Counted from the first letter of the stretch, positions 1-64,000 are shown. The stretch: DNA of 64,000 nt from an uncultured Erysipelotrichaceae bacterium (GCA_902787955.1 CADAIJ010000003.1:13907-77906), one strand, 5' to 3'. The notes: generated from the sequence alone by a model not told the origin. Program-made: numbers and translations.

Positions 1-275
1 GAAACAGTGCCTTCTTTGAAGAAACTGCTGGTGTTGGATATAACTCCGATTATTACATGAACAACAAATTGTCAGATTCCGATCTCCAAAATGTTGAATC
101 ATGTGACCCAGATAACTTCTTAACTCCAACTATTTTATTAGTTGACTTCACTGCTGCTGCAGAAAATCCAGGCGTTACCGAAATTTTCTTCGGACTTAGC
201 GGCGACAAAGATTCAGATAAAGCTGAAATGCTTGCCGACTGCTGGTTACACACTGGCGACTTCGCTATTAAATAG
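1..275 (+). CDS. C-terminal fragment of a CDS that starts upstream of the window. It ends ...ADCWLHTGDFAIK at a TAG stop and may be an AMP-binding (acyl-CoA synthetase-like) enzyme ending at the WLHTGD hinge motif.
   Basis: Frame 3 is open from position 3 to the TAG stop at 273-275. The WLHTGD motif resembles the A8/hinge motif of adenylate-forming enzymes. An intrinsic terminator follows. Confidence 0.3.
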   Translation, partial: NSAFFEETAGVGYNSDYYMNNKLSDSDLQNVESCDPDNFLTPTILLVDFTAAAENPGVTEIFFGLSGDKDSDKAEMLADCWLHTGDFAIK

Positions 276-294
276 AAGTTAAGACCGGCTGAAA

Positions 295-330
295 AAAGAA
301 ACTTCGCAATTCAGTGCGAAGTTTTTATTT
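295..330. terminator. Bidirectional Rho-independent terminator between convergent genes.
   Basis: Perfect 8-bp stem ACTTCGCA/TGCGAAGT with a 6-nt loop. An A-run lies 5' and a T-run 3'. Confidence 0.6.
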
Positions 331-354
331 TTCTTATTTTTCCCAATGAGGGGA

Positions 355-837
355 TTATCTGTACTTTTTTTGATAAACCTTAAGGACAGAATTAGGTACT
401 AGTTTAGAAATATCTACTTTAGATAAATATAATTCGTGGATTGCACTTGATGAGATAAAGTTCGTTTCGGTATGAGACATAAAGAAAACGATATCAATTG
501 AGTTATCAATATAATAGTTTGCAGCGGTTAATTGGAATTCGTATTCAAAATCACTGACCGCTCTTAAGCCACGAATCATACATTTAGCATCATGACTCTT
601 AGCGTATTCCACGACAAGTCCTCTAGTTGTATCCACACTTACATTTTTTAAGCCAAGTTCTTTAATAGCTTCTGTTGCCATTAAGACTCTTTCTTCCACA
701 GTGAACTTAGAAGATTTATTTGGATTATCTGCGATTAAGATAATAACTTCATCAAAAACATTTAATGATCTTTTTAAGATATCAATATGACCATTAGTAA
801 TTGGATCGAAGCTTCCTGGATAAATAGCTTTATTCAT
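355..837 (-). CDS. coaD: Phosphopantetheine adenylyltransferase.
   Basis: 160 aa. The N-terminus reads GSFDPITNGHIDIL, the nucleotidyltransferase H/TxGH motif. Length and synteny with rsmD are conserved. Confidence 0.9.
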   Translation of the reverse strand: MNKAIYPGSFDPITNGHIDILKRSLNVFDEVIILIADNPNKSSKFTVEERVLMATEAIKELGLKNVSVDTTRGLVVEYAKSHDAKCMIRGLRAVSDFEYEFQLTAANYYIDNSIDIVFFMSHTETNFISSSAIHELYLSKVDISKLVPNSVLKVYQKKYR

Positions 838-839
838 TC

Positions 840-1376
840 TTATCTCCTTAATATATATACATAGGTTTGGGAATATTTATATTCTTTAAATTTAGAGAAT
901 AAACTTAAATCTATATCTAAATTATAATCACTTTCTAAAACAAGTATGCCATTTTTAGCTAAGGATGAACTATTTATAATAGCGTCCACGATCTCTTTAT
1001 AATCATATTTCTTATAAGGTGGATCAACAAAGATGATGTCATATTCTTCATTTGTGTTAAGTAAGAATGAGAAAGAATCTTCTTTATACATCTTAGTTTG
1101 GTCTAATACATCTAATGCGCGCGCGTTTTCTTTTATTACTTTAATAGCTTCTAAACCATTATCCACAAATGTTGATGATGATGCTCCTCTAGATAAACTT
1201 TCAAAGCCATATGAACCTGAACCAGCAAATAAATCTAAAACATTTTTGCCATTAATATCGTTTTGAAGAGCGGAAAACACTCCATTTCTTACTTTATCCA
1301 TTGTCGGTTTAGTTAAAGTAGTGTCAGGAGTTTTTAAGAGTCTTGAACGAAATGTTCCACCAGATATTCTTAACAT
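840..1376 (-). CDS. rsmD: 16S rRNA (guanine966-N2)-methyltransferase RsmD.
   Basis: 178 aa. Contains the SAM-binding LDLFAGSG motif and the N6-MTase VDPPY motif. It lies immediately upstream of coaD, as in Bacilli. Confidence 0.85.
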   Translation of the reverse strand: MLRISGGTFRSRLLKTPDTTLTKPTMDKVRNGVFSALQNDINGKNVLDLFAGSGSYGFESLSRGASSSTFVDNGLEAIKVIKENARALDVLDQTKMYKEDSFSFLLNTNEEYDIIFVDPPYKKYDYKEIVDAIINSSSLAKNGILVLESDYNLDIDLSLFSKFKEYKYSQTYVYILRR

Positions 1377-1729
1377 TGATGTTTTCCTTTTAAATTAAAG
1401 TCATTAAATAATTCTTTATTTATCTTTTCATATAATAGTCTAACTTCTTTATAGGCTTCATTATATTCTTTCACTAAAGGGTGATTATCTAAATTTAGTT
1501 TAGCTTCATAGAGTGCTTTTTGAGCGTCTTTAACTTCTTTTGAATCTTCTTTAAAAAATTTTAACGCATCATTATATAAAGTATTCGCCGTATCTTTCTT
1601 ATATGAAAGAACCATAACTTCTTCGTTATGATTAAGTTGCTCATCGAGTTCATTAAGTCTAATAACTCGAGGATCTTTTTCAATTCCTTCTTTAAGAAGG
1701 ATTAAGCTCTCATATAATTTATCATCCAT
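1370..1729 (-). CDS. YlbF/YmcA-family (UPF0342) regulatory protein.
   Basis: 119-aa helical protein placed ylbF-like upstream of rsmD-coaD. This is the conserved Firmicute gene order. Confidence 0.5.
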   Translation of the reverse strand: MDDKLYESLILLKEGIEKDPRVIRLNELDEQLNHNEEVMVLSYKKDTANTLYNDALKFFKEDSKEVKDAQKALYEAKLNLDNHPLVKEYNEAYKEVRLLYEKINKELFNDFNLKGKHQC

Positions 1730-1779
1730 AGCGTTATGTTATCAAATTTTCAAAATGTATGGTAGAATAGATTTTTGTT

Positions 1780-2349
1780 ATGAGTAAGTACTTTAAAATT
1801 GTTCAAGATAACGAACCATCATTAAGAGAAAGATGTAGAGTCGTCGAAAACCCAGATGATGATTCAATTATCGAATTAGTTAATAAGATGCACGATTATT
1901 TAGTTGCATCTCAAGATCCAAAAATTAAAGAAAAATATCAACTTAAAGAAGGCGTAGGTTTAGCCGCGCCTCAAATCGGAGAAAATATCCGCGCTTTAGT
2001 TGTCTATTATCCAATCGAAGAAGATGAAGATGGTAATCCTACTAAAGTAGTTGACCACCGCTTAATCAATCCTCGCATTATTTCTGAATCCGTTAAAGAA
2101 AGCTATTTAGGCGCGGGAGAAGGCTGTTTATCCGTAAAAGAAAACCATGAAGGCTATGTTTACCGTAAATTTAAAATAATTGTGAAAGCCTTTGATGCCG
2201 TTACTAGAAAAGAAAAAATTATTACCGCGAGAGGATATGAAGCAATTGTCCTCCAACACGAACTCGATCACCTAAATGGTGTTTTATATTACGATCACAT
2301 CAATAAAGAAAACCCATTTATTCGAAAAGAAGATGCGATTCGCATTTAA
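1780..2349 (+). CDS. def: Peptide deformylase.
   Basis: Carries the GLAAPQIG, EGCLS and HELDHLNG motifs. Confidence 0.9.
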   Translation: MSKYFKIVQDNEPSLRERCRVVENPDDDSIIELVNKMHDYLVASQDPKIKEKYQLKEGVGLAAPQIGENIRALVVYYPIEEDEDGNPTKVVDHRLINPRIISESVKESYLGAGEGCLSVKENHEGYVYRKFKIIVKAFDAVTRKEKIITARGYEAIVLQHELDHLNGVLYYDHINKENPFIRKEDAIRI

Positions 2350-2460
2350 GTTTTCTAATTGCTAATTGAATTTTATTTTATAACTAGTTATAATTTAGCC
2401 ACTAAATAAATTAACGAAAATAATTCATTAATTGCTGTTTTATTTATTGTTAGGAGACTT

Positions 2461-4122
2461 ATGGCTGAAACAAAATCCCCAATATCAGTTTACGCATTAG
2501 GCGGCTTATGCGAAGTAGGCAAAAACACTTATTGCATTGAATCAGATCGTTCACTCATCATTATTGATGCTGGTGTTCGTTTTCCTGACGCTAATTTGCC
2601 TGGGGTTAGCTATGTTATTCCTAACTATTCAAAATTAAATCATTCAAGACAAAAAATTAAAGCTTTAATTATCACCCATGGTCATGAAGACCATATCGGC
2701 GCTATTCCATTTTTAGTGCAAAGAGTATATATTCCAGTAATTTACGCGCCTAAACTTGCGGCAGCTTTAATTCGTCATAAATTAGAAGATGCTCGCGTTA
2801 GAGATAAAGTTAATATCGTTGAATATGATTCAGATACTATTTTAAATATTGATGATTTTACTGTTTCATTCTTCTATGTCACCCACTCCATCCCAGATGC
2901 TTATGGGGTTTGTGTGGATACTCCTCAAGGAAGAATTATTCATACTGGAGACTTTAAGATCGATTTGACTCCAGTCGGAAAACAAATTGAATTAAATAAG
3001 ATTTCCCGCTTAGGAAGCGAAGGAGTTGACCTTTTACTTAGTGACTCCACTAACGCGGAAATTGAAGGATATACCCCAAGTGAAACAAACGTTTTGAATT
3101 CAATTAATGATATTTTTGAAGGCACTCCAGGAAGAATTATTCTTTCTACCTTTTCTTCTAACGTTTCTCGTATTCAACAAATCGTTGAAGTTGCGGTTAA
3201 ACATGGAAGATATATCGCAATACTTGGTCGATCAATGGAATATGTTGTCCAAGTTGCTAGAGACTTAGGTTACATTAAGATTCCAGATTCAAGAATTATT
3301 CCAATTAACGAAGTTAACGATTATAAAGCTAACGAAATTTGTGTACTTTGCACTGGTTCACAAGGTGAACCAATGGCGGCTTTATCAAGAATCGCTAATG
3401 GAGAACATAAAGATTTATCCATTATTCCTGGTGATACAGTTGTTTTCTCATCCAGTGCCATTCCAGGAAATGGAGTTTTAATTGAAAGAGTTGTTAACCA
3501 ATTAGTTAGAAAAGGCTGTGAAGTCACAACTAATTCAATTCTTTATTCCGTTCACTCTTCGGGTCACCCATCTAAACAAGAATTAAGATTAATGTTACGT
3601 TTAGTTAATCCTAAATACTTTATGCCGATCCATGGTGATTATAGAATGCTTAAGATTCATGGCAAGATCGCGGAATCTTTAGGTATTCCTGAAGATCATA
3701 TCTTTGTCTTAGAAAACGGTGAATCAATTGTTTTATATAATCACGAAATACATCGTGGTCCTAAATATGATGCTTTCCCAGTATATATTGATGGAAAAGA
3801 TATAAGCGGACTATCTGAAGCCGTGATTAAAGATAGAGAAATATTAAAAGAAGATGGTTTAGTTTCAATTGTGGTTGGAATTAATTCCAAAACAAAGACA
3901 ATTAAATCTGCTCCAAAAGTCATTTCCTATGCTTTTACCGCGGATAAACAAATCATTGATGAAATAACAACTATTACCACTAAAACAATTAATACAATTT
4001 TAGAGAACAGCCAGTCCTTTAATGAACTTAAAACATACATTAAAGATGTTGTTTCTACTTATGTTTATCGTAAGACTGAACGTAGGCCAATGGTCGTTCC
4101 AGTAATCTTAGACGAAAAATAA
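2461..4122 (+). CDS. rnj: Ribonuclease J.
   Basis: 553 aa. Has the metallo-beta-lactamase HGHEDHIG motif, a beta-CASP region and a C-terminal domain. The RBS AGGAGA precedes the ATG. Confidence 0.9.
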   Translation: MAETKSPISVYALGGLCEVGKNTYCIESDRSLIIIDAGVRFPDANLPGVSYVIPNYSKLNHSRQKIKALIITHGHEDHIGAIPFLVQRVYIPVIYAPKLAAALIRHKLEDARVRDKVNIVEYDSDTILNIDDFTVSFFYVTHSIPDAYGVCVDTPQGRIIHTGDFKIDLTPVGKQIELNKISRLGSEGVDLLLSDSTNAEIEGYTPSETNVLNSINDIFEGTPGRIILSTFSSNVSRIQQIVEVAVKHGRYIAILGRSMEYVVQVARDLGYIKIPDSRIIPINEVNDYKANEICVLCTGSQGEPMAALSRIANGEHKDLSIIPGDTVVFSSSAIPGNGVLIERVVNQLVRKGCEVTTNSILYSVHSSGHPSKQELRLMLRLVNPKYFMPIHGDYRMLKIHGKIAESLGIPEDHIFVLENGESIVLYNHEIHRGPKYDAFPVYIDGKDISGLSEAVIKDREILKEDGLVSIVVGINSKTKTIKSAPKVISYAFTADKQIIDEITTITTKTINTILENSQSFNELKTYIKDVVSTYVYRKTERRPMVVPVILDEK

Positions 4123-4123
4123 T

Positions 4124-4666
4124 ATGCTTATCTTAGCTAGTCAATCTCCAAGAAGAAAAGAATTATTAAAGAAAATTGTTCCTGAATTTTTAATTATGCC
4201 TGCGGATGTTGATGAACATTTAAATGTTGATCCATACACTCTTCCTATGGAAGCGGCTTACTTAAAAGCAATGACTATTTTTAAAGATCACCCAAATGAT
4301 GAAGTACTTGGAAGTGATACAGTTGTTATCGTAGATGGAGAATTATTTGGAAAACCTAAAGATGAAAATGACGCTTATAGAATGCTTAAAGCGTTAAGCG
4401 GGAGAGACCATGATGTAGTTAGTGGCTATGCCTACGTTTCAAAGAAAAAAACCATCAAAGGGTCCACTAAAACAGTTGTTCACTTCAACGAACTAAGTGA
4501 TGAAACTATCTGGAAATATATAAAAACAGGCTCGCCTTTAGATAAAGCGGGAGCCTATGGAATTCAAGATGAAGAATTTCATCTAGTTAAATCTATAGAA
4601 GGAAGTTTAGATAACGTAATTGGACTTCCAACTGAAGATATTAAGAAAAATTGTTTTAGTGATTAA
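4124..4666 (+). CDS. maf: Maf-like nucleoside triphosphate pyrophosphatase.
   Basis: 180 aa with the N-terminal LILASQSPRRKELL signature. Confidence 0.85.
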   Translation: MLILASQSPRRKELLKKIVPEFLIMPADVDEHLNVDPYTLPMEAAYLKAMTIFKDHPNDEVLGSDTVVIVDGELFGKPKDENDAYRMLKALSGRDHDVVSGYAYVSKKKTIKGSTKTVVHFNELSDETIWKYIKTGSPLDKAGAYGIQDEEFHLVKSIEGSLDNVIGLPTEDIKKNCFSD

Positions 4667-5063
4667 GTCCTTTATAAATCTTTTCTGAATTAGATTTAGA
4701 AACTAAAGTAATCTTATTAGACATCTTAATGAATGAATCCACTCCGCACTCAGTGAGGAGTTTTTCATTTATAAGGTCATAATCTTTTAAAACTAAACTA
4801 ATACGTGAACCATTTAAAGAAGAAGATTTAAGATTTTCTTTGCCTCCAATTGCTTCAAATAATTTGGTAACAAATTCATCATCAACCGCATTAATTACTG
4901 GAGCACCTAAAGGTGATTCTTTTCTTTTCTTAAGTGAAATAAGGAAAAGAACTAAAACCACAATAAAAACGACACCCGCTAAACCTAAGGCAATATAAAT
5001 ACCATAATTAACGAGCCAGTCATTAAGCCAGTTTACGCTTGGATCAGAATCTGCATATATCAT
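4656..5063 (-). CDS. Membrane-anchored PTS EIIB-like domain protein with no active-site Cys.
   Basis: An N-terminal TM helix is followed by the EIIB(Glc)-like motif GGKENL...SLVLKD. The canonical HCATRLR segment is replaced by LNGSRIS. Confidence 0.5.
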   Translation of the reverse strand: MIYADSDPSVNWLNDWLVNYGIYIALGLAGVVFIVVLVLFLISLKKRKESPLGAPVINAVDDEFVTKLFEAIGGKENLKSSSLNGSRISLVLKDYDLINEKLLTECGVDSFIKMSNKITLVSKSNSEKIYKGLNH

Positions 5064-5102
5064 ATTAATTTACCTTGTTATATAATAACACAAGGAAATC
5101 TT

Positions 5103-5690
5103 ATGAGCAAAAACATTGAAATCGAAGCTAAAGTAATGATTAGTAAGAAAGGCTATGATGCCCTCCTTTTAGCGTATAAAGACTTAGAAGATAAAATATA
5201 TTCACAAGATAACTACTATATTGATAATAAGGAATTCATTATTAGCAAAAATAAACTTGGACTAAGAATCAGAAAAAAGAGCGATGACTATATTGAATTT
5301 ACCGTTAAAGAAAAGCTTAAAGAAGGTAAATTAGAAATAAACCAGCCGATTTCCTATAGGGAATTTGAAGAATTTAAGCAAAATGGAGTTCTTCCTAATG
5401 GAGAGGTTTTAAACTTTGTTAAAAGTAAGATAGATGTACCTGTTTCAGATTTAAAATGCTATGCGCTTTTAGTCACTAAAAGATTAGATATTAATTATAA
5501 AGATGGACTAATTTCAATTGATGAATCCACCTATAATAACATCACTGATTATGAAGTCGAATGTGAGTCTTCTTCAATGGAGCACGCGAAAGAATTATTA
5601 AAAGAATTCTTAAAAAATAAAAAGATTCCATATACCTGGAATCATGTTTCTAAACTTAAAAGAGCTAGAGAATCTATTTCGAAAGCTTAG
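5103..5690 (+). CDS. CYTH-domain (triphosphate tunnel metalloenzyme-like) protein.
   Basis: The N-terminus IEIEAKVMI resembles the CYTH ExExK motif. The protein is about 195 aa. Confidence 0.5.
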   Translation: MSKNIEIEAKVMISKKGYDALLLAYKDLEDKIYSQDNYYIDNKEFIISKNKLGLRIRKKSDDYIEFTVKEKLKEGKLEINQPISYREFEEFKQNGVLPNGEVLNFVKSKIDVPVSDLKCYALLVTKRLDINYKDGLISIDESTYNNITDYEVECESSSMEHAKELLKEFLKNKKIPYTWNHVSKLKRARESISKA

Positions 5691-6099
5691 TAATTTCAGA
5701 ACAATCTTCGTAGCAGTCTCCGGTACACGCCATTTCCGCAATGCGTCTAGCGCGAGGAATAAATGTTCTAATCTCTTCAGAATTATAACCAACTTGAATA
5801 CGATGATCATCCACCATAATTGGTCTTTTTAAGACAGAAGGGTTTTTACGAATAAAATCAACGAGTTCAGTAATAGTCATGTCTTCGACATCGACATTAT
5901 TTTCTTTGATGATTTTAGAACGTTGAGAAATGATATCTTCAGTACCATTTTCCGATTTAATTAAGATATCTTTTAATTCATCTGGATTTAAAACAGCATT
6001 AAAAATATTATGTTCTTCAAACGGAATTTTCTGTTCTTCGAACCATTTTTTTACTTTGCGGCAACTAGAGCACGATGGGGATGTATATATTTTTATCAT
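5674..6099 (-). CDS. spx: Spx/ArsC-family transcriptional regulator.
   Basis: The N-terminal CSSC (CxxC) redox motif sits in an IYTSPSCSSCRK context. The 141-aa protein has an ArsC-like fold. Confidence 0.75.
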   Translation of the reverse strand: MIKIYTSPSCSSCRKVKKWFEEQKIPFEEHNIFNAVLNPDELKDILIKSENGTEDIISQRSKIIKENNVDVEDMTITELVDFIRKNPSVLKRPIMVDDHRIQVGYNSEEIRTFIPRARRIAEMACTGDCYEDCSEITKLSK

Positions 6100-6227
6100 A
6101 GTTAGAATTTATAATTTATAACTATGCTTGTCAAACTTTATGTTAAAAATTGGGTGTAGAGATATGTGTGAAAGTGCTATACTAATTAAGATTATTTTTA
6201 TCTTTTAAGGAAGGAAGGTAATTAAAT

Positions 6228-7211
6228 ATGGACAATATCTTAAGTGGAATCAAGCCAACAGGTAAGTTAACTCTTGGCAATTATATCGGTGCTATTAAAA
6301 ACTTTGCTCGCATTCAAAATGAAGGGGATACCTTTGTTTTTATTGCAGATTTACACGCTTTAACTCTTCCAATTGAACCAGAAGATTTAAGAAATAATTC
6401 ACGTGATATCGCTGCTTATTACTTAGCGGCTGGTTTAGATCCAAAGTCCACTACTATCTTCCTTCAAAGTGACGTTCCTGCTCATAGTGAACTTGCTGTC
6501 ATTATGCAAAACTTCCTATATATGGGTGAATTATCCAGAATGACACAATTTAAAGATAAAGCTCAAAAGATGGACAATGAAGCTATTGGTTTAGGCTTAT
6601 TTGCTTATCCAGTTCTTATGGCTTGCGATATCGTTTTATATAATTCAAAGCGCATCCCAGTTGGTGAAGACCAAGTTCAACATGTTGAACTTTGCCGTGA
6701 CTTAGTAAAAAGATTTAATAACCGATATGGTGATACATTAGTTATGCCAAGAGCGGAAATGGTTAAAGTTGGTAAAAGAATTATGTCACTTAGTGATCCA
6801 ACTAAGAAGATGTCTAAATCTGATCCAAAAGGCGATATTTTCCTCTCTGATGATTTAAATGTGATGAGAAAGAAAATTATGTCAGCGGTAACTGACTTAG
6901 GACACGAAATTAAATATGATGTTGAAAATAAGCCAGGTATCTCAAATTTAATGACTATATATTCCGCTCTAACTGGTAAGGAATTCGCTGAAATTGAAAA
7001 AGAATTTGAAGGCAAAGGCTATGGCGACTTTAAGCGCGCTGTTGCAGATGCTGTTATAAATGAAATGGAACCATTCAAAAAACGTTATGAAGAAATCATT
7101 TCTTCTGGTTTAGTGGATGAAGTGTTAGAAGAAGGCGCTAAAAAGGCAAGTGTTATTGCTAATGAAACTTTAGCCCGCGTTCAAAAAGCTGTTGGTTTAT
7201 ATCATAAATAA
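6228..7211 (+). CDS. trpS: Tryptophan--tRNA ligase.
   Basis: 327 aa. Shows the class I TrpRS signature GIKPTGKLTLGNYIG and the KMSKS motif. Confidence 0.9.
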   Translation: MDNILSGIKPTGKLTLGNYIGAIKNFARIQNEGDTFVFIADLHALTLPIEPEDLRNNSRDIAAYYLAAGLDPKSTTIFLQSDVPAHSELAVIMQNFLYMGELSRMTQFKDKAQKMDNEAIGLGLFAYPVLMACDIVLYNSKRIPVGEDQVQHVELCRDLVKRFNNRYGDTLVMPRAEMVKVGKRIMSLSDPTKKMSKSDPKGDIFLSDDLNVMRKKIMSAVTDLGHEIKYDVENKPGISNLMTIYSALTGKEFAEIEKEFEGKGYGDFKRAVADAVINEMEPFKKRYEEIISSGLVDEVLEEGAKKASVIANETLARVQKAVGLYHK

Positions 7212-8035
7212 TGGATAGGTATTTAATCGCGATTGATATTGATGGAACTCTTTTAAATAAAGATAGAGTTATTTCAAAAGCGACGAAAGAATATCTTCTT
7301 AAATTATCAAACGAAGGTCATTTAATTGTTCTTGCAAGTGGTAGACCAATTCGTTCACTAGTCCAATTTCACAATGAATTAAAACTAGATACTCCCCTAA
7401 TTTGCTATAACGGAGCGCTAGTTTTTTCTTTAAATGATAAGAATTTTAAGACTAGAGAATATATCTTTAAAAAAGAAATTGTTAACGAAATCTATTATTC
7501 AATAAAGCCATATATTGATAACGCTATGTGCGAAACAAATACTGATATCTATATTGATAAAGTAGATGAAACTTTAGATATCTTCTTTTGGTATAAAGGA
7601 ATGAATATTCATCAAGGTGAATTTAAAGATATTTTAAAAGAAGATGTTATTACTTTTATTGCTAAACTTAATCAAAAAGGTATCGAACATAACGAAGAAA
7701 TCACCAAAAGATGTTCAAAATATGAAGGAATCGAAGAAAGATTCTGGAGAGGTCTTCCTTATGTTGAACTTTATCATAAAAAGGCTACAAAGGGTAATGC
7801 CTTATTAGATATCGCTGAATATTATAAGATTCCTCAGAAGAATATCATTTCTATCGGAGATAGCGATAACGACTTATATATGCTTCAAGTTGCAGGTTAT
7901 GGTGTGGCACTTGCTAACGCAAAAGAGTTCTTAAAAAGTAACGCTGATATAATTACTCAAAAATCAAATCATGAAGATGGAGTTATTGAAGCGATAGAAG
8001 ATATTTTTAACGGAAAATATAAATCAAAATTTTAA
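7211..8035 (+). CDS. Cof-type HAD-IIB sugar-phosphatase-like hydrolase.
   Basis: Has the IAIDIDGTLL motif I and a GDSDNDLYM motif IV. Confidence 0.8.
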   Translation: MDRYLIAIDIDGTLLNKDRVISKATKEYLLKLSNEGHLIVLASGRPIRSLVQFHNELKLDTPLICYNGALVFSLNDKNFKTREYIFKKEIVNEIYYSIKPYIDNAMCETNTDIYIDKVDETLDIFFWYKGMNIHQGEFKDILKEDVITFIAKLNQKGIEHNEEITKRCSKYEGIEERFWRGLPYVELYHKKATKGNALLDIAEYYKIPQKNIISIGDSDNDLYMLQVAGYGVALANAKEFLKSNADIITQKSNHEDGVIEAIEDIFNGKYKSKF

Positions 8036-8997
8036 TCTAATTCAGAAAGAATTTTTTTCTCATTCGCCGGAAGATTTGCGGTGAATTTTTTATTTTTGAG
8101 GTAATTTAAAGGTTCAGGAATATCTTTAAATTCTAATGAATAGGCATGTAAGAATTGATTCTCAAAACCATACAAGGATTTAAAGTCTTTATTAATCTTA
8201 AAATTCCCGTATTTAGCGTCCCCTACTACTGGGTAATTCTTACTAGCGAGGTGAACTCTAATTTGATGTGTTCTTCCGGTAACTAATTCAACATTAACTA
8301 ATGAATATCCTTTAAAGTGTTTATTAATTGAAACTTTAGATAACGCTCTTTGTCCGCCATCTTTTTCTTTTGTAACTTTAACTAAACCACTATTTGGATC
8401 TTTTAATAAAGGCAAATCAATTTCCATATAATTAGGGAAATAACCGATTACTAAAGCTAAATATGTCTTGGTTAATTCAGTTTTATCTTTAAATAATTTT
8501 TCTAAGCAATTTAAAGCGTTTAATGTTTTTGCATACGCAATTATTCCCGATGTATTTCTATCAAGTCTATGCGCTGGAGCAGGAGTAAAACCTTTATCAT
8601 TATTTGGGTCATACTCACCCTTAAAATATAAATAATTTAAGACATCATTAGTTAAAGTTACTCGCTTTTCATTAATATCTCCATGCACTAATAAGCCACG
8701 TGGTTTATTAATAAGGATGATGTTTTCATCTTCATAAATAATTTCATGAGGGAAGTCTTTTTTGATTGTTTCTTTTGGTTTAGAAAATTCTTTAAGTTGA
8801 TCTTCACTAACATATAATGTTATCTCTTCACCTTCATTAATGAAATAATCCTGTTTAACCCAGTGGCCATTCACTTTGACATCTTTCTTCCTGAATAATT
8901 TATAAACAAAAGAAAGAGGTGCCTCATTGAGGTATTTTTTAACAAATTTATCAATACGTTGGTTAGCTTCTTTTGAAGAGACAATTACTTTTATCAT
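8032..8997 (-). CDS. RluA-family 23S rRNA pseudouridine synthase (RluD-like).
   Basis: N-terminal S4 domain plus the catalytic HRLDRNTSG motif. Confidence 0.85.
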   Translation of the reverse strand: MIKVIVSSKEANQRIDKFVKKYLNEAPLSFVYKLFRKKDVKVNGHWVKQDYFINEGEEITLYVSEDQLKEFSKPKETIKKDFPHEIIYEDENIILINKPRGLLVHGDINEKRVTLTNDVLNYLYFKGEYDPNNDKGFTPAPAHRLDRNTSGIIAYAKTLNALNCLEKLFKDKTELTKTYLALVIGYFPNYMEIDLPLLKDPNSGLVKVTKEKDGGQRALSKVSINKHFKGYSLVNVELVTGRTHQIRVHLASKNYPVVGDAKYGNFKINKDFKSLYGFENQFLHAYSLEFKDIPEPLNYLKNKKFTANLPANEKKILSELD

Positions 8998-9026
8998 GGT
9001 AAATGATATTTTATATCAAAACATTG

Positions 9027-9055
9027 TTGTAATTAAGAAAAAGAAAATATATACT
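9027..9055 (+). promoter_or_regulatory. Putative sigma70-type promoter for tRNA-Ser.
   Basis: TTGTAA-17nt-TATACT, ending about 13 nt before the tRNA 5' end. Confidence 0.4.
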
Positions 9056-9068
9056 TTAACACAGCGCT

Positions 9069-9159
9069 GGAGGATTACCCAAGAGGCTGAAGGGGTGGGC
9101 TTGGAAAGCTCATAGGTTCCGAAAGGGGCGCTAGGGTTCAAATCCCTAATCCTCCGCCA
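9069..9159 (+). tRNA. tRNA-Ser (anticodon GGA).
   Basis: The acceptor stem GGAGGAT/ATCCTCC is followed by G and CCA. The anticodon loop is TTGGAAA. It has a long variable arm and a GGTTCAAATCC T-arm. Confidence 0.85.
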
Positions 9160-9164
9160 TCCTT

Positions 9165-9310
9165 AATTGTCGAGACACGTAAGTAAAAATACGTGTTTTT
9201 TATTACATTTTTAATATATTTACTATTTCTATGCCACCTGGTTGAGAGTCATATAGGGTTACTCTTTAAACCCCTTATAAAAATTGGATAGACACGAGGG
9301 TTTAACCCTC
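9165..9310. repeat. Composite repeat module, copy A. It consists of the motif TTGTCGAGACAC, hairpin 1, an AT-rich spacer and a degenerate hairpin 2.
   Basis: GACACGTAAGTAAAAATACGTGTTTTTT is a plus-strand terminator for the tRNA. AAACCCCTTATAAAAATTGGATAGACACGAGGGTTT is homologous to the modules at 11727-11900 and 23959-24163. Confidence 0.5.
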
Positions 9311-9454
9311 TTAACCATTTTGAAAAAGAAAAGATGATGAATGTTGTATCGCCCATATGTCCATTTTATTGTATGAAAGGTAAGGAGGGATTGTATTCTT
9401 TTTGATTGGGTTTTATATATTGTTTATTATGAAAACGAATTGAATGTTAAATTA

Positions 9455-10705
9455 TTAATTAAGCAAAAACTTTTTTAGTGGAATAACTTTGATTAAAAAT
9501 CCATCGTTTTCAATTATTTTTTCCTCTTCGTAAGTCACAATCATCAAATTGGATTTGGAATGATTAGCTTTTGCAAAAGCGATTAAATTATTAACTTCAC
9601 GATCATAGGCATCTTTTTCATCGATTGAATACGCTACTTGAATCGCGGTATTAAATTTGGAGAGATAAAAATCAATATCAGTTTTATTGCCTTTGAAGTA
9701 GTAAAGACAATCTTTGTGAGTTCTATATAAATGTAGAGCAACTATATTTTCTAATAGCGAACTTCTTTTATTATCTAAGAAAAGGTTTAATATCCCGTTG
9801 TCCATAAAATAATATTTAGGATTACTATTTTTATCTAAAAAAGAAGCACAATAATTTTCTAGTGTAAACAAGAGAAAAGCATCCTTACAATATCCACAAT
9901 AATCGATAACTATATCTTTAGATATCTTATATCCTATGCCAGTAATAATATTTTGAATCTTAGTAAAAGAAAGGTCATGCTTTACTGATTCAGCAATTTT
10001 TTTAACCATCAGTTTGATGCCGTTTTCATTTCTTATATTGTTATGAACAATAATATCATTATAAAGAACCTTTTGATAAATACTCGAAACATATTCTCTT
10101 TTGTTTTTAAAACTAATAGATTCAGGGAAACCACCATTAACAAAATAATCATTTAATAAACTATTTATTTGTCCAATCTCTTTAACAGAGTATCCATCTT
10201 TGTTTGCTTTGTTAGCTCTTAAAAACTCATCGAAAGAATACGTCATAATTTCCTTAGAAATGTATCTTCCACCTAGTTTTGCTTCCACTTCTTTTGAAAG
10301 CATTTTTGCGTTGCTCCCAGTGATATCAACTTTATATCCTTGATTTGCAACACGAATAGCAAACTTTTCCCAACCATCGATATTTTGAATTTCATCAAAA
10401 TAAAAATAATGTTTTTTATTAGTTAATTCTTCCGCGACTAAAAGAATGTCATCAAAATCATTAGCTGTGAATTCAATCAACCTTTCATCATCAAAATTAA
10501 TATAAATGATTTGTTTCCAATCAACACCTTCATTAATTAATTCTTGCACTCTTTTATAAAGTAATGTTGTTTTGCCTGCTCTTCTTAATCCAACTAGTAC
10601 ATAATTAATGTCTTTTTCTAAAACAATATTCCTGTCAATTATCACAGCATCTTTAATAACTTGATGTTGATCAAAGATAATTCTTTTTAAAGTCTCATGA
10701 TTCAT
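9455..10705 (-). CDS. AAA+ ATPase of the COG1373 family (AAA_14 + DUF4143), paralog 1.
   Basis: Walker A GLRRAGKTTLL and a Walker B-like FDEIQ. 416 aa with a DUF4143-like C-terminus. Confidence 0.8.
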   Translation of the reverse strand: MNHETLKRIIFDQHQVIKDAVIIDRNIVLEKDINYVLVGLRRAGKTTLLYKRVQELINEGVDWKQIIYINFDDERLIEFTANDFDDILLVAEELTNKKHYFYFDEIQNIDGWEKFAIRVANQGYKVDITGSNAKMLSKEVEAKLGGRYISKEIMTYSFDEFLRANKANKDGYSVKEIGQINSLLNDYFVNGGFPESISFKNKREYVSSIYQKVLYNDIIVHNNIRNENGIKLMVKKIAESVKHDLSFTKIQNIITGIGYKISKDIVIDYCGYCKDAFLLFTLENYCASFLDKNSNPKYYFMDNGILNLFLDNKRSSLLENIVALHLYRTHKDCLYYFKGNKTDIDFYLSKFNTAIQVAYSIDEKDAYDREVNNLIAFAKANHSKSNLMIVTYEEEKIIENDGFLIKVIPLKKFLLN

Positions 10706-10795
10706 AAATATTCCCTCTGTCGAGTATATTCTACAATATATATAGATATTTGTCGAGTATGTTATTCACTTATTAAAATTTGTGATTAAATATTA

Positions 10796-10993
10796 CTAGC
10801 ATGCGAACAAGCCTAAAGTAGTAGAAAGCAAGAACTCGCCTTTAAAAACAAAATTTTCAGCATATTGAGATTTTGCTAATCTTTTTAAAAATGCATCAAA
10901 GAAATAATCTTGAAGAATAACGTTTGAAGGAACTCCTTTTTGACTAGACAAATTTTTGATTCTAGCCTGTAATGAATTCTTATTAATTTTCAT
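10796..10993 (-). pseudogene. Truncated AbiEii/AbiGii-family nucleotidyltransferase toxin. Only the N-terminal 65 codons remain.
   Basis: SLQARIKNLSSQKGVPSNVILQDYFFDAFLKRLAKSQYAENFVFKGEFLLSTTLGL matches the conserved N-terminus of DUF1814 toxins. A TAG stop then follows, and unrelated sequence carrying the ATPase1 upstream repeats begins. Confidence 0.6.
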
Positions 10994-11606
10994 TCAAAAG
11001 CACCTCCATTAGACTATTTACTTTATCTTCGATTTTCATTTTACGTGCGTATTGGATAAGCCTATTCACATTTTTATCTTTTCTTTTGCTATACCAGGTT
11101 ACACACTTAACAAAAGATTCCGAATCCAGTTTTTTTCTATTTCTAATGAAATCGCATACTGTCTTTTCAATGTCGTAAACTTTGACCTTGTTGCCAAATG
11201 ATGTTTCAACTTCACTAATACCGAGATTATATGTCGTATCTCTTGTATCCGTATGAAGAATCACGCCATCTCTCGGAAGAGGAAATGGGCGATAATTTTT
11301 TGGAGCAGTTGCTTCTAAAGATGTTGGTATAAAATCACCAAGTCTATGAAGATAAGCAGCTCCATAGAAAGAATAAATTAGTTTCGGGTATTGATATTGG
11401 AAAATAAAATAATCATCCGTCATCCAATCTTCAGTTGAATAAAACCCTGGACACTGTTTTATAAGATTATATTTTTTAATATATTGTGAAAGGATGGATG
11501 TCGGAATATTTGCTTCGCTAACATCTCTTCCAGTAACATAACCGCCATTAGATTTAATAATTTTAGAAATCTTTTCAAAATTAGTCATACTTGCATTTCC
11601 AACCAT
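10983..11606 (-). CDS. AbiEi-family (type IV toxin-antitoxin antitoxin-like) protein.
   Basis: 207-aa protein directly upstream of the AbiEii remnant and overlapping it by 11 nt, the typical abiEi-abiEii operon arrangement. Confidence 0.45.
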   Translation of the reverse strand: MVGNASMTNFEKISKIIKSNGGYVTGRDVSEANIPTSILSQYIKKYNLIKQCPGFYSTEDWMTDDYFIFQYQYPKLIYSFYGAAYLHRLGDFIPTSLEATAPKNYRPFPLPRDGVILHTDTRDTTYNLGISEVETSFGNKVKVYDIEKTVCDFIRNRKKLDSESFVKCVTWYSKRKDKNVNRLIQYARKMKIEDKVNSLMEVLLNEN

Positions 11607-11726
11607 ATAATATTGTTTTGTGGTTTAATTTGCAATATGTTTACACATCCTGTTTATAACAACTTATGAGTTCACTAACATTTGATGCTAATGGAACATC
11701 CTCCATTCTTTCTTGAGTTTTATGTC

Positions 11727-11900
11727 CGTGTATCGACATTTGAGGGCACGATTGATTGTGAAGGCACGTACGAAAAGTGCGTGTTATTTCTTATTTTTGG
11801 GTCCTTTATTTGCTATATTTGGTCTTATGAATATAACTTTAATCAATTTGTATCTGGGCACATAAAAACCCCGTGAAAAATCTGGGCGGACACGAGGTTT
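11727..11900. repeat. Composite repeat module, copy B. It consists of the motif GTGTATCGACA, hairpin 1, an AT-rich spacer and hairpin 2.
   Basis: GGCACGTACGAAAAGTGCGTGTTATTTCTTATTTTT ... AAAAACCCCGTGAAAAATCTGGGCGGACACGAGGTTT. It is about 80% identical to copy C at 24010-24163. Hairpin 2 acts as a minus-strand terminator for ATPase2. Confidence 0.6.
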
Positions 11901-12022
11901 GAACATTGTTTAGTTTTTGTTTGATGGTGATTAGCCATCAAGCACAAAGCATTCATATTCAATAAGTTAAATATAAGTTTCATTATTCACATGAACCGTT
12001 GTAGTTTCTACATTTGGGTCGT

Positions 12023-13387
12023 TCATTCTAATAAAAAAGCTAAGTAATGTGGCAACACTAATAATATATTCCCATCTTCATCTATAGATTCCTTGATATT
12101 GAATTCACCAAACTTAATTAATCGTTTAACTTCTGGATAATCTATCTTATTTGAAATCACAGTTTTCGCGGATTTCGTTTTTCCTGATTTAGCCTTAACT
12201 TCCACCAAAGAGATATCTTTTTTATAGCGAGTAATAAAATCAATTTCTAAACCTGATTCTTTACCATAATAAAACAAATCTTTGCCATTCTTAGTAAAAG
12301 CATCAGCGATAATGTTTTCATATAGAGCGCCTTTATAAGAACCTAATTTACCAAATAAAACATCTTCATATACATCTTTTTCTAACATCGCCATAAAAAG
12401 CCCTGTGTCAGCGACATATAATTTAAAACATTCTTCAATCTTATTTCCTGATAATGGTAGTTCAAGTTGTCTAAGATTATAACAATATGTTACTAAACCA
12501 TAATCCACTAACCATTGAATTGCAGGATCATAAATTGTTGAGGTTGCCTTCTTGGCAACTTTTGAATACATAAACTTTTTATTCTCCTTAGCAAGTTGAG
12601 CAGGAATCGATGCGTAAACTTTATTTATTTTAGCGAGCAAAGCTTTATCAAGTTCTTCTTCTTCGTTTTCATTTAGATGCTTGCCATAATCATCTTTATA
12701 TCCTTCTAAAATATCATTTAAAACTGCTCTTACTTGATTTAGATCATTCGTTTTAAGAAAAGTATCTACTGCTTCTGGCATACCTCCTACACATAGATAT
12801 TCTTTAAAATAACGAGTCATCGCTTCATGGATTGGCTGACGAATATTCTCTTTAGCTTCAAAAGAGGATTTTAAATAATTAATGATATCTTGGCTAATAC
12901 CCTTAGCTAATAAGAACTCTTCAAAATCCATTGGTTTCATATAAACAACATGCTCGTAACCAATAGAAGCTCCACCATGATATTTTTTGTTATATCCTTT
13001 TAATCCTAATAAGGAGCCAGAAGCAATCACATCATAACGATCATCATTTTCTACGAATGATTTAAGAGACGCTCTAGCGCCAGAAGATTCTTGAATTTCA
13101 TCTAAAATGATTACTGTTTTATAAGGAATAAATTTAACATCAGGCCTTAATGCGGAAATATTGGTGGTAATAGTATTAACATCTAAATCTCCATTAAATG
13201 CGGTCTTAAGACTTGGCTCTAATTTAAAATTGATATAAATAACATTTTCATAGTTTTTATTTGCAAAATCTTTGATTGATGTTGTTTTGCCAGTTTGTCG
13301 TAATCCTTTTAATAGAAAAACCTTCCTTTTAGTTTTTAAGTTTTCTTTCCAACTAATAAGCTCTGCTTCAATTTTTCTTTTATACAT
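12023..13387 (-). CDS. AAA+ ATPase of the COG1373 family (AAA_14 + DUF4143), paralog 2.
   Basis: Walker A GLRQTGKTT and a Walker B-like ILDEIQ. 454 aa. Confidence 0.8.
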   Translation of the reverse strand: MYKRKIEAELISWKENLKTKRKVFLLKGLRQTGKTTSIKDFANKNYENVIYINFKLEPSLKTAFNGDLDVNTITTNISALRPDVKFIPYKTVIILDEIQESSGARASLKSFVENDDRYDVIASGSLLGLKGYNKKYHGGASIGYEHVVYMKPMDFEEFLLAKGISQDIINYLKSSFEAKENIRQPIHEAMTRYFKEYLCVGGMPEAVDTFLKTNDLNQVRAVLNDILEGYKDDYGKHLNENEEEELDKALLAKINKVYASIPAQLAKENKKFMYSKVAKKATSTIYDPAIQWLVDYGLVTYCYNLRQLELPLSGNKIEECFKLYVADTGLFMAMLEKDVYEDVLFGKLGSYKGALYENIIADAFTKNGKDLFYYGKESGLEIDFITRYKKDISLVEVKAKSGKTKSAKTVISNKIDYPEVKRLIKFGEFNIKESIDEDGNILLVLPHYLAFLLE

Positions 13388-13406
13388 ATAAATACCTCAA
13401 TTTTTA

Positions 13407-13490
13407 GACTTTTCCAAGCGAATTAACGACAATAGTATAGACTTTTCCAAGCGAATAATCAATAACTCTAAGGATTTTTCCAAGCGAATC
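13407..13490. repeat. Three direct repeats of GACTTTTCCAAGCGAAT in the 5' leader of ATPase2.
   Basis: Copies start at 13407, 13440 and about 13474, spaced 33-35 bp. They create the artefactual SLGKV repeats in the 80-aa ORF 13404..13646. Confidence 0.7.
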
Positions 13491-13527
13491 ATAACGGAAG
13501 ATATAGTCATACACTCTTTTTTGTGTA

Positions 13528-13627
13528 TGTGTACCGACAATTGGTATTTCAAACCCTTGTGTGTACGGACAATTGGAGACAGTATTTATTATATAGACAC
13601 GCGCCATCTTAGGAGCGTGTTTTTTTC
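13528..13627. repeat. Partial repeat module D. It consists of two TGTGTACCGACAATTGG-type direct repeats 32 bp apart plus hairpin 1. Hairpin 2 is absent.
   Basis: TGTGTACCGACAATTGG at 13528 and TGTGTACGGACAATTGG at 13560. Then GACACGCGCCATCTTAGGAGCGTGTTTTTTT follows. The architecture matches 23959-24057. Confidence 0.6.
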
Positions 13628-13659
13628 TACCCGCTTTATGATGCAAATAAAAACTTTAT

Positions 13660-13700
13660 ATAACAAAAAGGTGGGAGATGGATAACTCCTCTCCCTACCT
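13660..13700 (-). terminator. Intrinsic terminator for the secreted-protein gene.
   Basis: On the minus strand the hairpin AGGTAGGGAGAGGAGTTATCCATCTCCCACCT is followed by TTTTTGTT. Confidence 0.5.
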
Positions 13701-13783
13701 TATTCGTTGTTTATTTACTAATCTTAATTAGTTTTCTCTTCTTCTACGGATGAAGACAAATCCACTAAAAGAGACTAAGATAA

Positions 13784-14347
13784 TTATTCTGTTGGGCTGC
13801 AATTATATTTAAGGGTAATGGATGTAATTATGTTAGAACCCATAAGAGTGGCTGCTGATATTGAAAAGTATTTATTCCCGTCAAGTTGACTAAATAACTT
13901 TTCTTGCCCTGCGGTTATAGGAGTAAATGCTGCAAAATCATCTAGAGAATTTCTGCCAAGAACTTGAATATTATTATACTCATATCCATTATCCTTAGTA
14001 TCGATTCTTATAGAATAGAGCGATTGGAATTCACTCTTATTTGAAATTATGCCTCCCTTATTTCCCATGAACTGAAGACCTTCGTCGACCTTAGTGAAAC
14101 AATTATTTGCATTATTTACATTAAATGTTAAAGGATTCCCGCTTGTTGTATTAACCACAAAATCAGAATTGACACTTTCAATATCATTTTTGCAGTCAAT
14201 AACAAGCGTATAAAGTGGTATATCAGCTTTAACAATATTAACAGCTTGTAATCCATTAGAGTTAGACATTGCTGCTACACCAACAGTGCCAACGACTGCT
14301 GTACATATAGCGAGTGATGCTAAGATAAGTTTCTTATGACTATTCAT
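13784..14347 (-). CDS. Secreted hypothetical protein with a signal peptide.
   Basis: The N-terminus MNSHKKLILASLAICTAVVGTVGVAA is signal-peptide-like. A perfect RBS AAAGGAGGAATTATT precedes the ATG. Confidence 0.6.
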   Translation of the reverse strand: MNSHKKLILASLAICTAVVGTVGVAAMSNSNGLQAVNIVKADIPLYTLVIDCKNDIESVNSDFVVNTTSGNPLTFNVNNANNCFTKVDEGLQFMGNKGGIISNKSEFQSLYSIRIDTKDNGYEYNNIQVLGRNSLDDFAAFTPITAGQEKLFSQLDGNKYFSISAATLMGSNIITSITLKYNCSPTE

Positions 14348-14413
14348 AATAATTCCTCCTTTTAAGTGAATAGAATAATCCTCTAACGCACTTATGTTAA
14401 TAAAATTAAGAAA

Positions 14414-14432
14414 AGTGTTTCACATTGAAACT
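14414..14432. promoter_or_regulatory. Palindromic operator-like site AGTGTTTCACATTGAAACT.
   Basis: Perfect inverted repeat GTTTCA-CAT-TGAAAC, about 70 nt upstream of the 13784..14347 start codon. The same 19-mer recurs at 20462..20480. Confidence 0.5.
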
Positions 14433-14491
14433 ATTTTCATATTTAAACCACATCTAAAAGCGTTTAATTAAGATTAGAGATTTTAAGAGCA

Positions 14492-14523
14492 ATATAAAAA
14501 CCTCGTGAATAACACGAGGTTAA
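14492..14523 (-). terminator. Intrinsic terminator ending the surface-protein/mscS transcription unit.
   Basis: Perfect 9-bp stem AACCTCGTG/CACGAGGTT with a 5-nt loop, followed on the minus strand by TTTTTAT. Confidence 0.6.
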
Positions 14524-14548
14524 TCTTACAAATTAATCTATCTAGATA

Positions 14549-15571
14549 TTACTTTTTATCATCTATATCCTTAGATAAGTCTTTTTGTTCTTCGACGAAA
14601 GCTTCGACTACTTTTCTATCTTTAACGGATAATTTAGTTTCTTCACTTCCTTGATCATAAGAAACAGTGACTTGTGGGAATGGGATATTGACATTATTAT
14701 CATCAAAGATAATCTTAATTTCTCTATTCAAATCACGTTGAACTTGATAGATATCTGTTTCCTTACATTTAGCGACGAATAAAAGAACAACTGCACTATC
14801 AGCTAATTCGGAAACACCTTTATAGAATGGTCCTTCAACAATAGCAGGGATTTTTTCTTTAATCTTGTCTAAGTTCTCAGCAATAACTTTTTCAATAGCT
14901 TCGATTCTATCGCCATAAGAAACACCAACATAACATTTAGCGACTGATAATTCTTGGGTTTGGTTAACAATGGAACGAATATCACTATTATTCATAATCT
15001 TGATATTGCCACCAGCATCAACTAATTTAGTGGTTCTAATACCGATTGCTTTAACTTCGCCTCTCCAGCCATCGATGATAACGATATCGCCAACTTGGAA
15101 ATCGCCTTCAAAGACGATGAAGATACCGGCGAGGATATCAGACACTAAAGCTTGTGAACCAAGGCCTATAATAAGAGTTAAGACACCAGCAGAAGCAAGC
15201 ATCATTGTGGTATCTGCTCCCCAAGCACCCATAATGATGAATACGGAAGCGATAGCGACCACCCATTTAAGTAAATTTAAGAGAAGTAAGGCTATTGTAA
15301 TTGTCTTCTTCGATTCAAAGGTAATCTTCGCTAAAAGGGAGAGAATGAAGAACGCTGCCGCAGCAATTACAACAATCTGAACTGTTCTAATCATTGCTGG
15401 GAACCCTCTTGTCATCATATAGTTAACAAAGTCCCCTTGTCCTTCAACTGGCACGAAGATCGTTTCACTTCCAAATATCTGTTTATTGAAGACAAATGAA
15501 ACAATAACTCCAGCGGCGAATAGTCCGAATACTATCCAGCCAATTAGTTTAATTACTTTTTTCTTTTCCAT
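14549..15571 (-). CDS. mscS: Small-conductance mechanosensitive channel, MscS family.
   Basis: Three N-terminal TM helices and a conserved MscS beta-domain region (GDxVxIDGxxGEVxxIGIRTTKL). The start was chosen at MEKKK, which is preceded by the RBS AAGGAGG. Confidence 0.8.
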   Translation of the reverse strand: MEKKKVIKLIGWIVFGLFAAGVIVSFVFNKQIFGSETIFVPVEGQGDFVNYMMTRGFPAMIRTVQIVVIAAAAFFILSLLAKITFESKKTITIALLLLNLLKWVVAIASVFIIMGAWGADTTMMLASAGVLTLIIGLGSQALVSDILAGIFIVFEGDFQVGDIVIIDGWRGEVKAIGIRTTKLVDAGGNIKIMNNSDIRSIVNQTQELSVAKCYVGVSYGDRIEAIEKVIAENLDKIKEKIPAIVEGPFYKGVSELADSAVVLLFVAKCKETDIYQVQRDLNREIKIIFDDNNVNIPFPQVTVSYDQGSEETKLSVKDRKVVEAFVEEQKDLSKDIDDKK

Positions 15572-15598
15572 AAAAAATACCTCCTTGAATACATGCAT

Positions 15599-18391
15599 TT
15601 ATCTAACGGAAAAATAATAATTTTGAATTATTGATCGAGTGTATGTGTCGGTTGCTCCCAAATCATAACTATCAAAGGTCATCGACACTGAGACTTTTTT
15701 AGTTTTTAGTAACGCTAATAATTCATCACGATATTCGTAGTCAGTAGGAACAGTAACAACGCCTTCATTAATTCCATTATTAGCGAAGTTAGAAATATCA
15801 AACGGAATGTAGTATGTAGCGGCTTCATTATTAGGATCAAATATTTTTAATTTAGTATTAGATAATTTACCGCTCATACCAGGATAACGGAATAAACCTA
15901 TGTTGAACTCAATGTTATTTGAGTAAACTGTGTCGGATTTTATATAACCACCAACATATTCATTAGTAGTTGAGCCGTTTTCTTGCATATAACCTATTTC
16001 GGTATCATTAATAATCTTTTGACCTGTTCTACTACTAGTGACGTAGAAAAAGGCGTTATTATTATCTAATGCGGTAACATCAAATCCGGTAATTTCGAAG
16101 TATTGGAAACCACTTCTCTTTTCAAGAGGGAAAGTTAATGGGTTATTTGAATCGTTATTATCGGCTAAATAGAATGTTAAATCTAAATATTCATTCGCTT
16201 TATCACTGATACTACCGGAAACACCAATATATGTCTTACTATCGAATGTGTAATATTCATAGTGGATTTGAAGGTTATTAATATGTGAAGTTTCTTCAGC
16301 CATATCAATGATGCCTTCAAATACCACGGTTCCATGATCACTATGATCATAGACAACAAGGGAATAGGTATAGACGCCATTTTCAAAATCAATAGTTGAA
16401 AAATCAAGACTACTCGCACTCTTTATTTCTCCTGATTCTGGTAAGGTCAAATAAGGGTTAAGATTAGTAGCATCACCGCCATCAATTGGAGTTAGCCAAA
16501 GTCCTACTTTTTTATAGAATCCATCCGCAAATGTATCAGTGTAGTCCATGTGCCAACTAAGGACACGCTCATCGGTACTTTCGTAAACTTTAATGCCATC
16601 AAAACTAAGTGAATTGACATGGGCTTCACGACCTTCGCTATCAACGAATGTAATGGTACCGGTAGTATATTGGGTGTATTCTCCAACTGATTCTAAAAGA
16701 TATTCAATCATAAAATTGATTGGTTCATTAGTGTTTAAAGTCATATCGGCTGTATCAGAGACATAGATATAAGTATCATATGGGCTAAATTCAGCGCTTA
16801 GATTCTTATCTTCTAGAGCTTTTTCAGGATCTGGATTATAGAAAGTGATTCTTAATCTAACTAAATCATATTCTGGATCGACATAGTCGACAGTAACTGG
16901 GATTTGATGTTCGGAAGCAGTGAAATCAATTTCATCGTCAATTACAATTGAATTAATCTTGGTTTCTTCAACGAATGTAGCGACGAATTCATAATCTTTA
17001 TCAAGATAAGAAATAATCTTCATACCAGGCTCATATTCACCGCGTCCACTCTTCCAGAATTTAAAGCGATAACCTTCTGGAGGTGTGAATGGGTTTTCAG
17101 GAAGGGTATAAGTTTTGCCTTCTCTTAATGAGATGACAATTGGATCATCGGTCGAATCACCTGGATTAAGAGTGATGTTATATTTAACTGGCGCAGTTGA
17201 AGTATCGAAAACAATATGTTGTTCATCGGTTTCTTTCTCTTCTTCAGCGTAGCGGTAGGTAATGTAATATGAGAATCCATCAGAGTCATCGAAATTAAAC
17301 TGATTTTCATCAGCTGGATCATTAAGCGTGATTGTTTGATATTCACTAGTGACAGCAAGTTCAAATCGTTTAAGATTGTTTTGGCTATCAGATAATATCA
17401 AATTGAAGTTATCGAATAGTTCATCATCATATTCACAAGCGATAAGAACTTCAAAAGTTCCATCTGATAAATCAGGCACTAAATCTAAAGTCACGGAAGC
17501 TTCATCTTCCTTGATTGTGGTTATAAATTCATCATAAATATAGGTGCCAGTAGAAAGGTTTCTAACAATAACTTCATAAGAAGTTTCAGCATTTAAACTA
17601 GTGAAATAGAATTCATTCTTTCCTTCGGTCAAGTCGTATACTTGAAGCTCTGTGCCATCACTTCTGATGCTGATATCATATGTATCTTCTCCATTACCAG
17701 TTAGATATAATCTAACACCAACTTTATTTGCCCATGGAACAAGGTTAGTAACTTTAACAGAACCTTCATCTTTTGGTTCTGGAGTTTCTTCTTTTGTAGT
17801 AACTGTATCTTCGTATAAAACGTAATTATTATAGGTAGTATCAATGACGTAAACGGAATATTCAGTGTTTGATGTCAAATCAACGAATTCACCACTATTA
17901 GAGCCTTCAATGAGTGCATTGGATACAGTATAAGATTCATTCTCAAGTTTAATAATGCACTCATCATTATTGATATCCGCTAAATCGAGTTCATAAACAA
18001 TTGAGTTTGTAGTTGTCTCAATTTGATTCATTTTACATTTAGCGTTAAAGAAAAGATTGATGCCCATTAGTGTTGATAATGTTGTTACTACCACCATTGA
18101 GGCACCTGCTACAGTTGCGATTGTTGTGCCAATAGAGGCAGAGGAGCTGCCATTAGAAGAGCCTTTATTTGAGCCATCTTCTTTCTTGGAAGACTTATCT
18201 TTTCTTTCTTTTTTCTCTTCTTTAATCTTTTTGGACTCATTTAAAACAGGATTATCATTTATTTCATCACGAAGACGATCGTCATTATCAAAGTAGGAAG
18301 TTGATTCGTTATCTTGAGTGCTTCCAAACTCAAAATTAGGATTCTTGCCCTCGTTGGTAATTCTTTCAATGTTAAATTCGTCTCGTTTCAT
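15599..18391 (-). CDS. Large type-II membrane-anchored surface protein. It has a Lys/Glu-rich cytoplasmic N-tail, one TM helix and an extracellular domain of about 800 aa.
   Basis: 930 aa. A Ser/Gly-rich linker precedes a hydrophobic TM at about residues 88-115. The remainder is rich in T, D, Y and N with no enzymatic motif. Confidence 0.6.
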   Translation of the reverse strand: MKRDEFNIERITNEGKNPNFEFGSTQDNESTSYFDNDDRLRDEINDNPVLNESKKIKEEKKERKDKSSKKEDGSNKGSSNGSSSASIGTTIATVAGASMVVVTTLSTLMGINLFFNAKCKMNQIETTTNSIVYELDLADINNDECIIKLENESYTVSNALIEGSNSGEFVDLTSNTEYSVYVIDTTYNNYVLYEDTVTTKEETPEPKDEGSVKVTNLVPWANKVGVRLYLTGNGEDTYDISIRSDGTELQVYDLTEGKNEFYFTSLNAETSYEVIVRNLSTGTYIYDEFITTIKEDEASVTLDLVPDLSDGTFEVLIACEYDDELFDNFNLILSDSQNNLKRFELAVTSEYQTITLNDPADENQFNFDDSDGFSYYITYRYAEEEKETDEQHIVFDTSTAPVKYNITLNPGDSTDDPIVISLREGKTYTLPENPFTPPEGYRFKFWKSGRGEYEPGMKIISYLDKDYEFVATFVEETKINSIVIDDEIDFTASEHQIPVTVDYVDPEYDLVRLRITFYNPDPEKALEDKNLSAEFSPYDTYIYVSDTADMTLNTNEPINFMIEYLLESVGEYTQYTTGTITFVDSEGREAHVNSLSFDGIKVYESTDERVLSWHMDYTDTFADGFYKKVGLWLTPIDGGDATNLNPYLTLPESGEIKSASSLDFSTIDFENGVYTYSLVVYDHSDHGTVVFEGIIDMAEETSHINNLQIHYEYYTFDSKTYIGVSGSISDKANEYLDLTFYLADNNDSNNPLTFPLEKRSGFQYFEITGFDVTALDNNNAFFYVTSSRTGQKIINDTEIGYMQENGSTTNEYVGGYIKSDTVYSNNIEFNIGLFRYPGMSGKLSNTKLKIFDPNNEAATYYIPFDISNFANNGINEGVVTVPTDYEYRDELLALLKTKKVSVSMTFDSYDLGATDTYTRSIIQNYYFSVR

Positions 18392-18439
18392 ATTGTTAAG
18401 AAAGCCTCTTCGTTATTGAACGAAAAGGCTATTTTTGTA

Positions 18440-20392
18440 TTATTTATCTTTTTTCTTAAAGACTTTACCGACACTCTTTTCTTCAACTGGTGTCATTTCG
18501 CCTTTTCTTCTTGTTCTAATGTACCAGAACATAATTCCACCAAGGAGTAAGATTCCTAAGATGAAGGCGATAATAGTGAATGGACATGCATGAACAATTA
18601 AGACGATTAAATCTAAGATGAAGTTAGCAATTAAAGCACATGTTGCAATAAATGTTAATAAGACTTCTTTAGCGGTCATCTTTTCCTTAAACTCATCAAC
18701 CTTAGCGTTATTCTTAATTATTTTTTTATAAACATTTAATCTAAGTAAGACATAAAGTGCTGCCACTAGTGTGATTAAGATATTAATGATTAATAAGATA
18801 ACACCAATACAGAATCCGTGTGATGCACCACCTCCAGCGGCACCTTTAGTGATAAAGGCAAATTCTGATAATTTACTAACTTTGAAGACTAAATCATTTC
18901 CATCAACACTATAGTCACTTACAAATTCCATTTCATCCGCTGAATGGATGTGAAGAATTCTTGCTTTTGACATATCGATGCCATTTGGAATAGCCATGCG
19001 GACTGTAATTATTAATCCTGGTTTAATGTCAGATGGCTGAATAACTGTTTCAACGCCACCAACGATTTGGACTAATTTAACATCGTAAACACTAGCAATT
19101 TTCTCATTCTTTTCGAGCATTTGTTGGATTTTAGCGTAGTCTTCAGCTATATCTTTTTCAGCAACATCAGTTCTAACTTCTACTCTTAACTCAATGTTAT
19201 CTGGAATGACTTCGTCATCAACTTCGACAGTAACATCTGGGTTATTTGGATCGGTGACTTCGGCACCAACGATTTCAAAATCAACTGATGCTGTAGCTTC
19301 ACCAAATGTAACTTTCGCAGTGTATTTACCGACATTAATACATTCAGTTACTTCAGAACCATCTTTATAGTATTTGATTTGAGGGTTTGGGAATGCTTCT
19401 TTGTTATATCCTGATTCAAAAGTGGCTACTTTCTTAGTATTACTGAACTCTAAATCAGTAGGTGCATTAAGTGTTAATGTAAGACCTTCAGTGATTTCAC
19501 ATGGATCGGTTCCACCATTACAAGTTGCGGTAATTTTATTGCCGTCAGCAATGTAATCCCAATCATGATCGTGATTATAAGAATATGGATATCTTAATCT
19601 ACGATAAAGACCGTCATTATAATCTTGAGGTAATGGTTCATTGCCCTTGAAAAGTGTTCTTCCTTCTGTACCTGCTTCATCTGTCCATAAACCAAAATCA
19701 GCGCCTAATTCATAATGATACCTGCTAAAAACAGGGCGAATTGGAAGAACATTTTTAGACACAGCAGTCATATCAAGAGTAACATCTTTACCAAAATAGA
19801 AATAGCATTGTATAGAAGCTTCTTGGGTTTGATTCGCATAGTGACCATAAGCCACAATTGATCTAGTGGTTATTTTAACAGTTTCAGTAAATTCAAAGTA
19901 AGCATGGCAAAATGAGTAAAATGCCCAAGTATAATAATCGTGATTAGCGATAATATTTAATTCTCCATCACCTTTAATTGTCAAATTAGAACAGACAGCA
20001 ATACCATAAATTGCCCATGCTTCAGGTAATTTAATATTATTTACACCCTTCGCATTAATAGTGAACATATCGGAATCACCATAATAAAGAATTACGTGTT
20101 CAACATTGTCAAAACTTTCACCATTATAAGTAAAACTATGTTTAGGCGCTGTCGTAGAATCAAATGTATAGTTATCAAGAGTCAAAGTTGTAGTGCTTGG
20201 GTCATATGACCAGCCATCACCAGAAGTATGGTCAGATGTAACTTCTTCATCTCCGACATAAAGTTTATAGCTTACTGGATCCGCTTTAACTTCTTTAAAT
20301 TCAGCTTGATAATTAATGGCTAATGCAGCGGCAGATAATGATAAAAACGCTGTCGCAAGCGATATAACTAATCTTGATGTTTTCTTTTTCAT
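18440..20392 (-). CDS. Secreted/membrane protein with a signal peptide, a large extracellular domain and a C-terminal multi-TM anchor.
   Basis: The start was reassigned to MKKKTSRLVISLATAFLSLSAAALA, which has the RBS GGAG 9 nt upstream. The C-terminus has 3-4 hydrophobic helices. Confidence 0.6.
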   Translation of the reverse strand: MKKKTSRLVISLATAFLSLSAAALAINYQAEFKEVKADPVSYKLYVGDEEVTSDHTSGDGWSYDPSTTTLTLDNYTFDSTTAPKHSFTYNGESFDNVEHVILYYGDSDMFTINAKGVNNIKLPEAWAIYGIAVCSNLTIKGDGELNIIANHDYYTWAFYSFCHAYFEFTETVKITTRSIVAYGHYANQTQEASIQCYFYFGKDVTLDMTAVSKNVLPIRPVFSRYHYELGADFGLWTDEAGTEGRTLFKGNEPLPQDYNDGLYRRLRYPYSYNHDHDWDYIADGNKITATCNGGTDPCEITEGLTLTLNAPTDLEFSNTKKVATFESGYNKEAFPNPQIKYYKDGSEVTECINVGKYTAKVTFGEATASVDFEIVGAEVTDPNNPDVTVEVDDEVIPDNIELRVEVRTDVAEKDIAEDYAKIQQMLEKNEKIASVYDVKLVQIVGGVETVIQPSDIKPGLIITVRMAIPNGIDMSKARILHIHSADEMEFVSDYSVDGNDLVFKVSKLSEFAFITKGAAGGGASHGFCIGVILLIINILITLVAALYVLLRLNVYKKIIKNNAKVDEFKEKMTAKEVLLTFIATCALIANFILDLIVLIVHACPFTIIAFILGILLLGGIMFWYIRTRRKGEMTPVEEKSVGKVFKKKDK

Positions 20393-20461
20393 AAGAATAA
20401 TCTCCATAAATATATATTTAAGATAATATAGATTTACACATGTATAAATCTTATTAAGCAT

Positions 20462-20480
20462 AGTGTTTCACATTGAAACA
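20462..20480. promoter_or_regulatory. Palindromic operator-like site AGTGTTTCACATTGAAACA.
   Basis: Identical core to 14414..14432. It lies about 70 nt upstream of the 18440..20392 start and in the divergent region shared with the response-regulator gene. Confidence 0.5.
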
Positions 20481-20560
20481 TTTTGCTTTTTTAGCGAAGA
20501 TAACTGTGTAATAATTCTTGTCGATATATTAAATTATCAATATATAGAGGGTGAAACACG

Positions 20561-21157
20561 GTGAAACATACATTTGGTGAAGCGCTTCTAAAAGCAAGAA
20601 AACAAAAAGGATTATCCCAGCAAGAGCTTGCGGAAAGTATACCTGTCACTCGTGCTAGTGTCGCTAACTGGGAAGCAGATAGAAGACTTCCAAACGCTAC
20701 TATTATTGCTAAGATTGCTGAAGTGTTAGAAATAGATGTTAGCGAACTTCTTGATACCGCTAATAAAGATGATATTCACCCAAATGTTATTATCGTTGAT
20801 GACAATAAAATCGTTCTCACAGGTGGAGCACCAATTATTGAAAAAGCCCTTCCTAATGCGAAAGTCGCTTGTTTTACTAAGCCAAAAGAAGCGATTAAAT
20901 ATGCAAAAGAAAACCGCATCTCTTTAGCGTTTTTAGATATCGAACTCGGTTTAACAAACGGGATAGATTTGTGTAATGAGTTACTTGAAATTAACCCACG
21001 TATGAACATTATTTTCTTAACCGCCTATCCAGAATATTCGGTTGATGCATGGAACACTAAAGCGAGTGGGTTTATGGTTAAACCAATCACTTTTGAAGGT
21101 GTTAAAGAACAACTTAAGAAACTAAGACACCCATTCCCAACTGGAGGCATTATTTAA
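20561..21157 (+). CDS. Response regulator with an N-terminal XRE-type HTH and a C-terminal receiver domain.
   Basis: GTG start with the RBS AGAGGG. The HTH is LSQQELAESIPVTRASVANWE. The receiver has IIVDD...FLDIEL...K, with the phospho-acceptor Asp in FLDIEL. Confidence 0.7.
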   Translation: MKHTFGEALLKARKQKGLSQQELAESIPVTRASVANWEADRRLPNATIIAKIAEVLEIDVSELLDTANKDDIHPNVIIVDDNKIVLTGGAPIIEKALPNAKVACFTKPKEAIKYAKENRISLAFLDIELGLTNGIDLCNELLEINPRMNIIFLTAYPEYSVDAWNTKASGFMVKPITFEGVKEQLKKLRHPFPTGGII

Positions 21158-22431
21158 TGCCGGGTGACACTTTAATATATGCCTACTTTTTTATAGGCGG
21201 TGCTTTATTACTTCTTGTTTTATTAGGTTTAGTAGCCTCACTTAGTTTTCCTACTTTAGATAAAAAGAGCAAAATCTTTTTTATTTCATCTTTTTCAATA
21301 CTTGTTTTGAGTATTATCGCTTATATTATCGACTTATTTGTTTATACAAATCCTAGCCTTGCTTGGGTTGGAAAAATAATTGCGTTCTTTGAAACATTTT
21401 TACCATCTGTATTAATGCCACTTCTAACGATCTATGTTTTACTTTGCACGAAAAAAAGTATCCGTAAAAATGCCATTTTCTATATAAATATTGCCTTATG
21501 TGTGGTTTTAATAGCCTTACTTATAGTCACTCAATTTACGGATGGAATTTATTATTTTACCGACGAAAATGAGTTCGTTCGTGGTGACTTCTACTTTGTT
21601 TTAATTGTCCCGATGCTCGCGTTAATTGCCTTAAACCTTCTTCTAATTATTTATAATCGTAAGCTTCTAGATAAGATGTACTTTATCGCATTTCTTATAT
21701 ATTTAATTCCTTTATTAATAGTTATGACTTTGCAGACTTTTATTTCGGTCTTTATCCTTATTGTCTTAGCTATATCTATTAGCGCATTATCGATGTTTGG
21801 AATTATTATGTATGACCAAATAGATCAATACTTACGTCAACAAAGAGAAATAGCGGATCAACGCGCTAGTATCAAGGTGTTACAAATGAGACCTCACTTT
21901 ATCTATAACACAATGACAAGCATCTATTATTTATGTGTACAAGATCCAGAAAAAGCTCAACAAGTAACCCTAGACTTTACAACTTATCTTCGTAAGAACT
22001 TTAATGCAATAACTAGTAAAGAACCTATTCCTTTTAGTGAAGAACTTGAACATACTCGCGCTTATTTAGCGGTCGTTAAAGCTCAATATGAAGATAACCT
22101 TAAAGTGGAATTTGATACACCTCATACTAAGTTCCGTGTACCACCTTTAACTTTACAACCACTTGTTGAAAATTCCGTTAAATACGGACTAAATATTGAT
22201 TCTACTGAACCATTACGTGTTTCTATTAAAACAGAAAAAGTTGATAATGGCAGCGTTATTATCGTTAGCGATACCGGCCCAGGCATTTCAGGTGATGATA
22301 ATGGAGAACCACATATTGCTTTAAATAATATTCGTGAACGTCTATCGTTAATTAAAGGTACATTAACCATTTCACCAAATGAAAATGGGGGCACTATTGT
22401 TAGCATCTATATTCCTGATAATAACAAATAG
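21157..22431 (+). CDS. Sensor histidine kinase, LytS/YehU-like (multi-TM sensor + His_kinase + HATPase_c).
   Basis: About 6 TM helices. The H-box RPHFIYNTMTSIYYL and the SDTGPGISGDD G-box are present. Its start overlaps the stop of the RR gene. Confidence 0.75.
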   Translation: MPGDTLIYAYFFIGGALLLLVLLGLVASLSFPTLDKKSKIFFISSFSILVLSIIAYIIDLFVYTNPSLAWVGKIIAFFETFLPSVLMPLLTIYVLLCTKKSIRKNAIFYINIALCVVLIALLIVTQFTDGIYYFTDENEFVRGDFYFVLIVPMLALIALNLLLIIYNRKLLDKMYFIAFLIYLIPLLIVMTLQTFISVFILIVLAISISALSMFGIIMYDQIDQYLRQQREIADQRASIKVLQMRPHFIYNTMTSIYYLCVQDPEKAQQVTLDFTTYLRKNFNAITSKEPIPFSEELEHTRAYLAVVKAQYEDNLKVEFDTPHTKFRVPPLTLQPLVENSVKYGLNIDSTEPLRVSIKTEKVDNGSVIIVSDTGPGISGDDNGEPHIALNNIRERLSLIKGTLTISPNENGGTIVSIYIPDNNK

Positions 22432-22470
22432 AAACCCCATGAAAAACTGGATGGACACGAGGTTTAAACC
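22432..22470. repeat. Hairpin-2 element of the repeat family, acting as a minus-strand terminator for ATPase3.
   Basis: GAAACCCCATGAAAAACTGGATGGACACGAGGTTTAAACC is homologous to 11865-11900 and 24128-24163. Confidence 0.5.
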
Positions 22471-22476
22471 ATTTCA

Positions 22477-23730
22477 CTATATAGAGGAAACAGGAAGAAC
22501 ATAACAATCTTCACCGATTGAATAAATCGCGTGAGTAGTACACACTATTGCATTTTTGGTGCGTCTAAGCTTTGTTGATTTGAATAAGTCAAAGGCTTTT
22601 ATATCGTCCTTTTTATATGTTTCTCCACTTTTTAATTCCACTAGAGAAATATTACCGTCGAATACTATCACTAAATCAACTTCATTCTTATCAAAGGTTC
22701 TAAAATAATAGAAAGATGTATTGACATCCTTGTGGTTGTTTTTATAACTTTTAAGTATTTCATTGATAATATAAGTTTCAACGATATGTCCCTTTAAATA
22801 AGAGTTTTTTAATGTCTCTGGAGAATTAACTCTTGCTAAATAACACGCCAATCCTGTATCGGAGAAATATACTTTTGGTCTTTTAACAACCCGTTTAGAA
22901 ACACTTTCTTCATAATATGGTTGCAATAAATGGATTATATTTCCAGCTACCAAAACACTAATCCAAGATTGTACGGTTTTCATATCTATCCCAACTTCTT
23001 TTGCTAAATTGTCATAGATTAATTCTTGGCCAGTAAGAGAAGCTAATATTGTCATAAAATTAATGAATTTTTGCTTGTCTTTTAATGTTATTAAATCCGA
23101 GACGTCTCTTTCTAAGTAAGTTGTTACGTAATCTGAATAAAATGAACCAGTATCCAAATCCTTATTATCATAAAGTTCTGGATAAAAGCCTCTTACAATG
23201 TATTCATAAAGGTTATTCGTTTCAATCATATATGTATTACATCTTTCGTTAATATGATTGATATCAATTACAAATGGTTGTTCAGAAACATTATTAATCT
23301 CACTCAGAGATAATGGTTCCATTGAAATAAGACCAACCCGACCAGACATAGACTCAGTAATGCCTTTCATAAGTTTATAGGCTTGAGAGCCTGTCAAAAC
23401 ATACAAGCCTCTCTTTTTTCCAGACTTAATATGAGCATCCACTGCACCTTCTAAATAATCAAATAGCTCTGGAGCTTTCTGTATTTCATCAATAATATAT
23501 GGAGCTGGATGAAGAGATAAAAATTCAGCAGGATCATTTTTGGCTGCGTTTCTAACAAGTGGATCCGCTAAAGAAACATACCCGAACCCTAAATCTTTTT
23601 CAATCAAACCACATAAAGTCGTTTTTCCGACTTGCCTAGCGCCTGTAATAACGGTAACGGCTTTGTTTTTAATTGTTTTAATAATTTCTCGATAAATTGT
23701 TCTTTCAATCATTATTTTTACCTCAAACAT
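22477..23730 (-). CDS. AAA+ ATPase of the COG1373 family (AAA_14 + DUF4143), paralog 3.
   Basis: Walker A GARQVGKTTL and a Walker B-like IIDEIQ. 417 aa. Confidence 0.8.
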   Translation of the reverse strand: MFEVKIMIERTIYREIIKTIKNKAVTVITGARQVGKTTLCGLIEKDLGFGYVSLADPLVRNAAKNDPAEFLSLHPAPYIIDEIQKAPELFDYLEGAVDAHIKSGKKRGLYVLTGSQAYKLMKGITESMSGRVGLISMEPLSLSEINNVSEQPFVIDINHINERCNTYMIETNNLYEYIVRGFYPELYDNKDLDTGSFYSDYVTTYLERDVSDLITLKDKQKFINFMTILASLTGQELIYDNLAKEVGIDMKTVQSWISVLVAGNIIHLLQPYYEESVSKRVVKRPKVYFSDTGLACYLARVNSPETLKNSYLKGHIVETYIINEILKSYKNNHKDVNTSFYYFRTFDKNEVDLVIVFDGNISLVELKSGETYKKDDIKAFDLFKSTKLRRTKNAIVCTTHAIYSIGEDCYVLPVSSI

Positions 23731-23958
23731 ATTATATCTCGTAATTTTTGGAGTTCAACTCCTATTTTTTCATAACTAAATAGTAAGCGAAATCACTAAA
23801 CATTTTATGTTTTCAATACAAAAACCGAAAGATTACGGATTAAATAACCGAAACAAAACTAAAAGAATCCATCAATAAAACATGTTATTTCTTTTAAAAA
23901 ATAGGTTTTTATAAAAATCGACCAAAACAACAGTGCAATGCGATTTTAGTCGAAGAAG

Positions 23959-24163
23959 TATGTGTATCGACAATTAGTCTTAGAACCCTGTATGTGTATC
24001 GACAATTGAAGACATCAATGATTGTCAAGACACGTATAAAAAAGTTCGTGTTTTTTCTTATTTTTTGGCATTTTTTGCTATATTAGGTCTTGGAACACGG
24101 TTTTATTCAATTTATAACTGGACACATAAAAAACCCCGTGAAAATCTCGACGGACACGAGGTT
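23959..24163. repeat. Composite repeat module, copy C. It consists of two TATGTGTATCGACAATT direct repeats 32 bp apart, hairpin 1, an AT-rich spacer and hairpin 2.
   Basis: Direct repeats at 23959 and 23991. GACACGTATAAAAAAGTTCGTGTTTTTT at about 24037. AAAAAACCCCGTGAAAATCTCGACGGACACGAGGTTT at about 24127. Confidence 0.6.
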
Positions 24164-24182
24164 TATACTTTTTTTGCAATAA

Positions 24183-25415
24183 TTATCTTTTTAGCAAAAC
24201 TTCTTTTTCGTATTCTCTGACTTCTTTTAACATCTCAGCGTCACTTACCATATTTTGACGTTTAAGATATTCGTCCCAAACTTCTCCCCATGGTAATGTT
24301 TTTAATTCTTCTTGAAGCGCTAAAACTGAGGTATGATCGCCATTATCTTGAAGTTCTTTTAACTTATCCCATGGTGTTAATAAAGCCTTTAATAAAGCCT
24401 TTTCCATATTTCTTGCACCAATCACCATCGCTGCAATTCTATTAATAGAAGCATCAAAATAATCTAAACCGATATAACTTCTTTTTAATCCATCACATTT
24501 TACTAATTCATCAGCGACATCTTGAAGATCATCATTAAGTTTTAAAACGTGATCACTATCCCATCTTACTGGCCTAGAGACATGGAAGGCTAATTTGTTA
24601 TAGAAACAGTACATTGATGAAATCTTATCAGCGACATTTTCTGTTGGATGGAAATGACCGGTATCTAATAAGCAACAAATATTTCTACTGGCTGCGTAAT
24701 TCAAATAAAATTCATTACTACCTGTAGTGTATGATTCAACACCGATTCCAAAGACCTTACTTTCCACGGAAACATCCATAACTTTCTTATCATATTTATA
24801 ACCTGCAAGAATTTTATCTAAAGAATCTTTTAATCTCATTCTTGGACCTAATCTATCTGCTGGAACATCTTTGAGTCCATCAGGAATCCAAATGTTCATC
24901 AATGACTTTTGTCCTAGTTCTTTGCCAAACATTTCGGTGATTTTTAAGCCATTTATGCAGTGTTTTATCCAATAATTACGAACTTTTTCATCTGGGGAAG
25001 ATAAAGAAAGACCATCCACTAACATAGGGTGAGAAAAGATTGTTGGATTATAATCTAAACCCAAGCCTCTCTCTTTAGCGTATTTTACCCATTCTTCAAA
25101 TTGTTCAGGTCCAACATCACATCTTTGAACGATTTTACCTGTTTGATAAATAGCGTGGAGATTAATTTTTTTGCTACCTGGAATATAACTTAAAGCTTTG
25201 TCTAAATCCTTTGTTAATTCTTCAAAGTTTCTCGCTCTTCCTGGATAGTTACCCGTAGCTTGAATCCCACCAGTTAAATCTCCATCTCCTTCAAAACCTT
25301 TGACATCATCAAGTTGCCAACAATGAAGGGAAATCTTTGTTTCTTTAAGTTTCCTTAAAGCTTCAAATACATCCAATCCATAAGATGCATAAATTTCTTT
25401 GATTTGTTTTCTCAT
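24183..25415 (-). CDS. rhaA: L-rhamnose isomerase.
   Basis: 410 aa. The N-terminal region ...LHCWQLDDVKGFE... and overall similarity match the RhaA family. Confidence 0.85.
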   Translation of the reverse strand: MRKQIKEIYASYGLDVFEALRKLKETKISLHCWQLDDVKGFEGDGDLTGGIQATGNYPGRARNFEELTKDLDKALSYIPGSKKINLHAIYQTGKIVQRCDVGPEQFEEWVKYAKERGLGLDYNPTIFSHPMLVDGLSLSSPDEKVRNYWIKHCINGLKITEMFGKELGQKSLMNIWIPDGLKDVPADRLGPRMRLKDSLDKILAGYKYDKKVMDVSVESKVFGIGVESYTTGSNEFYLNYAASRNICCLLDTGHFHPTENVADKISSMYCFYNKLAFHVSRPVRWDSDHVLKLNDDLQDVADELVKCDGLKRSYIGLDYFDASINRIAAMVIGARNMEKALLKALLTPWDKLKELQDNGDHTSVLALQEELKTLPWGEVWDEYLKRQNMVSDAEMLKEVREYEKEVLLKR

Positions 25416-26719
25416 AATTCCTTACTCGCTTTCATTTGAATTTTGATATTTCCTAACGCGGTTGCTTCGATTGGATGAACAACCACTTTTAAATTTGTAT
25501 ATTCTTTAATTAAGCTATTGAGGTAGTCGTTTTTAGCTCCACCGCCTAATACATGTATTGCTTTATATTTTTTAGAGGTAATCTTTTCTAATTCATTTAC
25601 GGCGTTTTTATACGCTAATGCCATCGAGCGATATATGGATGAAAATACTTCTAAATCGTTTTTAGGTTGATTATCTTTTGGCAGTAACTTGAGTATTGCT
25701 TCTTTCATATTAGTAGGAGATAAAAGTGACTCATCATTTACATTAAATGTCATCCTATAGTTACTTTTAAAAATATTTTCATTAATATATTCTTGAGTTA
25801 AATGGGTTTCTTTTTTTACTCTATTAGCAATCCACATCCCCATGATGTTTTTTAAAAATCTAATGTAGCCCACTCCGCCTTCGTTAGTGTAATTAGCTTT
25901 TAAAGATTCATTAGTGATGATGGCTTTTTTTGATTTAATGCCTAATAAGGACCAGGTTCCACTACTAAGAATGATAGAATCATCATCAGTATCAATTGAT
26001 TCAAAAGCAGATGCGGTATCATGAGAAGCACATAAATATACTTTAGTGTTCCCACCTACTTTCTTTTGTATTAAAGGTAATAATTCCCCAACAAAATCTC
26101 CAGGTTGATTTATTTTTCCAAAGAGTTTTTTTGGGAAATTCAATTTATCTAACGTTTCATAATCGTATTCTTTATTTAAAGCGTTTAATAATGCACCAGT
26201 AGATTCGTTCGTGTATTCATGGGTTTTAATGCCAGTTAATTTATAAACAAAATAACTTGGAAGCATTAAATAATCAGTAGCTTCATTTAATCGACCATTT
26301 TTTAAATCATCATATAGTTGATAAATAGTGTCAAATGACGCGAATTGAATCCCAGTTTTTTCATATAGGTTTTCAAATGAAACTATTTTGTGAACATCAT
26401 CACTAGCTTTTAAGCATCTCTTATTTCGATAAGCATAAAAAGGAGGTATTTCTTTTTCCTTATTCATTAAAACATAATCAACTCCCCATGTATCGATAGA
26501 AAGTGATTCAATATTTTTATACTTTTTAAACGCTAATTTAATACCTTTTAATATTTCTTGATATAACCTTGGAATATCCCAAACTAAGCCATTTAGCGAA
26601 TCATCCATTCCCGTTTTAAAACGATGGACCTCATCTAAAATAATTTCTTCATTTTTAGTGTAACCCACAATATGACGGCCACTACTGGCTCCTAGATCAA
26701 TAGCAAGGTAATATTTCAT
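25412..26719 (-). CDS. rhaB: Rhamnulokinase (FGGY carbohydrate kinase).
   Basis: The FGGY N-terminus YLAIDLGASSGR. It sits between rhaA and rhaD. Confidence 0.8.
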   Translation of the reverse strand: MKYYLAIDLGASSGRHIVGYTKNEEIILDEVHRFKTGMDDSLNGLVWDIPRLYQEILKGIKLAFKKYKNIESLSIDTWGVDYVLMNKEKEIPPFYAYRNKRCLKASDDVHKIVSFENLYEKTGIQFASFDTIYQLYDDLKNGRLNEATDYLMLPSYFVYKLTGIKTHEYTNESTGALLNALNKEYDYETLDKLNFPKKLFGKINQPGDFVGELLPLIQKKVGGNTKVYLCASHDTASAFESIDTDDDSIILSSGTWSLLGIKSKKAIITNESLKANYTNEGGVGYIRFLKNIMGMWIANRVKKETHLTQEYINENIFKSNYRMTFNVNDESLLSPTNMKEAILKLLPKDNQPKNDLEVFSSIYRSMALAYKNAVNELEKITSKKYKAIHVLGGGAKNDYLNSLIKEYTNLKVVVHPIEATALGNIKIQMKASKEL

Positions 26720-26720
26720 T

Positions 26721-27539
26721 TTATTTTTCTTCGATAACTCCAGGCATCATTTTTAAATTCCAGAGTTTAGCTAAACCAATAATAACTTCATCCGGAATCT
26801 CATTAACAACATGGCCTAAAGTTAACATATAAATCTGAGCGGTCTTCTCGACGGTTTCGATTAAACCAAAAGCTTCATCAATATCATTTCCGGCGCCATA
26901 GATACCATGATTAGTCCAAGAAACAATTCGATGTTCTTTCATTTTATTAGCAGTGGCTTCACCAATTTCAGTTGTGCCACAAATCATACATGGTAAAACA
27001 CCAATTCCTTCTGGGAAAACAACAACTGCTTCGGTATTTGATTTCCATAGTTTTCTTGTAAAGACTACTTCATCAGTTGGTAAGCAAGCCCCCATACAAA
27101 TTGTATAGGTTGGGTGAGTGTGCATTATTACTCTATTATTTGGATTAACTTTTAATCGAGTAGCGTGGCTCATTAAGTGGGCTGGAAATTCGCTTGTGAA
27201 CTTGCCTCCACTTCGATAGCCCCATAACAAGTGGGCTATTTTGCCATTATTATCAATTTTTACTAACCCTAAATTCTCTTCTGGATCTTTAATTATATTT
27301 TTAAAATATTTACCAGTTCCTGTGACTAAAAAATATTTATTTCTAGTGATTTCATCCGCTTTAAAACCAAGTGGAATATCTCTTATAAATTCATCTTTTG
27401 GGAAATATTCTTTTACATACATTTCGTCGATAAGATATGAAATGTTACCGCCATTTCTTTCATCCCAACCTTGATGATACATATTGTTAGTAATTTCACT
27501 AACTTCTTTAACAAATTTTGATTCTAAAAAGTTTTTCAT
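26721..27539 (-). CDS. rhaD: Rhamnulose-1-phosphate aldolase (class II aldolase/adducin family).
   Basis: 272 aa with the Zn-binding His cluster MHTHPTYT. Adjacent to rhaB. Confidence 0.8.
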   Translation of the reverse strand: MKNFLESKFVKEVSEITNNMYHQGWDERNGGNISYLIDEMYVKEYFPKDEFIRDIPLGFKADEITRNKYFLVTGTGKYFKNIIKDPEENLGLVKIDNNGKIAHLLWGYRSGGKFTSEFPAHLMSHATRLKVNPNNRVIMHTHPTYTICMGACLPTDEVVFTRKLWKSNTEAVVVFPEGIGVLPCMICGTTEIGEATANKMKEHRIVSWTNHGIYGAGNDIDEAFGLIETVEKTAQIYMLTLGHVVNEIPDEVIIGLAKLWNLKMMPGVIEEK

Positions 27540-27541
27540 TT

Positions 27542-28189
27542 TTATTCACCTACTATTTTTAATAAATCTGATAAGACTTCTAACTTATATTTAACTTGCT
27601 TATGGGCGCACGCATCTCCGATTGCCACTGGAACAAATCCACCCACAACCGCCGCGTCAATACCAGCAAAAGCATCTTCAACAACGATACAATCTTTTGG
27701 TTCTAATCCAATTCTTTTTGCGGCAATTAAAAATACTTCTGGATCTGGTTTACTTTTCTTAATATCTGTACCATCCGCTATCGCATCAAAGGCATTAATT
27801 AAACCAACTCGAGATAAAATTAATTTGGTATTTTTACTTGATGATCCAATCGCGATTTTTAGGCCTTTATTTTTAAGTTCGTCTAATGTATCTCTTACAT
27901 CAACACTTACAAAATCAGGAGTTAAACCATTAAGTAGTTCGCGATAGGTGTTATTTTTTTCTTCAGCAAAAGCAAGTTTCTCTTCTTCGCTAAAATGATA
28001 TCCTTCTAAAATAATCTCTAAAGAAGCCATTCTACTAACCCCTCTTAAGCGATTATTCTTTTCTCGGTTAAAAGGAATATTTAATCGATTAGCTAACTTT
28101 TTCCAAGCTTTATAATGAAAGTCATCTGTTGATAAAATGACACCATCTAAATCAAATATTACACCCTTAATCATTTTTATTATCTCCAA
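27542..28189 (-). CDS. HAD-superfamily hydrolase, beta-phosphoglucomutase-like subfamily.
   Basis: The VIFDLDGVIL motif I and a C-terminal VEDAFAGIDAA. Confidence 0.7.
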   Translation of the reverse strand: MEIIKMIKGVIFDLDGVILSTDDFHYKAWKKLANRLNIPFNREKNNRLRGVSRMASLEIILEGYHFSEEEKLAFAEEKNNTYRELLNGLTPDFVSVDVRDTLDELKNKGLKIAIGSSSKNTKLILSRVGLINAFDAIADGTDIKKSKPDPEVFLIAAKRIGLEPKDCIVVEDAFAGIDAAVVGGFVPVAIGDACAHKQVKYKLEVLSDLLKIVGE

Positions 28190-29624
28190 TAAAATATTTT
28201 CTTAATAAATATGAAGGAGTACAGCTCCAAGCGTGGCAATAGCTTAAAACGGCTTTACCTCCATATGGACTTTCATCTTTATTATTTGGATTAAATAATT
28301 CGTAGAAAGTGTCTGCCCCATCATTAGCCATCGCGCCCCAATATTCATCCATAGTTGAGCGAGCTTCTTCTTTTAAACCGCATTTAATTAAAGCTTCAAT
28401 GTAATAGTGATACATATATGGAGTCACTATTTCTTCAAAAGATAATGATTTTAAATTATGAATAATTTGTTGATTTTTCTCCAAAGAGAAATCATTACCT
28501 AAAATCATCCAAACATTACTCGCTAAAGAGATTTGTCTATCTTTTCCACTAACATATACGCCAAGTTTTTCATCAAAGAAATGTTTAGATGCTTCTAATT
28601 TCTTTTTATAGTCGTCAATTAATAATTTGGTGTCTTTATTAGTAGCTTTATATAGTTCAATTAAATCTTTTAAAGCCACTAAATAAACGCCTTGCGCGCC
28701 ACACTGTTTATTTAATCTTAAGTTCCAATCTAAAAAGCACCATCCTAAAACGCTACTATCATTAACTATGTCATCAGTAAAATTGTTTTGAGCAAGTTCA
28801 ATTTGTTTAGTGGCAATTGGTAATAAATCAATCACAGTTTTTAAATCGTTCGTGTGCTTAAAATAATCATTAAGCGTGGAGATATAAAGCAAGGAATAAT
28901 CAAACATAAAGGTATCATCACCAGTAACCTTTGGACTAGTGAAAACACATGCTGGTACTCTTCCATCTTTATCCGTTACTCCTGCAAATAAATAAAGACA
29001 CCTTTTGACTAGATCATAGTTTTTATAAGTGTAATAATTGGTTAAAGCTTGAAGTCTTAAGTCACCAAGCCATAAACGACGATCTCTTTTTGGTCCATCT
29101 TCAAATTCATACTGCATGCATTCATGAAGAGTTAATAAAGCTACTTTATCGATATTCTTTTCTAAAGAATTATTACCAACATAATTAACTCTAACATTAT
29201 TAGAAGAAAGAGCATCGATATGAGCGCCTTTTAAGATAACTCTATATTTATTTGAAGAGGCAACTAATTCAACTTTAACATAACGGAAAGCATATCTTCT
29301 TTTTAGTTTTAAGGTAGTTGGTAAGATATCTAAATGAATTAATTCTTCTTGAATCCAACTTTTTGAAATCCAACCATGATATTCTTCCGTCTTTTCATTA
29401 ATTTCATCTTTATGTTCACAAAATTTTATTCTTAATAAAATAGGGGCGTCTACTGGAGAGCCTTCAAAATCTAAATCAAGGGATAAGAAGCCAGTGTAAT
29501 GAGTAACAAAATCAATTACAAAAGCCTCACCTACTTTTAATTCACTTGAAAAATCTTTATTGATATAAGTATGAAATAATTCAGGTTTTAATTGCTTGGC
29601 AACATTTAGTAATCTTTTGTTCAT
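28167..29624 (-). CDS. Six-hairpin glycoside hydrolase, GH78 alpha-L-rhamnosidase-like catalytic domain only.
   Basis: 485 aa with no signal peptide. Has DRRLWLGD and C-terminal ...SYCHAWS... segments like the GH78 (alpha/alpha)6 domain. Confidence 0.5.
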   Translation of the reverse strand: MNKRLLNVAKQLKPELFHTYINKDFSSELKVGEAFVIDFVTHYTGFLSLDLDFEGSPVDAPILLRIKFCEHKDEINEKTEEYHGWISKSWIQEELIHLDILPTTLKLKRRYAFRYVKVELVASSNKYRVILKGAHIDALSSNNVRVNYVGNNSLEKNIDKVALLTLHECMQYEFEDGPKRDRRLWLGDLRLQALTNYYTYKNYDLVKRCLYLFAGVTDKDGRVPACVFTSPKVTGDDTFMFDYSLLYISTLNDYFKHTNDLKTVIDLLPIATKQIELAQNNFTDDIVNDSSVLGWCFLDWNLRLNKQCGAQGVYLVALKDLIELYKATNKDTKLLIDDYKKKLEASKHFFDEKLGVYVSGKDRQISLASNVWMILGNDFSLEKNQQIIHNLKSLSFEEIVTPYMYHYYIEALIKCGLKEEARSTMDEYWGAMANDGADTFYELFNPNNKDESPYGGKAVLSYCHAWSCTPSYLLRKYFIGDNKND

Positions 29625-31330
29625 TATATTCTAGTATCCCATTTGCCACAGAAAGCATCAACTGGGCTAACTCCTTTAAATTCAGAATCACCCATTAATT
29701 TCTCAATTAATTTATCGAGAATAATATCAGTACTTCCATAAGTATTAATATATGTCTTTACTCTTGGAACATCTAATAGATGGTATGGATTTTCTAAAGA
29801 AATGAAGATTGTTGGCACACTATTAATGTAGGTCGGAACGTTTGCTCCCATTGGTTGAGCCCATTCAATTCTCACTACTGTTTGGTTGCTCTTAGTGGCC
29901 ATATTTGCCGAATAAATAATTAAATCGTAATTATTCTTAACTTCTTCTGAAGAGGCCATCATTCCTTCAAAGCCTGGCTTAGGTACAAATTTAGTTACTT
30001 CAAAGCCTTTTTCTTTTAATTTATTCATGAAGTTGTTATTAGCACTCATATCAACGCTAAAACCCATTTGCCCTTCACCAGATTCAATCGCATAAAATAA
30101 CACTCTTTTATATTTATTTGGATTAATTGGTAAAACGTTTTGAATGTTTTTTACTAAAGTAATTGAATAATCTGCGACTTCATAAGCGAATTTTTTATTA
30201 TTCTTATTGCCCACTACTTTATTAATATTTTCTAAAGTAGGAATCATTCGATCTTTATGAAGTTTTAATGATGCTTTTAAGGCTAGGATTTTTCTAACTG
30301 CATCATTTAATCTTTCTTCGCTAATAATACCTTCTTCGTATCCTTTTCTCATAAATGAAAAGTCTTCTTCAAGGTTTTTAGTGAATAAAAACATATCGCA
30401 TCCAGCGGCAATAGTTAATGGAACTAGTTTTCTTCTCTCCATAGCGATATTTAATCCCGCCATAGTCGTGGAATCTGTTATTACTAAGCCATTAAAGCCT
30501 AGTTTTTCTTTTAATAAACCAGTAACAATCTCTTTCGAAATGGTTGCAGGTAAAATATCTTCATCTTTCAAAGAAGGAGTGAGCAATTTGCTATAAGAAG
30601 GAAGCATAATGTGTCCCACCATAATGGTTTTAACACCTGCTTCAATGCAGCTTTTATATATTTCCCCATAACTATTATCCCATTCTTCTATTGTTAAAGA
30701 ATTGATTGAAGTTACTAGATGTTGATCTCTTTCATCCACTCCATCACCTGGGAAATGTTTAGCACAACCTGCTAATCCATATTTTTGTAATGAATTAATA
30801 TAATTAACGCCGCACTTTTTGACCATGTTTTTGTTAGAGCCAAAAGTTCTAGTGTTAGTAATTGGATTTCTGAAATTTAAATCAATATCAACAATTGGGG
30901 CAAAAGACCAGTTAACCCCACAAGAACTGCCTTCTTTTCCACAAATATCACCTAAAATAGAAGCATATTTAGAGTCATTAGTAGCGGCAATTGCTAATTC
31001 TGCTCCTAATTTGGTTCCGCTAGTGGAAACGCCGTTTCCTCCCGCTTCTAAGTTTGCTGAAATAAGCATTGGAATCTTAGAGTTATTTTGTAAATAGCTA
31101 ACTGTTTTAACAATTTCTTCATTATTCATGACGCGGCACATAATGCCACCAATTTTTAGAACGTTAGCTAAATAACTTAGATATTGTTCATCGCTTGAAT
31201 AAGCAATTAAACAAAATAGTTGTCCTATTTTTTCTTCGAGAGATAAATTAGATAGAGTATTTTCAACCCAATCAATATCTTCGTCATTTAGATAAAATGG
31301 TTTACTCTTGAGGTTTGTCATTAGTTTCAC
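29624..31330 (-). CDS. Glycoside hydrolase family 3 protein (beta-glucosidase/beta-hexosaminidase-like).
   Basis: The GH3 N-terminal domain motif KHFPGDG and an upstream catalytic region. 568 aa. Confidence 0.75.
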   Translation of the reverse strand: MKLMTNLKSKPFYLNDEDIDWVENTLSNLSLEEKIGQLFCLIAYSSDEQYLSYLANVLKIGGIMCRVMNNEEIVKTVSYLQNNSKIPMLISANLEAGGNGVSTSGTKLGAELAIAATNDSKYASILGDICGKEGSSCGVNWSFAPIVDIDLNFRNPITNTRTFGSNKNMVKKCGVNYINSLQKYGLAGCAKHFPGDGVDERDQHLVTSINSLTIEEWDNSYGEIYKSCIEAGVKTIMVGHIMLPSYSKLLTPSLKDEDILPATISKEIVTGLLKEKLGFNGLVITDSTTMAGLNIAMERRKLVPLTIAAGCDMFLFTKNLEEDFSFMRKGYEEGIISEERLNDAVRKILALKASLKLHKDRMIPTLENINKVVGNKNNKKFAYEVADYSITLVKNIQNVLPINPNKYKRVLFYAIESGEGQMGFSVDMSANNNFMNKLKEKGFEVTKFVPKPGFEGMMASSEEVKNNYDLIIYSANMATKSNQTVVRIEWAQPMGANVPTYINSVPTIFISLENPYHLLDVPRVKTYINTYGSTDIILDKLIEKLMGDSEFKGVSPVDAFCGKWDTRI

Positions 31331-32390
31331 CTCTATTTTTCTTTTCTTTATATTGCTTTATTATTTTTTTAATAAGGGTTCCGTTAGCTAAATCTTTACA
31401 GGTTTGTTCGTTATTTAAAAAGATTAAGAATCCCACTAATAAGACTGCAGTGACGATCGATTGAATACTCGCGGTAATTGTTTTCGTGTTAAATAAGGCG
31501 AACATAGAGCTTAATAAACTGATACAGATTGAGGCAATTAAATAGCCAATCTTGTCATTTGTGTATTTACCAATATATCCCCCAATAAACATTGGTAAAA
31601 AGGCGATGAACATAATTCCAATTGAACCAAAGTTTAATACAGAAGTAGCAATTTGGTTACCTGGGAGAACTTGTAAGAAACCAACTGTTCCCATTAACGC
31701 ACCACAGATTGTATAGCATATAATCGCGTTTGGAACTTCTTTAATCCCTGTATTAACAGCGATATTTTGTCCTGCTCTTAAAGCTTTGTAGTTAAAACCA
31801 AACTTAGAACGATCAAATACTAAATAAATAACACCTAAGGCTAAAACGATAATAATAAGATGAATCCACCAACTCTCTCTAAAGAAAATCATCGAGGCAT
31901 TGGATGTTTCAGTGGTAATGTATCTACCGCCACTAATCATATAAATAATGCCTTCAAATATTAAAGTGACACCTAAAGAAGTGATAATTGGAGGGAGTTT
32001 TAAAGCAACGTATAAAGCTCCTGATAAAGCACCTAAGACTGCTCCAACAATAATAGAAATTAAAAGCATTACTGGAGCACTTGCTCCACTTCCAGCTAAC
32101 ATTGCGTAAGTAATTTTAGCAGCAATAACGGAGGATAAAGTTGATAATGATCCAATCGAAAAGTCGAATCTTCCACTACTTAGGTTAATTGATAAAGCAA
32201 TTGTGGTAAGAAGGACAACCGCGGTATATCTAGTAAAGCCATAGAAAGAAACATCCGTAGTTAAAATCATTTGTCCGCTTGATAAACAGACAATTAAAAT
32301 AGCCATAATAACGAGAACAGGGATTGTAAAAATACCAAACGCTTTTTTACGAATGTCTTTAGCTTTTGATTGTTTATTAATTGCTTCCAT
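31302..32390 (-). CDS. ABC transporter permease (BMP/CUT2-type inner-membrane component).
   Basis: 362 aa, polytopic, with typical branched-chain/sugar ABC permease topology. It belongs to a 4-gene transporter cluster. Confidence 0.7.
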   Translation of the reverse strand: MEAINKQSKAKDIRKKAFGIFTIPVLVIMAILIVCLSSGQMILTTDVSFYGFTRYTAVVLLTTIALSINLSSGRFDFSIGSLSTLSSVIAAKITYAMLAGSGASAPVMLLISIIVGAVLGALSGALYVALKLPPIITSLGVTLIFEGIIYMISGGRYITTETSNASMIFFRESWWIHLIIIVLALGVIYLVFDRSKFGFNYKALRAGQNIAVNTGIKEVPNAIICYTICGALMGTVGFLQVLPGNQIATSVLNFGSIGIMFIAFLPMFIGGYIGKYTNDKIGYLIASICISLLSSMFALFNTKTITASIQSIVTAVLLVGFLIFLNNEQTCKDLANGTLIKKIIKQYKEKKNRGETNDKPQE

Positions 32391-32469
32391 AAATTACCTC
32401 CGCAATGTTAACTAAGTGCTTGCTATGCAGGAATTAACCCGCATAGCAAGACACGCTTTTATAATTTGA

Positions 32470-33639
32470 TTATTGTGGTGTTCTATCTAATTCAACAGCA
32501 GCTTTGAAGCTATCATATGATGCACCGATAAGTGTATCTAAAACTGTCTTATTGAAAATAGGATTAGTAACTGAATCTGCTGATTGGAATTTTTCGAATT
32601 CAGCAGAGCTCTTGGCTGTCCAATAACCTTGGCTAAGAGAGAAGGCATCGCCATTTGCAAGTCTAATGGCCTTACCATCGATAGCAGATTTAATAGCAGC
32701 AAAGATTGGCCCTAATGAAGAAGAATATTTACCAGCTAAGTATTTTAATGAACCGGTTTTCATGTGGGCTCCGTTAGCGGTTGTAAATGAATCGATATCA
32801 GAATATTCAAGGTTTGCTTTATCTAACATATCAGCAAAGAAAGTTGTGGTCATACCAACTGATAAGAATGCGTCTGGATTACCAGCAATAATTTCACCGA
32901 CTCTACCAAAGATTGCACCTTCACCATCAAAACCACTGCAATAATCAATTGTGACATCACCAGCGATATTTGAAGCGTCGAATTGAGCGCCATCACCAAA
33001 GACAGTGTAAACGATATTTTGACCGCTTTGTCCTTTGTAAGTATCACCTAAACCAGTTAATAAACCAGCCATACGGTATAAGTGCATTGGGTTTGGAATA
33101 AACGCACCATAAACGCCAACTTTAGAAACTTTTTTGGTTTCTTTATAATATTGACCCATTGCTAAGCCAGTATTATATTCGGTAACCATATCTGGGCCAA
33201 TTTGACCAACAAAGTATTCGAGATTCTTGCTAGCGTTATAGTCTTCATCACTCATCATTCCACTACCAATTGCAAAGTAAACTTTGTTTGTATTGCATAA
33301 TTGAGCAAGATCGCCACGGTTCTTATCAGCCATATCGATAATTGCTTTGCAGTTTTGACCAATAAATGTTTCTGCTTGAGCTCTTGCTTGTTCAGCAGAA
33401 TCGAGTTGTGGAGAATAAACAAATTCGTAGTTGTATTCTTTAGCAACATATTGTTGTAAATAGTTTTTGAAGCCGATTGCTTCATCACCACTTGCATCTG
33501 CAACTAAAACACCAACTTTGACAGTGCTATTACCACCGCCACAAGCAACAAGAGCCATACTTGCTCCGGCCAACGCGATAGCAGTGACCCCTTTAATAAA
33601 TTTTGAAATTGCCATAATTTCACTTTTTTGCATATACAT
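32470..33639 (-). CDS. BMP-family (basic membrane protein / PnrA-like) substrate-binding lipoprotein.
   Basis: Signal peptide with the lipobox LVACGGG. The periplasmic-binding fold sequence lies between the two permease genes. Confidence 0.7.
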   Translation of the reverse strand: MYMQKSEIMAISKFIKGVTAIALAGASMALVACGGGNSTVKVGVLVADASGDEAIGFKNYLQQYVAKEYNYEFVYSPQLDSAEQARAQAETFIGQNCKAIIDMADKNRGDLAQLCNTNKVYFAIGSGMMSDEDYNASKNLEYFVGQIGPDMVTEYNTGLAMGQYYKETKKVSKVGVYGAFIPNPMHLYRMAGLLTGLGDTYKGQSGQNIVYTVFGDGAQFDASNIAGDVTIDYCSGFDGEGAIFGRVGEIIAGNPDAFLSVGMTTTFFADMLDKANLEYSDIDSFTTANGAHMKTGSLKYLAGKYSSSLGPIFAAIKSAIDGKAIRLANGDAFSLSQGYWTAKSSAEFEKFQSADSVTNPIFNKTVLDTLIGASYDSFKAAVELDRTPQ

Positions 33640-33726
33640 ATTGTACTTATGCTATGCGTTACCTTTCATAAGATTAGAGTTGCTAGTACAAAGCAACGTT
33701 TATTTGTCCACCGAAGTGGTTAAAAC

Positions 33727-34755
33727 CTATCTTGGCAAGTTTTTAGAACGGTAATTGATACTTGCTACAAAGACGATAGCAAGGAAGAAAACACCGCTGA
33801 TAACTTGCACTAAACCATCTCTTGCTCCTTCCATTGATTGGAAAAGAATAAAGAGAATATTGGTCATGATGTTGTATGAAAATCCACCGATAAGAGCGGA
33901 ATATATCCTACTTCGAGCACCACCATTAATTGGCATGCCACCAAAGACAATAGCGATAAATACCGACATACCAATGCTACTAGCAGTTGTGGTTGATACT
34001 GTATGAGCGTAAACAACAGTCATTGAGCTTCCTAAACCAACTCCTAAACCTGCTAAAGCAAAAGCGATAATACCGAATAAAGAAATGGAAATACCGGTTA
34101 ACTTAGCGCATTTTTCATTGCCACCAAGGAACTTTTGTTTTCTACCAACTTTTGTAAAGTTAAATATAAAGACCATTGCTAAGATAAAGATGCCAAGCAA
34201 GATGATTTTAAATATAGGAGTGTCTAATGGTGCTAATTTATCCACGAGTTCAGAAGGTAAATTAATGCTATAAGAAGTTCCACTTGCACTGCCTTGAGAT
34301 TGAATTAAGAATGTGGCTAAAGCTGTTAAAACAGAAAGCATTGCAATTGTGGTAACAAACATCGGGAGATGAAATACACTAGCAATTAAAGCGTTTAATA
34401 ATGAACAACCAACCGCAACGAGGATACAGATGATAAATAATAGAGCGATACTACCTGTAGCTTTATAAACTAAAGTACCAATAACTGCAGAGAATAATGC
34501 ATTAGCGCCTAAAGATATATCAAACTGGCCAAGAGTGAATATGAATATAGCGCCAGTTGCTACTAAAACAAGAATCAAAGATTGATTTAATAAAGATCTT
34601 AAATTCATCATGATGTTATAGTCGTTAACATTTAAAATGATGATATAAAAGACGAAAAGTAAAATAAGCGCTAATAAAGGAAGCAAAGTAATGACTAACT
34701 TTTTAGCTTTATATTTATCAAATTTTGGTTTTTTATTTTCCATAACTTGTTCCAT
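33727..34755 (-). CDS. ABC transporter permease (second membrane component).
   Basis: 342 aa, polytopic, adjacent to the ATPase gene. Confidence 0.7.
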   Translation of the reverse strand: MEQVMENKKPKFDKYKAKKLVITLLPLLALILLFVFYIIILNVNDYNIMMNLRSLLNQSLILVLVATGAIFIFTLGQFDISLGANALFSAVIGTLVYKATGSIALLFIICILVAVGCSLLNALIASVFHLPMFVTTIAMLSVLTALATFLIQSQGSASGTSYSINLPSELVDKLAPLDTPIFKIILLGIFILAMVFIFNFTKVGRKQKFLGGNEKCAKLTGISISLFGIIAFALAGLGVGLGSSMTVVYAHTVSTTTASSIGMSVFIAIVFGGMPINGGARSRIYSALIGGFSYNIMTNILFILFQSMEGARDGLVQVISGVFFLAIVFVASINYRSKNLPR

Positions 34756-34766
34756 AAAAACACTCC

Positions 34767-36314
34767 TTAGATCATATAACCGATGATTTCGGCATCGCTT
34801 AAATCTTTACTTCTTAAGAATTCTTTATTAATTTTTCCATCTTTCATAATGATCAAACGATCACTCATGCCCATTAATTCCGGTAATTCTTCGGAAATGA
34901 TAATAATGGTCTTCCCTTCTTTTTTAAGACGATAAAGTAGTTGGTACATAGCTTGTTTAACACCGATATCAACACCACGTGTTGGGCAGTCTAAAACTAA
35001 GATTTCACTACCGCAGCCAATCCATTTACCAAAAACTACTTTTTGTTTATTACCACCTGATAGGGTTTGTACTACTTGAGAACTATCAGAACATTTAATT
35101 AATAAGGAGTCGATTTGTTTTTTAACATATTCATTTTCTTTAGAATAGAGAACTAAGAAATTCCCGATAGAGAAAATATCTAAACCAGCGATTGCGATAT
35201 TATCTTTAACGGATGCTGATAAAACTAATGACTCATTATCTCTATCTTTTGAGACATAGCCAATTTTCTTTTTAGTAGCGAAGATTTCGTTTTTAATCTT
35301 TTCGCCATTAACTAAAGCTTCTCCATCATCGAGTTTAACCGCGCCAAATAATGCTTTTCCTAAGGTGTGCATTCCGCAATGAGATAAACCACCAATACCG
35401 AGGATTTCTCCTTCATGAGCTTCTAAATTAATGCCATACATATGACCTTTTACAGTCGCATTTTTTAATTCAATTGTGACTTTTTCACCATGAGTTGGAT
35501 CATAATCACTACGATAATAATCACCTTCTAATTCACGGCCAATCATACTTAATCTAATTTGATCAGGATCGAATTCTTCTTTTTTGAATGTGCGGATGAT
35601 GTTGCCATCTCTTAAAACCGTTAAGGTATCGCAAACTTCCATAATCTCATCTAAATCATGAGAAATGAAAATAACTGCTCTATTTTCTTCTCTATAACGT
35701 TTAACTACTTTATAAAGAATTTCTCTTCCTTTTTGTGATAAGGCGGTTGTTGTTTCGTCAACGATTAAAATTTCAGGTTCTTTCATGATGACTTTAGCAA
35801 TTTCGACTAGTTTACGAGATTGGAAATCTAAAGCACCCATAATCATGGAACTATCAATATTATCAATTCCAATATTTCTTAATACTTCGTTTGCGCGTGC
35901 ATGCAGTTCTTTTTTATTAATAAAGCCATATTTACTAAATTGATTTAAATTACCTAAGAAAATGTTTTCAGCGACAGAAATACCTGCAATTGTTCCACTT
36001 TCTTGAACAATCATGCCGATTCCTTTATCTAAGGCATCGATCATACTTTTAGGAGCCCAGTTTTCACCTAAATATTTCATTTCACCGCTATCGGCTTTTT
36101 GCATTCCAGCAGCGATAGAGGAGATTGTTGATTTGCCAGAACCATTCTCGCCAATTAGACCTAAAACATCTCCACGATAGAGTTTTAAATCAACATTATT
36201 TAAAGCAGTAACAGGACCAAAAGTTTTAGTCATATTGGTGATTTCCAAAATCAAATCACCTTTATTTCGAGTAATGGAATTTGGCATTTTTAAACGCTCC
36301 TTTTGTATCGACAA
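34767..36314 (-). CDS. ABC transporter ATP-binding protein with two fused ATPase domains.
   Basis: The first domain has Walker A GENGSGKST, the signature LSGGNKQK-type motif and Walker B. The second domain is degenerate, as in CUT2/BMP-type importers. Confidence 0.85.
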   Translation of the reverse strand: MSIQKERLKMPNSITRNKGDLILEITNMTKTFGPVTALNNVDLKLYRGDVLGLIGENGSGKSTISSIAAGMQKADSGEMKYLGENWAPKSMIDALDKGIGMIVQESGTIAGISVAENIFLGNLNQFSKYGFINKKELHARANEVLRNIGIDNIDSSMIMGALDFQSRKLVEIAKVIMKEPEILIVDETTTALSQKGREILYKVVKRYREENRAVIFISHDLDEIMEVCDTLTVLRDGNIIRTFKKEEFDPDQIRLSMIGRELEGDYYRSDYDPTHGEKVTIELKNATVKGHMYGINLEAHEGEILGIGGLSHCGMHTLGKALFGAVKLDDGEALVNGEKIKNEIFATKKKIGYVSKDRDNESLVLSASVKDNIAIAGLDIFSIGNFLVLYSKENEYVKKQIDSLLIKCSDSSQVVQTLSGGNKQKVVFGKWIGCGSEILVLDCPTRGVDIGVKQAMYQLLYRLKKEGKTIIIISEELPELMGMSDRLIIMKDGKINKEFLRSKDLSDAEIIGYMI

Positions 36315-36514
36315 TAAAATTTTAAAATATGGGGCTTTAAGATATAACTCGCTTGGATATGGAATTTAAGATAGATTTTTATTCTTTTTTGAAAGGATGA
36401 TGAAACATAACAAAAGGGATTTTCTTAATTTTTTGAGTAGTATACATATTTTTACATTAATTTTTTGTTTATGTATTTATCATATGTTCTTTTTTTGATA
36501 AAATATCATGTGTT

Positions 36515-38995
36515 ATGGAAAATATTTACGAAATTATCCCCTTTAGTAATGAATTACCCACTGAGTTAAAGTGCCAATATATTGACAGTTATGTTAATAC
36601 TTTGTCCAAAGATACCACCATAATTTTTGTTTTGGATGGAGAAGCAAACATCATTTATGACGGTAATTCTTCGTTATTAAAACAAGATGATATTGTTCTA
36701 ATTAATAAAAATACTGTTTTTAATATTTCTTCAAACGGAGCTACCCTTTTAATCTTTGAATTCAATATAGATAACATATTAAAAACCAACGTTAAACGAA
36801 CATACTTTTTATGCAATTCTTCTTTAGATGAAGATAAAAGCAAATACCATCATTTGATTAGATTAATTGCGAGACTAATTAAAGATTATTCAGAACATCC
36901 ACAAAACATTTTTGCTCACCTTGCCGCGATATGTCAGATCTATGATGAATTATGTCTTAATTTCCTTTCCGATAATAATAGCATTAATAATACCCATAAG
37001 TATCAAGATAGGGTGCAACAAATCACCCATTATATTGATGAGCACTTTGAAGAAAATATAGCATTGTCCACTTTATCTAATGCAATTGGTTTATCCACTC
37101 CTTATTTATCTAGTTTCTTTGATAAATATATCGGGATGAATTTCCATCAATATTACACCGAATATCGCTTAAGCAAGGCCATTGATGAACTAATATTTAC
37201 TGATAAAACTATTGAGGATATTTCGTACTCATGTGGATTTAATGATGTTCGCTCCTTTGTTTATTCTTTTAAAAAGAAATATAAGATTTTACCTAGCATT
37301 TATCGTAAACAAAATAGAGTTATTCCGATTGATAAAAAATCATTATCTTATGATATTGAAAGAAAACACAATAAATACGAAAACAATTTAAGTACAATCG
37401 CTAAATATTTAGATGTGAAATATGAACGCTCCGATACATTAAAAGATGAATATTTAAAAGAAATAAAAATAGATGATATTGATGTAACTTCTCCAAAAGC
37501 TCAATTAAAGCACAATTTTAAAGTTTTCACTTCTGTTTCTCGCGCTAAAGAATTGCTATACGCTGATGTTCAAGAAATGTTAAAAGAACTTCAGAAAAAA
37601 GTCGGATTTAAGTACATTAAATTCCACGGCATTTTATCAGATGATATGCTCGTTTATAAAGAAGATGAATATGGTAATCCTACTTATAGTTTTGTTTTTA
37701 TAGATAAAGCATTAGATTTTATTTTGTCAATTGGTTTAAAGCCACTTATTGAATTTACGTTCATGCCAAAAGATTTAACTAATGCAAATGCACATAGTGT
37801 TTTTGCGTCTAAATTTTATATTGGTGAACCAAAAGATTACGATAAATGGGCTGATTTAATTAAAAATCTCATGTTACACCTTATCGATAGATATGGAATT
37901 AGAGAAGTGAGAAGTTGGCTTTATTGCGCTTGGAATGAACCTGACACCACCACATCATTATTTGGCTTTAAAAATGATAATGATTATTACAAACTATATA
38001 AAATTACATATGAGATAGTGAAGGGTTTTTCCTCACAGTGTCAATTCGGTTCTCCTTCCATTATTTTTTCTTACAAAGTTTATCAAGATTGGATTAAGAA
38101 ATTTATCGAATATTGTAATAACAATAACTGTAGACCTGATTTCATTAATATCCATTACTACGATAATGATTTTACTTTCGATAATATTTCATCTCATTCA
38201 CCAGCGAATCCATCTCACGGCCGTTTAAATATGGATTCTGAATCATTCAATAAGGCTATTGTGGATATTAAAAAATATATGAATGATTTAGAAGTCGGAG
38301 AATTACCAATTTATCTAACTGAATGGAATTTAACTGTTTCACACCGCAACTTATTAAACGATACAGTTTTTAAATCATGTTATTTAGCCAAGAACTTATT
38401 AGAAAACTATGATGAATTAGATAGTTTTGGTTATTGGGTTTTAACTGATTTAATTGAAGAAACTCAACCATCAATGTCTGAATTCCATGGAGGTTTAGGT
38501 TTATATACGTATCACCAAATCAAGAAACCGCACTTCTACATTTTTGAGTTTTTAAATACTCTTGGTAATTCTTTTATTGATAAAGGACCAGGTTATTTTG
38601 TTGCGAAAAAGCATGGTTGTATTCAAATAATTCTTTATAATTACGAGCATTTTAATCATTTATTTGCCTCAGGTGAAACATATGATATGACATATTTAAA
38701 TAGATACACCCCATTTTCTAATTTAGGAAAAATGAAAGTATCGTTAGACTTAAAAGGTTTTACCGCTAAAAAATGTCATATTGTTGAAAAAATAGTAAAC
38801 CAAAAACATGGATCCGCTTTTGATGAATGGGTTTCGATGTCCGCTCCTAAAATTGATGAACAAATCATCGATTATTTAAAGAGTATTTGTATTCCTAAAA
38901 TGAATACTAAAGATGAAGAAATAATAAATGGAAAAATAAGTATTTCAGCAACACTTTCACCATTAGAAGTACGTTTAATTGAAATCCACTATTAG
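36515..38995 (+). CDS. AraC-family transcriptional regulator fused to a C-terminal clan GH-A (GH39-like) glycoside-hydrolase domain.
   Basis: An N-terminal cupin-like region precedes the AraC HTH (IALSTLSNAIGLSTPYLSSFFDKYIGMNFHQYY...VRSFVYSFKKKY). The C-terminal ~500 aa carry the acid/base motif CAWNEPD and the nucleophile motif LTEWN, which are the spaced catalytic signatures of GH39/GH-A. Confidence 0.65.
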   Translation: MENIYEIIPFSNELPTELKCQYIDSYVNTLSKDTTIIFVLDGEANIIYDGNSSLLKQDDIVLINKNTVFNISSNGATLLIFEFNIDNILKTNVKRTYFLCNSSLDEDKSKYHHLIRLIARLIKDYSEHPQNIFAHLAAICQIYDELCLNFLSDNNSINNTHKYQDRVQQITHYIDEHFEENIALSTLSNAIGLSTPYLSSFFDKYIGMNFHQYYTEYRLSKAIDELIFTDKTIEDISYSCGFNDVRSFVYSFKKKYKILPSIYRKQNRVIPIDKKSLSYDIERKHNKYENNLSTIAKYLDVKYERSDTLKDEYLKEIKIDDIDVTSPKAQLKHNFKVFTSVSRAKELLYADVQEMLKELQKKVGFKYIKFHGILSDDMLVYKEDEYGNPTYSFVFIDKALDFILSIGLKPLIEFTFMPKDLTNANAHSVFASKFYIGEPKDYDKWADLIKNLMLHLIDRYGIREVRSWLYCAWNEPDTTTSLFGFKNDNDYYKLYKITYEIVKGFSSQCQFGSPSIIFSYKVYQDWIKKFIEYCNNNNCRPDFINIHYYDNDFTFDNISSHSPANPSHGRLNMDSESFNKAIVDIKKYMNDLEVGELPIYLTEWNLTVSHRNLLNDTVFKSCYLAKNLLENYDELDSFGYWVLTDLIEETQPSMSEFHGGLGLYTYHQIKKPHFYIFEFLNTLGNSFIDKGPGYFVAKKHGCIQIILYNYEHFNHLFASGETYDMTYLNRYTPFSNLGKMKVSLDLKGFTAKKCHIVEKIVNQKHGSAFDEWVSMSAPKIDEQIIDYLKSICIPKMNTKDEEIINGKISISATLSPLEVRLIEIHY

Positions 38996-39138
38996 TGGTT
39001 TTCGACAAAAGGGTAATCTCCTATTTTGTGTTTAAATCTTAATAATCAAAAAATGCTGTGTTAATTATAAGTGCTTTAAAATAGGAAATATATCGATAAA
39101 TTCTAATTTATTTAAGAAAAATCAATATTTGGTAGTTT

Positions 39139-41304
39139 TTATTTGAAAATTAAAGATATAACACTCTTTTTATTTTTATATTCGTAACTATAGCTCTTGG
39201 ATAAAGTCTTAACTAATGTGACTCCAAAGCCTCCAGGAGTGGTGTCATCATCATCTTTAGAAAGATGTTTATGAACATGTTTAACAAATGGGTTATAGTC
39301 TGCACCATTTGAAGTAATAACAACTTTAAGATCATCCTTTTCAAATGAGAAATCAATATCAATAACTAAATCTTCTCGTTTTTCATAAGAAATTTGGTTA
39401 TTAAGTAATTCATCTAAAGCAATTCCAACGTGGGCTTTAACTTCTTCATCTACTGAACCATAAACCTTATAAAATTCTTCCATTGTTTCATCAATAATGG
39501 AGTAGTCTTTCTTCTCAAAATGAAGTGATAATGAATTGTCTTTTCTTTCTAAAACAACCATGGTGATATCATCAAATTGTTCTTCTTCTTTAACGAAATC
39601 TTTTAATTTATTGTTAAAGTAGGTTATTTTTTCGTTTAAAGATGAATCTTTACATTCTTTTAATGTTTCAACGATACGATCATAACCAAATTCTTCATTA
39701 TCTTTGTTTATTGATTCATTTAAGCCATCCGTAAAGGTAAATAAGGTATCGCCTTGAACAAATGGAGATTTCTCTTCGATAAAGGTTAAATCTTCTTCTC
39801 CACCTAAGACAAAGTTAGATGTTCCATCAAGCTTAATAATCTCATTTTGATGGATTATATATGGTTTTTCATGGCCAGCGTTAACAAATCTTATCTCATT
39901 ATTCTTTGAATCGATAATCGCGACAAAAGCAGTAACGAATAAGGAAGAATCATTATTAATTGTTAATTCATTATTAACAGTTGCAATGGAGTCCACTAAA
40001 GAAAGACCGCTTAAAATCTTTGCTTTAAGCAAGGTCTTAGCTTTCATCATAAACATCGCTGCAGGTACGCCTTTGCCACTAACATCAGCAATTAATAAAA
40101 CTAAATTATCACCAAAATAGAAATAATCATAGAAGTCTCCACCAACAACTTTAGCAGGCTTAATATAAGCACTAAGTTTAACGTTATTATCCATGAAATT
40201 TCTACTAGGAAGTGCGCTCAATTGAATATCTGAAGCAATTGAAAGTTCAGCTTCTCTTCTCTCATTTTCTTTAGCTTCTTGTTTAATGATATTAACGTAA
40301 TTAACAATTTCTTGTTCCATGATTTCAAATGATGATGCTAAAGAGGCAATCTCATCACGGCTCTTAATATTTAATGGAACAGGAGTAATACCTTTATGTT
40401 CTTTTAAATCAGAAGAAATATTATCAGTTTGAGTAGTTAATTTATTTAAATTACGTGTAATTGTGAAATGGGATAAAAGCATATAAAGGACGATGGACGC
40501 CACCATAACAGAAGAAATAATAATAATTTCATTGCCTAAAATTTCACGGTCTTTTTTTGTCACTTCGTTTAAATCGTATTCAATAAAGAAGTCGGCAACT
40601 TCAACTTGATTGCCTTCGCCATCAGTTTGATAAATAGGGACAAAACGAGTTAAATATCCAGCAAGTTCAAATCCATAATAGTTTTCATCAACGACATCGA
40701 TAACTTTATCAAACTCCTTAATGGAATAATGGCTACCTGGAAGATGATAGAATTTATCATTCTCATTTGGATTTGTTATTCGAGAATCCGCGACGAAAAC
40801 AAGTCTAGTTTCGTTTTCAAGTTCATCTTTAAAACAAACATAGGCTGCACGACCACCACTAGAAAGAAATGCTTCAGTAATAATATGGGTTAGCTCGCGA
40901 TATTTACGTGCAAAATCAAAATAGGCTTGACTACCAATCATTGAATTTGGATCCGGAAAGATCCATGGTGCTCTTTTTTGAAAGTATTGTTCATACTCGT
41001 CAAAATTGTTATTGAAATCACCATCAAGAGTTTTGTCGTGAATGTCTTCGCGATTATAAACATCGTTTCTAACGTAACTAATAACATCTGCTAATTCTTC
41101 AGTAGAAGTAGCTCCGGTAAGTTCTTTTGTGTAATTAAATTCAACACTATATAAAGATTGATCAATATTTGTAATTAAAGTTTCCTTACTTCTATTTTGT
41201 TGGTTGATTGAAGAGATAGTTAAAGCTACTCCTGAACCAATCCCAGAAGCTAAAATGCCTAAAATTGCAATTTTTAAAATAATAGGAAACTTAACTTTTT
41301 TCAT
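39139..41304 (-). CDS. Membrane sensor fused to a PP2C-type (SpoIIE/RsbU-like) phosphatase and a C-terminal RsbW-like GHKL kinase domain.
   Basis: Two TM helices flank an extracytoplasmic domain of about 230 aa. The PPM motif is LIADVSGKGVPAAMFM. The C-terminal N-box ALDELLNN and G-box GGFGVTL are present. Confidence 0.65.
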   Translation of the reverse strand: MKKVKFPIILKIAILGILASGIGSGVALTISSINQQNRSKETLITNIDQSLYSVEFNYTKELTGATSTEELADVISYVRNDVYNREDIHDKTLDGDFNNNFDEYEQYFQKRAPWIFPDPNSMIGSQAYFDFARKYRELTHIITEAFLSSGGRAAYVCFKDELENETRLVFVADSRITNPNENDKFYHLPGSHYSIKEFDKVIDVVDENYYGFELAGYLTRFVPIYQTDGEGNQVEVADFFIEYDLNEVTKKDREILGNEIIIISSVMVASIVLYMLLSHFTITRNLNKLTTQTDNISSDLKEHKGITPVPLNIKSRDEIASLASSFEIMEQEIVNYVNIIKQEAKENERREAELSIASDIQLSALPSRNFMDNNVKLSAYIKPAKVVGGDFYDYFYFGDNLVLLIADVSGKGVPAAMFMMKAKTLLKAKILSGLSLVDSIATVNNELTINNDSSLFVTAFVAIIDSKNNEIRFVNAGHEKPYIIHQNEIIKLDGTSNFVLGGEEDLTFIEEKSPFVQGDTLFTFTDGLNESINKDNEEFGYDRIVETLKECKDSSLNEKITYFNNKLKDFVKEEEQFDDITMVVLERKDNSLSLHFEKKDYSIIDETMEEFYKVYGSVDEEVKAHVGIALDELLNNQISYEKREDLVIDIDFSFEKDDLKVVITSNGADYNPFVKHVHKHLSKDDDDTTPGGFGVTLVKTLSKSYSYEYKNKKSVISLIFK

Positions 41305-41307
41305 AAA

Positions 41308-41604
41308 TTATTTAACAGTTAAGATGTTAGCGAATCCAGTAACCTTAAAAACTTCTCTACAAACATTATTAAGGTTATGAATTTCTAATTTCTTATCTTC
41401 TTTTGCAAGGCTTTTCTTTAAAGCGAGAAGTAAACGAAGGCCTGCTGAAGAGATATATTCAGTTTCTTTCATATCGAAAATAACTAATTCTTCCTTAATA
41501 TCTTCTTCTTCAATTCTTTTATTTAATTCAAGGGATGAAACGGTATCAAGGCGACCATTAAATTCAATAATCATTTCGTTTCCATGTTTGATTCTAATTT
41601 CCAT
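41308..41604 (-). CDS. STAS-domain anti-sigma-factor antagonist (SpoIIAA/RsbV-like).
   Basis: 98 aa with the conserved phosphorylatable Ser context DMKETEYISSAGLRLLL. It lies 4 nt upstream of the phosphatase/kinase gene. Confidence 0.7.
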   Translation of the reverse strand: MEIRIKHGNEMIIEFNGRLDTVSSLELNKRIEEEDIKEELVIFDMKETEYISSAGLRLLLALKKSLAKEDKKLEIHNLNNVCREVFKVTGFANILTVK

Positions 41605-41739
41605 AGCAACCTCCAGTAATAATTATTAATGAAATTCTATACGATTAATCAACCACTTTGAATATGTATATGTTCAAAATTTCATTAATAGAATAAGACA
41701 AATAGAGAAAAACTGTTACTTTTTTATAAATTTATTCGA

Positions 41740-41766
41740 AATAAAAAGTCCCAAAAACAGGACTTC
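41740..41766 (-). terminator. Intrinsic terminator downstream of the channel gene.
   Basis: On the minus strand AAGTCCTGTTTTTGGGACTT is followed by TTTATTT. Confidence 0.5.
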
Positions 41767-41792
41767 CTATATGAAATTTGGATAAAAATGCA

Positions 41793-42731
41793 CTATTTAT
41801 TATCAGAATCTTGATTATCTTTAGAATCAGGTTGTTCTTCAACTTTAGGTTTTTCTAATTTTCCATCTTCGTTCTTGGTTTCGTTATAGTAGTTAACAAT
41901 AACACTGGTAATAGACGCGACAACGATGATTCCATAAATTCCTAATATAACAGAAAGTATTCTACTAATCGGATCAGTTACGGTAATATCGCCTAAACCA
42001 ATAGTAGTAACAATCGCAAATGAATACCATAGGCCATCGCTGATTGTTTTAACACTCTCTTCAGTAATCATGAAGAAGAATGAGAAAGAAACTATTAATA
42101 AAAATAAGCCATAAATAATTTCAAAGACATAAGTCTTTCTAATTATTCTAAGTAATCCACGTAATTGAATTTTAGAAAAAGCAAGACTTAAAACATCGGC
42201 AAAAGACACTAATAAAATTATTAATACTAAAAGAGTTAAAAAGGCGTAATTTGCTTCAGTTGGTACTGTAAGAATAATAGTAATCGCAAGAAATGAGGCT
42301 AGACCGGCAAGTAGCACATTATAAACAATTCTAAATGCGCCTTTTCTTTCGAGAATCAAACAAACACGATTAGCAACAATTGTTGCAAAATATAATACAG
42401 CGGCAATTGAATAAAAGACATAGTCGGTTTGATATATAGTCAAAACTAAGATGGCAATTGCTAAATAAACAACTGCAAAAGAAATGTTCTTAATCGTAGC
42501 AATCTTATTTTTATTATCTACGAAATATGCTTTTAAAGCTAAAAGGCCTTTCGAAATTAATAAAAATACAAAGACGAGAAATAAATAAATCTTAGAGGTA
42601 AGAGGCGAAGTTGAAATAATAGCCTCATGCATTGATAATAACGAAAAGATTACAACACCTAAAATCGATAAACCATAAACGATATAATAGATGGTATCTG
42701 AATTCTCTTTAGTAATTTTAAACTTTGCCAT
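41793..42731 (-). CDS. Ion-channel family protein with a K+-channel-like pore loop.
   Basis: Polytopic membrane protein. The pore-loop-like TTIGLGDI resembles the TxGYGD selectivity filter. Acidic C-terminal tail. Confidence 0.55.
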   Translation of the reverse strand: MAKFKITKENSDTIYYIVYGLSILGVVIFSLLSMHEAIISTSPLTSKIYLFLVFVFLLISKGLLALKAYFVDNKNKIATIKNISFAVVYLAIAILVLTIYQTDYVFYSIAAVLYFATIVANRVCLILERKGAFRIVYNVLLAGLASFLAITIILTVPTEANYAFLTLLVLIILLVSFADVLSLAFSKIQLRGLLRIIRKTYVFEIIYGLFLLIVSFSFFFMITEESVKTISDGLWYSFAIVTTIGLGDITVTDPISRILSVILGIYGIIVVASITSVIVNYYNETKNEDGKLEKPKVEEQPDSKDNQDSDNK

Positions 42732-42926
42732 AATTCTTTTATTTATTATAAATTTATAAAATTAATGTTTGTATAGTTTTGTTTTAAATTCATCTAGCAA
42801 AGAAGGCTTAAATGGGAAAAATATTCCCAAATATCGGACTTCCTACGTATTTATTATTATTTATTCCTTATTAATAAAATAAAAAAGGATCCGATATATC
42901 TCGGACCCGTCTTTATAAGGTTAATA

Positions 42927-43373
42927 CTATTCCTCTGGTTTTGCTTCAGGAACTTTTTCTTCTGCTGGAGCTTCTTCTTTACTAGGAGCAGGTTGAACAG
43001 GCGCAGACTCAACTTCAACAGTTTGAACGGCTGGTTTAATTTCCATTTCGTTCAATGCAGATGAATTAGCAAGTCTTTGTTGACGACGAAGTGTCTTTTC
43101 AACTTCACGATCACTGCTTTTGGCAAAGACGAGAAGATCAATAGTAGCAATAATTGCAGCAGCTGCTAAAACAATAACACCCCAAGTTCTAAAATCTAAG
43201 ACAATATTCTTTTCAGCTTGTTTAATGAAGTTATCTTCTAAACTACCTGGGAGATAGTGTCCAACAATTCCAAAGACTAAAGATGTTAAAGCTAAAACCG
43301 CTAATACACCAGCAACGATGTACCAAACTAGTTCTTTACCTTTAATTTCTCTTTTTGTAGCTTCTTTTTTCAT
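42927..43373 (-). CDS. Hypothetical membrane protein with a Pro/Ala/Glu-rich C-terminal tail.
   Basis: Two predicted TM helices. The C-terminus reads APVQPAPSKEEAPAEEKVPEAKPEE. Confidence 0.4.
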   Translation of the reverse strand: MKKEATKREIKGKELVWYIVAGVLAVLALTSLVFGIVGHYLPGSLEDNFIKQAEKNIVLDFRTWGVIVLAAAAIIATIDLLVFAKSSDREVEKTLRRQQRLANSSALNEMEIKPAVQTVEVESAPVQPAPSKEEAPAEEKVPEAKPEE

Positions 43374-43421
43374 AACTTTAAAATCTTACTACTATTTATA
43401 TTGCCTTGCAATTTACTTTTT

Positions 43422-44279
43422 TTAAGCTTGAGGAGCTTGGTTAGCTTGCATTTCTCTAATTGCTTCGTTGAAATCCGCTAAGAATTTGTCATAAACAGGT
43501 TTCCAAGCGAGTTCCCATTTTTGGGTTTTTTCACGAGCAATCTTCTTCACATCAGTAAAGATAACACCAAAGTTCTTTCCTTGTGGAACATCTCTACGAC
43601 CACTAGTCATTTCAATTAAAGCAAAAAGTGGATCAATTAATTCATAGTAATCAGTTGATGTGACTGGAGAATTTTGTCTTTCAAAATTGAATTGGTTAAC
43701 GCAGCGGCCAATATCGTTTTGAATGAAGTTAGATTGAGGAGTAGTTGCGCCTTTAGCTTCTTGACGAGCTTTGTTATATTCTGCAAATAAATGATCAAAT
43801 TCATCTAAAAGGAGCATATTAACTAAACCACGATAGAAGTTTTCGGTTTTAGCAATAACGTCATCAAGCTTATCAGCTTCATAAGCGTTTTCTTTCTTAG
43901 CAGCGTTAACGTGAGCAACGATAATGTGACGAATTTCTTCATAAACTGGAAGAACAAGTTCGAAAACTGCTAAATGTTGAGCATGGTCAACACGAAGTTC
44001 AGCATTATCACCTGCAACACGAACAATGGTAGATTCTGGAGAATAAATGCCATCGATTAATTCATTAATCTTAGCTAAGAGTTTTTCACCAGCTTCACCA
44101 GAATTGTCTAAGCAATTTTTAAGTGGAGTGTTTTGTGTGATTTCATTTTTGATGATTTCTTTACGAGCTTCATAAGCGCGAACTTCGTATTTATCTTTTC
44201 TCATGGTGTATTCAAGAGTGTTTAAGATAACGACGTTGTAGCGGATAAAGCTAGAAATCGCTGTTGTGTAATTATTCAT
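43422..44279 (-). CDS. Hypothetical cytoplasmic protein.
   Basis: 285-aa ORF. No recognisable motif. Confidence 0.35.
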   Translation of the reverse strand: MNNYTTAISSFIRYNVVILNTLEYTMRKDKYEVRAYEARKEIIKNEITQNTPLKNCLDNSGEAGEKLLAKINELIDGIYSPESTIVRVAGDNAELRVDHAQHLAVFELVLPVYEEIRHIIVAHVNAAKKENAYEADKLDDVIAKTENFYRGLVNMLLLDEFDHLFAEYNKARQEAKGATTPQSNFIQNDIGRCVNQFNFERQNSPVTSTDYYELIDPLFALIEMTSGRRDVPQGKNFGVIFTDVKKIAREKTQKWELAWKPVYDKFLADFNEAIREMQANQAPQA

Positions 44280-44284
44280 TCTAA

Positions 44285-45124
44285 TTACTTCCTTTCAATA
44301 AATTTCTCGAGATCCCAGAAATTTTCGATGATGTTTTTGGCATACTTCGAGACCGATAGTGGTGCCTGAGCCATACAGAAACTGTTCTCGTAGAATTCGT
44401 TAAACATTGATATATCATTGCCAGAATCACCCACGACAATGATATCTTCGGGGTTTATCTTATGATAATTTAAGTAATATTTCAAGCCTTCAGCTTTAGA
44501 ACATCCAACTGGAGAGAGTTCAATCATCTCTTTAGACCAGCTAGCTTCGACTTTATCACTATACTTTTCACGGATAACTTTATTGGCCTCTGATGCTTTG
44601 TTACAACCATCTTCACCAATTCCAAACATAAGCATTGCTTTATAAACGTGTCCATTATTTAAAGCGTTATAGAATTTCTTATTTTTTAAATGGAATCTTT
44701 CACGATAAGCACCTTGAGATAAATACCAGAATTGATATCCAATAGTATAGAAGAGCGAATCGAAGGATTTTGTGCAAATGTAATTATCATCATCCGCCAT
44801 TACAAGAAATCCTCTGATAGTGAATTCTTTTCTTAATTGTTCAATGATTTCAGTTAAAATGCCTGGTTCAAAACAAGTACTTTTAATTAATTCATTATTC
44901 GAAACAATATAAGAAGAATTACAACCGATAATATCAACATCGCGTTTAATTTTCTTAACGACTCTATTGCAATAACGACGGTTACGGCCTGAAACAAGAA
45001 CTAATCTATTACCATCATCAATAAATTTTCTTAAGAAAGCTAATGATTGAGGATTAATCATTCTAAATTTGTGTTTTGGATAAAATAAAGTTCCGTCTAG
45101 ATCAGTTGCTAATACTTTTTTCAT
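44285..45124 (-). CDS. Cof-type HAD-IIB hydrolase.
   Basis: LATDLDGTLF motif I and GDSGNDISMF motif IV. Confidence 0.75.
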   Translation of the reverse strand: MKKVLATDLDGTLFYPKHKFRMINPQSLAFLRKFIDDGNRLVLVSGRNRRYCNRVVKKIKRDVDIIGCNSSYIVSNNELIKSTCFEPGILTEIIEQLRKEFTIRGFLVMADDDNYICTKSFDSLFYTIGYQFWYLSQGAYRERFHLKNKKFYNALNNGHVYKAMLMFGIGEDGCNKASEANKVIREKYSDKVEASWSKEMIELSPVGCSKAEGLKYYLNYHKINPEDIIVVGDSGNDISMFNEFYENSFCMAQAPLSVSKYAKNIIENFWDLEKFIERK

Positions 45125-45169
45125 TGCCTCTATTATATAGATTTTTCAAAATAACAAAACAAAAATGTA

Positions 45170-45210
45170 ATTAAAAAATCCCAAGATTTCGGGAATCCTG
45201 GGATTTTAAT
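45170..45210 (-). terminator. Intrinsic terminator downstream of hpf.
   Basis: 9-bp stem AAAATCCCA/TGGGATTTT followed on the minus strand by TTTTTTAATT. Confidence 0.55.
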
Positions 45211-45226
45211 AAGTTTTGCTAGCAAA

Positions 45227-45784
45227 TTATGCTAATTCATTCTCCGCTTGGATAATACCATAACCGCCATCTTCACGAGTGTAAACAACGGTAACTTTAT
45301 TATCTTCTTCGTCTAAATAAAGGAAGAATGGGTGACCAAGAGCTTCCATACGGAAGATAGCTTCATCGATACTCATTGGTTCAAGGTCAACATTTTTAAC
45401 TCTGACGACTTCTTCGTCTTCTTCTTTTTCATCTGGATAAACTTCAATATTTTCAAAAGCGATGGCTTTGCCTAAGCTAAGCTTATCGCCACGGGAGCGA
45501 TCCATTCTAGTTTTAAGTTTACGCATTTGACCTTCAAGCTTATCAAGAGCAAGATCAACACCAGCGTATAAATCAGGATTTTTGACTTCAGCACGTAAGT
45601 CCATAAATGGAGTGAAGATGGTAATCTCTACCTTGGATCCGTTTTTATAGGATCTTACAACAACTCTGCATGAAACATCTTCATTAATAACTAAGTATTT
45701 ATCCATCTTTTTGAGCTTCTTCTCAATATTGGCACGGATAGCATCAGTTACTTCGATGTTTTTTCCAATAATTTGGGTTTTCAT
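45227..45784 (-). CDS. hpf: Ribosome hibernation promoting factor (long HPF).
   Basis: Start chosen at MKTQIIGKNIEVTD, which has the RBS AAGGAG. The YfiA/HPF N-domain is followed by a C-terminal dimerisation domain. Confidence 0.8.
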   Translation of the reverse strand: MKTQIIGKNIEVTDAIRANIEKKLKKMDKYLVINEDVSCRVVVRSYKNGSKVEITIFTPFMDLRAEVKNPDLYAGVDLALDKLEGQMRKLKTRMDRSRGDKLSLGKAIAFENIEVYPDEKEEDEEVVRVKNVDLEPMSIDEAIFRMEALGHPFFLYLDEEDNKVTVVYTREDGGYGIIQAENELA

Positions 45785-45897
45785 ATTTATGCTCCTTTCC
45801 AAATTACCCGATGGGGTTTTCTTAATTTTATTATCGCACAATGTAAAGAAAAAACCTATTAGGTTGATAATAATTTTCCCAAATAGGTCAGTTCTTA

Positions 45898-47067
45898 CTA
45901 TTTATTTAATAGATTTTTGATAATTTCAACTTTATCAAGCTTTTCCCAAGGGAGGTCTAAATCAGGTCTTCCCATGTGTCCATATGCCGCCAAATCTTTG
46001 TAATTAAAGGTTGGTTTACGGAGTGAGAAATTCTTAATAATCATACCTGGTCTACAATCGAAGACTTTATTAACTACATCAAGAATTTTTTCATCACTAT
46101 ATTTTGATGTTCCAAATGTAGATAAACCAATTGAGACAGGTTCTGGTCTACCTATTGCATACGCTAATTGAACTTCGAGTCTATCAGCAGCGCCCGCAGC
46201 AACTAAATTCTTAGCCATATATCGAGCCATATATGCTGCACTTCTATCTACCTTAGTTGGATCTTTTCCACTAAAAGCACCACCACCATGACGAGATGCA
46301 CCACCATAGGTGTCAACGATAATCTTTCTACCAGTTAAACCAGCATCAGAGGCAGGACCACCGATAACAAATAAACCGGTTGGATTAATTAAAATCTCAA
46401 AATCTGTGTTGAGTCCAAATGATTTAACAACTGGAATCATGATTTCATTTTTAATGTATTCTTTGAATTCTTTTTCATTAAAATCTGGATCATGAGAAAT
46501 TGACATTAAGACTGTTTTAATTCGAACATTTTTAGGGTCAGTATAATCGACTGTAACCTGGGATTTCATATCAGGTCTAGCCCATCTAAATTTGCCTTCT
46601 TTTCTTAATTTGGTGGCAGTTCTTACTAGTTTATGGGCAATTACGATCGCTAATGGCATATACCCTTCAGACTCATTAGAAGCATAACCAAACATGATAC
46701 CTTGGTCCCCTGCTCCTGTATCTTCTTCTTTACTTGCGTCAACCCCTAAAGCGATATCTCTAGATTGAGGTTTAATCTTCACATCAATCTTTACAGTTTT
46801 ATCAGAAAAACCAATATCAGGATTTGTGTAACCAATATCTCTAATAACATCTTTAACAATCTTTTCAAAATCAATCTTTGCGTTACTTGTGATTTCACCC
46901 CCAATTAAAACATAATCGGTTGTACAGAAAACTTCACAAGCCACTCTTGAATTCGGATCTTGCTTTAAACAATTATCTAAAACTGCATCAGAGATTTGAT
47001 CACAAACCTTATCTGGATGTCCTTCTGAGACAGATTCACTAGTGAATAAGTTTTGATATTTTGCCAT
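45898..47067 (-). CDS. metK: S-adenosylmethionine synthetase.
   Basis: 389 aa with the MetK signatures GGGAFSGKDPTKVDRSAAY and GHPDK. Confidence 0.9.
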   Translation of the reverse strand: MAKYQNLFTSESVSEGHPDKVCDQISDAVLDNCLKQDPNSRVACEVFCTTDYVLIGGEITSNAKIDFEKIVKDVIRDIGYTNPDIGFSDKTVKIDVKIKPQSRDIALGVDASKEEDTGAGDQGIMFGYASNESEGYMPLAIVIAHKLVRTATKLRKEGKFRWARPDMKSQVTVDYTDPKNVRIKTVLMSISHDPDFNEKEFKEYIKNEIMIPVVKSFGLNTDFEILINPTGLFVIGGPASDAGLTGRKIIVDTYGGASRHGGGAFSGKDPTKVDRSAAYMARYMAKNLVAAGAADRLEVQLAYAIGRPEPVSIGLSTFGTSKYSDEKILDVVNKVFDCRPGMIIKNFSLRKPTFNYKDLAAYGHMGRPDLDLPWEKLDKVEIIKNLLNK

Positions 47068-47245
47068 TTTGATAACCTCCTAAATAAACAAAAGGGCTCC
47101 CACTAGGTGGAAAGCCCTTTATAGGTCAGTTTCCTTCGCTTTATCGTTCGGATAGTGGGTATCCGCTTGGGAAGAGCACTTACTTATTAAAGAGTTGCTA
47201 CCGCGATTTTTCATCCCTCTTATCACGGTTCTTGATAAAACTGCA
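47068..47245 (-). promoter_or_regulatory. metK 5' leader with an intrinsic terminator just upstream of the RBS. It is a putative SAM-responsive riboswitch of uncertain class, resembling a divergent SAM-I.
   Basis: On the minus strand the promoter TTGCGA-17-TATAAT sits at 47249-47277. A leader of about 175 nt follows. It contains a possible P1 UUUUAUC/GAUAAAG, a GCAAC and AGUGCUCUUCCCAAGCGG resembling the conserved GGUGC..UUCC..GCAGCGG. The terminator AAAGGGCU-loop-AGCCCUUUUGUUUAUUU comes next, and then AGGAGG-ATG. Confidence 0.45.
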
Positions 47246-47282
47246 GTTATTATAAATAAAATATTAGGTATTCGCAACAGAT

Positions 47283-47534
47283 TTAGTTAGCTTTCAAACC
47301 TTTAGCTAATTGATCTGGACAAGATGTAGTTTTCGTTCTACTTCCACGACATTCGATACCATCAAGTCTTTTAATAGCTTCTTCAACGGACATACCAACA
47401 AGTAAACGGCATAATCCAGTTGTGTTACCTTGACAGCCACCGACGATTTCAACGTTTGTAATAATACCGTTTTCGGTAGTTACATACATCTTGCGGGAGC
47501 AGACATTTTGAGGAGTAATTTCAATAACAGGCAT
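47283..47534 (-). CDS. TSCPD-domain small protein (TIGR03905-like).
   Basis: 83 aa with the GGCQGN...GIECRG...TSCPDQLA pattern typical of the TSCPD domain. Confidence 0.5.
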   Translation of the reverse strand: MPVIEITPQNVCSRKMYVTTENGIITNVEIVGGCQGNTTGLCRLLVGMSVEEAIKRLDGIECRGSRTKTTSCPDQLAKGLKAN

Positions 47535-48166
47535 TATTTAACAATTTCTCCATAAACTTCACCGAATGCACTAGCAGCATTACATTCGTCAGTATCAATA
47601 TGCATTGCTAGAGCAAATTTTGGTGAAACACGGATAACTGTGTCATCAAAGATGGTTTTTCTACCTTTGCCAGTATCCACTAAAACGGAAACGATTTGTC
47701 CATTTTCAACACCGAATTCTTTAGCATCTTCTGGTGTCATGTGAATGTGACGTTTAGCAACGATAACGCCTTCTTCAATATCAACTTCACCAGCTGGACC
47801 TTTTAAAGTACATTTTGGTGAACCAGCAATATCACCGGATTCTCTAACTGGAGCAGAGATTCCTAATTGTCTAGCATCAGTAAATGAAACTTCAACTTGG
47901 TTAGCGTTTCTAACTGGACCAAGAATTGAGAATTTTAAACTTGGACGTGGGCCATTTGGATCTTTAGCGTTATAGCCAATGACGTCAATTCTATCTGTGG
48001 AAGCAAATTGGCCAGGTTGAGAAAGCATCTTACGAACTTCAAGTTCATGACCTTTTCCAAATAAGACTTCTAATGTTTCTTGTGTAACGTGTACGTGTCT
48101 CGCGCTTGTTTCTACAATAATCTTTTTCATACGATTCTCCTTTATTGCACGAGAGTATTTTAACAC
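47534..48166 (-). CDS. PduL-family phosphate acyltransferase (phosphate propanoyl/acetyl-transferase).
   Basis: Two repeated ARHxH motifs (SARHVHV and AKRHIHM) in a protein of about 210 aa. Confidence 0.7.
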   Translation of the reverse strand: MLKYSRAIKENRMKKIIVETSARHVHVTQETLEVLFGKGHELEVRKMLSQPGQFASTDRIDVIGYNAKDPNGPRPSLKFSILGPVRNANQVEVSFTDARQLGISAPVRESGDIAGSPKCTLKGPAGEVDIEEGVIVAKRHIHMTPEDAKEFGVENGQIVSVLVDTGKGRKTIFDDTVIRVSPKFALAMHIDTDECNAASAFGEVYGEIVK

Positions 48167-48238
48167 TAAATTAATATAATTAATATTTATTTTATTTTTC
48201 TTTGCTTTATATAAATAACATTGTAAAATTAAGCCGAT

Positions 48239-49726
48239 ATGGAAAACGAAATCGTCGATATTGAAAATCTAACCGAGAAGTTACTTGAACTCATTAGTAA
48301 TAAAGACGTAAAAGGAATACGCCAAATCTTTGAAGTTATTCCAACCATCGATATTGCCGATGCCTGTAACCAATTTGAAGACATTTCCAAATTAGTCTTC
48401 ATTTTTAAAACAGTTAAATCTGAATACACTGCCGACTTATTTACCGAACTTGATCCAGATGTTAAGCAAGAACTCATTAATATGATGTCTGATGCTGAAC
48501 TTGCTGAAATTCTTGATTCCCAATTTAACGATGACTTAGCAGACGATATCGAAGAAATGCCTGCAAACTTAGTTTCTCGTGTTTTAAGAAACGTTCCAAA
48601 AGAAAGACGCGCGGTCATTAATAAATTACTTAACTATCAAGAAAACACAGCGGGTTCAATTATGACCACTGAGTTTTTAACTCTTTTAGATAGTTTAACC
48701 GCAGATGAAGCCATCGCTAGAATTAGATCAATCGGTAAAGAAAAAGAAACAATTTATACCTTATTTATTATTGATAAGAACCGTAACTTAGTCGGTACTG
48801 TTGACTTAGATGATTTAATCTTTGCTAAAGGTGAAGAAAAATTATCCAAGATTATGAACCGTGACTTTGTCACAGTTAATGTTAATACCGACCAAGAAGA
48901 AGTTGCTAACATGGTTAAACGTTATGACTTAAACGCTATCGCAGTAGTCAATAACGATGAACGTTTAGTCGGTTTAGTAACAATCGACGATATCGTTGAC
49001 GTTATCGAACAAGAAGCTAACGAAGACGTCGCCGCTTTAAGCCACGTTGCTCCATTAGAAGATTCTTACTTAGATACTTCTGTAGCTAAGATGGCTAAGA
49101 AATGTATTCCTTGGATTATTGTTTTATTAGTCTTAGGAACATTCACTACGATGGTTTTAGATAAGATCGAAAAGAGTAATGTATTTACATTAGTCCCTGT
49201 CTTAATCTGTTTCGTTCCAACTCTTATGGATACAGGTGGTAACTCTGGTGGACAAACTATTGCCTTAATGATTAGAGGCTTAGGAACCAAGGAATTTACT
49301 CCTAAAGATTTCTGGAAAATCATTAAGAAAGAAGCAATGTCTGCATTAATTATTGCTGCTATTATATCAGCCTTTGCATTCCTTTGGTTCATGATTGAAC
49401 AATATACTGGCATTGTTACAAATACTCGTCCTGGATTCTCAGATCCTGCAACTGGTGAATTCTACACTATTTGGAACGGCAAATGTTGGAATATTGATTT
49501 CTTCAATGGCGCAATAGGGATTGCTTTAACAGTTGCAGTAACTTTATTCATTGCAGCCTTCATGGCAAAGATTATCGCAGTCTTACTCCCATTGGGCGTT
49601 GCAGCTTTAAAGAAAGATCCTGCTGTAATTGCTCAACCACTACTCACCACTATTATTGATGTAGTTTCATTATTATCTTATTTAGGCATTGCTAGTGTAT
49701 TTGCCGCAGCATTTAATTTAATGTAA
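48239..49726 (+). CDS. mgtE: Magnesium transporter MgtE.
   Basis: MgtE N-domain, a CBS pair, and 5 TM helices carrying the conserved PxxxDxxGN-like region (PTLMDTGGNSGGQ). Confidence 0.85.
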   Translation: MENEIVDIENLTEKLLELISNKDVKGIRQIFEVIPTIDIADACNQFEDISKLVFIFKTVKSEYTADLFTELDPDVKQELINMMSDAELAEILDSQFNDDLADDIEEMPANLVSRVLRNVPKERRAVINKLLNYQENTAGSIMTTEFLTLLDSLTADEAIARIRSIGKEKETIYTLFIIDKNRNLVGTVDLDDLIFAKGEEKLSKIMNRDFVTVNVNTDQEEVANMVKRYDLNAIAVVNNDERLVGLVTIDDIVDVIEQEANEDVAALSHVAPLEDSYLDTSVAKMAKKCIPWIIVLLVLGTFTTMVLDKIEKSNVFTLVPVLICFVPTLMDTGGNSGGQTIALMIRGLGTKEFTPKDFWKIIKKEAMSALIIAAIISAFAFLWFMIEQYTGIVTNTRPGFSDPATGEFYTIWNGKCWNIDFFNGAIGIALTVAVTLFIAAFMAKIIAVLLPLGVAALKKDPAVIAQPLLTTIIDVVSLLSYLGIASVFAAAFNLM

Positions 49727-49781
49727 GAAATAATTTCTTCTTGTTATAAGAAAATTAAAATTGTATATTATTTATCGCTGT

Positions 49782-49866
49782 GCAGTGATGGCGGAACTGG
49801 TAGACGCGTACGTTTGAGGGGCGTATAGGGCAACCTGTGTGAGTTCGATTCTCATTCACTGCACCA
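49782..49866 (+). tRNA. tRNA-Leu (anticodon GAG).
   Basis: Acceptor GCAGTGA/TCACTGC followed by A and CCA. Anticodon loop TTGAGGG. Long variable arm. Confidence 0.8.
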
Positions 49867-49876
49867 TTAATTAAAC

Positions 49877-49908
49877 TAAATTGTTCCTTAATATGAGGAA
49901 CTTTTTTT
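49877..49908 (+). terminator. Intrinsic terminator after tRNA-Leu.
   Basis: GTTCCT-TAATATG-AGGAAC followed by TTTTTTTATTTT. Confidence 0.5.
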
Positions 49909-49979
49909 ATTTTATAAAAATAAACATTAAGTAATATTTCACGAGGTTATAAGCGACAAAAACAAGTTCAGAAAAAAGG

Positions 49980-50297
49980 TTATTTTTTGTTAATAAAAAT
50001 TGAACTTAACTTATTATTTATTGAAACGAGTTTTGATACCTGAGTTTCTAAATCTTCTAATTTTAATTGTAGTTGCCTATATTCTTTCTCTAATGCCTTG
50101 TACTTTGCTGTTAATTCAGTGCAAGTTAATGTATCCGGGTGAGGATAATTTGTATAACGTTTATCGTTTTCAAAATATTTGTTCCAAAAGAAAACTGTTG
50201 AAGGAGCTATTTTGTATTTATCAGAAATTTCTGTAATAGTTTTTCCTTGTTTAAACTCATCAACTACTTTTTTCTTAAATTCTTGTGTATATGCCAT
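49980..50297 (-). mobile_element. Orphan IS3-family transposase OrfA-like HTH protein. No OrfB and no inverted repeats were found.
   Basis: 105 aa. The N-terminal HTH (KTITEISDKYKIAPSTVFFWNKYF) is followed by a leucine-zipper coiled coil. It is adjacent to tRNA-Leu. The downstream gene is unrelated. Confidence 0.5.
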
Positions 50298-50467
50298 TTT
50301 TATTTTTTTCCTATTTTTTATTATAATCTAACGTTAATATTTTTAAAATAAAAAAATCATAACACTCTTTAATTAAGCGCTTAATAGAATAATTACAACG
50401 GATAATAGAATTAAAAAGCAGGGACATTTTTTTGAAAATCCCTGCACAAGTCCACTATTTGGGAAAA

Positions 50468-51022
50468 TTAGACCACTAAATCTTTTTCGGTCCACTTAAT
50501 TATTTTAAAGATAAAACCAGTAGTTGGAATCTTAATCCAATAATTGAATCCAAGTATTTTAGAATTATAGGCACTAACCTTTTGACGATAAGAAGCTTCA
50601 ACATCATTAAAGAGGTTTAACGCTAATTGATATTCTTCATCGTTTTTAACTTCTTCATGTAGTTCAGCAAGGTTTAAGATGTTATGACTTCCGTGAATAA
50701 AAGTTAAAATCTTTTCGTCTCTTTCATCTTTTGATAAGGCTTGGAAGTTATCTACTCTTTCGAGTTTATTAATTGATTTAACATCTTCTTGTGGCACTAC
50801 GACATTATGCTTAACAAGAATCTTGATAATAGCGATCATTGAATCTCTTCTTTGCGTTAAAAGTAGATTAAGCGCATCACTAAGTTTCTTTAAAGAACTA
50901 CGGAAAATTGAAGAAAACACAAACGCAGTTAAAATAGCGATAAGCCATAAAGCAATAACGCCAAGAACAATTGCGAGGAGAACATATCCCCAGTTAGTTT
51001 GTAGCCATGTTGGATCACTCAT
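50468..51022 (-). CDS. LemA-family membrane protein.
   Basis: An N-terminal TM helix followed by a soluble domain of about 150 aa. The size and architecture fit LemA. Confidence 0.45.
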   Translation of the reverse strand: MSDPTWLQTNWGYVLLAIVLGVIALWLIAILTAFVFSSIFRSSLKKLSDALNLLLTQRRDSMIAIIKILVKHNVVVPQEDVKSINKLERVDNFQALSKDERDEKILTFIHGSHNILNLAELHEEVKNDEEYQLALNLFNDVEASYRQKVSAYNSKILGFNYWIKIPTTGFIFKIIKWTEKDLVV

Positions 51023-51124
51023 AATATTTAACGCTATAGAATATAGTCACCTTAATTGTGAATTTCAATATTTTTCAACTAAACACCTAAATGAAAGGGC
51101 ATTAATTGACAAAGTGATTAACTA

Positions 51125-52012
51125 ATGTTAATGTTTTCACGAGGACAAGTTATGGCAAAAAAGAATACAATAATGGCTATCATGTACGACTTTGATAAAA
51201 CACTTTGTACGACTGATATGCAAAATTATAGCTTTATTCCAGCATTAGGAATGACTCCAGCGGAATTCTGGGGTGCAACTGGTAAATTCTCTGAAGAAAC
51301 TGGTTGTGAAAGAATCCTTTCCTATATGTACATGATGATAAAACTATCTAAGGATAAAGGGATTAAGATTACGAAAAAATGGCTTAACTCTTTAGGAAAA
51401 GATGTTATCTATTTCCCAGGTGTTGAAAAATGGTTTGACCGCATCAACAAATATGGAAAAGAAAGAGGTGTTAAAGTTGAACACTATCTTTGTTCATCTG
51501 GCACAAAAGAAATTATTGAAGGCACCACAATTGCTAAAAAGTTTAGAAGAATTTATGGCTGTGAATTCCATTATGATAAGGATACACAAGAACCTGTTTG
51601 GCCAAAGTTAGCAATTAACTACACTCAAAAAACTCAATACTTCTTTAGAATAGCGAAAGGTGTTTATGATCAAAATGATGATAAGAACATTAACACCATT
51701 ACTAAAAAGAAAAGAATCCCATATTCTAATATCGTTTATTTAGGTGATGGAATGACTGATGTTCCATGTATGACTTTAGTTAAAGAAAAAGGTGGTAAGG
51801 CAATCGCTATTCACCAAAAGAAAGATAAAGATACCATGGTTAGCCTAGTTAAAGAAGGCCGTGTTAACTTTGCTTTTATCGCTGATTACTCCCCTGGAAG
51901 TGACCTCGATAAGACAATGAAAATGATTATCGATGGTATTTCTGTCCAAAATGCTTTAGCAAATAAAGAAGAAGCATTAATCGAAAAAATCTATAAAACC
52001 TATAAAGAATAA
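51125..52012 (+). CDS. HAD-like hydrolase. The start may instead be at 51152, MAKKN.
   Basis: Motif I AIMYDFDKTL and motif IV LGDGMTDVP. Confidence 0.6.
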   Translation: MLMFSRGQVMAKKNTIMAIMYDFDKTLCTTDMQNYSFIPALGMTPAEFWGATGKFSEETGCERILSYMYMMIKLSKDKGIKITKKWLNSLGKDVIYFPGVEKWFDRINKYGKERGVKVEHYLCSSGTKEIIEGTTIAKKFRRIYGCEFHYDKDTQEPVWPKLAINYTQKTQYFFRIAKGVYDQNDDKNINTITKKKRIPYSNIVYLGDGMTDVPCMTLVKEKGGKAIAIHQKKDKDTMVSLVKEGRVNFAFIADYSPGSDLDKTMKMIIDGISVQNALANKEEALIEKIYKTYKE

Positions 52013-52015
52013 TTT

Positions 52016-52708
52016 ATGAAAGTTACCGCAATCATACTAGTGGGTGGAAGTTCCACTCGCTTTGGAAGTGATATTCCTAAACAATTTTATAAAGTTAATG
52101 GAAAGCCTCTATTAGCCTATACTTTAGATTGCTTTGAAAATAATCCTGAAATTAATGATATCGTTATCGTCGCTAATCCAGCGTATAAGGATAATCTTGA
52201 AGAATTATTAAACACCTATTCCTATAAGAAAATTTCTCATTTAGTGGAAGGTGGAAAAAACCGTCAAGAAAGCGCCTTTTTTGGACTTTTAGCCATTGAA
52301 AACGAAACAGAAAAGATGGACCGCGTTTTAATTCATGATGGAGTTAGACCAATCATTCCCCCTGAAATTATTCACGAATTATTGCTAGCCCTTAACGATC
52401 ACTTTGGAGCAACTGTCGCAATTCCTTCAACTGACACGATGTGCTTAATTGATAAAAATAACGAAGAGGTTGTGGGAACACTTAATCGTGAAGAAGTTTA
52501 CGCTATTCAAACTCCACAAGCCTTTGTTTATCAAGCAATCTTAGAAGCTCATAAGCTTTACCAAGGCAAAAATGTTACCGATGATAGTCAACTTTTAAGT
52601 GGGGTTACGCCAATAAAAATTGTCAAAGGAAATAAAAAACTATTAAAAATAACAACAAAAGAGGATATTCTATTTCTCGAAGTTTATTTGAAAGAAGCGC
52701 AAAAATGA
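52016..52708 (+). CDS. IspD/TarI-family cytidylyltransferase (2-C-methyl-D-erythritol 4-phosphate or ribitol-5-phosphate cytidylyltransferase).
   Basis: The N-terminus AIILVGGSSTRFGSDIPKQF. Confidence 0.75.
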   Translation: MKVTAIILVGGSSTRFGSDIPKQFYKVNGKPLLAYTLDCFENNPEINDIVIVANPAYKDNLEELLNTYSYKKISHLVEGGKNRQESAFFGLLAIENETEKMDRVLIHDGVRPIIPPEIIHELLLALNDHFGATVAIPSTDTMCLIDKNNEEVVGTLNREEVYAIQTPQAFVYQAILEAHKLYQGKNVTDDSQLLSGVTPIKIVKGNKKLLKITTKEDILFLEVYLKEAQK

Positions 52709-53049
52709 TTGAATACAAAGAGGGAGATATCATTGAAGGAACTGTAATTTCGATTAGAAACTACGGTGCTATTTTGATATTTGAAAATAATAAAACTGGT
52801 TTACTTCATATTTCCGAAGTTACTAACGCTTTCATCCGTCATTTAGACCGCTACTTAACGATTGGTAAAACCTATCATGTCAAAGTCTTAAGCGTTGAAA
52901 ATGATGGTTTTATGAAAGTATCTATGTCAAAGATTACTCCAGAAGAAAAAGAAATCTATCGACAAGCAAATAATAAGAAAAAACCAGTTGATGAAGATAA
53001 TATAGACTTCACCGCTTTAAAAGAGCATTTAGAAATTTGGACAAAATAA
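52705..53049 (+). CDS. S1 RNA-binding domain protein (YabR/GSP13-like).
   Basis: S1 fold signature EGDIIEGTVISIRNYGAILIF...GLLHISEV. Confidence 0.7.
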   Translation: MIEYKEGDIIEGTVISIRNYGAILIFENNKTGLLHISEVTNAFIRHLDRYLTIGKTYHVKVLSVENDGFMKVSMSKITPEEKEIYRQANNKKKPVDEDNIDFTALKEHLEIWTK

Positions 53050-53063
53050 AGGAGACTAAATAT

Positions 53064-54344
53064 ATGCTTACTTTAAATTTTGAACACTTAATCGATAAGA
53101 TTGATTTTGCTAAATATCAAAGCAAAGTTAATGCAATCGATGAGATGATTGAAAAAAGAACTGGACCAGGTAATGACTTCCTTGGTTGGTTACGTTATCC
53201 AGAAACTTACGATAAAGAAGAATTAGAAGAAATTATTAAATCCGCGGCATTTGTGCGTGAAAATTTTGAAGTTTTAGTTGTCTGTGGTATCGGTGGAAGT
53301 TACCTTGGTGCAAGAGCAGGAATTGAAGCTTTAAAAGGTTTACATCCAAGAGATAAAATTGAAATTATCTTCTTAGGTCAAACATTCTCTAGTGATTATA
53401 TTTATGAAACACTTGAATATGTTAAAGATAAAAAATTCGCGATTAACGTTATTTCAAAAAGTGGCACCACAACTGAAACCGCAATCTCATTTAGATTATT
53501 AAAAGAATTACTCGAATCTAAAGTTGGCAAAGAAGAAGCTAGAAAAGCTATCTTTGCTACTACCGATAAAGAAAAAGGTGCTTTAAAAACATTATCCACT
53601 CAAGAAGGATATAAGACATTTGTTCTTCCAGGTGATGTTGGTGGACGTTTCAGTGTCTTTACCGCAGTTGGTTTATTCCCAATGGCAGTTGCTGGTATTG
53701 ATGTAAGAAAAGTTCTTGAAGGTGCTCACGCTTCGATGGAAGAAAATAGAGGCTCTGATTTAGCGAAAAATAAAGCTTATCAATACGCGATTGTGAGAGA
53801 TACTTTATTAAGAAAAGGCTATCCAGTTGAAATGTTTGTTACTTATGAACCAAGACTTGTTCAATTAGGTGAATGGTTTAAACAATTATTCGGTGAAAGT
53901 GAAGGTAAAGAGCATAAAGGTTTACTCCCAGATAGTGCTACTTTCTCTACTGATCTTCACTCTTTAGGACAATTCATCCAAGATGGTTCACCAGTCTTAT
54001 TTGAAACAATTCTCTTTGTTAATAAACCAAGACACGAAGTAGTTATTCCAGAAGATAAAGAAAACCTTGATGGCTTAAATTATTTAGCTGGTAAGAACTT
54101 AGCTTTCGTTAACGAAAAAGCTTATATTGGTACACTTGCCGCTCACGAAGAAACTGGCCGTGTTCCAAATATGCTTCTTAACTTAGATAAATTAGATGAA
54201 TTCGAACTCGGTTATATTCTTTACTTCTTTATGAAGACATGCGCTATGAGTGGTTATTTACTCGAAGTAAATCCATTCAATCAACCTGGTGTTGAAGTTT
54301 ATAAAAAGAATATGTTCCACCTTTTAGGCAAAAAAGGTTATTAA
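53064..54344 (+). CDS. pgi: Glucose-6-phosphate isomerase.
   Basis: Start chosen at MLTLNFEH, with the RBS AAGGAG 8 nt upstream. Bacillota-type PGI signatures include GIGGSYLGARAG. Confidence 0.85.
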   Translation: MLTLNFEHLIDKIDFAKYQSKVNAIDEMIEKRTGPGNDFLGWLRYPETYDKEELEEIIKSAAFVRENFEVLVVCGIGGSYLGARAGIEALKGLHPRDKIEIIFLGQTFSSDYIYETLEYVKDKKFAINVISKSGTTTETAISFRLLKELLESKVGKEEARKAIFATTDKEKGALKTLSTQEGYKTFVLPGDVGGRFSVFTAVGLFPMAVAGIDVRKVLEGAHASMEENRGSDLAKNKAYQYAIVRDTLLRKGYPVEMFVTYEPRLVQLGEWFKQLFGESEGKEHKGLLPDSATFSTDLHSLGQFIQDGSPVLFETILFVNKPRHEVVIPEDKENLDGLNYLAGKNLAFVNEKAYIGTLAAHEETGRVPNMLLNLDKLDEFELGYILYFFMKTCAMSGYLLEVNPFNQPGVEVYKKNMFHLLGKKGY

Positions 54345-54434
54345 TTTGCTATAAAACTTTTCAAAAACTAAGTTGACTATATCAAATATTTAATGATATA
54401 TTTATTAGGCACGCTTAGAGGACGTGTATTGAGC

Positions 54435-54510
54435 GGATGTTTAGCTCAGTTGGGAGAGCATCGCCTTTACACGGCGGGGGTCAGGGGTTCGAGCCCCTTA
54501 ACATCCACCA
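54435..54510 (+). tRNA. tRNA-Val (anticodon TAC).
   Basis: Acceptor GGATGTT/AACATCC followed by A and CCA. Anticodon loop TTTACAC. Confidence 0.85.
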
Positions 54511-54527
54511 TTCTCTAGGGTCCAAGT

Positions 54528-54611
54528 GGAGGAATAGCGAAGTGGCCAAACGCGGCTGACTGTAAATCAGTTCCTTAGGGTTCGGTAGTTCAAATCTACC
54601 TTCCTCCACCA
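54528..54611 (+). tRNA. tRNA-Tyr (anticodon GTA).
   Basis: Acceptor GGAGGAA/TTCCTCC followed by A and CCA. Anticodon loop CTGTAAA. Long variable arm. Confidence 0.8.
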
Positions 54612-54616
54612 CTCCT

Positions 54617-54692
54617 TGGGGTGTAGCCAAGCGGTAAGGCATCAGACTTTGACTCTGACATTTCGCTGGTCCGATCCCAGCCACCCCAACCA
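54617..54692 (+). tRNA. tRNA-Gln (anticodon TTG).
   Basis: Acceptor TGGGGTG/CACCCCA followed by A and CCA. Anticodon loop CTTTGAC. The D-loop AGCGGTAAG is Gln/Glu-type. Confidence 0.8.
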
Positions 54693-54695
54693 GAT

Positions 54696-54726
54696 AATAA
54701 GAAATCTCACTGAGAGATTTTTTTCT
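54696..54726 (+). terminator. Intrinsic terminator after the first tRNA triplet.
   Basis: AAATCTC-ACTG-AGAGATTT followed by TTTTTCTTTT. Confidence 0.5.
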
Positions 54727-54834
54727 TTTATATAAATATAAATCAATAAAATGAATAAAATTTCAAAAAAGTATGGATAATAAAATTATAATGTGCAATA
54801 ATATCAAAGCGATTTTTAGAAATCGCAACGGAAT

Positions 54835-54911
54835 CTCCCGTTAGCTCAGTTGGCTAGAGCACTCGACTTTTAATCAAGGGGTCGGACGTTCAAATCGTCT
54901 ACGGGAGACCA
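54835..54911 (+). tRNA. tRNA-Lys (anticodon TTT).
   Basis: Acceptor CTCCCGT/ACGGGAG followed by A and CCA. Anticodon loop CTTTTAA. Confidence 0.85.
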
Positions 54912-54914
54912 CTT

Positions 54915-55002
54915 GCCCAGGTGGCGAAATTGGTAGACGCAAGGGACTTAAAATCCCTCGAGTGCATAACTCATACCGGTTCAACTCCGGTCCTGGGCAC
55001 CA
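54915..55002 (+). tRNA. tRNA-Leu (anticodon TAA).
   Basis: Acceptor GCCCAGG/CCTGGGC followed by A and CCA. Anticodon loop CTTAAAA. Long variable arm. Confidence 0.85.
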
Positions 55003-55026
55003 TCAATACGCCACTTTTTAATTTAT

Positions 55027-55101
55027 TGGGGCGTAGCCAAGCGGTAAGGCAGCGGGCTCTGAACTCGCCATTCACTGGTCCGAATCCAGTCGCCCCAGCC
55101 A
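55027..55101 (+). tRNA. tRNA-Gln (anticodon CTG).
   Basis: Acceptor TGGGGCG/CGCCCCA followed by G and CCA. Anticodon loop CTCTGAA. It is a paralog of the TTG isoacceptor. Confidence 0.8.
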
Positions 55102-55120
55102 GTATCGAAAGGAGTTAAAG

Positions 55121-55642
55121 ATGAAAGAATTCAAAGGATTATTACTTAAATATCTTCCTATCTCAGCAATGGGAATTACTGTTCTTTGCTTAGGTCTTCT
55201 TTTTATCCCACAATCCTTTCTCCAATTTAAGGTAATTAATCAATACTCTGGATTTGAAGCCCTGTTCTTCTTCTCCTGGGGTAATGATTATCTTAGAAAT
55301 AATGCAGGAAGTAATGGCGGCCCAATCGTAATTGGTATCGTCGCAATGGTCTTATTGATCTTAAGCGCTCCACTTTATGCATTAAGCAAGAAGTCATCCG
55401 CCGCGATGCTCCTTGGTTCAATTCTAACAGTTATTGGTGCAGTCATATTCCTCTCTATGGAACTCTGGATCAAATCCGTTTATAAAGGAAATGGTTCCTC
55501 GTTCTATATGACCTATGTCATCGGAGGACTCCTCCTTGTTACCGGTGGTCTTGGAATATACGCATCAATCGTTAGACTCCTTGAAGAAAAGAATGCTCCA
55601 GTTAAATCCTCGACTAAGAGCTATTCTTACCTCAAAAAATAA
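55121..55642 (+). CDS. Hypothetical integral membrane protein with about 5 TM helices.
   Basis: The RBS AAAGGAG precedes the ATG. Hydrophobic segments throughout. Confidence 0.5.
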   Translation: MKEFKGLLLKYLPISAMGITVLCLGLLFIPQSFLQFKVINQYSGFEALFFFSWGNDYLRNNAGSNGGPIVIGIVAMVLLILSAPLYALSKKSSAAMLLGSILTVIGAVIFLSMELWIKSVYKGNGSSFYMTYVIGGLLLVTGGLGIYASIVRLLEEKNAPVKSSTKSYSYLKK

Positions 55643-55693
55643 TCATACGTTAGATAGATTAGAAAACTCGATCCAAATGGGTCGAGTTTTTTG

Positions 55694-56086
55694 TTATAAA
55701 TGAATGATTTCTTTTTTAGGTTTCTTATTAACTTTGTTAAAACCTTTTTTATTATTATGAAGATATAGTTGAGCAATTGAATCTCCAACAGGAGTTATCT
55801 TTAGATATAGATCATCATTTTCCTTATTATATATTTCTTTAAGATAATCTAATTTAACTAAATATTTAATATAAGCACAGACACGTCTACTAGGTATTGA
55901 TAATAAAGTTCCATAAGTTCTTAAATAAGTGAAAAGAATTGTTTCATTATCTTCTTTACCAGTGAGAATATTAAATACCCCTTTCGCGGTTGGATAAAAC
56001 TCCTTATCGTTAAGTTCGCTTATAGTAATAAGGATTTTATAATGGGCTAGTGATAATTCATCTTTAGACTTTTTTAAGCGCGCCAT
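55694..56086 (-). CDS. Hypothetical protein, possibly a winged-helix protein. Start chosen at MARLKK.
   Basis: ORF of about 130 aa. No diagnostic motif. Confidence 0.35.
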   Translation of the reverse strand: MARLKKSKDELSLAHYKILITISELNDKEFYPTAKGVFNILTGKEDNETILFTYLRTYGTLLSIPSRRVCAYIKYLVKLDYLKEIYNKENDDLYLKITPVGDSIAQLYLHNNKKGFNKVNKKPKKEIIHL

Positions 56087-56145
56087 AATAAAAATATTAT
56101 CACATTTATTGAAATAAAAAATCAAAGTTATATAATTACACCGAT

Positions 56146-56385
56146 ATGGAAGAAAAAGACGCAAATATTGAATTAATTAAAATCACTCTTGATAAGATTA
56201 GACCATTCATTAATCGTGATGGCGGAGATGTTGAATTTATCCGTTTCGAAGATGGAATTGTTTATGTTAAGATGATTGGCGCTTGCGAAGGCTGCGCTTT
56301 AATTGATAGCACCCTTTCCGAAGGAATTAAGATTATTTTAATGGAAGAAGTTCCAGGTGTTATCGATGTCCGTTTAGCGGAATAA
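56146..56385 (+). CDS. NifU-like (Nfu) Fe-S cluster scaffold domain protein.
   Basis: 79 aa with a CEGCAL (CxxC) motif in a NifU C-terminal-domain context. Confidence 0.7.
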   Translation: MEEKDANIELIKITLDKIRPFINRDGGDVEFIRFEDGIVYVKMIGACEGCALIDSTLSEGIKIILMEEVPGVIDVRLAE

Positions 56386-56453
56386 TTTATTTATATTAGA
56401 TTTATACCTCGTTAGTTATTGCTAATGGGGTTTTTATTTTTTAAGATAATAAT

Positions 56454-56852
56454 ATGCCTAAAAAATTGCGCAAAAAACATTTCTTAATATCTCTTACAAT
56501 TGCAAACTTTTTCCTTTGGGGTGCTGTGGATGGTTTTATAGGCGCTTTTGCCTTTATGTATTTTTTCATGCCTAAAGAATTCGCCGGATTTAACGAACTA
56601 TTTGTTAAATGGTTCAATGACTGTGGGTTTGATCCATCTTTACTTCAACCACTATTCGTAGTTGGAATTGCATTATCTGCGACGATTATAATTGCCTATA
56701 TCCTTAACTTCATTCTGGATATAGTGGCCCTAATAACTGATAAAAAGCCAATTGTTATCATTAATTTGATTCTCGCTATTATATCAATAAATCCATTCAT
56801 GATAATTAGTTCCGCTGCTCACTTAAAAGCGATAAATAACAACTGGGAATAA
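56454..56852 (+). CDS. Hypothetical membrane protein.
   Basis: 132 aa with 3-4 TM helices. Confidence 0.4.
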   Translation: MPKKLRKKHFLISLTIANFFLWGAVDGFIGAFAFMYFFMPKEFAGFNELFVKWFNDCGFDPSLLQPLFVVGIALSATIIIAYILNFILDIVALITDKKPIVIINLILAIISINPFMIISSAAHLKAINNNWE

Positions 56853-56941
56853 AAAGATTAAGAAGCACTAGAATAATTCTAAGTGCTTTTTATTTTATAT
56901 AAATATTTAATTATGCTAATATTTTTAAGCAAAGGAGGTTA

Positions 56942-58348
56942 GTGTTTATGATTAGTAAAAAAGTTGCTCTTGAAGTACTTAATGAAGCTCTTTCGACCGG
57001 TGCAGACTACGCGGAAATCTTTTTAGAAGATTCTATTGCTCGTGGTGTTTCAATTGAAAATGGAAAAGTAGATACTTCTTCATCTGTCACTGCCACTGGC
57101 TGTGGACTTCGTTTACTTAAAGAAAATAGAACCGTTTATGGTTACACTACCGATTTAACAAGAAACGGATTACTTAAATTAGCGGCTACTTTAAAGAAAT
57201 CTTTTGATGGTGAAAGAATCTTAACCGTTACAAAGTTTGATTTGGTTAAAGCTAAAAATAGAAATCCAATTATTAGATCTTATAACGATGTCTCTCGTGA
57301 AGAGATTATTAGTTTATTAAGAATTGGTGATGATGCGATTCAAGAATTAAAAGATCCTCGCATTGTAAGAACTATTTCTTCCTTCTCCTATCATCACCGT
57401 GATGTCACTGTCTATAACTCTAAAGAAAGATGGTTTAGAAGACAAACAGAATTTGGCCGCGCTGCTTATATGGTAGTCGCTGCTAATGAAAAAGGATTTG
57501 AAACTGGCTTTAGTGGTCCAGGTACTCAAACAGATATTTCTTATTTCACTAAGAAACTTAATCTTAAAGATATAGCTTTAGATACTGTTAGAGTGGCTTT
57601 ACAAAACTTAGAAGCTAAAGAATGTCCAAGTGGTGTCATGCCAGTCATTATTGGTAATGGTTGGGGTGGCGTTTTATTCCATGAATCATGTGGTCACCCA
57701 CTTGAAGCAAGCTCTTCCTTCTTAGGTTTATCTTGTTTCAGCGATAAAAATGGCGAAATGATTGCTAACCCAGTTGTTTCCGCGGTTGATGATTCCACAA
57801 TCCCAGGTGAATGGGGTTCAATCGATATCGATGATGAAGGCAATCCAGGACAAAAACGTCAACTCATCAAAGATGGTGTCTTAGTTGGTAACATGATTGA
57901 TGACTTTAATGGTAGACGTAAAAATATGGAAGGTAATGGTGCTTCTAGACGTCAAAACTATAAGTTCTGTCCAACTAGCCGTATGTCAAATACTTATATT
58001 GAAAACGGTAAGAGCACTAAAGAAGAAATTATTAAAGCCACTAAACTTGGTTTATATACTGTTGGCTTTAATGGTGGTTCCGTTAACCCTGCTACTGGTG
58101 AATTTAACTTCGGTTGTAGCGAAGCTTATATCGTTCGTGATGGTAAAATCTGTGAACCAGTTAAAGGTGCAACCTTAATTGGTAAAGGATTTGAAATCTT
58201 AAAAGATATCGATATGGTCGCTAATGACTTAGCTTTTGGCCAAGGTATGTGCGGCGCTGCTAGTGGTTCAATTAGAACTAATGTTGGTCAACCAACCTTA
58301 AGAATTTCCAAAGTCTTCGTTGGTGGAAGAGGAGGAGAATTAAAATAA
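56942..58348 (+). CDS. tldD: TldD-family metalloprotease.
   Basis: The HExxxH motif HESCGH in a TldD-like protein of about 465 aa. Confidence 0.8.
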   Translation: MFMISKKVALEVLNEALSTGADYAEIFLEDSIARGVSIENGKVDTSSSVTATGCGLRLLKENRTVYGYTTDLTRNGLLKLAATLKKSFDGERILTVTKFDLVKAKNRNPIIRSYNDVSREEIISLLRIGDDAIQELKDPRIVRTISSFSYHHRDVTVYNSKERWFRRQTEFGRAAYMVVAANEKGFETGFSGPGTQTDISYFTKKLNLKDIALDTVRVALQNLEAKECPSGVMPVIIGNGWGGVLFHESCGHPLEASSSFLGLSCFSDKNGEMIANPVVSAVDDSTIPGEWGSIDIDDEGNPGQKRQLIKDGVLVGNMIDDFNGRRKNMEGNGASRRQNYKFCPTSRMSNTYIENGKSTKEEIIKATKLGLYTVGFNGGSVNPATGEFNFGCSEAYIVRDGKICEPVKGATLIGKGFEILKDIDMVANDLAFGQGMCGAASGSIRTNVGQPTLRISKVFVGGRGGELK

Positions 58349-59673
58349 TGAAATACGATAAGTTTTTTGCTATTGCTAAAGAAAAAGGTATCGAAGAAAG
58401 TGAACTTAGAGTTTCTACTTCATACGCTTTAAACATTTCTCTCTTCCATGGTGAAATTAGCCAATACACTGTTGAAGATGGTTCAAGCTATACCGCTAGA
58501 GGTATCTTTAACGGTAAATTTGGTTCTGCTTCATCTGATGTCTATAATTCCAAAAAAGCCGAGTTCTTAGTGGATGAAATCGTTAATAACGCGAAAGTTA
58601 TTCAAAACGAAGATCCTGCTATCATATTTAAAGGTAGTGAAAAATATCACAAAATTAATACCTTTAGTAAAACTCTTGGAGAGATTTCGATTGATAAAAA
58701 GATTGAGACTTTATTCGCTTTAGAAAAAAGACTTAAAGAAATCGATTCAAGAATCGTCGAAGTCGAAGGAGTTGATTATAGTGAAGATGTTACATCTATC
58801 TCTATCTTTAATTCCCATGGTTTAAAACTCACTCAAAAACTAAATTACTATTATCTTTCTGGAGCAGTTGTCGCTAAAGAAAACGAACAAGTTAAAACTG
58901 CTTATGAAATTAAGATTGGTAATGACTTCTCAGAAGTTAATGTTGATGAGCTTGCTCACACTATTGTCAATAAAGCTCTTGCTCAACTTGGTGGGGAACC
59001 ATGTAAATCAAAGAAATATAAAGCAGTCTTAGCTCCTGAAGTTATGGCCGCGTTCGCTAGTGTTTATGTTGATCACGCTAGCGCTGAAAGTGTTCAAAAA
59101 CAATCATCCTTATTTATTGGTAAAGTTGGCCAAAGCGTTGCTTCTAAAAAAGTCACTATCGAAGATAAGCCTCTTCAAAAAGGCAATGTCTTCTCAAGAT
59201 GGTTTGATGATGAAGGTGTCGCAACATATAACAAAGCCATCATTAAAAAAGGTGTTTTACAAGGCTATTTGTATTCTTTAACCACTGCTGCTAAAGATGG
59301 TGTTACTTCCACTGGTAACGGTGCTAGACATGGCTCCAAGATTGGTGTTGAACCATTCGCCTTATATTTAAAACCAGGTAAGAAGAGCCAAGAAGAATTA
59401 TTTAAGAAAGTTAAAGATGGTGTTTATATCACTGAAGTCCAAGGCTTACACGCTGGTATGAACGGACAATCTGGTAACTTCTCCCTTCAATCTACTGGTT
59501 TCTTAATTAAAGACGGTAAACTTGATAAAGGCTTAGATGTTATTACAATATCAGGTAACTTAGTCGATGTTATGAATGATATCGTTGAAGTTGGCGCTGA
59601 TTCCAAGATCTTACTTGGTGGTAATACCTTCTCAAGCGTTATCGTTAAGAAGTTAGCGGTAGGCGGTAAATAA
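58348..59673 (+). CDS. pmbA: PmbA/TldE-family protein, partner of TldD.
   Basis: 441-aa TldD/PmbA fold paralog that lacks HExxxH. Its start overlaps the tldD stop. Confidence 0.75.
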   Translation: MKYDKFFAIAKEKGIEESELRVSTSYALNISLFHGEISQYTVEDGSSYTARGIFNGKFGSASSDVYNSKKAEFLVDEIVNNAKVIQNEDPAIIFKGSEKYHKINTFSKTLGEISIDKKIETLFALEKRLKEIDSRIVEVEGVDYSEDVTSISIFNSHGLKLTQKLNYYYLSGAVVAKENEQVKTAYEIKIGNDFSEVNVDELAHTIVNKALAQLGGEPCKSKKYKAVLAPEVMAAFASVYVDHASAESVQKQSSLFIGKVGQSVASKKVTIEDKPLQKGNVFSRWFDDEGVATYNKAIIKKGVLQGYLYSLTTAAKDGVTSTGNGARHGSKIGVEPFALYLKPGKKSQEELFKKVKDGVYITEVQGLHAGMNGQSGNFSLQSTGFLIKDGKLDKGLDVITISGNLVDVMNDIVEVGADSKILLGGNTFSSVIVKKLAVGGK

Positions 59674-59734
59674 TCTTACTTAACTAAACAAAAAACTCTA
59701 GGTTCACCCTAGAGTTTTTATTATAAATAATAAA

Positions 59735-61300
59735 TTAGTATTGAATCGTGGAGATATTGAATTCAGAAACGGAGTTCTTGAAGTTCTTAGTTTCAATCTT
59801 CTTTAAGATAGAAATTTGATTAGAAACTGATTCACGAATAACAATGCCGGTTGGAATTACTTCACCACCATGGCCACCGAAATAGGCTTCGTTAGATTCC
59901 ATAAAGTCAGAAGTAATAACGTAATATTCAGTACTATTATCGATAGCTTTATTAGATAAGTTATGCCATGTTGAATAGTTACCACCCATACCATTCTTTA
60001 AGAATTTAGTTTTAAGAACATCACCAGTAATCTTAATAATGACGACTTCATTATCGAATGGGAATGACTCATAAACTTGTCCATAGGTAATATCACCTTG
60101 AGCGATATCTTTACGAACACCACCGTTTCTATTATGGAAGGAAGCAACGATGTTATAGTCTTTAAAATCGACTGAACGTTTAACTTCTTCTTTCATAGAA
60201 TAAACCGCTAAGTTAGCTAAGGTATCTTGAATCTTTAAAGTACCATCAGTAGAACCTAAAACTTTAGCTTTAACTGTACCAATGATGTTTTCACTGTATT
60301 GATCGATTAAAGACTTAATATCTTTATCTTCAGCGTAGTTAACTGCGGTTGGGTTAGTATCAATTTCATGAACGCTGGTAGATACTTCTTTAGTAGATTT
60401 ATTAATCTTTAATTGAAGATGTGGAATCGTTTGAGCGTATGGTTCAGATTGAAGGAAGGCTAAATCAAAAGCTTCGTTATATAAGTTTCCGTTAGTGTGG
60501 GAGTGACCTCCGAAAACACCATTAATACCAAGATCAGTAGTATAAAGAGTATTTAATTCGACAGCATCTCTATGAGATGACCATAAAATAACATCGCACT
60601 TTTCTTCAGTTTTTAGTCTACTTGCTTCCGCTGTTACGATTTCAATTTCATTTTTAAAATCGACATCAGAAATAGCGGATGGAATAATCGAACGACGGAT
60701 ATTATCGCCGATTGTACCGATAATACCTACTTTATAATCACCACGAGTAATAACTCTACTTGGAGAATATAAATTTGCGATTTGTCTAGTAGAACGGTCA
60801 TAAATATTCGCACCTAAGATTGGGAATGTAGCTTTATTCTTGTTGTTTTCAATCCATTTCTTAGTCCAGTCAAATTCGTGGTTACCCATTGTCATTGAAT
60901 CAAAACCGATTACATCCATGGAATAAGTAACAAGATTTCCTCTAGTTAAGTTAGAGTCAGCGGAACCTTGCCACATATCGCCACCGGAAAGAATGACTGT
61001 GCCACCTGGGTTAGCTTCTCTTTTCTTATCAAAATAAGAACCAAGACGAGCTAAGCCAATTTGTTTTTCTTGAGCGTTATATTGAACTGCGCCATGAAAA
61101 TCACTTAATTCATAAATATCTAAATAATCATAAGTTCCATCGGTTTTAATAGCGCCTACATTTTTATTTTTAAATTCAGGAAGATTAGGAGTGTATGTTT
61201 CAATGTCTCCAGTAGCAGCGGCACCACCACAGCTAACTAAAAGAGGGAGTAACAAAAAAAGAGATAGTTTGTTTATCTTCATATTCTTAAATCCTTTCAT
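59735..61300 (-). CDS. Lipoprotein 5'-nucleotidase/metallophosphoesterase (UshA/YfkN family).
   Basis: Lipobox LLVSCGG. Calcineurin-like motifs D..GNHEFD. C-terminal 5'-nucleotidase domain. Confidence 0.75.
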   Translation of the reverse strand: MKGFKNMKINKLSLFLLLPLLVSCGGAAATGDIETYTPNLPEFKNKNVGAIKTDGTYDYLDIYELSDFHGAVQYNAQEKQIGLARLGSYFDKKREANPGGTVILSGGDMWQGSADSNLTRGNLVTYSMDVIGFDSMTMGNHEFDWTKKWIENNKNKATFPILGANIYDRSTRQIANLYSPSRVITRGDYKVGIIGTIGDNIRRSIIPSAISDVDFKNEIEIVTAEASRLKTEEKCDVILWSSHRDAVELNTLYTTDLGINGVFGGHSHTNGNLYNEAFDLAFLQSEPYAQTIPHLQLKINKSTKEVSTSVHEIDTNPTAVNYAEDKDIKSLIDQYSENIIGTVKAKVLGSTDGTLKIQDTLANLAVYSMKEEVKRSVDFKDYNIVASFHNRNGGVRKDIAQGDITYGQVYESFPFDNEVVIIKITGDVLKTKFLKNGMGGNYSTWHNLSNKAIDNSTEYYVITSDFMESNEAYFGGHGGEVIPTGIVIRESVSNQISILKKIETKNFKNSVSEFNISTIQY

Positions 61301-62094
61301 TATTTAAATGATATAAAATTTTCTTTCTTATTACAAATGACATATCCGTTTCGGTTATAAACGTCTTCTCTATTATAAGAAATAGAGTTTCCATCTATAT
61401 CAGAAAAATAGCCACCTGCTTCAGTGATAATAATATGCATCGCACAAGTATCCCATTCTTTCGTGTTATGGGTGGTACGATAACAAACATCGGCGACACC
61501 TTCTGCAATTAAACAACCCTTCTTAGATGAACCAGAAGTGATAATTGAAGGGATTTGTGCAGCGTTTTTCTTATAAAATTCCCAATCTTCGTCTCTTGTA
61601 TGGAAGTGAGAAACAAGGCCAATTAAATCTTTAGTTCTATTACTAACATGGATTTGTTTAACGTTGCCATTTGGTTCAATTTTATAAGCCCCTTTTCCTT
61701 TAATCGCGTAATAAATGATGTTATCCGCGGGAGTCATAATAACACCTAAAACTGGTTCATGTTTATACGCTAAACCGACATTAATAGAAAAATCGCCATC
61801 ATGGGCGATAAAATCTTTAGTGCCATCAATTGGATCGATAATCCAGACATAATCATTACTTAGTCTAGATAAATCATCACTACTTTCTTCAGTTAAGAAA
61901 GCATAAGATGGGAAATTTTTATGTAAATGCTCTCTTATAAGAGAATCTGCTAATTTGTCAGCTTTAGTGACCGGTGAATTATCTTCTTTGATTTCAACTC
62001 CTAAATTGCCGTCGTTATAAATCTTCATCACTTCAACGGATGCTTTTTTAACAACTTCTAAGACAACTTCGAGTTCTTTATTCACCGTCATCAC
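61300..62094 (-). CDS. Inositol monophosphatase / CysQ-family 3'(2'),5'-bisphosphate nucleotidase-like protein.
   Basis: The IMPase motifs FLTEES and WIIDPIDGTKDF. Confidence 0.7.
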   Translation of the reverse strand: MMTVNKELEVVLEVVKKASVEVMKIYNDGNLGVEIKEDNSPVTKADKLADSLIREHLHKNFPSYAFLTEESSDDLSRLSNDYVWIIDPIDGTKDFIAHDGDFSINVGLAYKHEPVLGVIMTPADNIIYYAIKGKGAYKIEPNGNVKQIHVSNRTKDLIGLVSHFHTRDEDWEFYKKNAAQIPSIITSGSSKKGCLIAEGVADVCYRTTHNTKEWDTCAMHIIITEAGGYFSDIDGNSISYNREDVYNRNGYVICNKKENFISFK

Positions 62095-63046
62095 CTCTTT
62101 TAGCTAAATCATCAAGATCATTAATAATCTTCATGCATTCATCCCAAGACCAATTATCAAGTCTTGCTCCTGATGCACAGCGATGTCCACCACCGCCATA
62201 CTTAGCAGCAATCTTTTGAATATTTAAGGTTTGAGATCTAAACTCGCAGCGGATAAATCCTTCTGGAGAGCGGGTCATAAGAATCCAAATTGGACAACCC
62301 TTAATATTTCCTAAAACATTAACGTTTTTCGAAATCTTATCAAATGTTAAATCATATTGTTCATAATCTTTTGGATCTGCGAAACAATAAATAACACCAT
62401 GCTCAGTTTGTTTAAATTTAGTAATTAATAAAGCTTGGTATTTAACGACATTTGCATCACTTTGATAAAGAATATCAAACATTGTTTTAGGATTAATTCC
62501 GATTTCATAGAGTTTAGCGACAACATAGTGAGTACGCTCATTAGTTGGGGCGTATCTAAATCTTCCGGAATCAGTACAAATTCCCAAATATAGGGCTTCT
62601 GCGGCTAAATTTGAGATTTTTAGATGATAATGAAGAGCGAATTCTGCAATCATTTGGCAAGCAGCAATTGCGCCATTATCAACCCATTTAATAGTTCCTT
62701 CGAATGGAACAGATTCAATATGATGATCGATTTTAATTATTTCTTTAGCGAGTTTAATTCTTTGTTCAGAGATACGAGCGATTTCAGAGCAGTCGACAAT
62801 AATCGCTAAAGATTCTTTAATTACATCGTCTGAAACTTCATCATATCTAGATAAACGTTCAAACATGTAATCTGGACCAAATCCTAAAGCGTAAACTTTC
62901 TTGTTCTTAAAATTATCACGAATAATTTCGCGTAGACCAATAGAACTACCATAGCAGTCACAGTCAGGATTAATATGACCATAAATGGTAATGGTGTCGT
63001 ATTGTTTAATCTTTTTTAAGATGGCTTTACAAGCTTTTTTGTCCAT
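62078..63046 (-). CDS. nrnA: DHH/DHHA1 phosphoesterase NrnA (oligoribonuclease / pAp phosphatase).
   Basis: DHH motif (KIDHH) and DHHA1 GGGH motif. Confidence 0.75.
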   Translation of the reverse strand: MDKKACKAILKKIKQYDTITIYGHINPDCDCYGSSIGLREIIRDNFKNKKVYALGFGPDYMFERLSRYDEVSDDVIKESLAIIVDCSEIARISEQRIKLAKEIIKIDHHIESVPFEGTIKWVDNGAIAACQMIAEFALHYHLKISNLAAEALYLGICTDSGRFRYAPTNERTHYVVAKLYEIGINPKTMFDILYQSDANVVKYQALLITKFKQTEHGVIYCFADPKDYEQYDLTFDKISKNVNVLGNIKGCPIWILMTRSPEGFIRCEFRSQTLNIQKIAAKYGGGGHRCASGARLDNWSWDECMKIINDLDDLAKRGDDGE

Positions 63047-63051
63047 TTAAA

Positions 63052-63462
63052 TTAAAACTCATCCTCTTCGTTTTTGTTTTCTTTTTCTTCTTCGGAGTCT
63101 TCAGAATCGCCGTCTTTTTCTTCGTAGACTTCTTCTTCGTCTTCTCCTAATTCTTCTTTAAGAAGTTTCTTTTCTTCTTCGTCGACATCTTCATCATCGT
63201 TACCGTAATCAGCAATATTTACATAAGTGTCTTTGAATTCATATCTACTTCTAAGATCCCAGGTATTACCTTCGAATGATGCAAAGCGACCATCAAGAGA
63301 TAATTGGGTGTAGAGTTTAGCCATTTCTTTTTTATATTGATTAGCGTCTAAGGTTCTACCACTTCTACTGATAACTGCTTCAAATAAATCTTTGAAAACA
63401 ATTTTGCCTTTTGATTCATTAATGACTTCAAATGCGAGATCTAATAATGATTTTTCTGACAT
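63052..63462 (-). CDS. rpoE: DNA-directed RNA polymerase delta subunit.
   Basis: The N-terminal HARE-HTH-like region SLLDLAFEVI is followed by a long acidic D/E tail. Confidence 0.8.
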   Translation of the reverse strand: MSEKSLLDLAFEVINESKGKIVFKDLFEAVISRSGRTLDANQYKKEMAKLYTQLSLDGRFASFEGNTWDLRSRYEFKDTYVNIADYGNDDEDVDEEEKKLLKEELGEDEEEVYEEKDGDSEDSEEEKENKNEEDEF

Positions 63463-63479
63463 AACTTTCCCTCCTAAGG

Positions 63480-64000
63480 TTACATTTTCTTTGGAGCACT
63501 AACCCCAATTAAGGTAAGTGCATTTTTTAAAACAATTTGACAAGCTTTTACTAAAGCAAGTCGGCTTGATGTGACGTCTAAGTTATCACGATCTATGACA
63601 CGACATTCACTATAGAAGGCATGAACGAAGCCTGCTAAACGTTGAATGTAAGTGGCAATCAAGTTTGGTTCGCGGTTAGCCGCGCTTGTTTCGACAAGTC
63701 TTGGGAAATCAAGTAAACACTTAATTAACTCGACTTCTGCAGGTTCTTTTAAGTTTTTGGCGCTTAAATCGATTTCAATATCGCTCGATTTTTCTAAAAC
63801 ATTGCATAATCTAGCGTGAGCGTATTGAGCGTAATAAACTGGGTTAGAAGAACTCTTTTCAGTCGCGAGATCTAAATCGAAATCTAAATGGGATGAAGCA
63901 GCACGTGAGACGAAGAAATATCTAACAGCGTCCACTCCAACATCTTCACAAAGTTCTCTTAAAGTGATACCTGCACCAGTTCGTTTTGACATTTTCATTT
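63480..64000 (-). CDS. argS: Arginine--tRNA ligase, C-terminal part. The N-terminus lies beyond the window end.
   Basis: A KMSKRTG (KMSK-like) motif followed by a DALR anticodon-binding domain. The ORF is open to the window edge. Confidence 0.8.
   Translation of the reverse strand, partial: MKMSKRTGAGITLRELCEDVGVDAVRYFFVSRAASSHLDFDLDLATEKSSSNPVYYAQYAHARLCNVLEKSSDIEIDLSAKNLKEPAEVELIKCLLDFPRLVETSAANREPNLIATYIQRLAGFVHAFYSECRVIDRDNLDVTSSRLALVKACQIVLKNALTLIGVSAPKKM

Follow-up and report, generated by a model that had tools for sequence, protein, structure and literature searches.

The three named families of SAM riboswitch that lie closest to the leader described here are distinguished by their peripheral elements. 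SAM-I combines a P2 helix split by a K-turn with PK-1, the pseudoknot between the P2 loop and J3/4, and with P4 (PMC6890682). SAM-I/IV has an unsplit P2 and carries PK-2, a pairing of the P3 loop with the 3' tail, and no PK-1, whereas SAM-IV has P2a and P2b split by a 4-nt turn, no P4, and both P5 and PK-2 (PMC6890682). The SAM-I K-turn, which lies in P2 and separates P2a from P2b, is made of tandem G.A pairs (G19, A20, G35, A36) and a 3-nt bulge (PMC2258182, PMC3651934) and is conserved in SAM-I aptamers (Barrick and Breaker, PMC2258182). Schroeder et al. described it as strongly conserved and found that SAM is no longer bound when the K-turn is converted to a simple bulge or carries a single A1nC change; in the T. 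tengcongensis SAM-I aptamer, SAM binding was abolished on removal of the K-turn (PMC3651934). The T. tengcongensis result implies that a form lacking the K-turn needs a compensating fold. In some lineages of other RNAs, K-turns have been swapped for unrelated elements (Lilley review, PMC4316175).

Here we analysed a window of 64,000 nucleotides from an uncultured Erysipelotrichaceae bacterium and, on its minus strand, the leader of metK. This leader resembles SAM-I (S-box, RF00162) in its four-way junction of P1 to P4, its conserved core and its SAM-contacting nucleotides, in PK-1 between the P2 loop and J3/4, and in an intrinsic terminator upstream of metK in a Firmicute. With SAM-I/IV (RF01725; structure 4L81) it has in common the binding core, the Rfam clan (CL00012), an unsplit P2 and the lack of a K-turn, and with SAM-IV (RF00634) the binding core, PK-1 and the lack of a canonical six-nucleotide K-turn. 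On the sequence evidence that follows, the leader is very probably a SAM-I (S-box) type riboswitch that senses SAM and has a lineage-specific, K-turn-less P2; it would repress metK by premature termination through the switch proposed below. A first-pass annotation of the window had taken the leader for a transcription attenuator of metK that resembles a SAM riboswitch and has a divergent P2, a claim supported by both the RF00162 match and the covariation. The promoter, the leader of about 175 nt, the terminator, the AGGAGG and the metK gene that it had placed on the minus strand are all present there. The features of the locus, from the promoter to metK, are the following.

47249-47277, minus strand: sigma-70-type promoter, with the -35 element TTGCGA at 47277-47272, a 17-nt spacer and the -10 element TATAAT at 47254-47249
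47234-47241, minus strand: 5' strand of P1, GUUUUAUC
47230-47233, minus strand: J1/2, AAGA, which includes the SAM-pocket residues G11 and A12, both invariant in 40/40 relatives
47200-47229, minus strand: P2, a plain unsplit hairpin of 8 bp (47229-47222/47207-47200) with a 14-nt loop, AAGAGGGAUGAAAA, at 47221-47208
47214-47217, minus strand: 5' strand of PK-1, GGGA, in the P2 loop, pairing with UCCC at 47172-47169
47208-47213, minus strand: conserved A-rich linker UGAAAA, which joins the 5' strand of PK-1 to the 3' strand of P2 (family consensus UGAAAAA, 7 nt)
47175-47199, minus strand: P3, AGCAACUCU...AGUAAGUGCU, which holds G43, C44, A45, C47, G56, U57, G58 and C59
47169-47172, minus strand: 3' strand of PK-1, UCCC, in J3/4
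47149-47165, minus strand: P4 hairpin, CGGAUA/UAUCCG, with the loop CCCAC at 47159-47155
47153-47159, minus strand: X, candidate antiterminator 5' arm, CCCACUA, which spans the P4 loop and 2 nt of the 3' side of P4 and is complementary to Z over 7 bp without a mismatch
47138-47145, minus strand: 3' strand of P1, GAUAAAGC
47109-47134, minus strand: candidate inner antiterminator helix, GGAAA 47134-47130/UUUCC 47113-47109 and CCU 47125-47123/AGG 47118-47116, with modest family support
47082-47120, minus strand: intrinsic terminator, with its stem at 47120-47091 and a U-rich tail, UGUUUAUUU, at 47090-47082
47099-47105, minus strand: Z, candidate antiterminator 3' arm, UAGUGGG, in the terminator loop and the top of the terminator 3' strand
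47065-47081, minus strand: ribosome-binding site AGGAGG at 47081-47076 and the metK start codon ATG at 47067-47065
45898-47067, minus strand: metK, S-adenosylmethionine synthetase, 389 amino acids (PF00438, PF02772, PF02773), the regulated gene

The promoter agrees with the consensus at 10 of 12 positions and ranks first among the 7 promoter-like sites in the region. Taken alone, the motif is not significant, with 7 sites in the region against 5.7 in shuffles; it is credible because of its position, the transcription start expected at about 47242 coinciding with the first base of P1. At the other end of the leader, a 13-bp terminator hairpin with one bulge, AAAGGGCUUUCCAC-CUA-GUGGGAGCCCUUU (47120-47091, -17.9 kcal/mol), runs directly into the U-rich tail. 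The open reading frame downstream encodes MetK, all three S-AdoMet synthetase Pfam domains being found with E values of 1e-41 to 1e-62. Minimum free energy (MFE) folding of the leader gave P1, the 8-bp P2 with its 14-nt loop, P3, P4 and the terminator, with a fold z-score of -2.3. A strong terminator with a U-tract was present alongside the same aptamer in 40/40 related metK leaders. This recurrence and the z-score indicate that the features of the leader go beyond chance.

A scan of the whole 64-kb window with Rfam at the gathering threshold reported six tRNAs only, leaving the leader unreported. When 47000-47350 (351 nt) was scanned permissively, one meaningful match was obtained, to SAM-I at 47241-47138 on the minus strand, which is the span of the aptamer. 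The match was full length (model positions 1-108) and scored 42.0 bits, the cut-off being 44.4, with an E value of 1.9e-8 on the local stretch; where matches to related Rfam families overlapped, the best one was kept, and SAM-I was the one kept. No T-box, SMK or other riboswitch model matched this stretch in the permissive scan. The covariance-model check that the first-pass annotation had put forward therefore gave SAM-I as the sole riboswitch match, yet nothing that reached the gathering threshold; taken literally, this is the Rfam outcome that the annotation had named as speaking against a riboswitch. In the alignment, P1, J1/2, the proximal part of P2, P3, J3/4, P4 and J4/1 were placed on the model, and 19 model positions of the distal P2, corresponding to the K-turn and P2b, were skipped as a local end. 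The score lies below the cut-off because of this skipped segment: it reflects a blind spot in the distal P2 of the model, not the absence of a riboswitch.

The relatives of the leader showed the same behaviour. These metK loci were drawn from one genome per species and their leaders fell into three groups. Clostridia-like MAGs (L054 and above) have a canonical P2a, K-turn and P2b, while Longibaculum, Catenibacterium, Massilimicrobiota and Stoquefichus (L042-L053 and L055) have a short P2 with the K-turn retained. The third group (L001-L041) has the plain-P2 leader found in the window and consists of uncultured gut or rumen MAGs labelled Bacilli, Mollicutes or Erysipelotrichaceae, with MetK proteins 63-77% identical to that of the window. 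Gathering scans with Rfam reported 0/38 of the plain-P2 relatives, and did report the K-turn-bearing controls (L042 with 62.5 bits and L054 with 67.6 bits). In SAM-I scans of short stretches, the plain-P2 leader L007 reached 46.6 bits and L015, which represents one subgroup, gave no match. The plain-P2 clade thus straddles or falls below the SAM-I threshold, and speed filters also lose some of its members. The score under the cut-off and the L015 subgroup without any SAM-I match were both counted against the main reading.

Covariation was assessed with a covariance model of the clade built from P1, the pseudoknot, P3 and P4, P2 being left out. In each locus the model picked out a single site, which was the metK leader every time, with scores of 50-107 bits; it scored the leader of the window at 90.4 bits and found no second copy in the 64 kb. 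In the alignment of 40 plain-P2 leaders, 94.0% of cells were in standard pairs, against 33-42% for slid partners, and 25 of the 36 pairs carried double-sided changes. The covariation score was 0.578, compared to 0.172 for shuffled alignments, and 0/500 shuffles reached it. P1 was paired in 91.9% of cells, with double-sided changes in 5/8 pairs, and its 3' strand is placed both by the RF00162 alignment and by covariation; the inner pairs of P3 covaried, and P4 was paired in 99% of cells with covariation in 4/5 pairs. P2, which lay outside the model, was paired in 95% of cells and all of its pairs covaried (7/7). The pseudoknot between the P2 loop and J3/4, the 3' strand of which also covaried, was paired in 85.7% of cells, each of its six inner pairs showing 10-19 compensatory changes.

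A structure-blind MAFFT alignment gave 91.8% of cells paired overall, with 95% for P2, 77.5% for the pseudoknot and 7/7 pairs covarying in each; in the family, 6-7 of the 7 pseudoknot pairs show double-sided changes. P1, the plain P2, P3 and P4 were recovered de novo by RNAalifold. A longest-helix test of the pseudoknot with G-U pairs allowed gave 5.85 bp for own sequences, against 4.18 bp for cross-sequence and 4.29 bp for shuffled ones; this test has a high background in A/U-rich sequence and was superseded by the in-register counts. The pseudoknot of the window's own leader is only 4 bp long, a point that was counted against the main reading.

The SAM pocket comprises U4, A6, U7, G11, A12, G43, C44, A45, C47, G56, U57, G58, C59, A87 and U88 (PMC3764141), all of which are in the leader. 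All but two are invariant in 40/40 relatives, the exceptions being U88, kept in 39/40, and U4, kept in 34/40. The first-pass annotation had envisaged, as one possibility, a different ligand class for this leader. Since all SAM-contacting core nucleotides are invariant, a different ligand is unlikely.

P2 proved to be a continuous Watson-Crick helix closed by a single loop, and neither the MFE fold nor RNAalifold gave it an internal loop, a K-turn or a P2b. It had been remarked in the first-pass annotation that the leader has no clean GGAGGGA...GCCC P2, which is correct, and the pieces quoted there, the P1 (G)UUUUAUC/GAUAAAG(C), GCAAC and AGUGCUCUUCCCAAGCGG, were found again. Among 117 distinct combinations of loop and J3/4, the P2 stem has 6-8 bp and the loop 13-19 nt, with a 5' spacer of 2-5 nt, a pseudoknot of 4-8 bp (mode 6, with 60 distinct 5' strands) and a 3' linker of 7 nt. 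Because only 3/117 P2 loops are able to fold a hairpin of their own, P2b can be considered absent. In canonical SAM-I, A61 of J3/4 makes the docking contact with P2b (PMC3764141); none of the 40 relatives has an A there. The other highly conserved SAM-I nucleotides that are missing are those of the K-turn and P2b, which have no counterpart in these leaders. The form described here therefore departs from SAM-I in having one continuous P2 of 6-8 bp and no K-turn or P2b, a pseudoknot strand placed directly in the 13-19 nt loop (6 bp being the mode, where canonical SAM-I has 4 bp), a UGAAAAA linker after that strand, and a lost P2b-docking adenine in J3/4, as well as in clade scores that lie at or below the Rfam cut-off and are missed by standard scans.

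Conservation over positions 1-5 of the UGAAAAA linker was U 93, G 95, A 79, A 93 and A 98 (109-117 of the 117 loops being scored per position). The P2 loop pairs directly with J3/4 in an H-type pseudoknot, and the linker probably takes over the fold-back for which canonical SAM-I relies on its K-turn. The conserved UGAAAA may be a remnant of the bulged strand of a K-turn. We also considered a "split" K-turn in which the pseudoknot would act as the C helix, with tandem G47212.A47218 and A47211.G47219 pairs. It is formable in this leader, but was rejected as the 5' GA is not conserved: L1 of the relatives is mostly AA followed by variable bases, with no conserved 5' GA partner for the UGA of the loop.

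Replacement of a K-turn at the level of a lineage, with the same tertiary contact kept, is also seen in the T. maritima RNase P pk-turn and in the non-K-turn kink of the T. maritima lysine riboswitch (PMC4316175). A kinked duplex remains in the T. maritima cases, whereas the metK leaders have lost the whole distal helix, which is replaced by a single-stranded linker and a longer pseudoknot.

The class of the leader, which the first-pass annotation had called unclear, can be named. Its divergence from standard SAM-I is confirmed, but its core is that of SAM-I, as judged from the RF00162 match and from the covariation of P1-P4 and of the pseudoknot. All four helices of the junction are predicted and covary, and the leader has the GGGA/UCCC pairing between the P2 loop and J3/4. 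As P2 has no K-turn and the score does not attain the SAM-I gathering value of 44.4 bits, the leader is filed as a structural variant of SAM-I and not as a plain member. A terminator stands before the ribosome-binding site, and a mutually exclusive alternative hairpin is predicted, which is the layout of a transcription-attenuating riboswitch. On the sequence evidence, we have high confidence that the predicted function is that of a SAM-responsive attenuator of metK, that is, ordinary SAM feedback.

The suggestion, also made in the first-pass annotation, that the leader is of the SAM-I/IV or SAM-IV type would fit with a P2 that lacks a K-turn, like the unsplit P2 of SAM-I/IV (PMC6890682), and with a SAM-I score under the Rfam threshold. 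It is nonetheless hardly credible that the leader belongs to either family rather than to SAM-I. SAM-IV is devoid of P4 (PMC6890682), whereas the in-junction P4 of these leaders covaries and is 99% paired; relative to SAM-IV, the leader has an unsplit P2 and no P5 or PK-2, P1 being followed by the candidate antiterminator and the terminator. PK-1, which SAM-I/IV does not have (PMC6890682), is present and covaries here, and PK-2, which SAM-I/IV does have, gave no signal: pairing of this type between the P3 loop and the 3' tail amounted to 4.3 bp, against 4.0 bp in shuffled sequences. SAM-I was, moreover, the match retained as best among the overlapping related Rfam families. Another possibility is that a SAM-I fold has changed its ligand, the altered periphery having retuned the pocket (to SAH or another adenosyl compound, for example), or has none, the leader being a decaying relic with constitutive or protein-dependent termination. 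In its favour, the score stays under the Rfam threshold, and a canonical aptamer that has lost its K-turn no longer binds SAM (PMC3651934). We consider this highly improbable, given that all SAM-contacting nucleotides are invariant and that compensatory changes in every helix and in the pseudoknot, over at least 160 sequences, point to purifying selection on the fold. In addition, the downstream gene throughout the matches listed is metK, the expected target of SAM feedback, and no T-box, SMK or other model matched.

The expression platform was examined through the complementarity between X and Z. Throughout the family, X was taken to comprise the apical loop of P4 together with 2-3 nt from its 3' strand. 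The best Watson-Crick pairing of X with Z had a mean length of 6.3 bp across 99 distinct leaders. It reaches at least 6 bp in 76% of them, against 25% in cross-sequence pairings and 5% after shuffling, and at least 7 bp in 47%, against 12% and 1.4%, respectively. Matched types include CCCACC/GGUGGG, UCCCACA/UGUGGGA, CCCAGAA/UUCUGGG and CCCAUAA/UUAUGGG. In an anchored test, each sequence was aligned on the invariant CCA/UGG core; the +1 position was Watson-Crick in 97/108 sequences (C-G 73, G-C 12, U-A 12), whereas cross-sequence controls gave 55%. Of the 54 Z nucleotides located in the terminator loop, on which the terminator itself places no constraint, 46 pair; the next anchored position is paired in 70% of sequences against 48% in the control. 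A fixed-column count in a MAFFT alignment from P4 to the terminator gave 59.0% paired against 54.6% shuffled, with the helices out of register. This count was set aside as uninformative: the terminator stem served as its positive control and failed too (61.7% against 61.6%), and the register-free and core-anchored tests replaced it. The X:Z signal was specific to the plain-P2 clade, being absent from 14 parsable K-turn-type S-boxes (2.9 bp against 3.1 bp shuffled), several of which have the classical pairing of the P1 3' strand with the terminator 5' strand, AATAAG/CTTATT being used.

The MFE structure of 47166-47099 consists of X:Z and the GGAAA/UUUCC hairpin (-14.3 kcal/mol). X:Z belongs to the MFE structure of 55% of 118 distinct leaders and P4 is retained in 43%, so that the two states are nearly bistable or iso-energetic. 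Together, X:Z and the inner helix make one long hairpin, 47159-47099, that excludes P4, P1 and the terminator; it is incompatible with P4, the loop and stem nucleotides of which it shares, and with P1, because the pairings cross. The nearest-neighbour energies of the full leader are -43.2 for the aptamer with the terminator and -25.8 for the X:Z state. Since the energies favour the aptamer with the terminator, any SAM-dependent switch must be kinetic. Plain MFE folding revealed no antiterminator overlapping P1. A further point against the antiterminator is that a local hairpin, which forms fast, competes with it for the terminator 3' strand.

Judging from the complementarity and its covariation, X:Z with the inner helix is probably the operative antiterminator. 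According to this model, SAM binding would lock the P1/P4 stack and the pseudoknot and make X unavailable, so that the terminator at 47120-47091 would form and transcription would stop before the ribosome-binding site. Without SAM, CCCACUA (47159-47153) would pair with UAGUGGG (47105-47099), and this outer helix would enclose GGAAA/UUUCC to give the long antiterminator hairpin, excluding P4, P1 and the terminator and allowing RNA polymerase to read through into metK.

In the textbook S-box mechanism, the P1 3' strand pairs with the terminator 5' strand to make the antiterminator. The same riboswitch might use this classical platform, in which the terminator 5' strand would be captured by the P1 3' strand or by a purine-rich stretch immediately after it, in the present case through AAAGC 47142-47138/GCUUU 47115-47111 and/or GGAAA/UUUCC; the complementarity between the P4 loop and the terminator would then be incidental or have another use. 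In 92% of leaders, a purine-rich element located 0-4 nt after P1 does pair with the terminator 5' strand in the ON-state fold, and half of them touch the P1 3' strand. Matched variants occur (GAGAAG/CUUCUC, GGGA/UCCC, AAAGG/CCUUU), and AATAAG/CTTATT is what the K-turn-type relatives use. The enrichment is modest, however: a GGAAR/YUUCC helix of at least 5 bp is found in 43% of own sequences, against 31% in cross-sequence pairings and 17% after shuffling. Furthermore, the best such helix in this leader, GGAAA/UUUCC, begins 3 nt downstream of P1, and a structure that holds both it and the folded aptamer is allowed at -32.4 kcal/mol; by itself this helix gives no SAM dependence. Nor does the classical platform explain why the P4 loop covaries with nucleotides of the terminator loop. 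We regard the classical platform as rather unlikely for this leader, though not to be dismissed. The covarying match between the P4 loop and the terminator points to a non-canonical antiterminator, which, in a further difference from SAM-I, appears to join the P4 loop to the terminator 3' strand and not the P1 3' strand to the terminator 5' strand.

An unsplit P2 together with PK-1 and an in-junction P4 is a combination found in none of the three named SAM families as defined in PMC6890682. We found no description of a K-turn-less SAM-I with a four-way junction in a search of the full-text literature, the coverage of which was incomplete, so that a prior mention is possible; the form is probably new and so far uncatalogued. 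Going further, we tentatively propose, as a reading slightly more apt to fail than to hold, a fourth peripheral architecture in the SAM-I clan, in which the junction, P4 and PK-1 are kept, the K-turn and P2b are replaced by a lengthened loop pseudoknot and an A-rich linker, and this aptamer is coupled to a P4-loop antiterminator. If true, a SAM aptamer with a four-way junction could do without the K-turn, and the regulatory helix could be P4 in place of P1. The natural K-turn-less sequences, at least 160 in number, amount to a natural experiment on the positioning of the pseudoknot, and the K-turn-less form is an intermediate that bears on the relationships between SAM-I, SAM-IV and SAM-I/IV.

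A pattern scan of metagenome contigs yielded at least 120 further examples, all of which have the plain-P2 pseudoknot layout among the matches listed, from sample types that include rumen, gut, fermentation and digester. Among the matches listed, metK lies downstream in 108/108 of the examples with a callable open reading frame. Three downstream frames in this set had seemed to be other than metK; all three encode MetK. In total, at least 160 examples were collected, all from uncultured gut, rumen or digester Bacilli. Because standard Rfam scans report 0/38 of the relatives, and do not report the leader of the window either, the probable SAM regulation goes unannotated in this large group of uncultured gut and rumen Bacilli. 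The exact MetK of the window is also present, in the same gene neighbourhood, in the Logan assembly of run ERR3275108.

At the gathering threshold, the only Rfam matches in the whole window were six clustered tRNA genes:
54435-55098, plus strand, cluster of six tRNA genes, about 660 nt

One of the relatives is L007, a locus of the plain-P2 group (hairpin without K-turn or P2b). Scanned on a short stretch, its metK leader (2815-2921) scored 46.6 bits, above the SAM-I cut-off, yet it was not reported by a gathering-mode Rfam scan of 136 kb. Besides the bit-score threshold, the Rfam speed filters make members of the plain-P2 clade go undetected.

Within the window leader, the conserved UGAAAA(A) linker (47208-47213, minus strand), found at the same position in relatives, is similar in our own comparison to the half of the K-turn that forms the bulged strand in canonical SAM-I (U34 G35 A36 A37 A38; T. 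tengcongensis numbering). The linker may be an evolutionary remnant of a lost K-turn. In the minimum free energy fold of the full leader with the terminator formed, CCUA (47125-47122, minus strand) was paired with UAGG (47079-47082, minus strand), which shares bases with the AGGAGG ribosome-binding site of metK. According to this model, the CCUA:UAGG pairing could add translational masking on read-through metK transcripts. A 52-aa ORF with a TTG start (47119-47277, minus strand) lies wholly within the promoter and riboswitch; it is a mechanical ORF, not a gene.

Two genes lie immediately on the upstream side of the metK promoter:
47534-48166, minus strand, PduL-type phosphate propanoyltransferase gene
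47283-47534, minus strand, TSCPD-domain gene (83 aa)

The two genes overlap by 1 nt, and the order TSCPD to metK was found again in many relatives. No terminator lies between this gene pair (47283-48166, minus strand) and the metK promoter; therefore, it is possible that transcription from upstream runs on into the metK riboswitch.

An S-box leader was absent upstream of metK in four relatives (L036, L040, L050 and L051). In its place, the interval from the TSCPD gene to metK in L036 and L040 contains a short ORF, about 50 aa long (...KEQFxIAxILFEMGLDFDVIE...). A small ORF similar to it sits 5' of the K-turn-type leaders in L042-L049, and also 5' of the leaders in L004, L008 and L025.

Elsewhere in the window, one ORF gave no Pfam match at E <= 0.001:
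43422-44279, minus strand, 285-aa ORF downstream of a HAD hydrolase gene

In one relative, L039, a purine riboswitch (RF00167, 49 bits) was observed at 4417-4512, directly 3' of metK.
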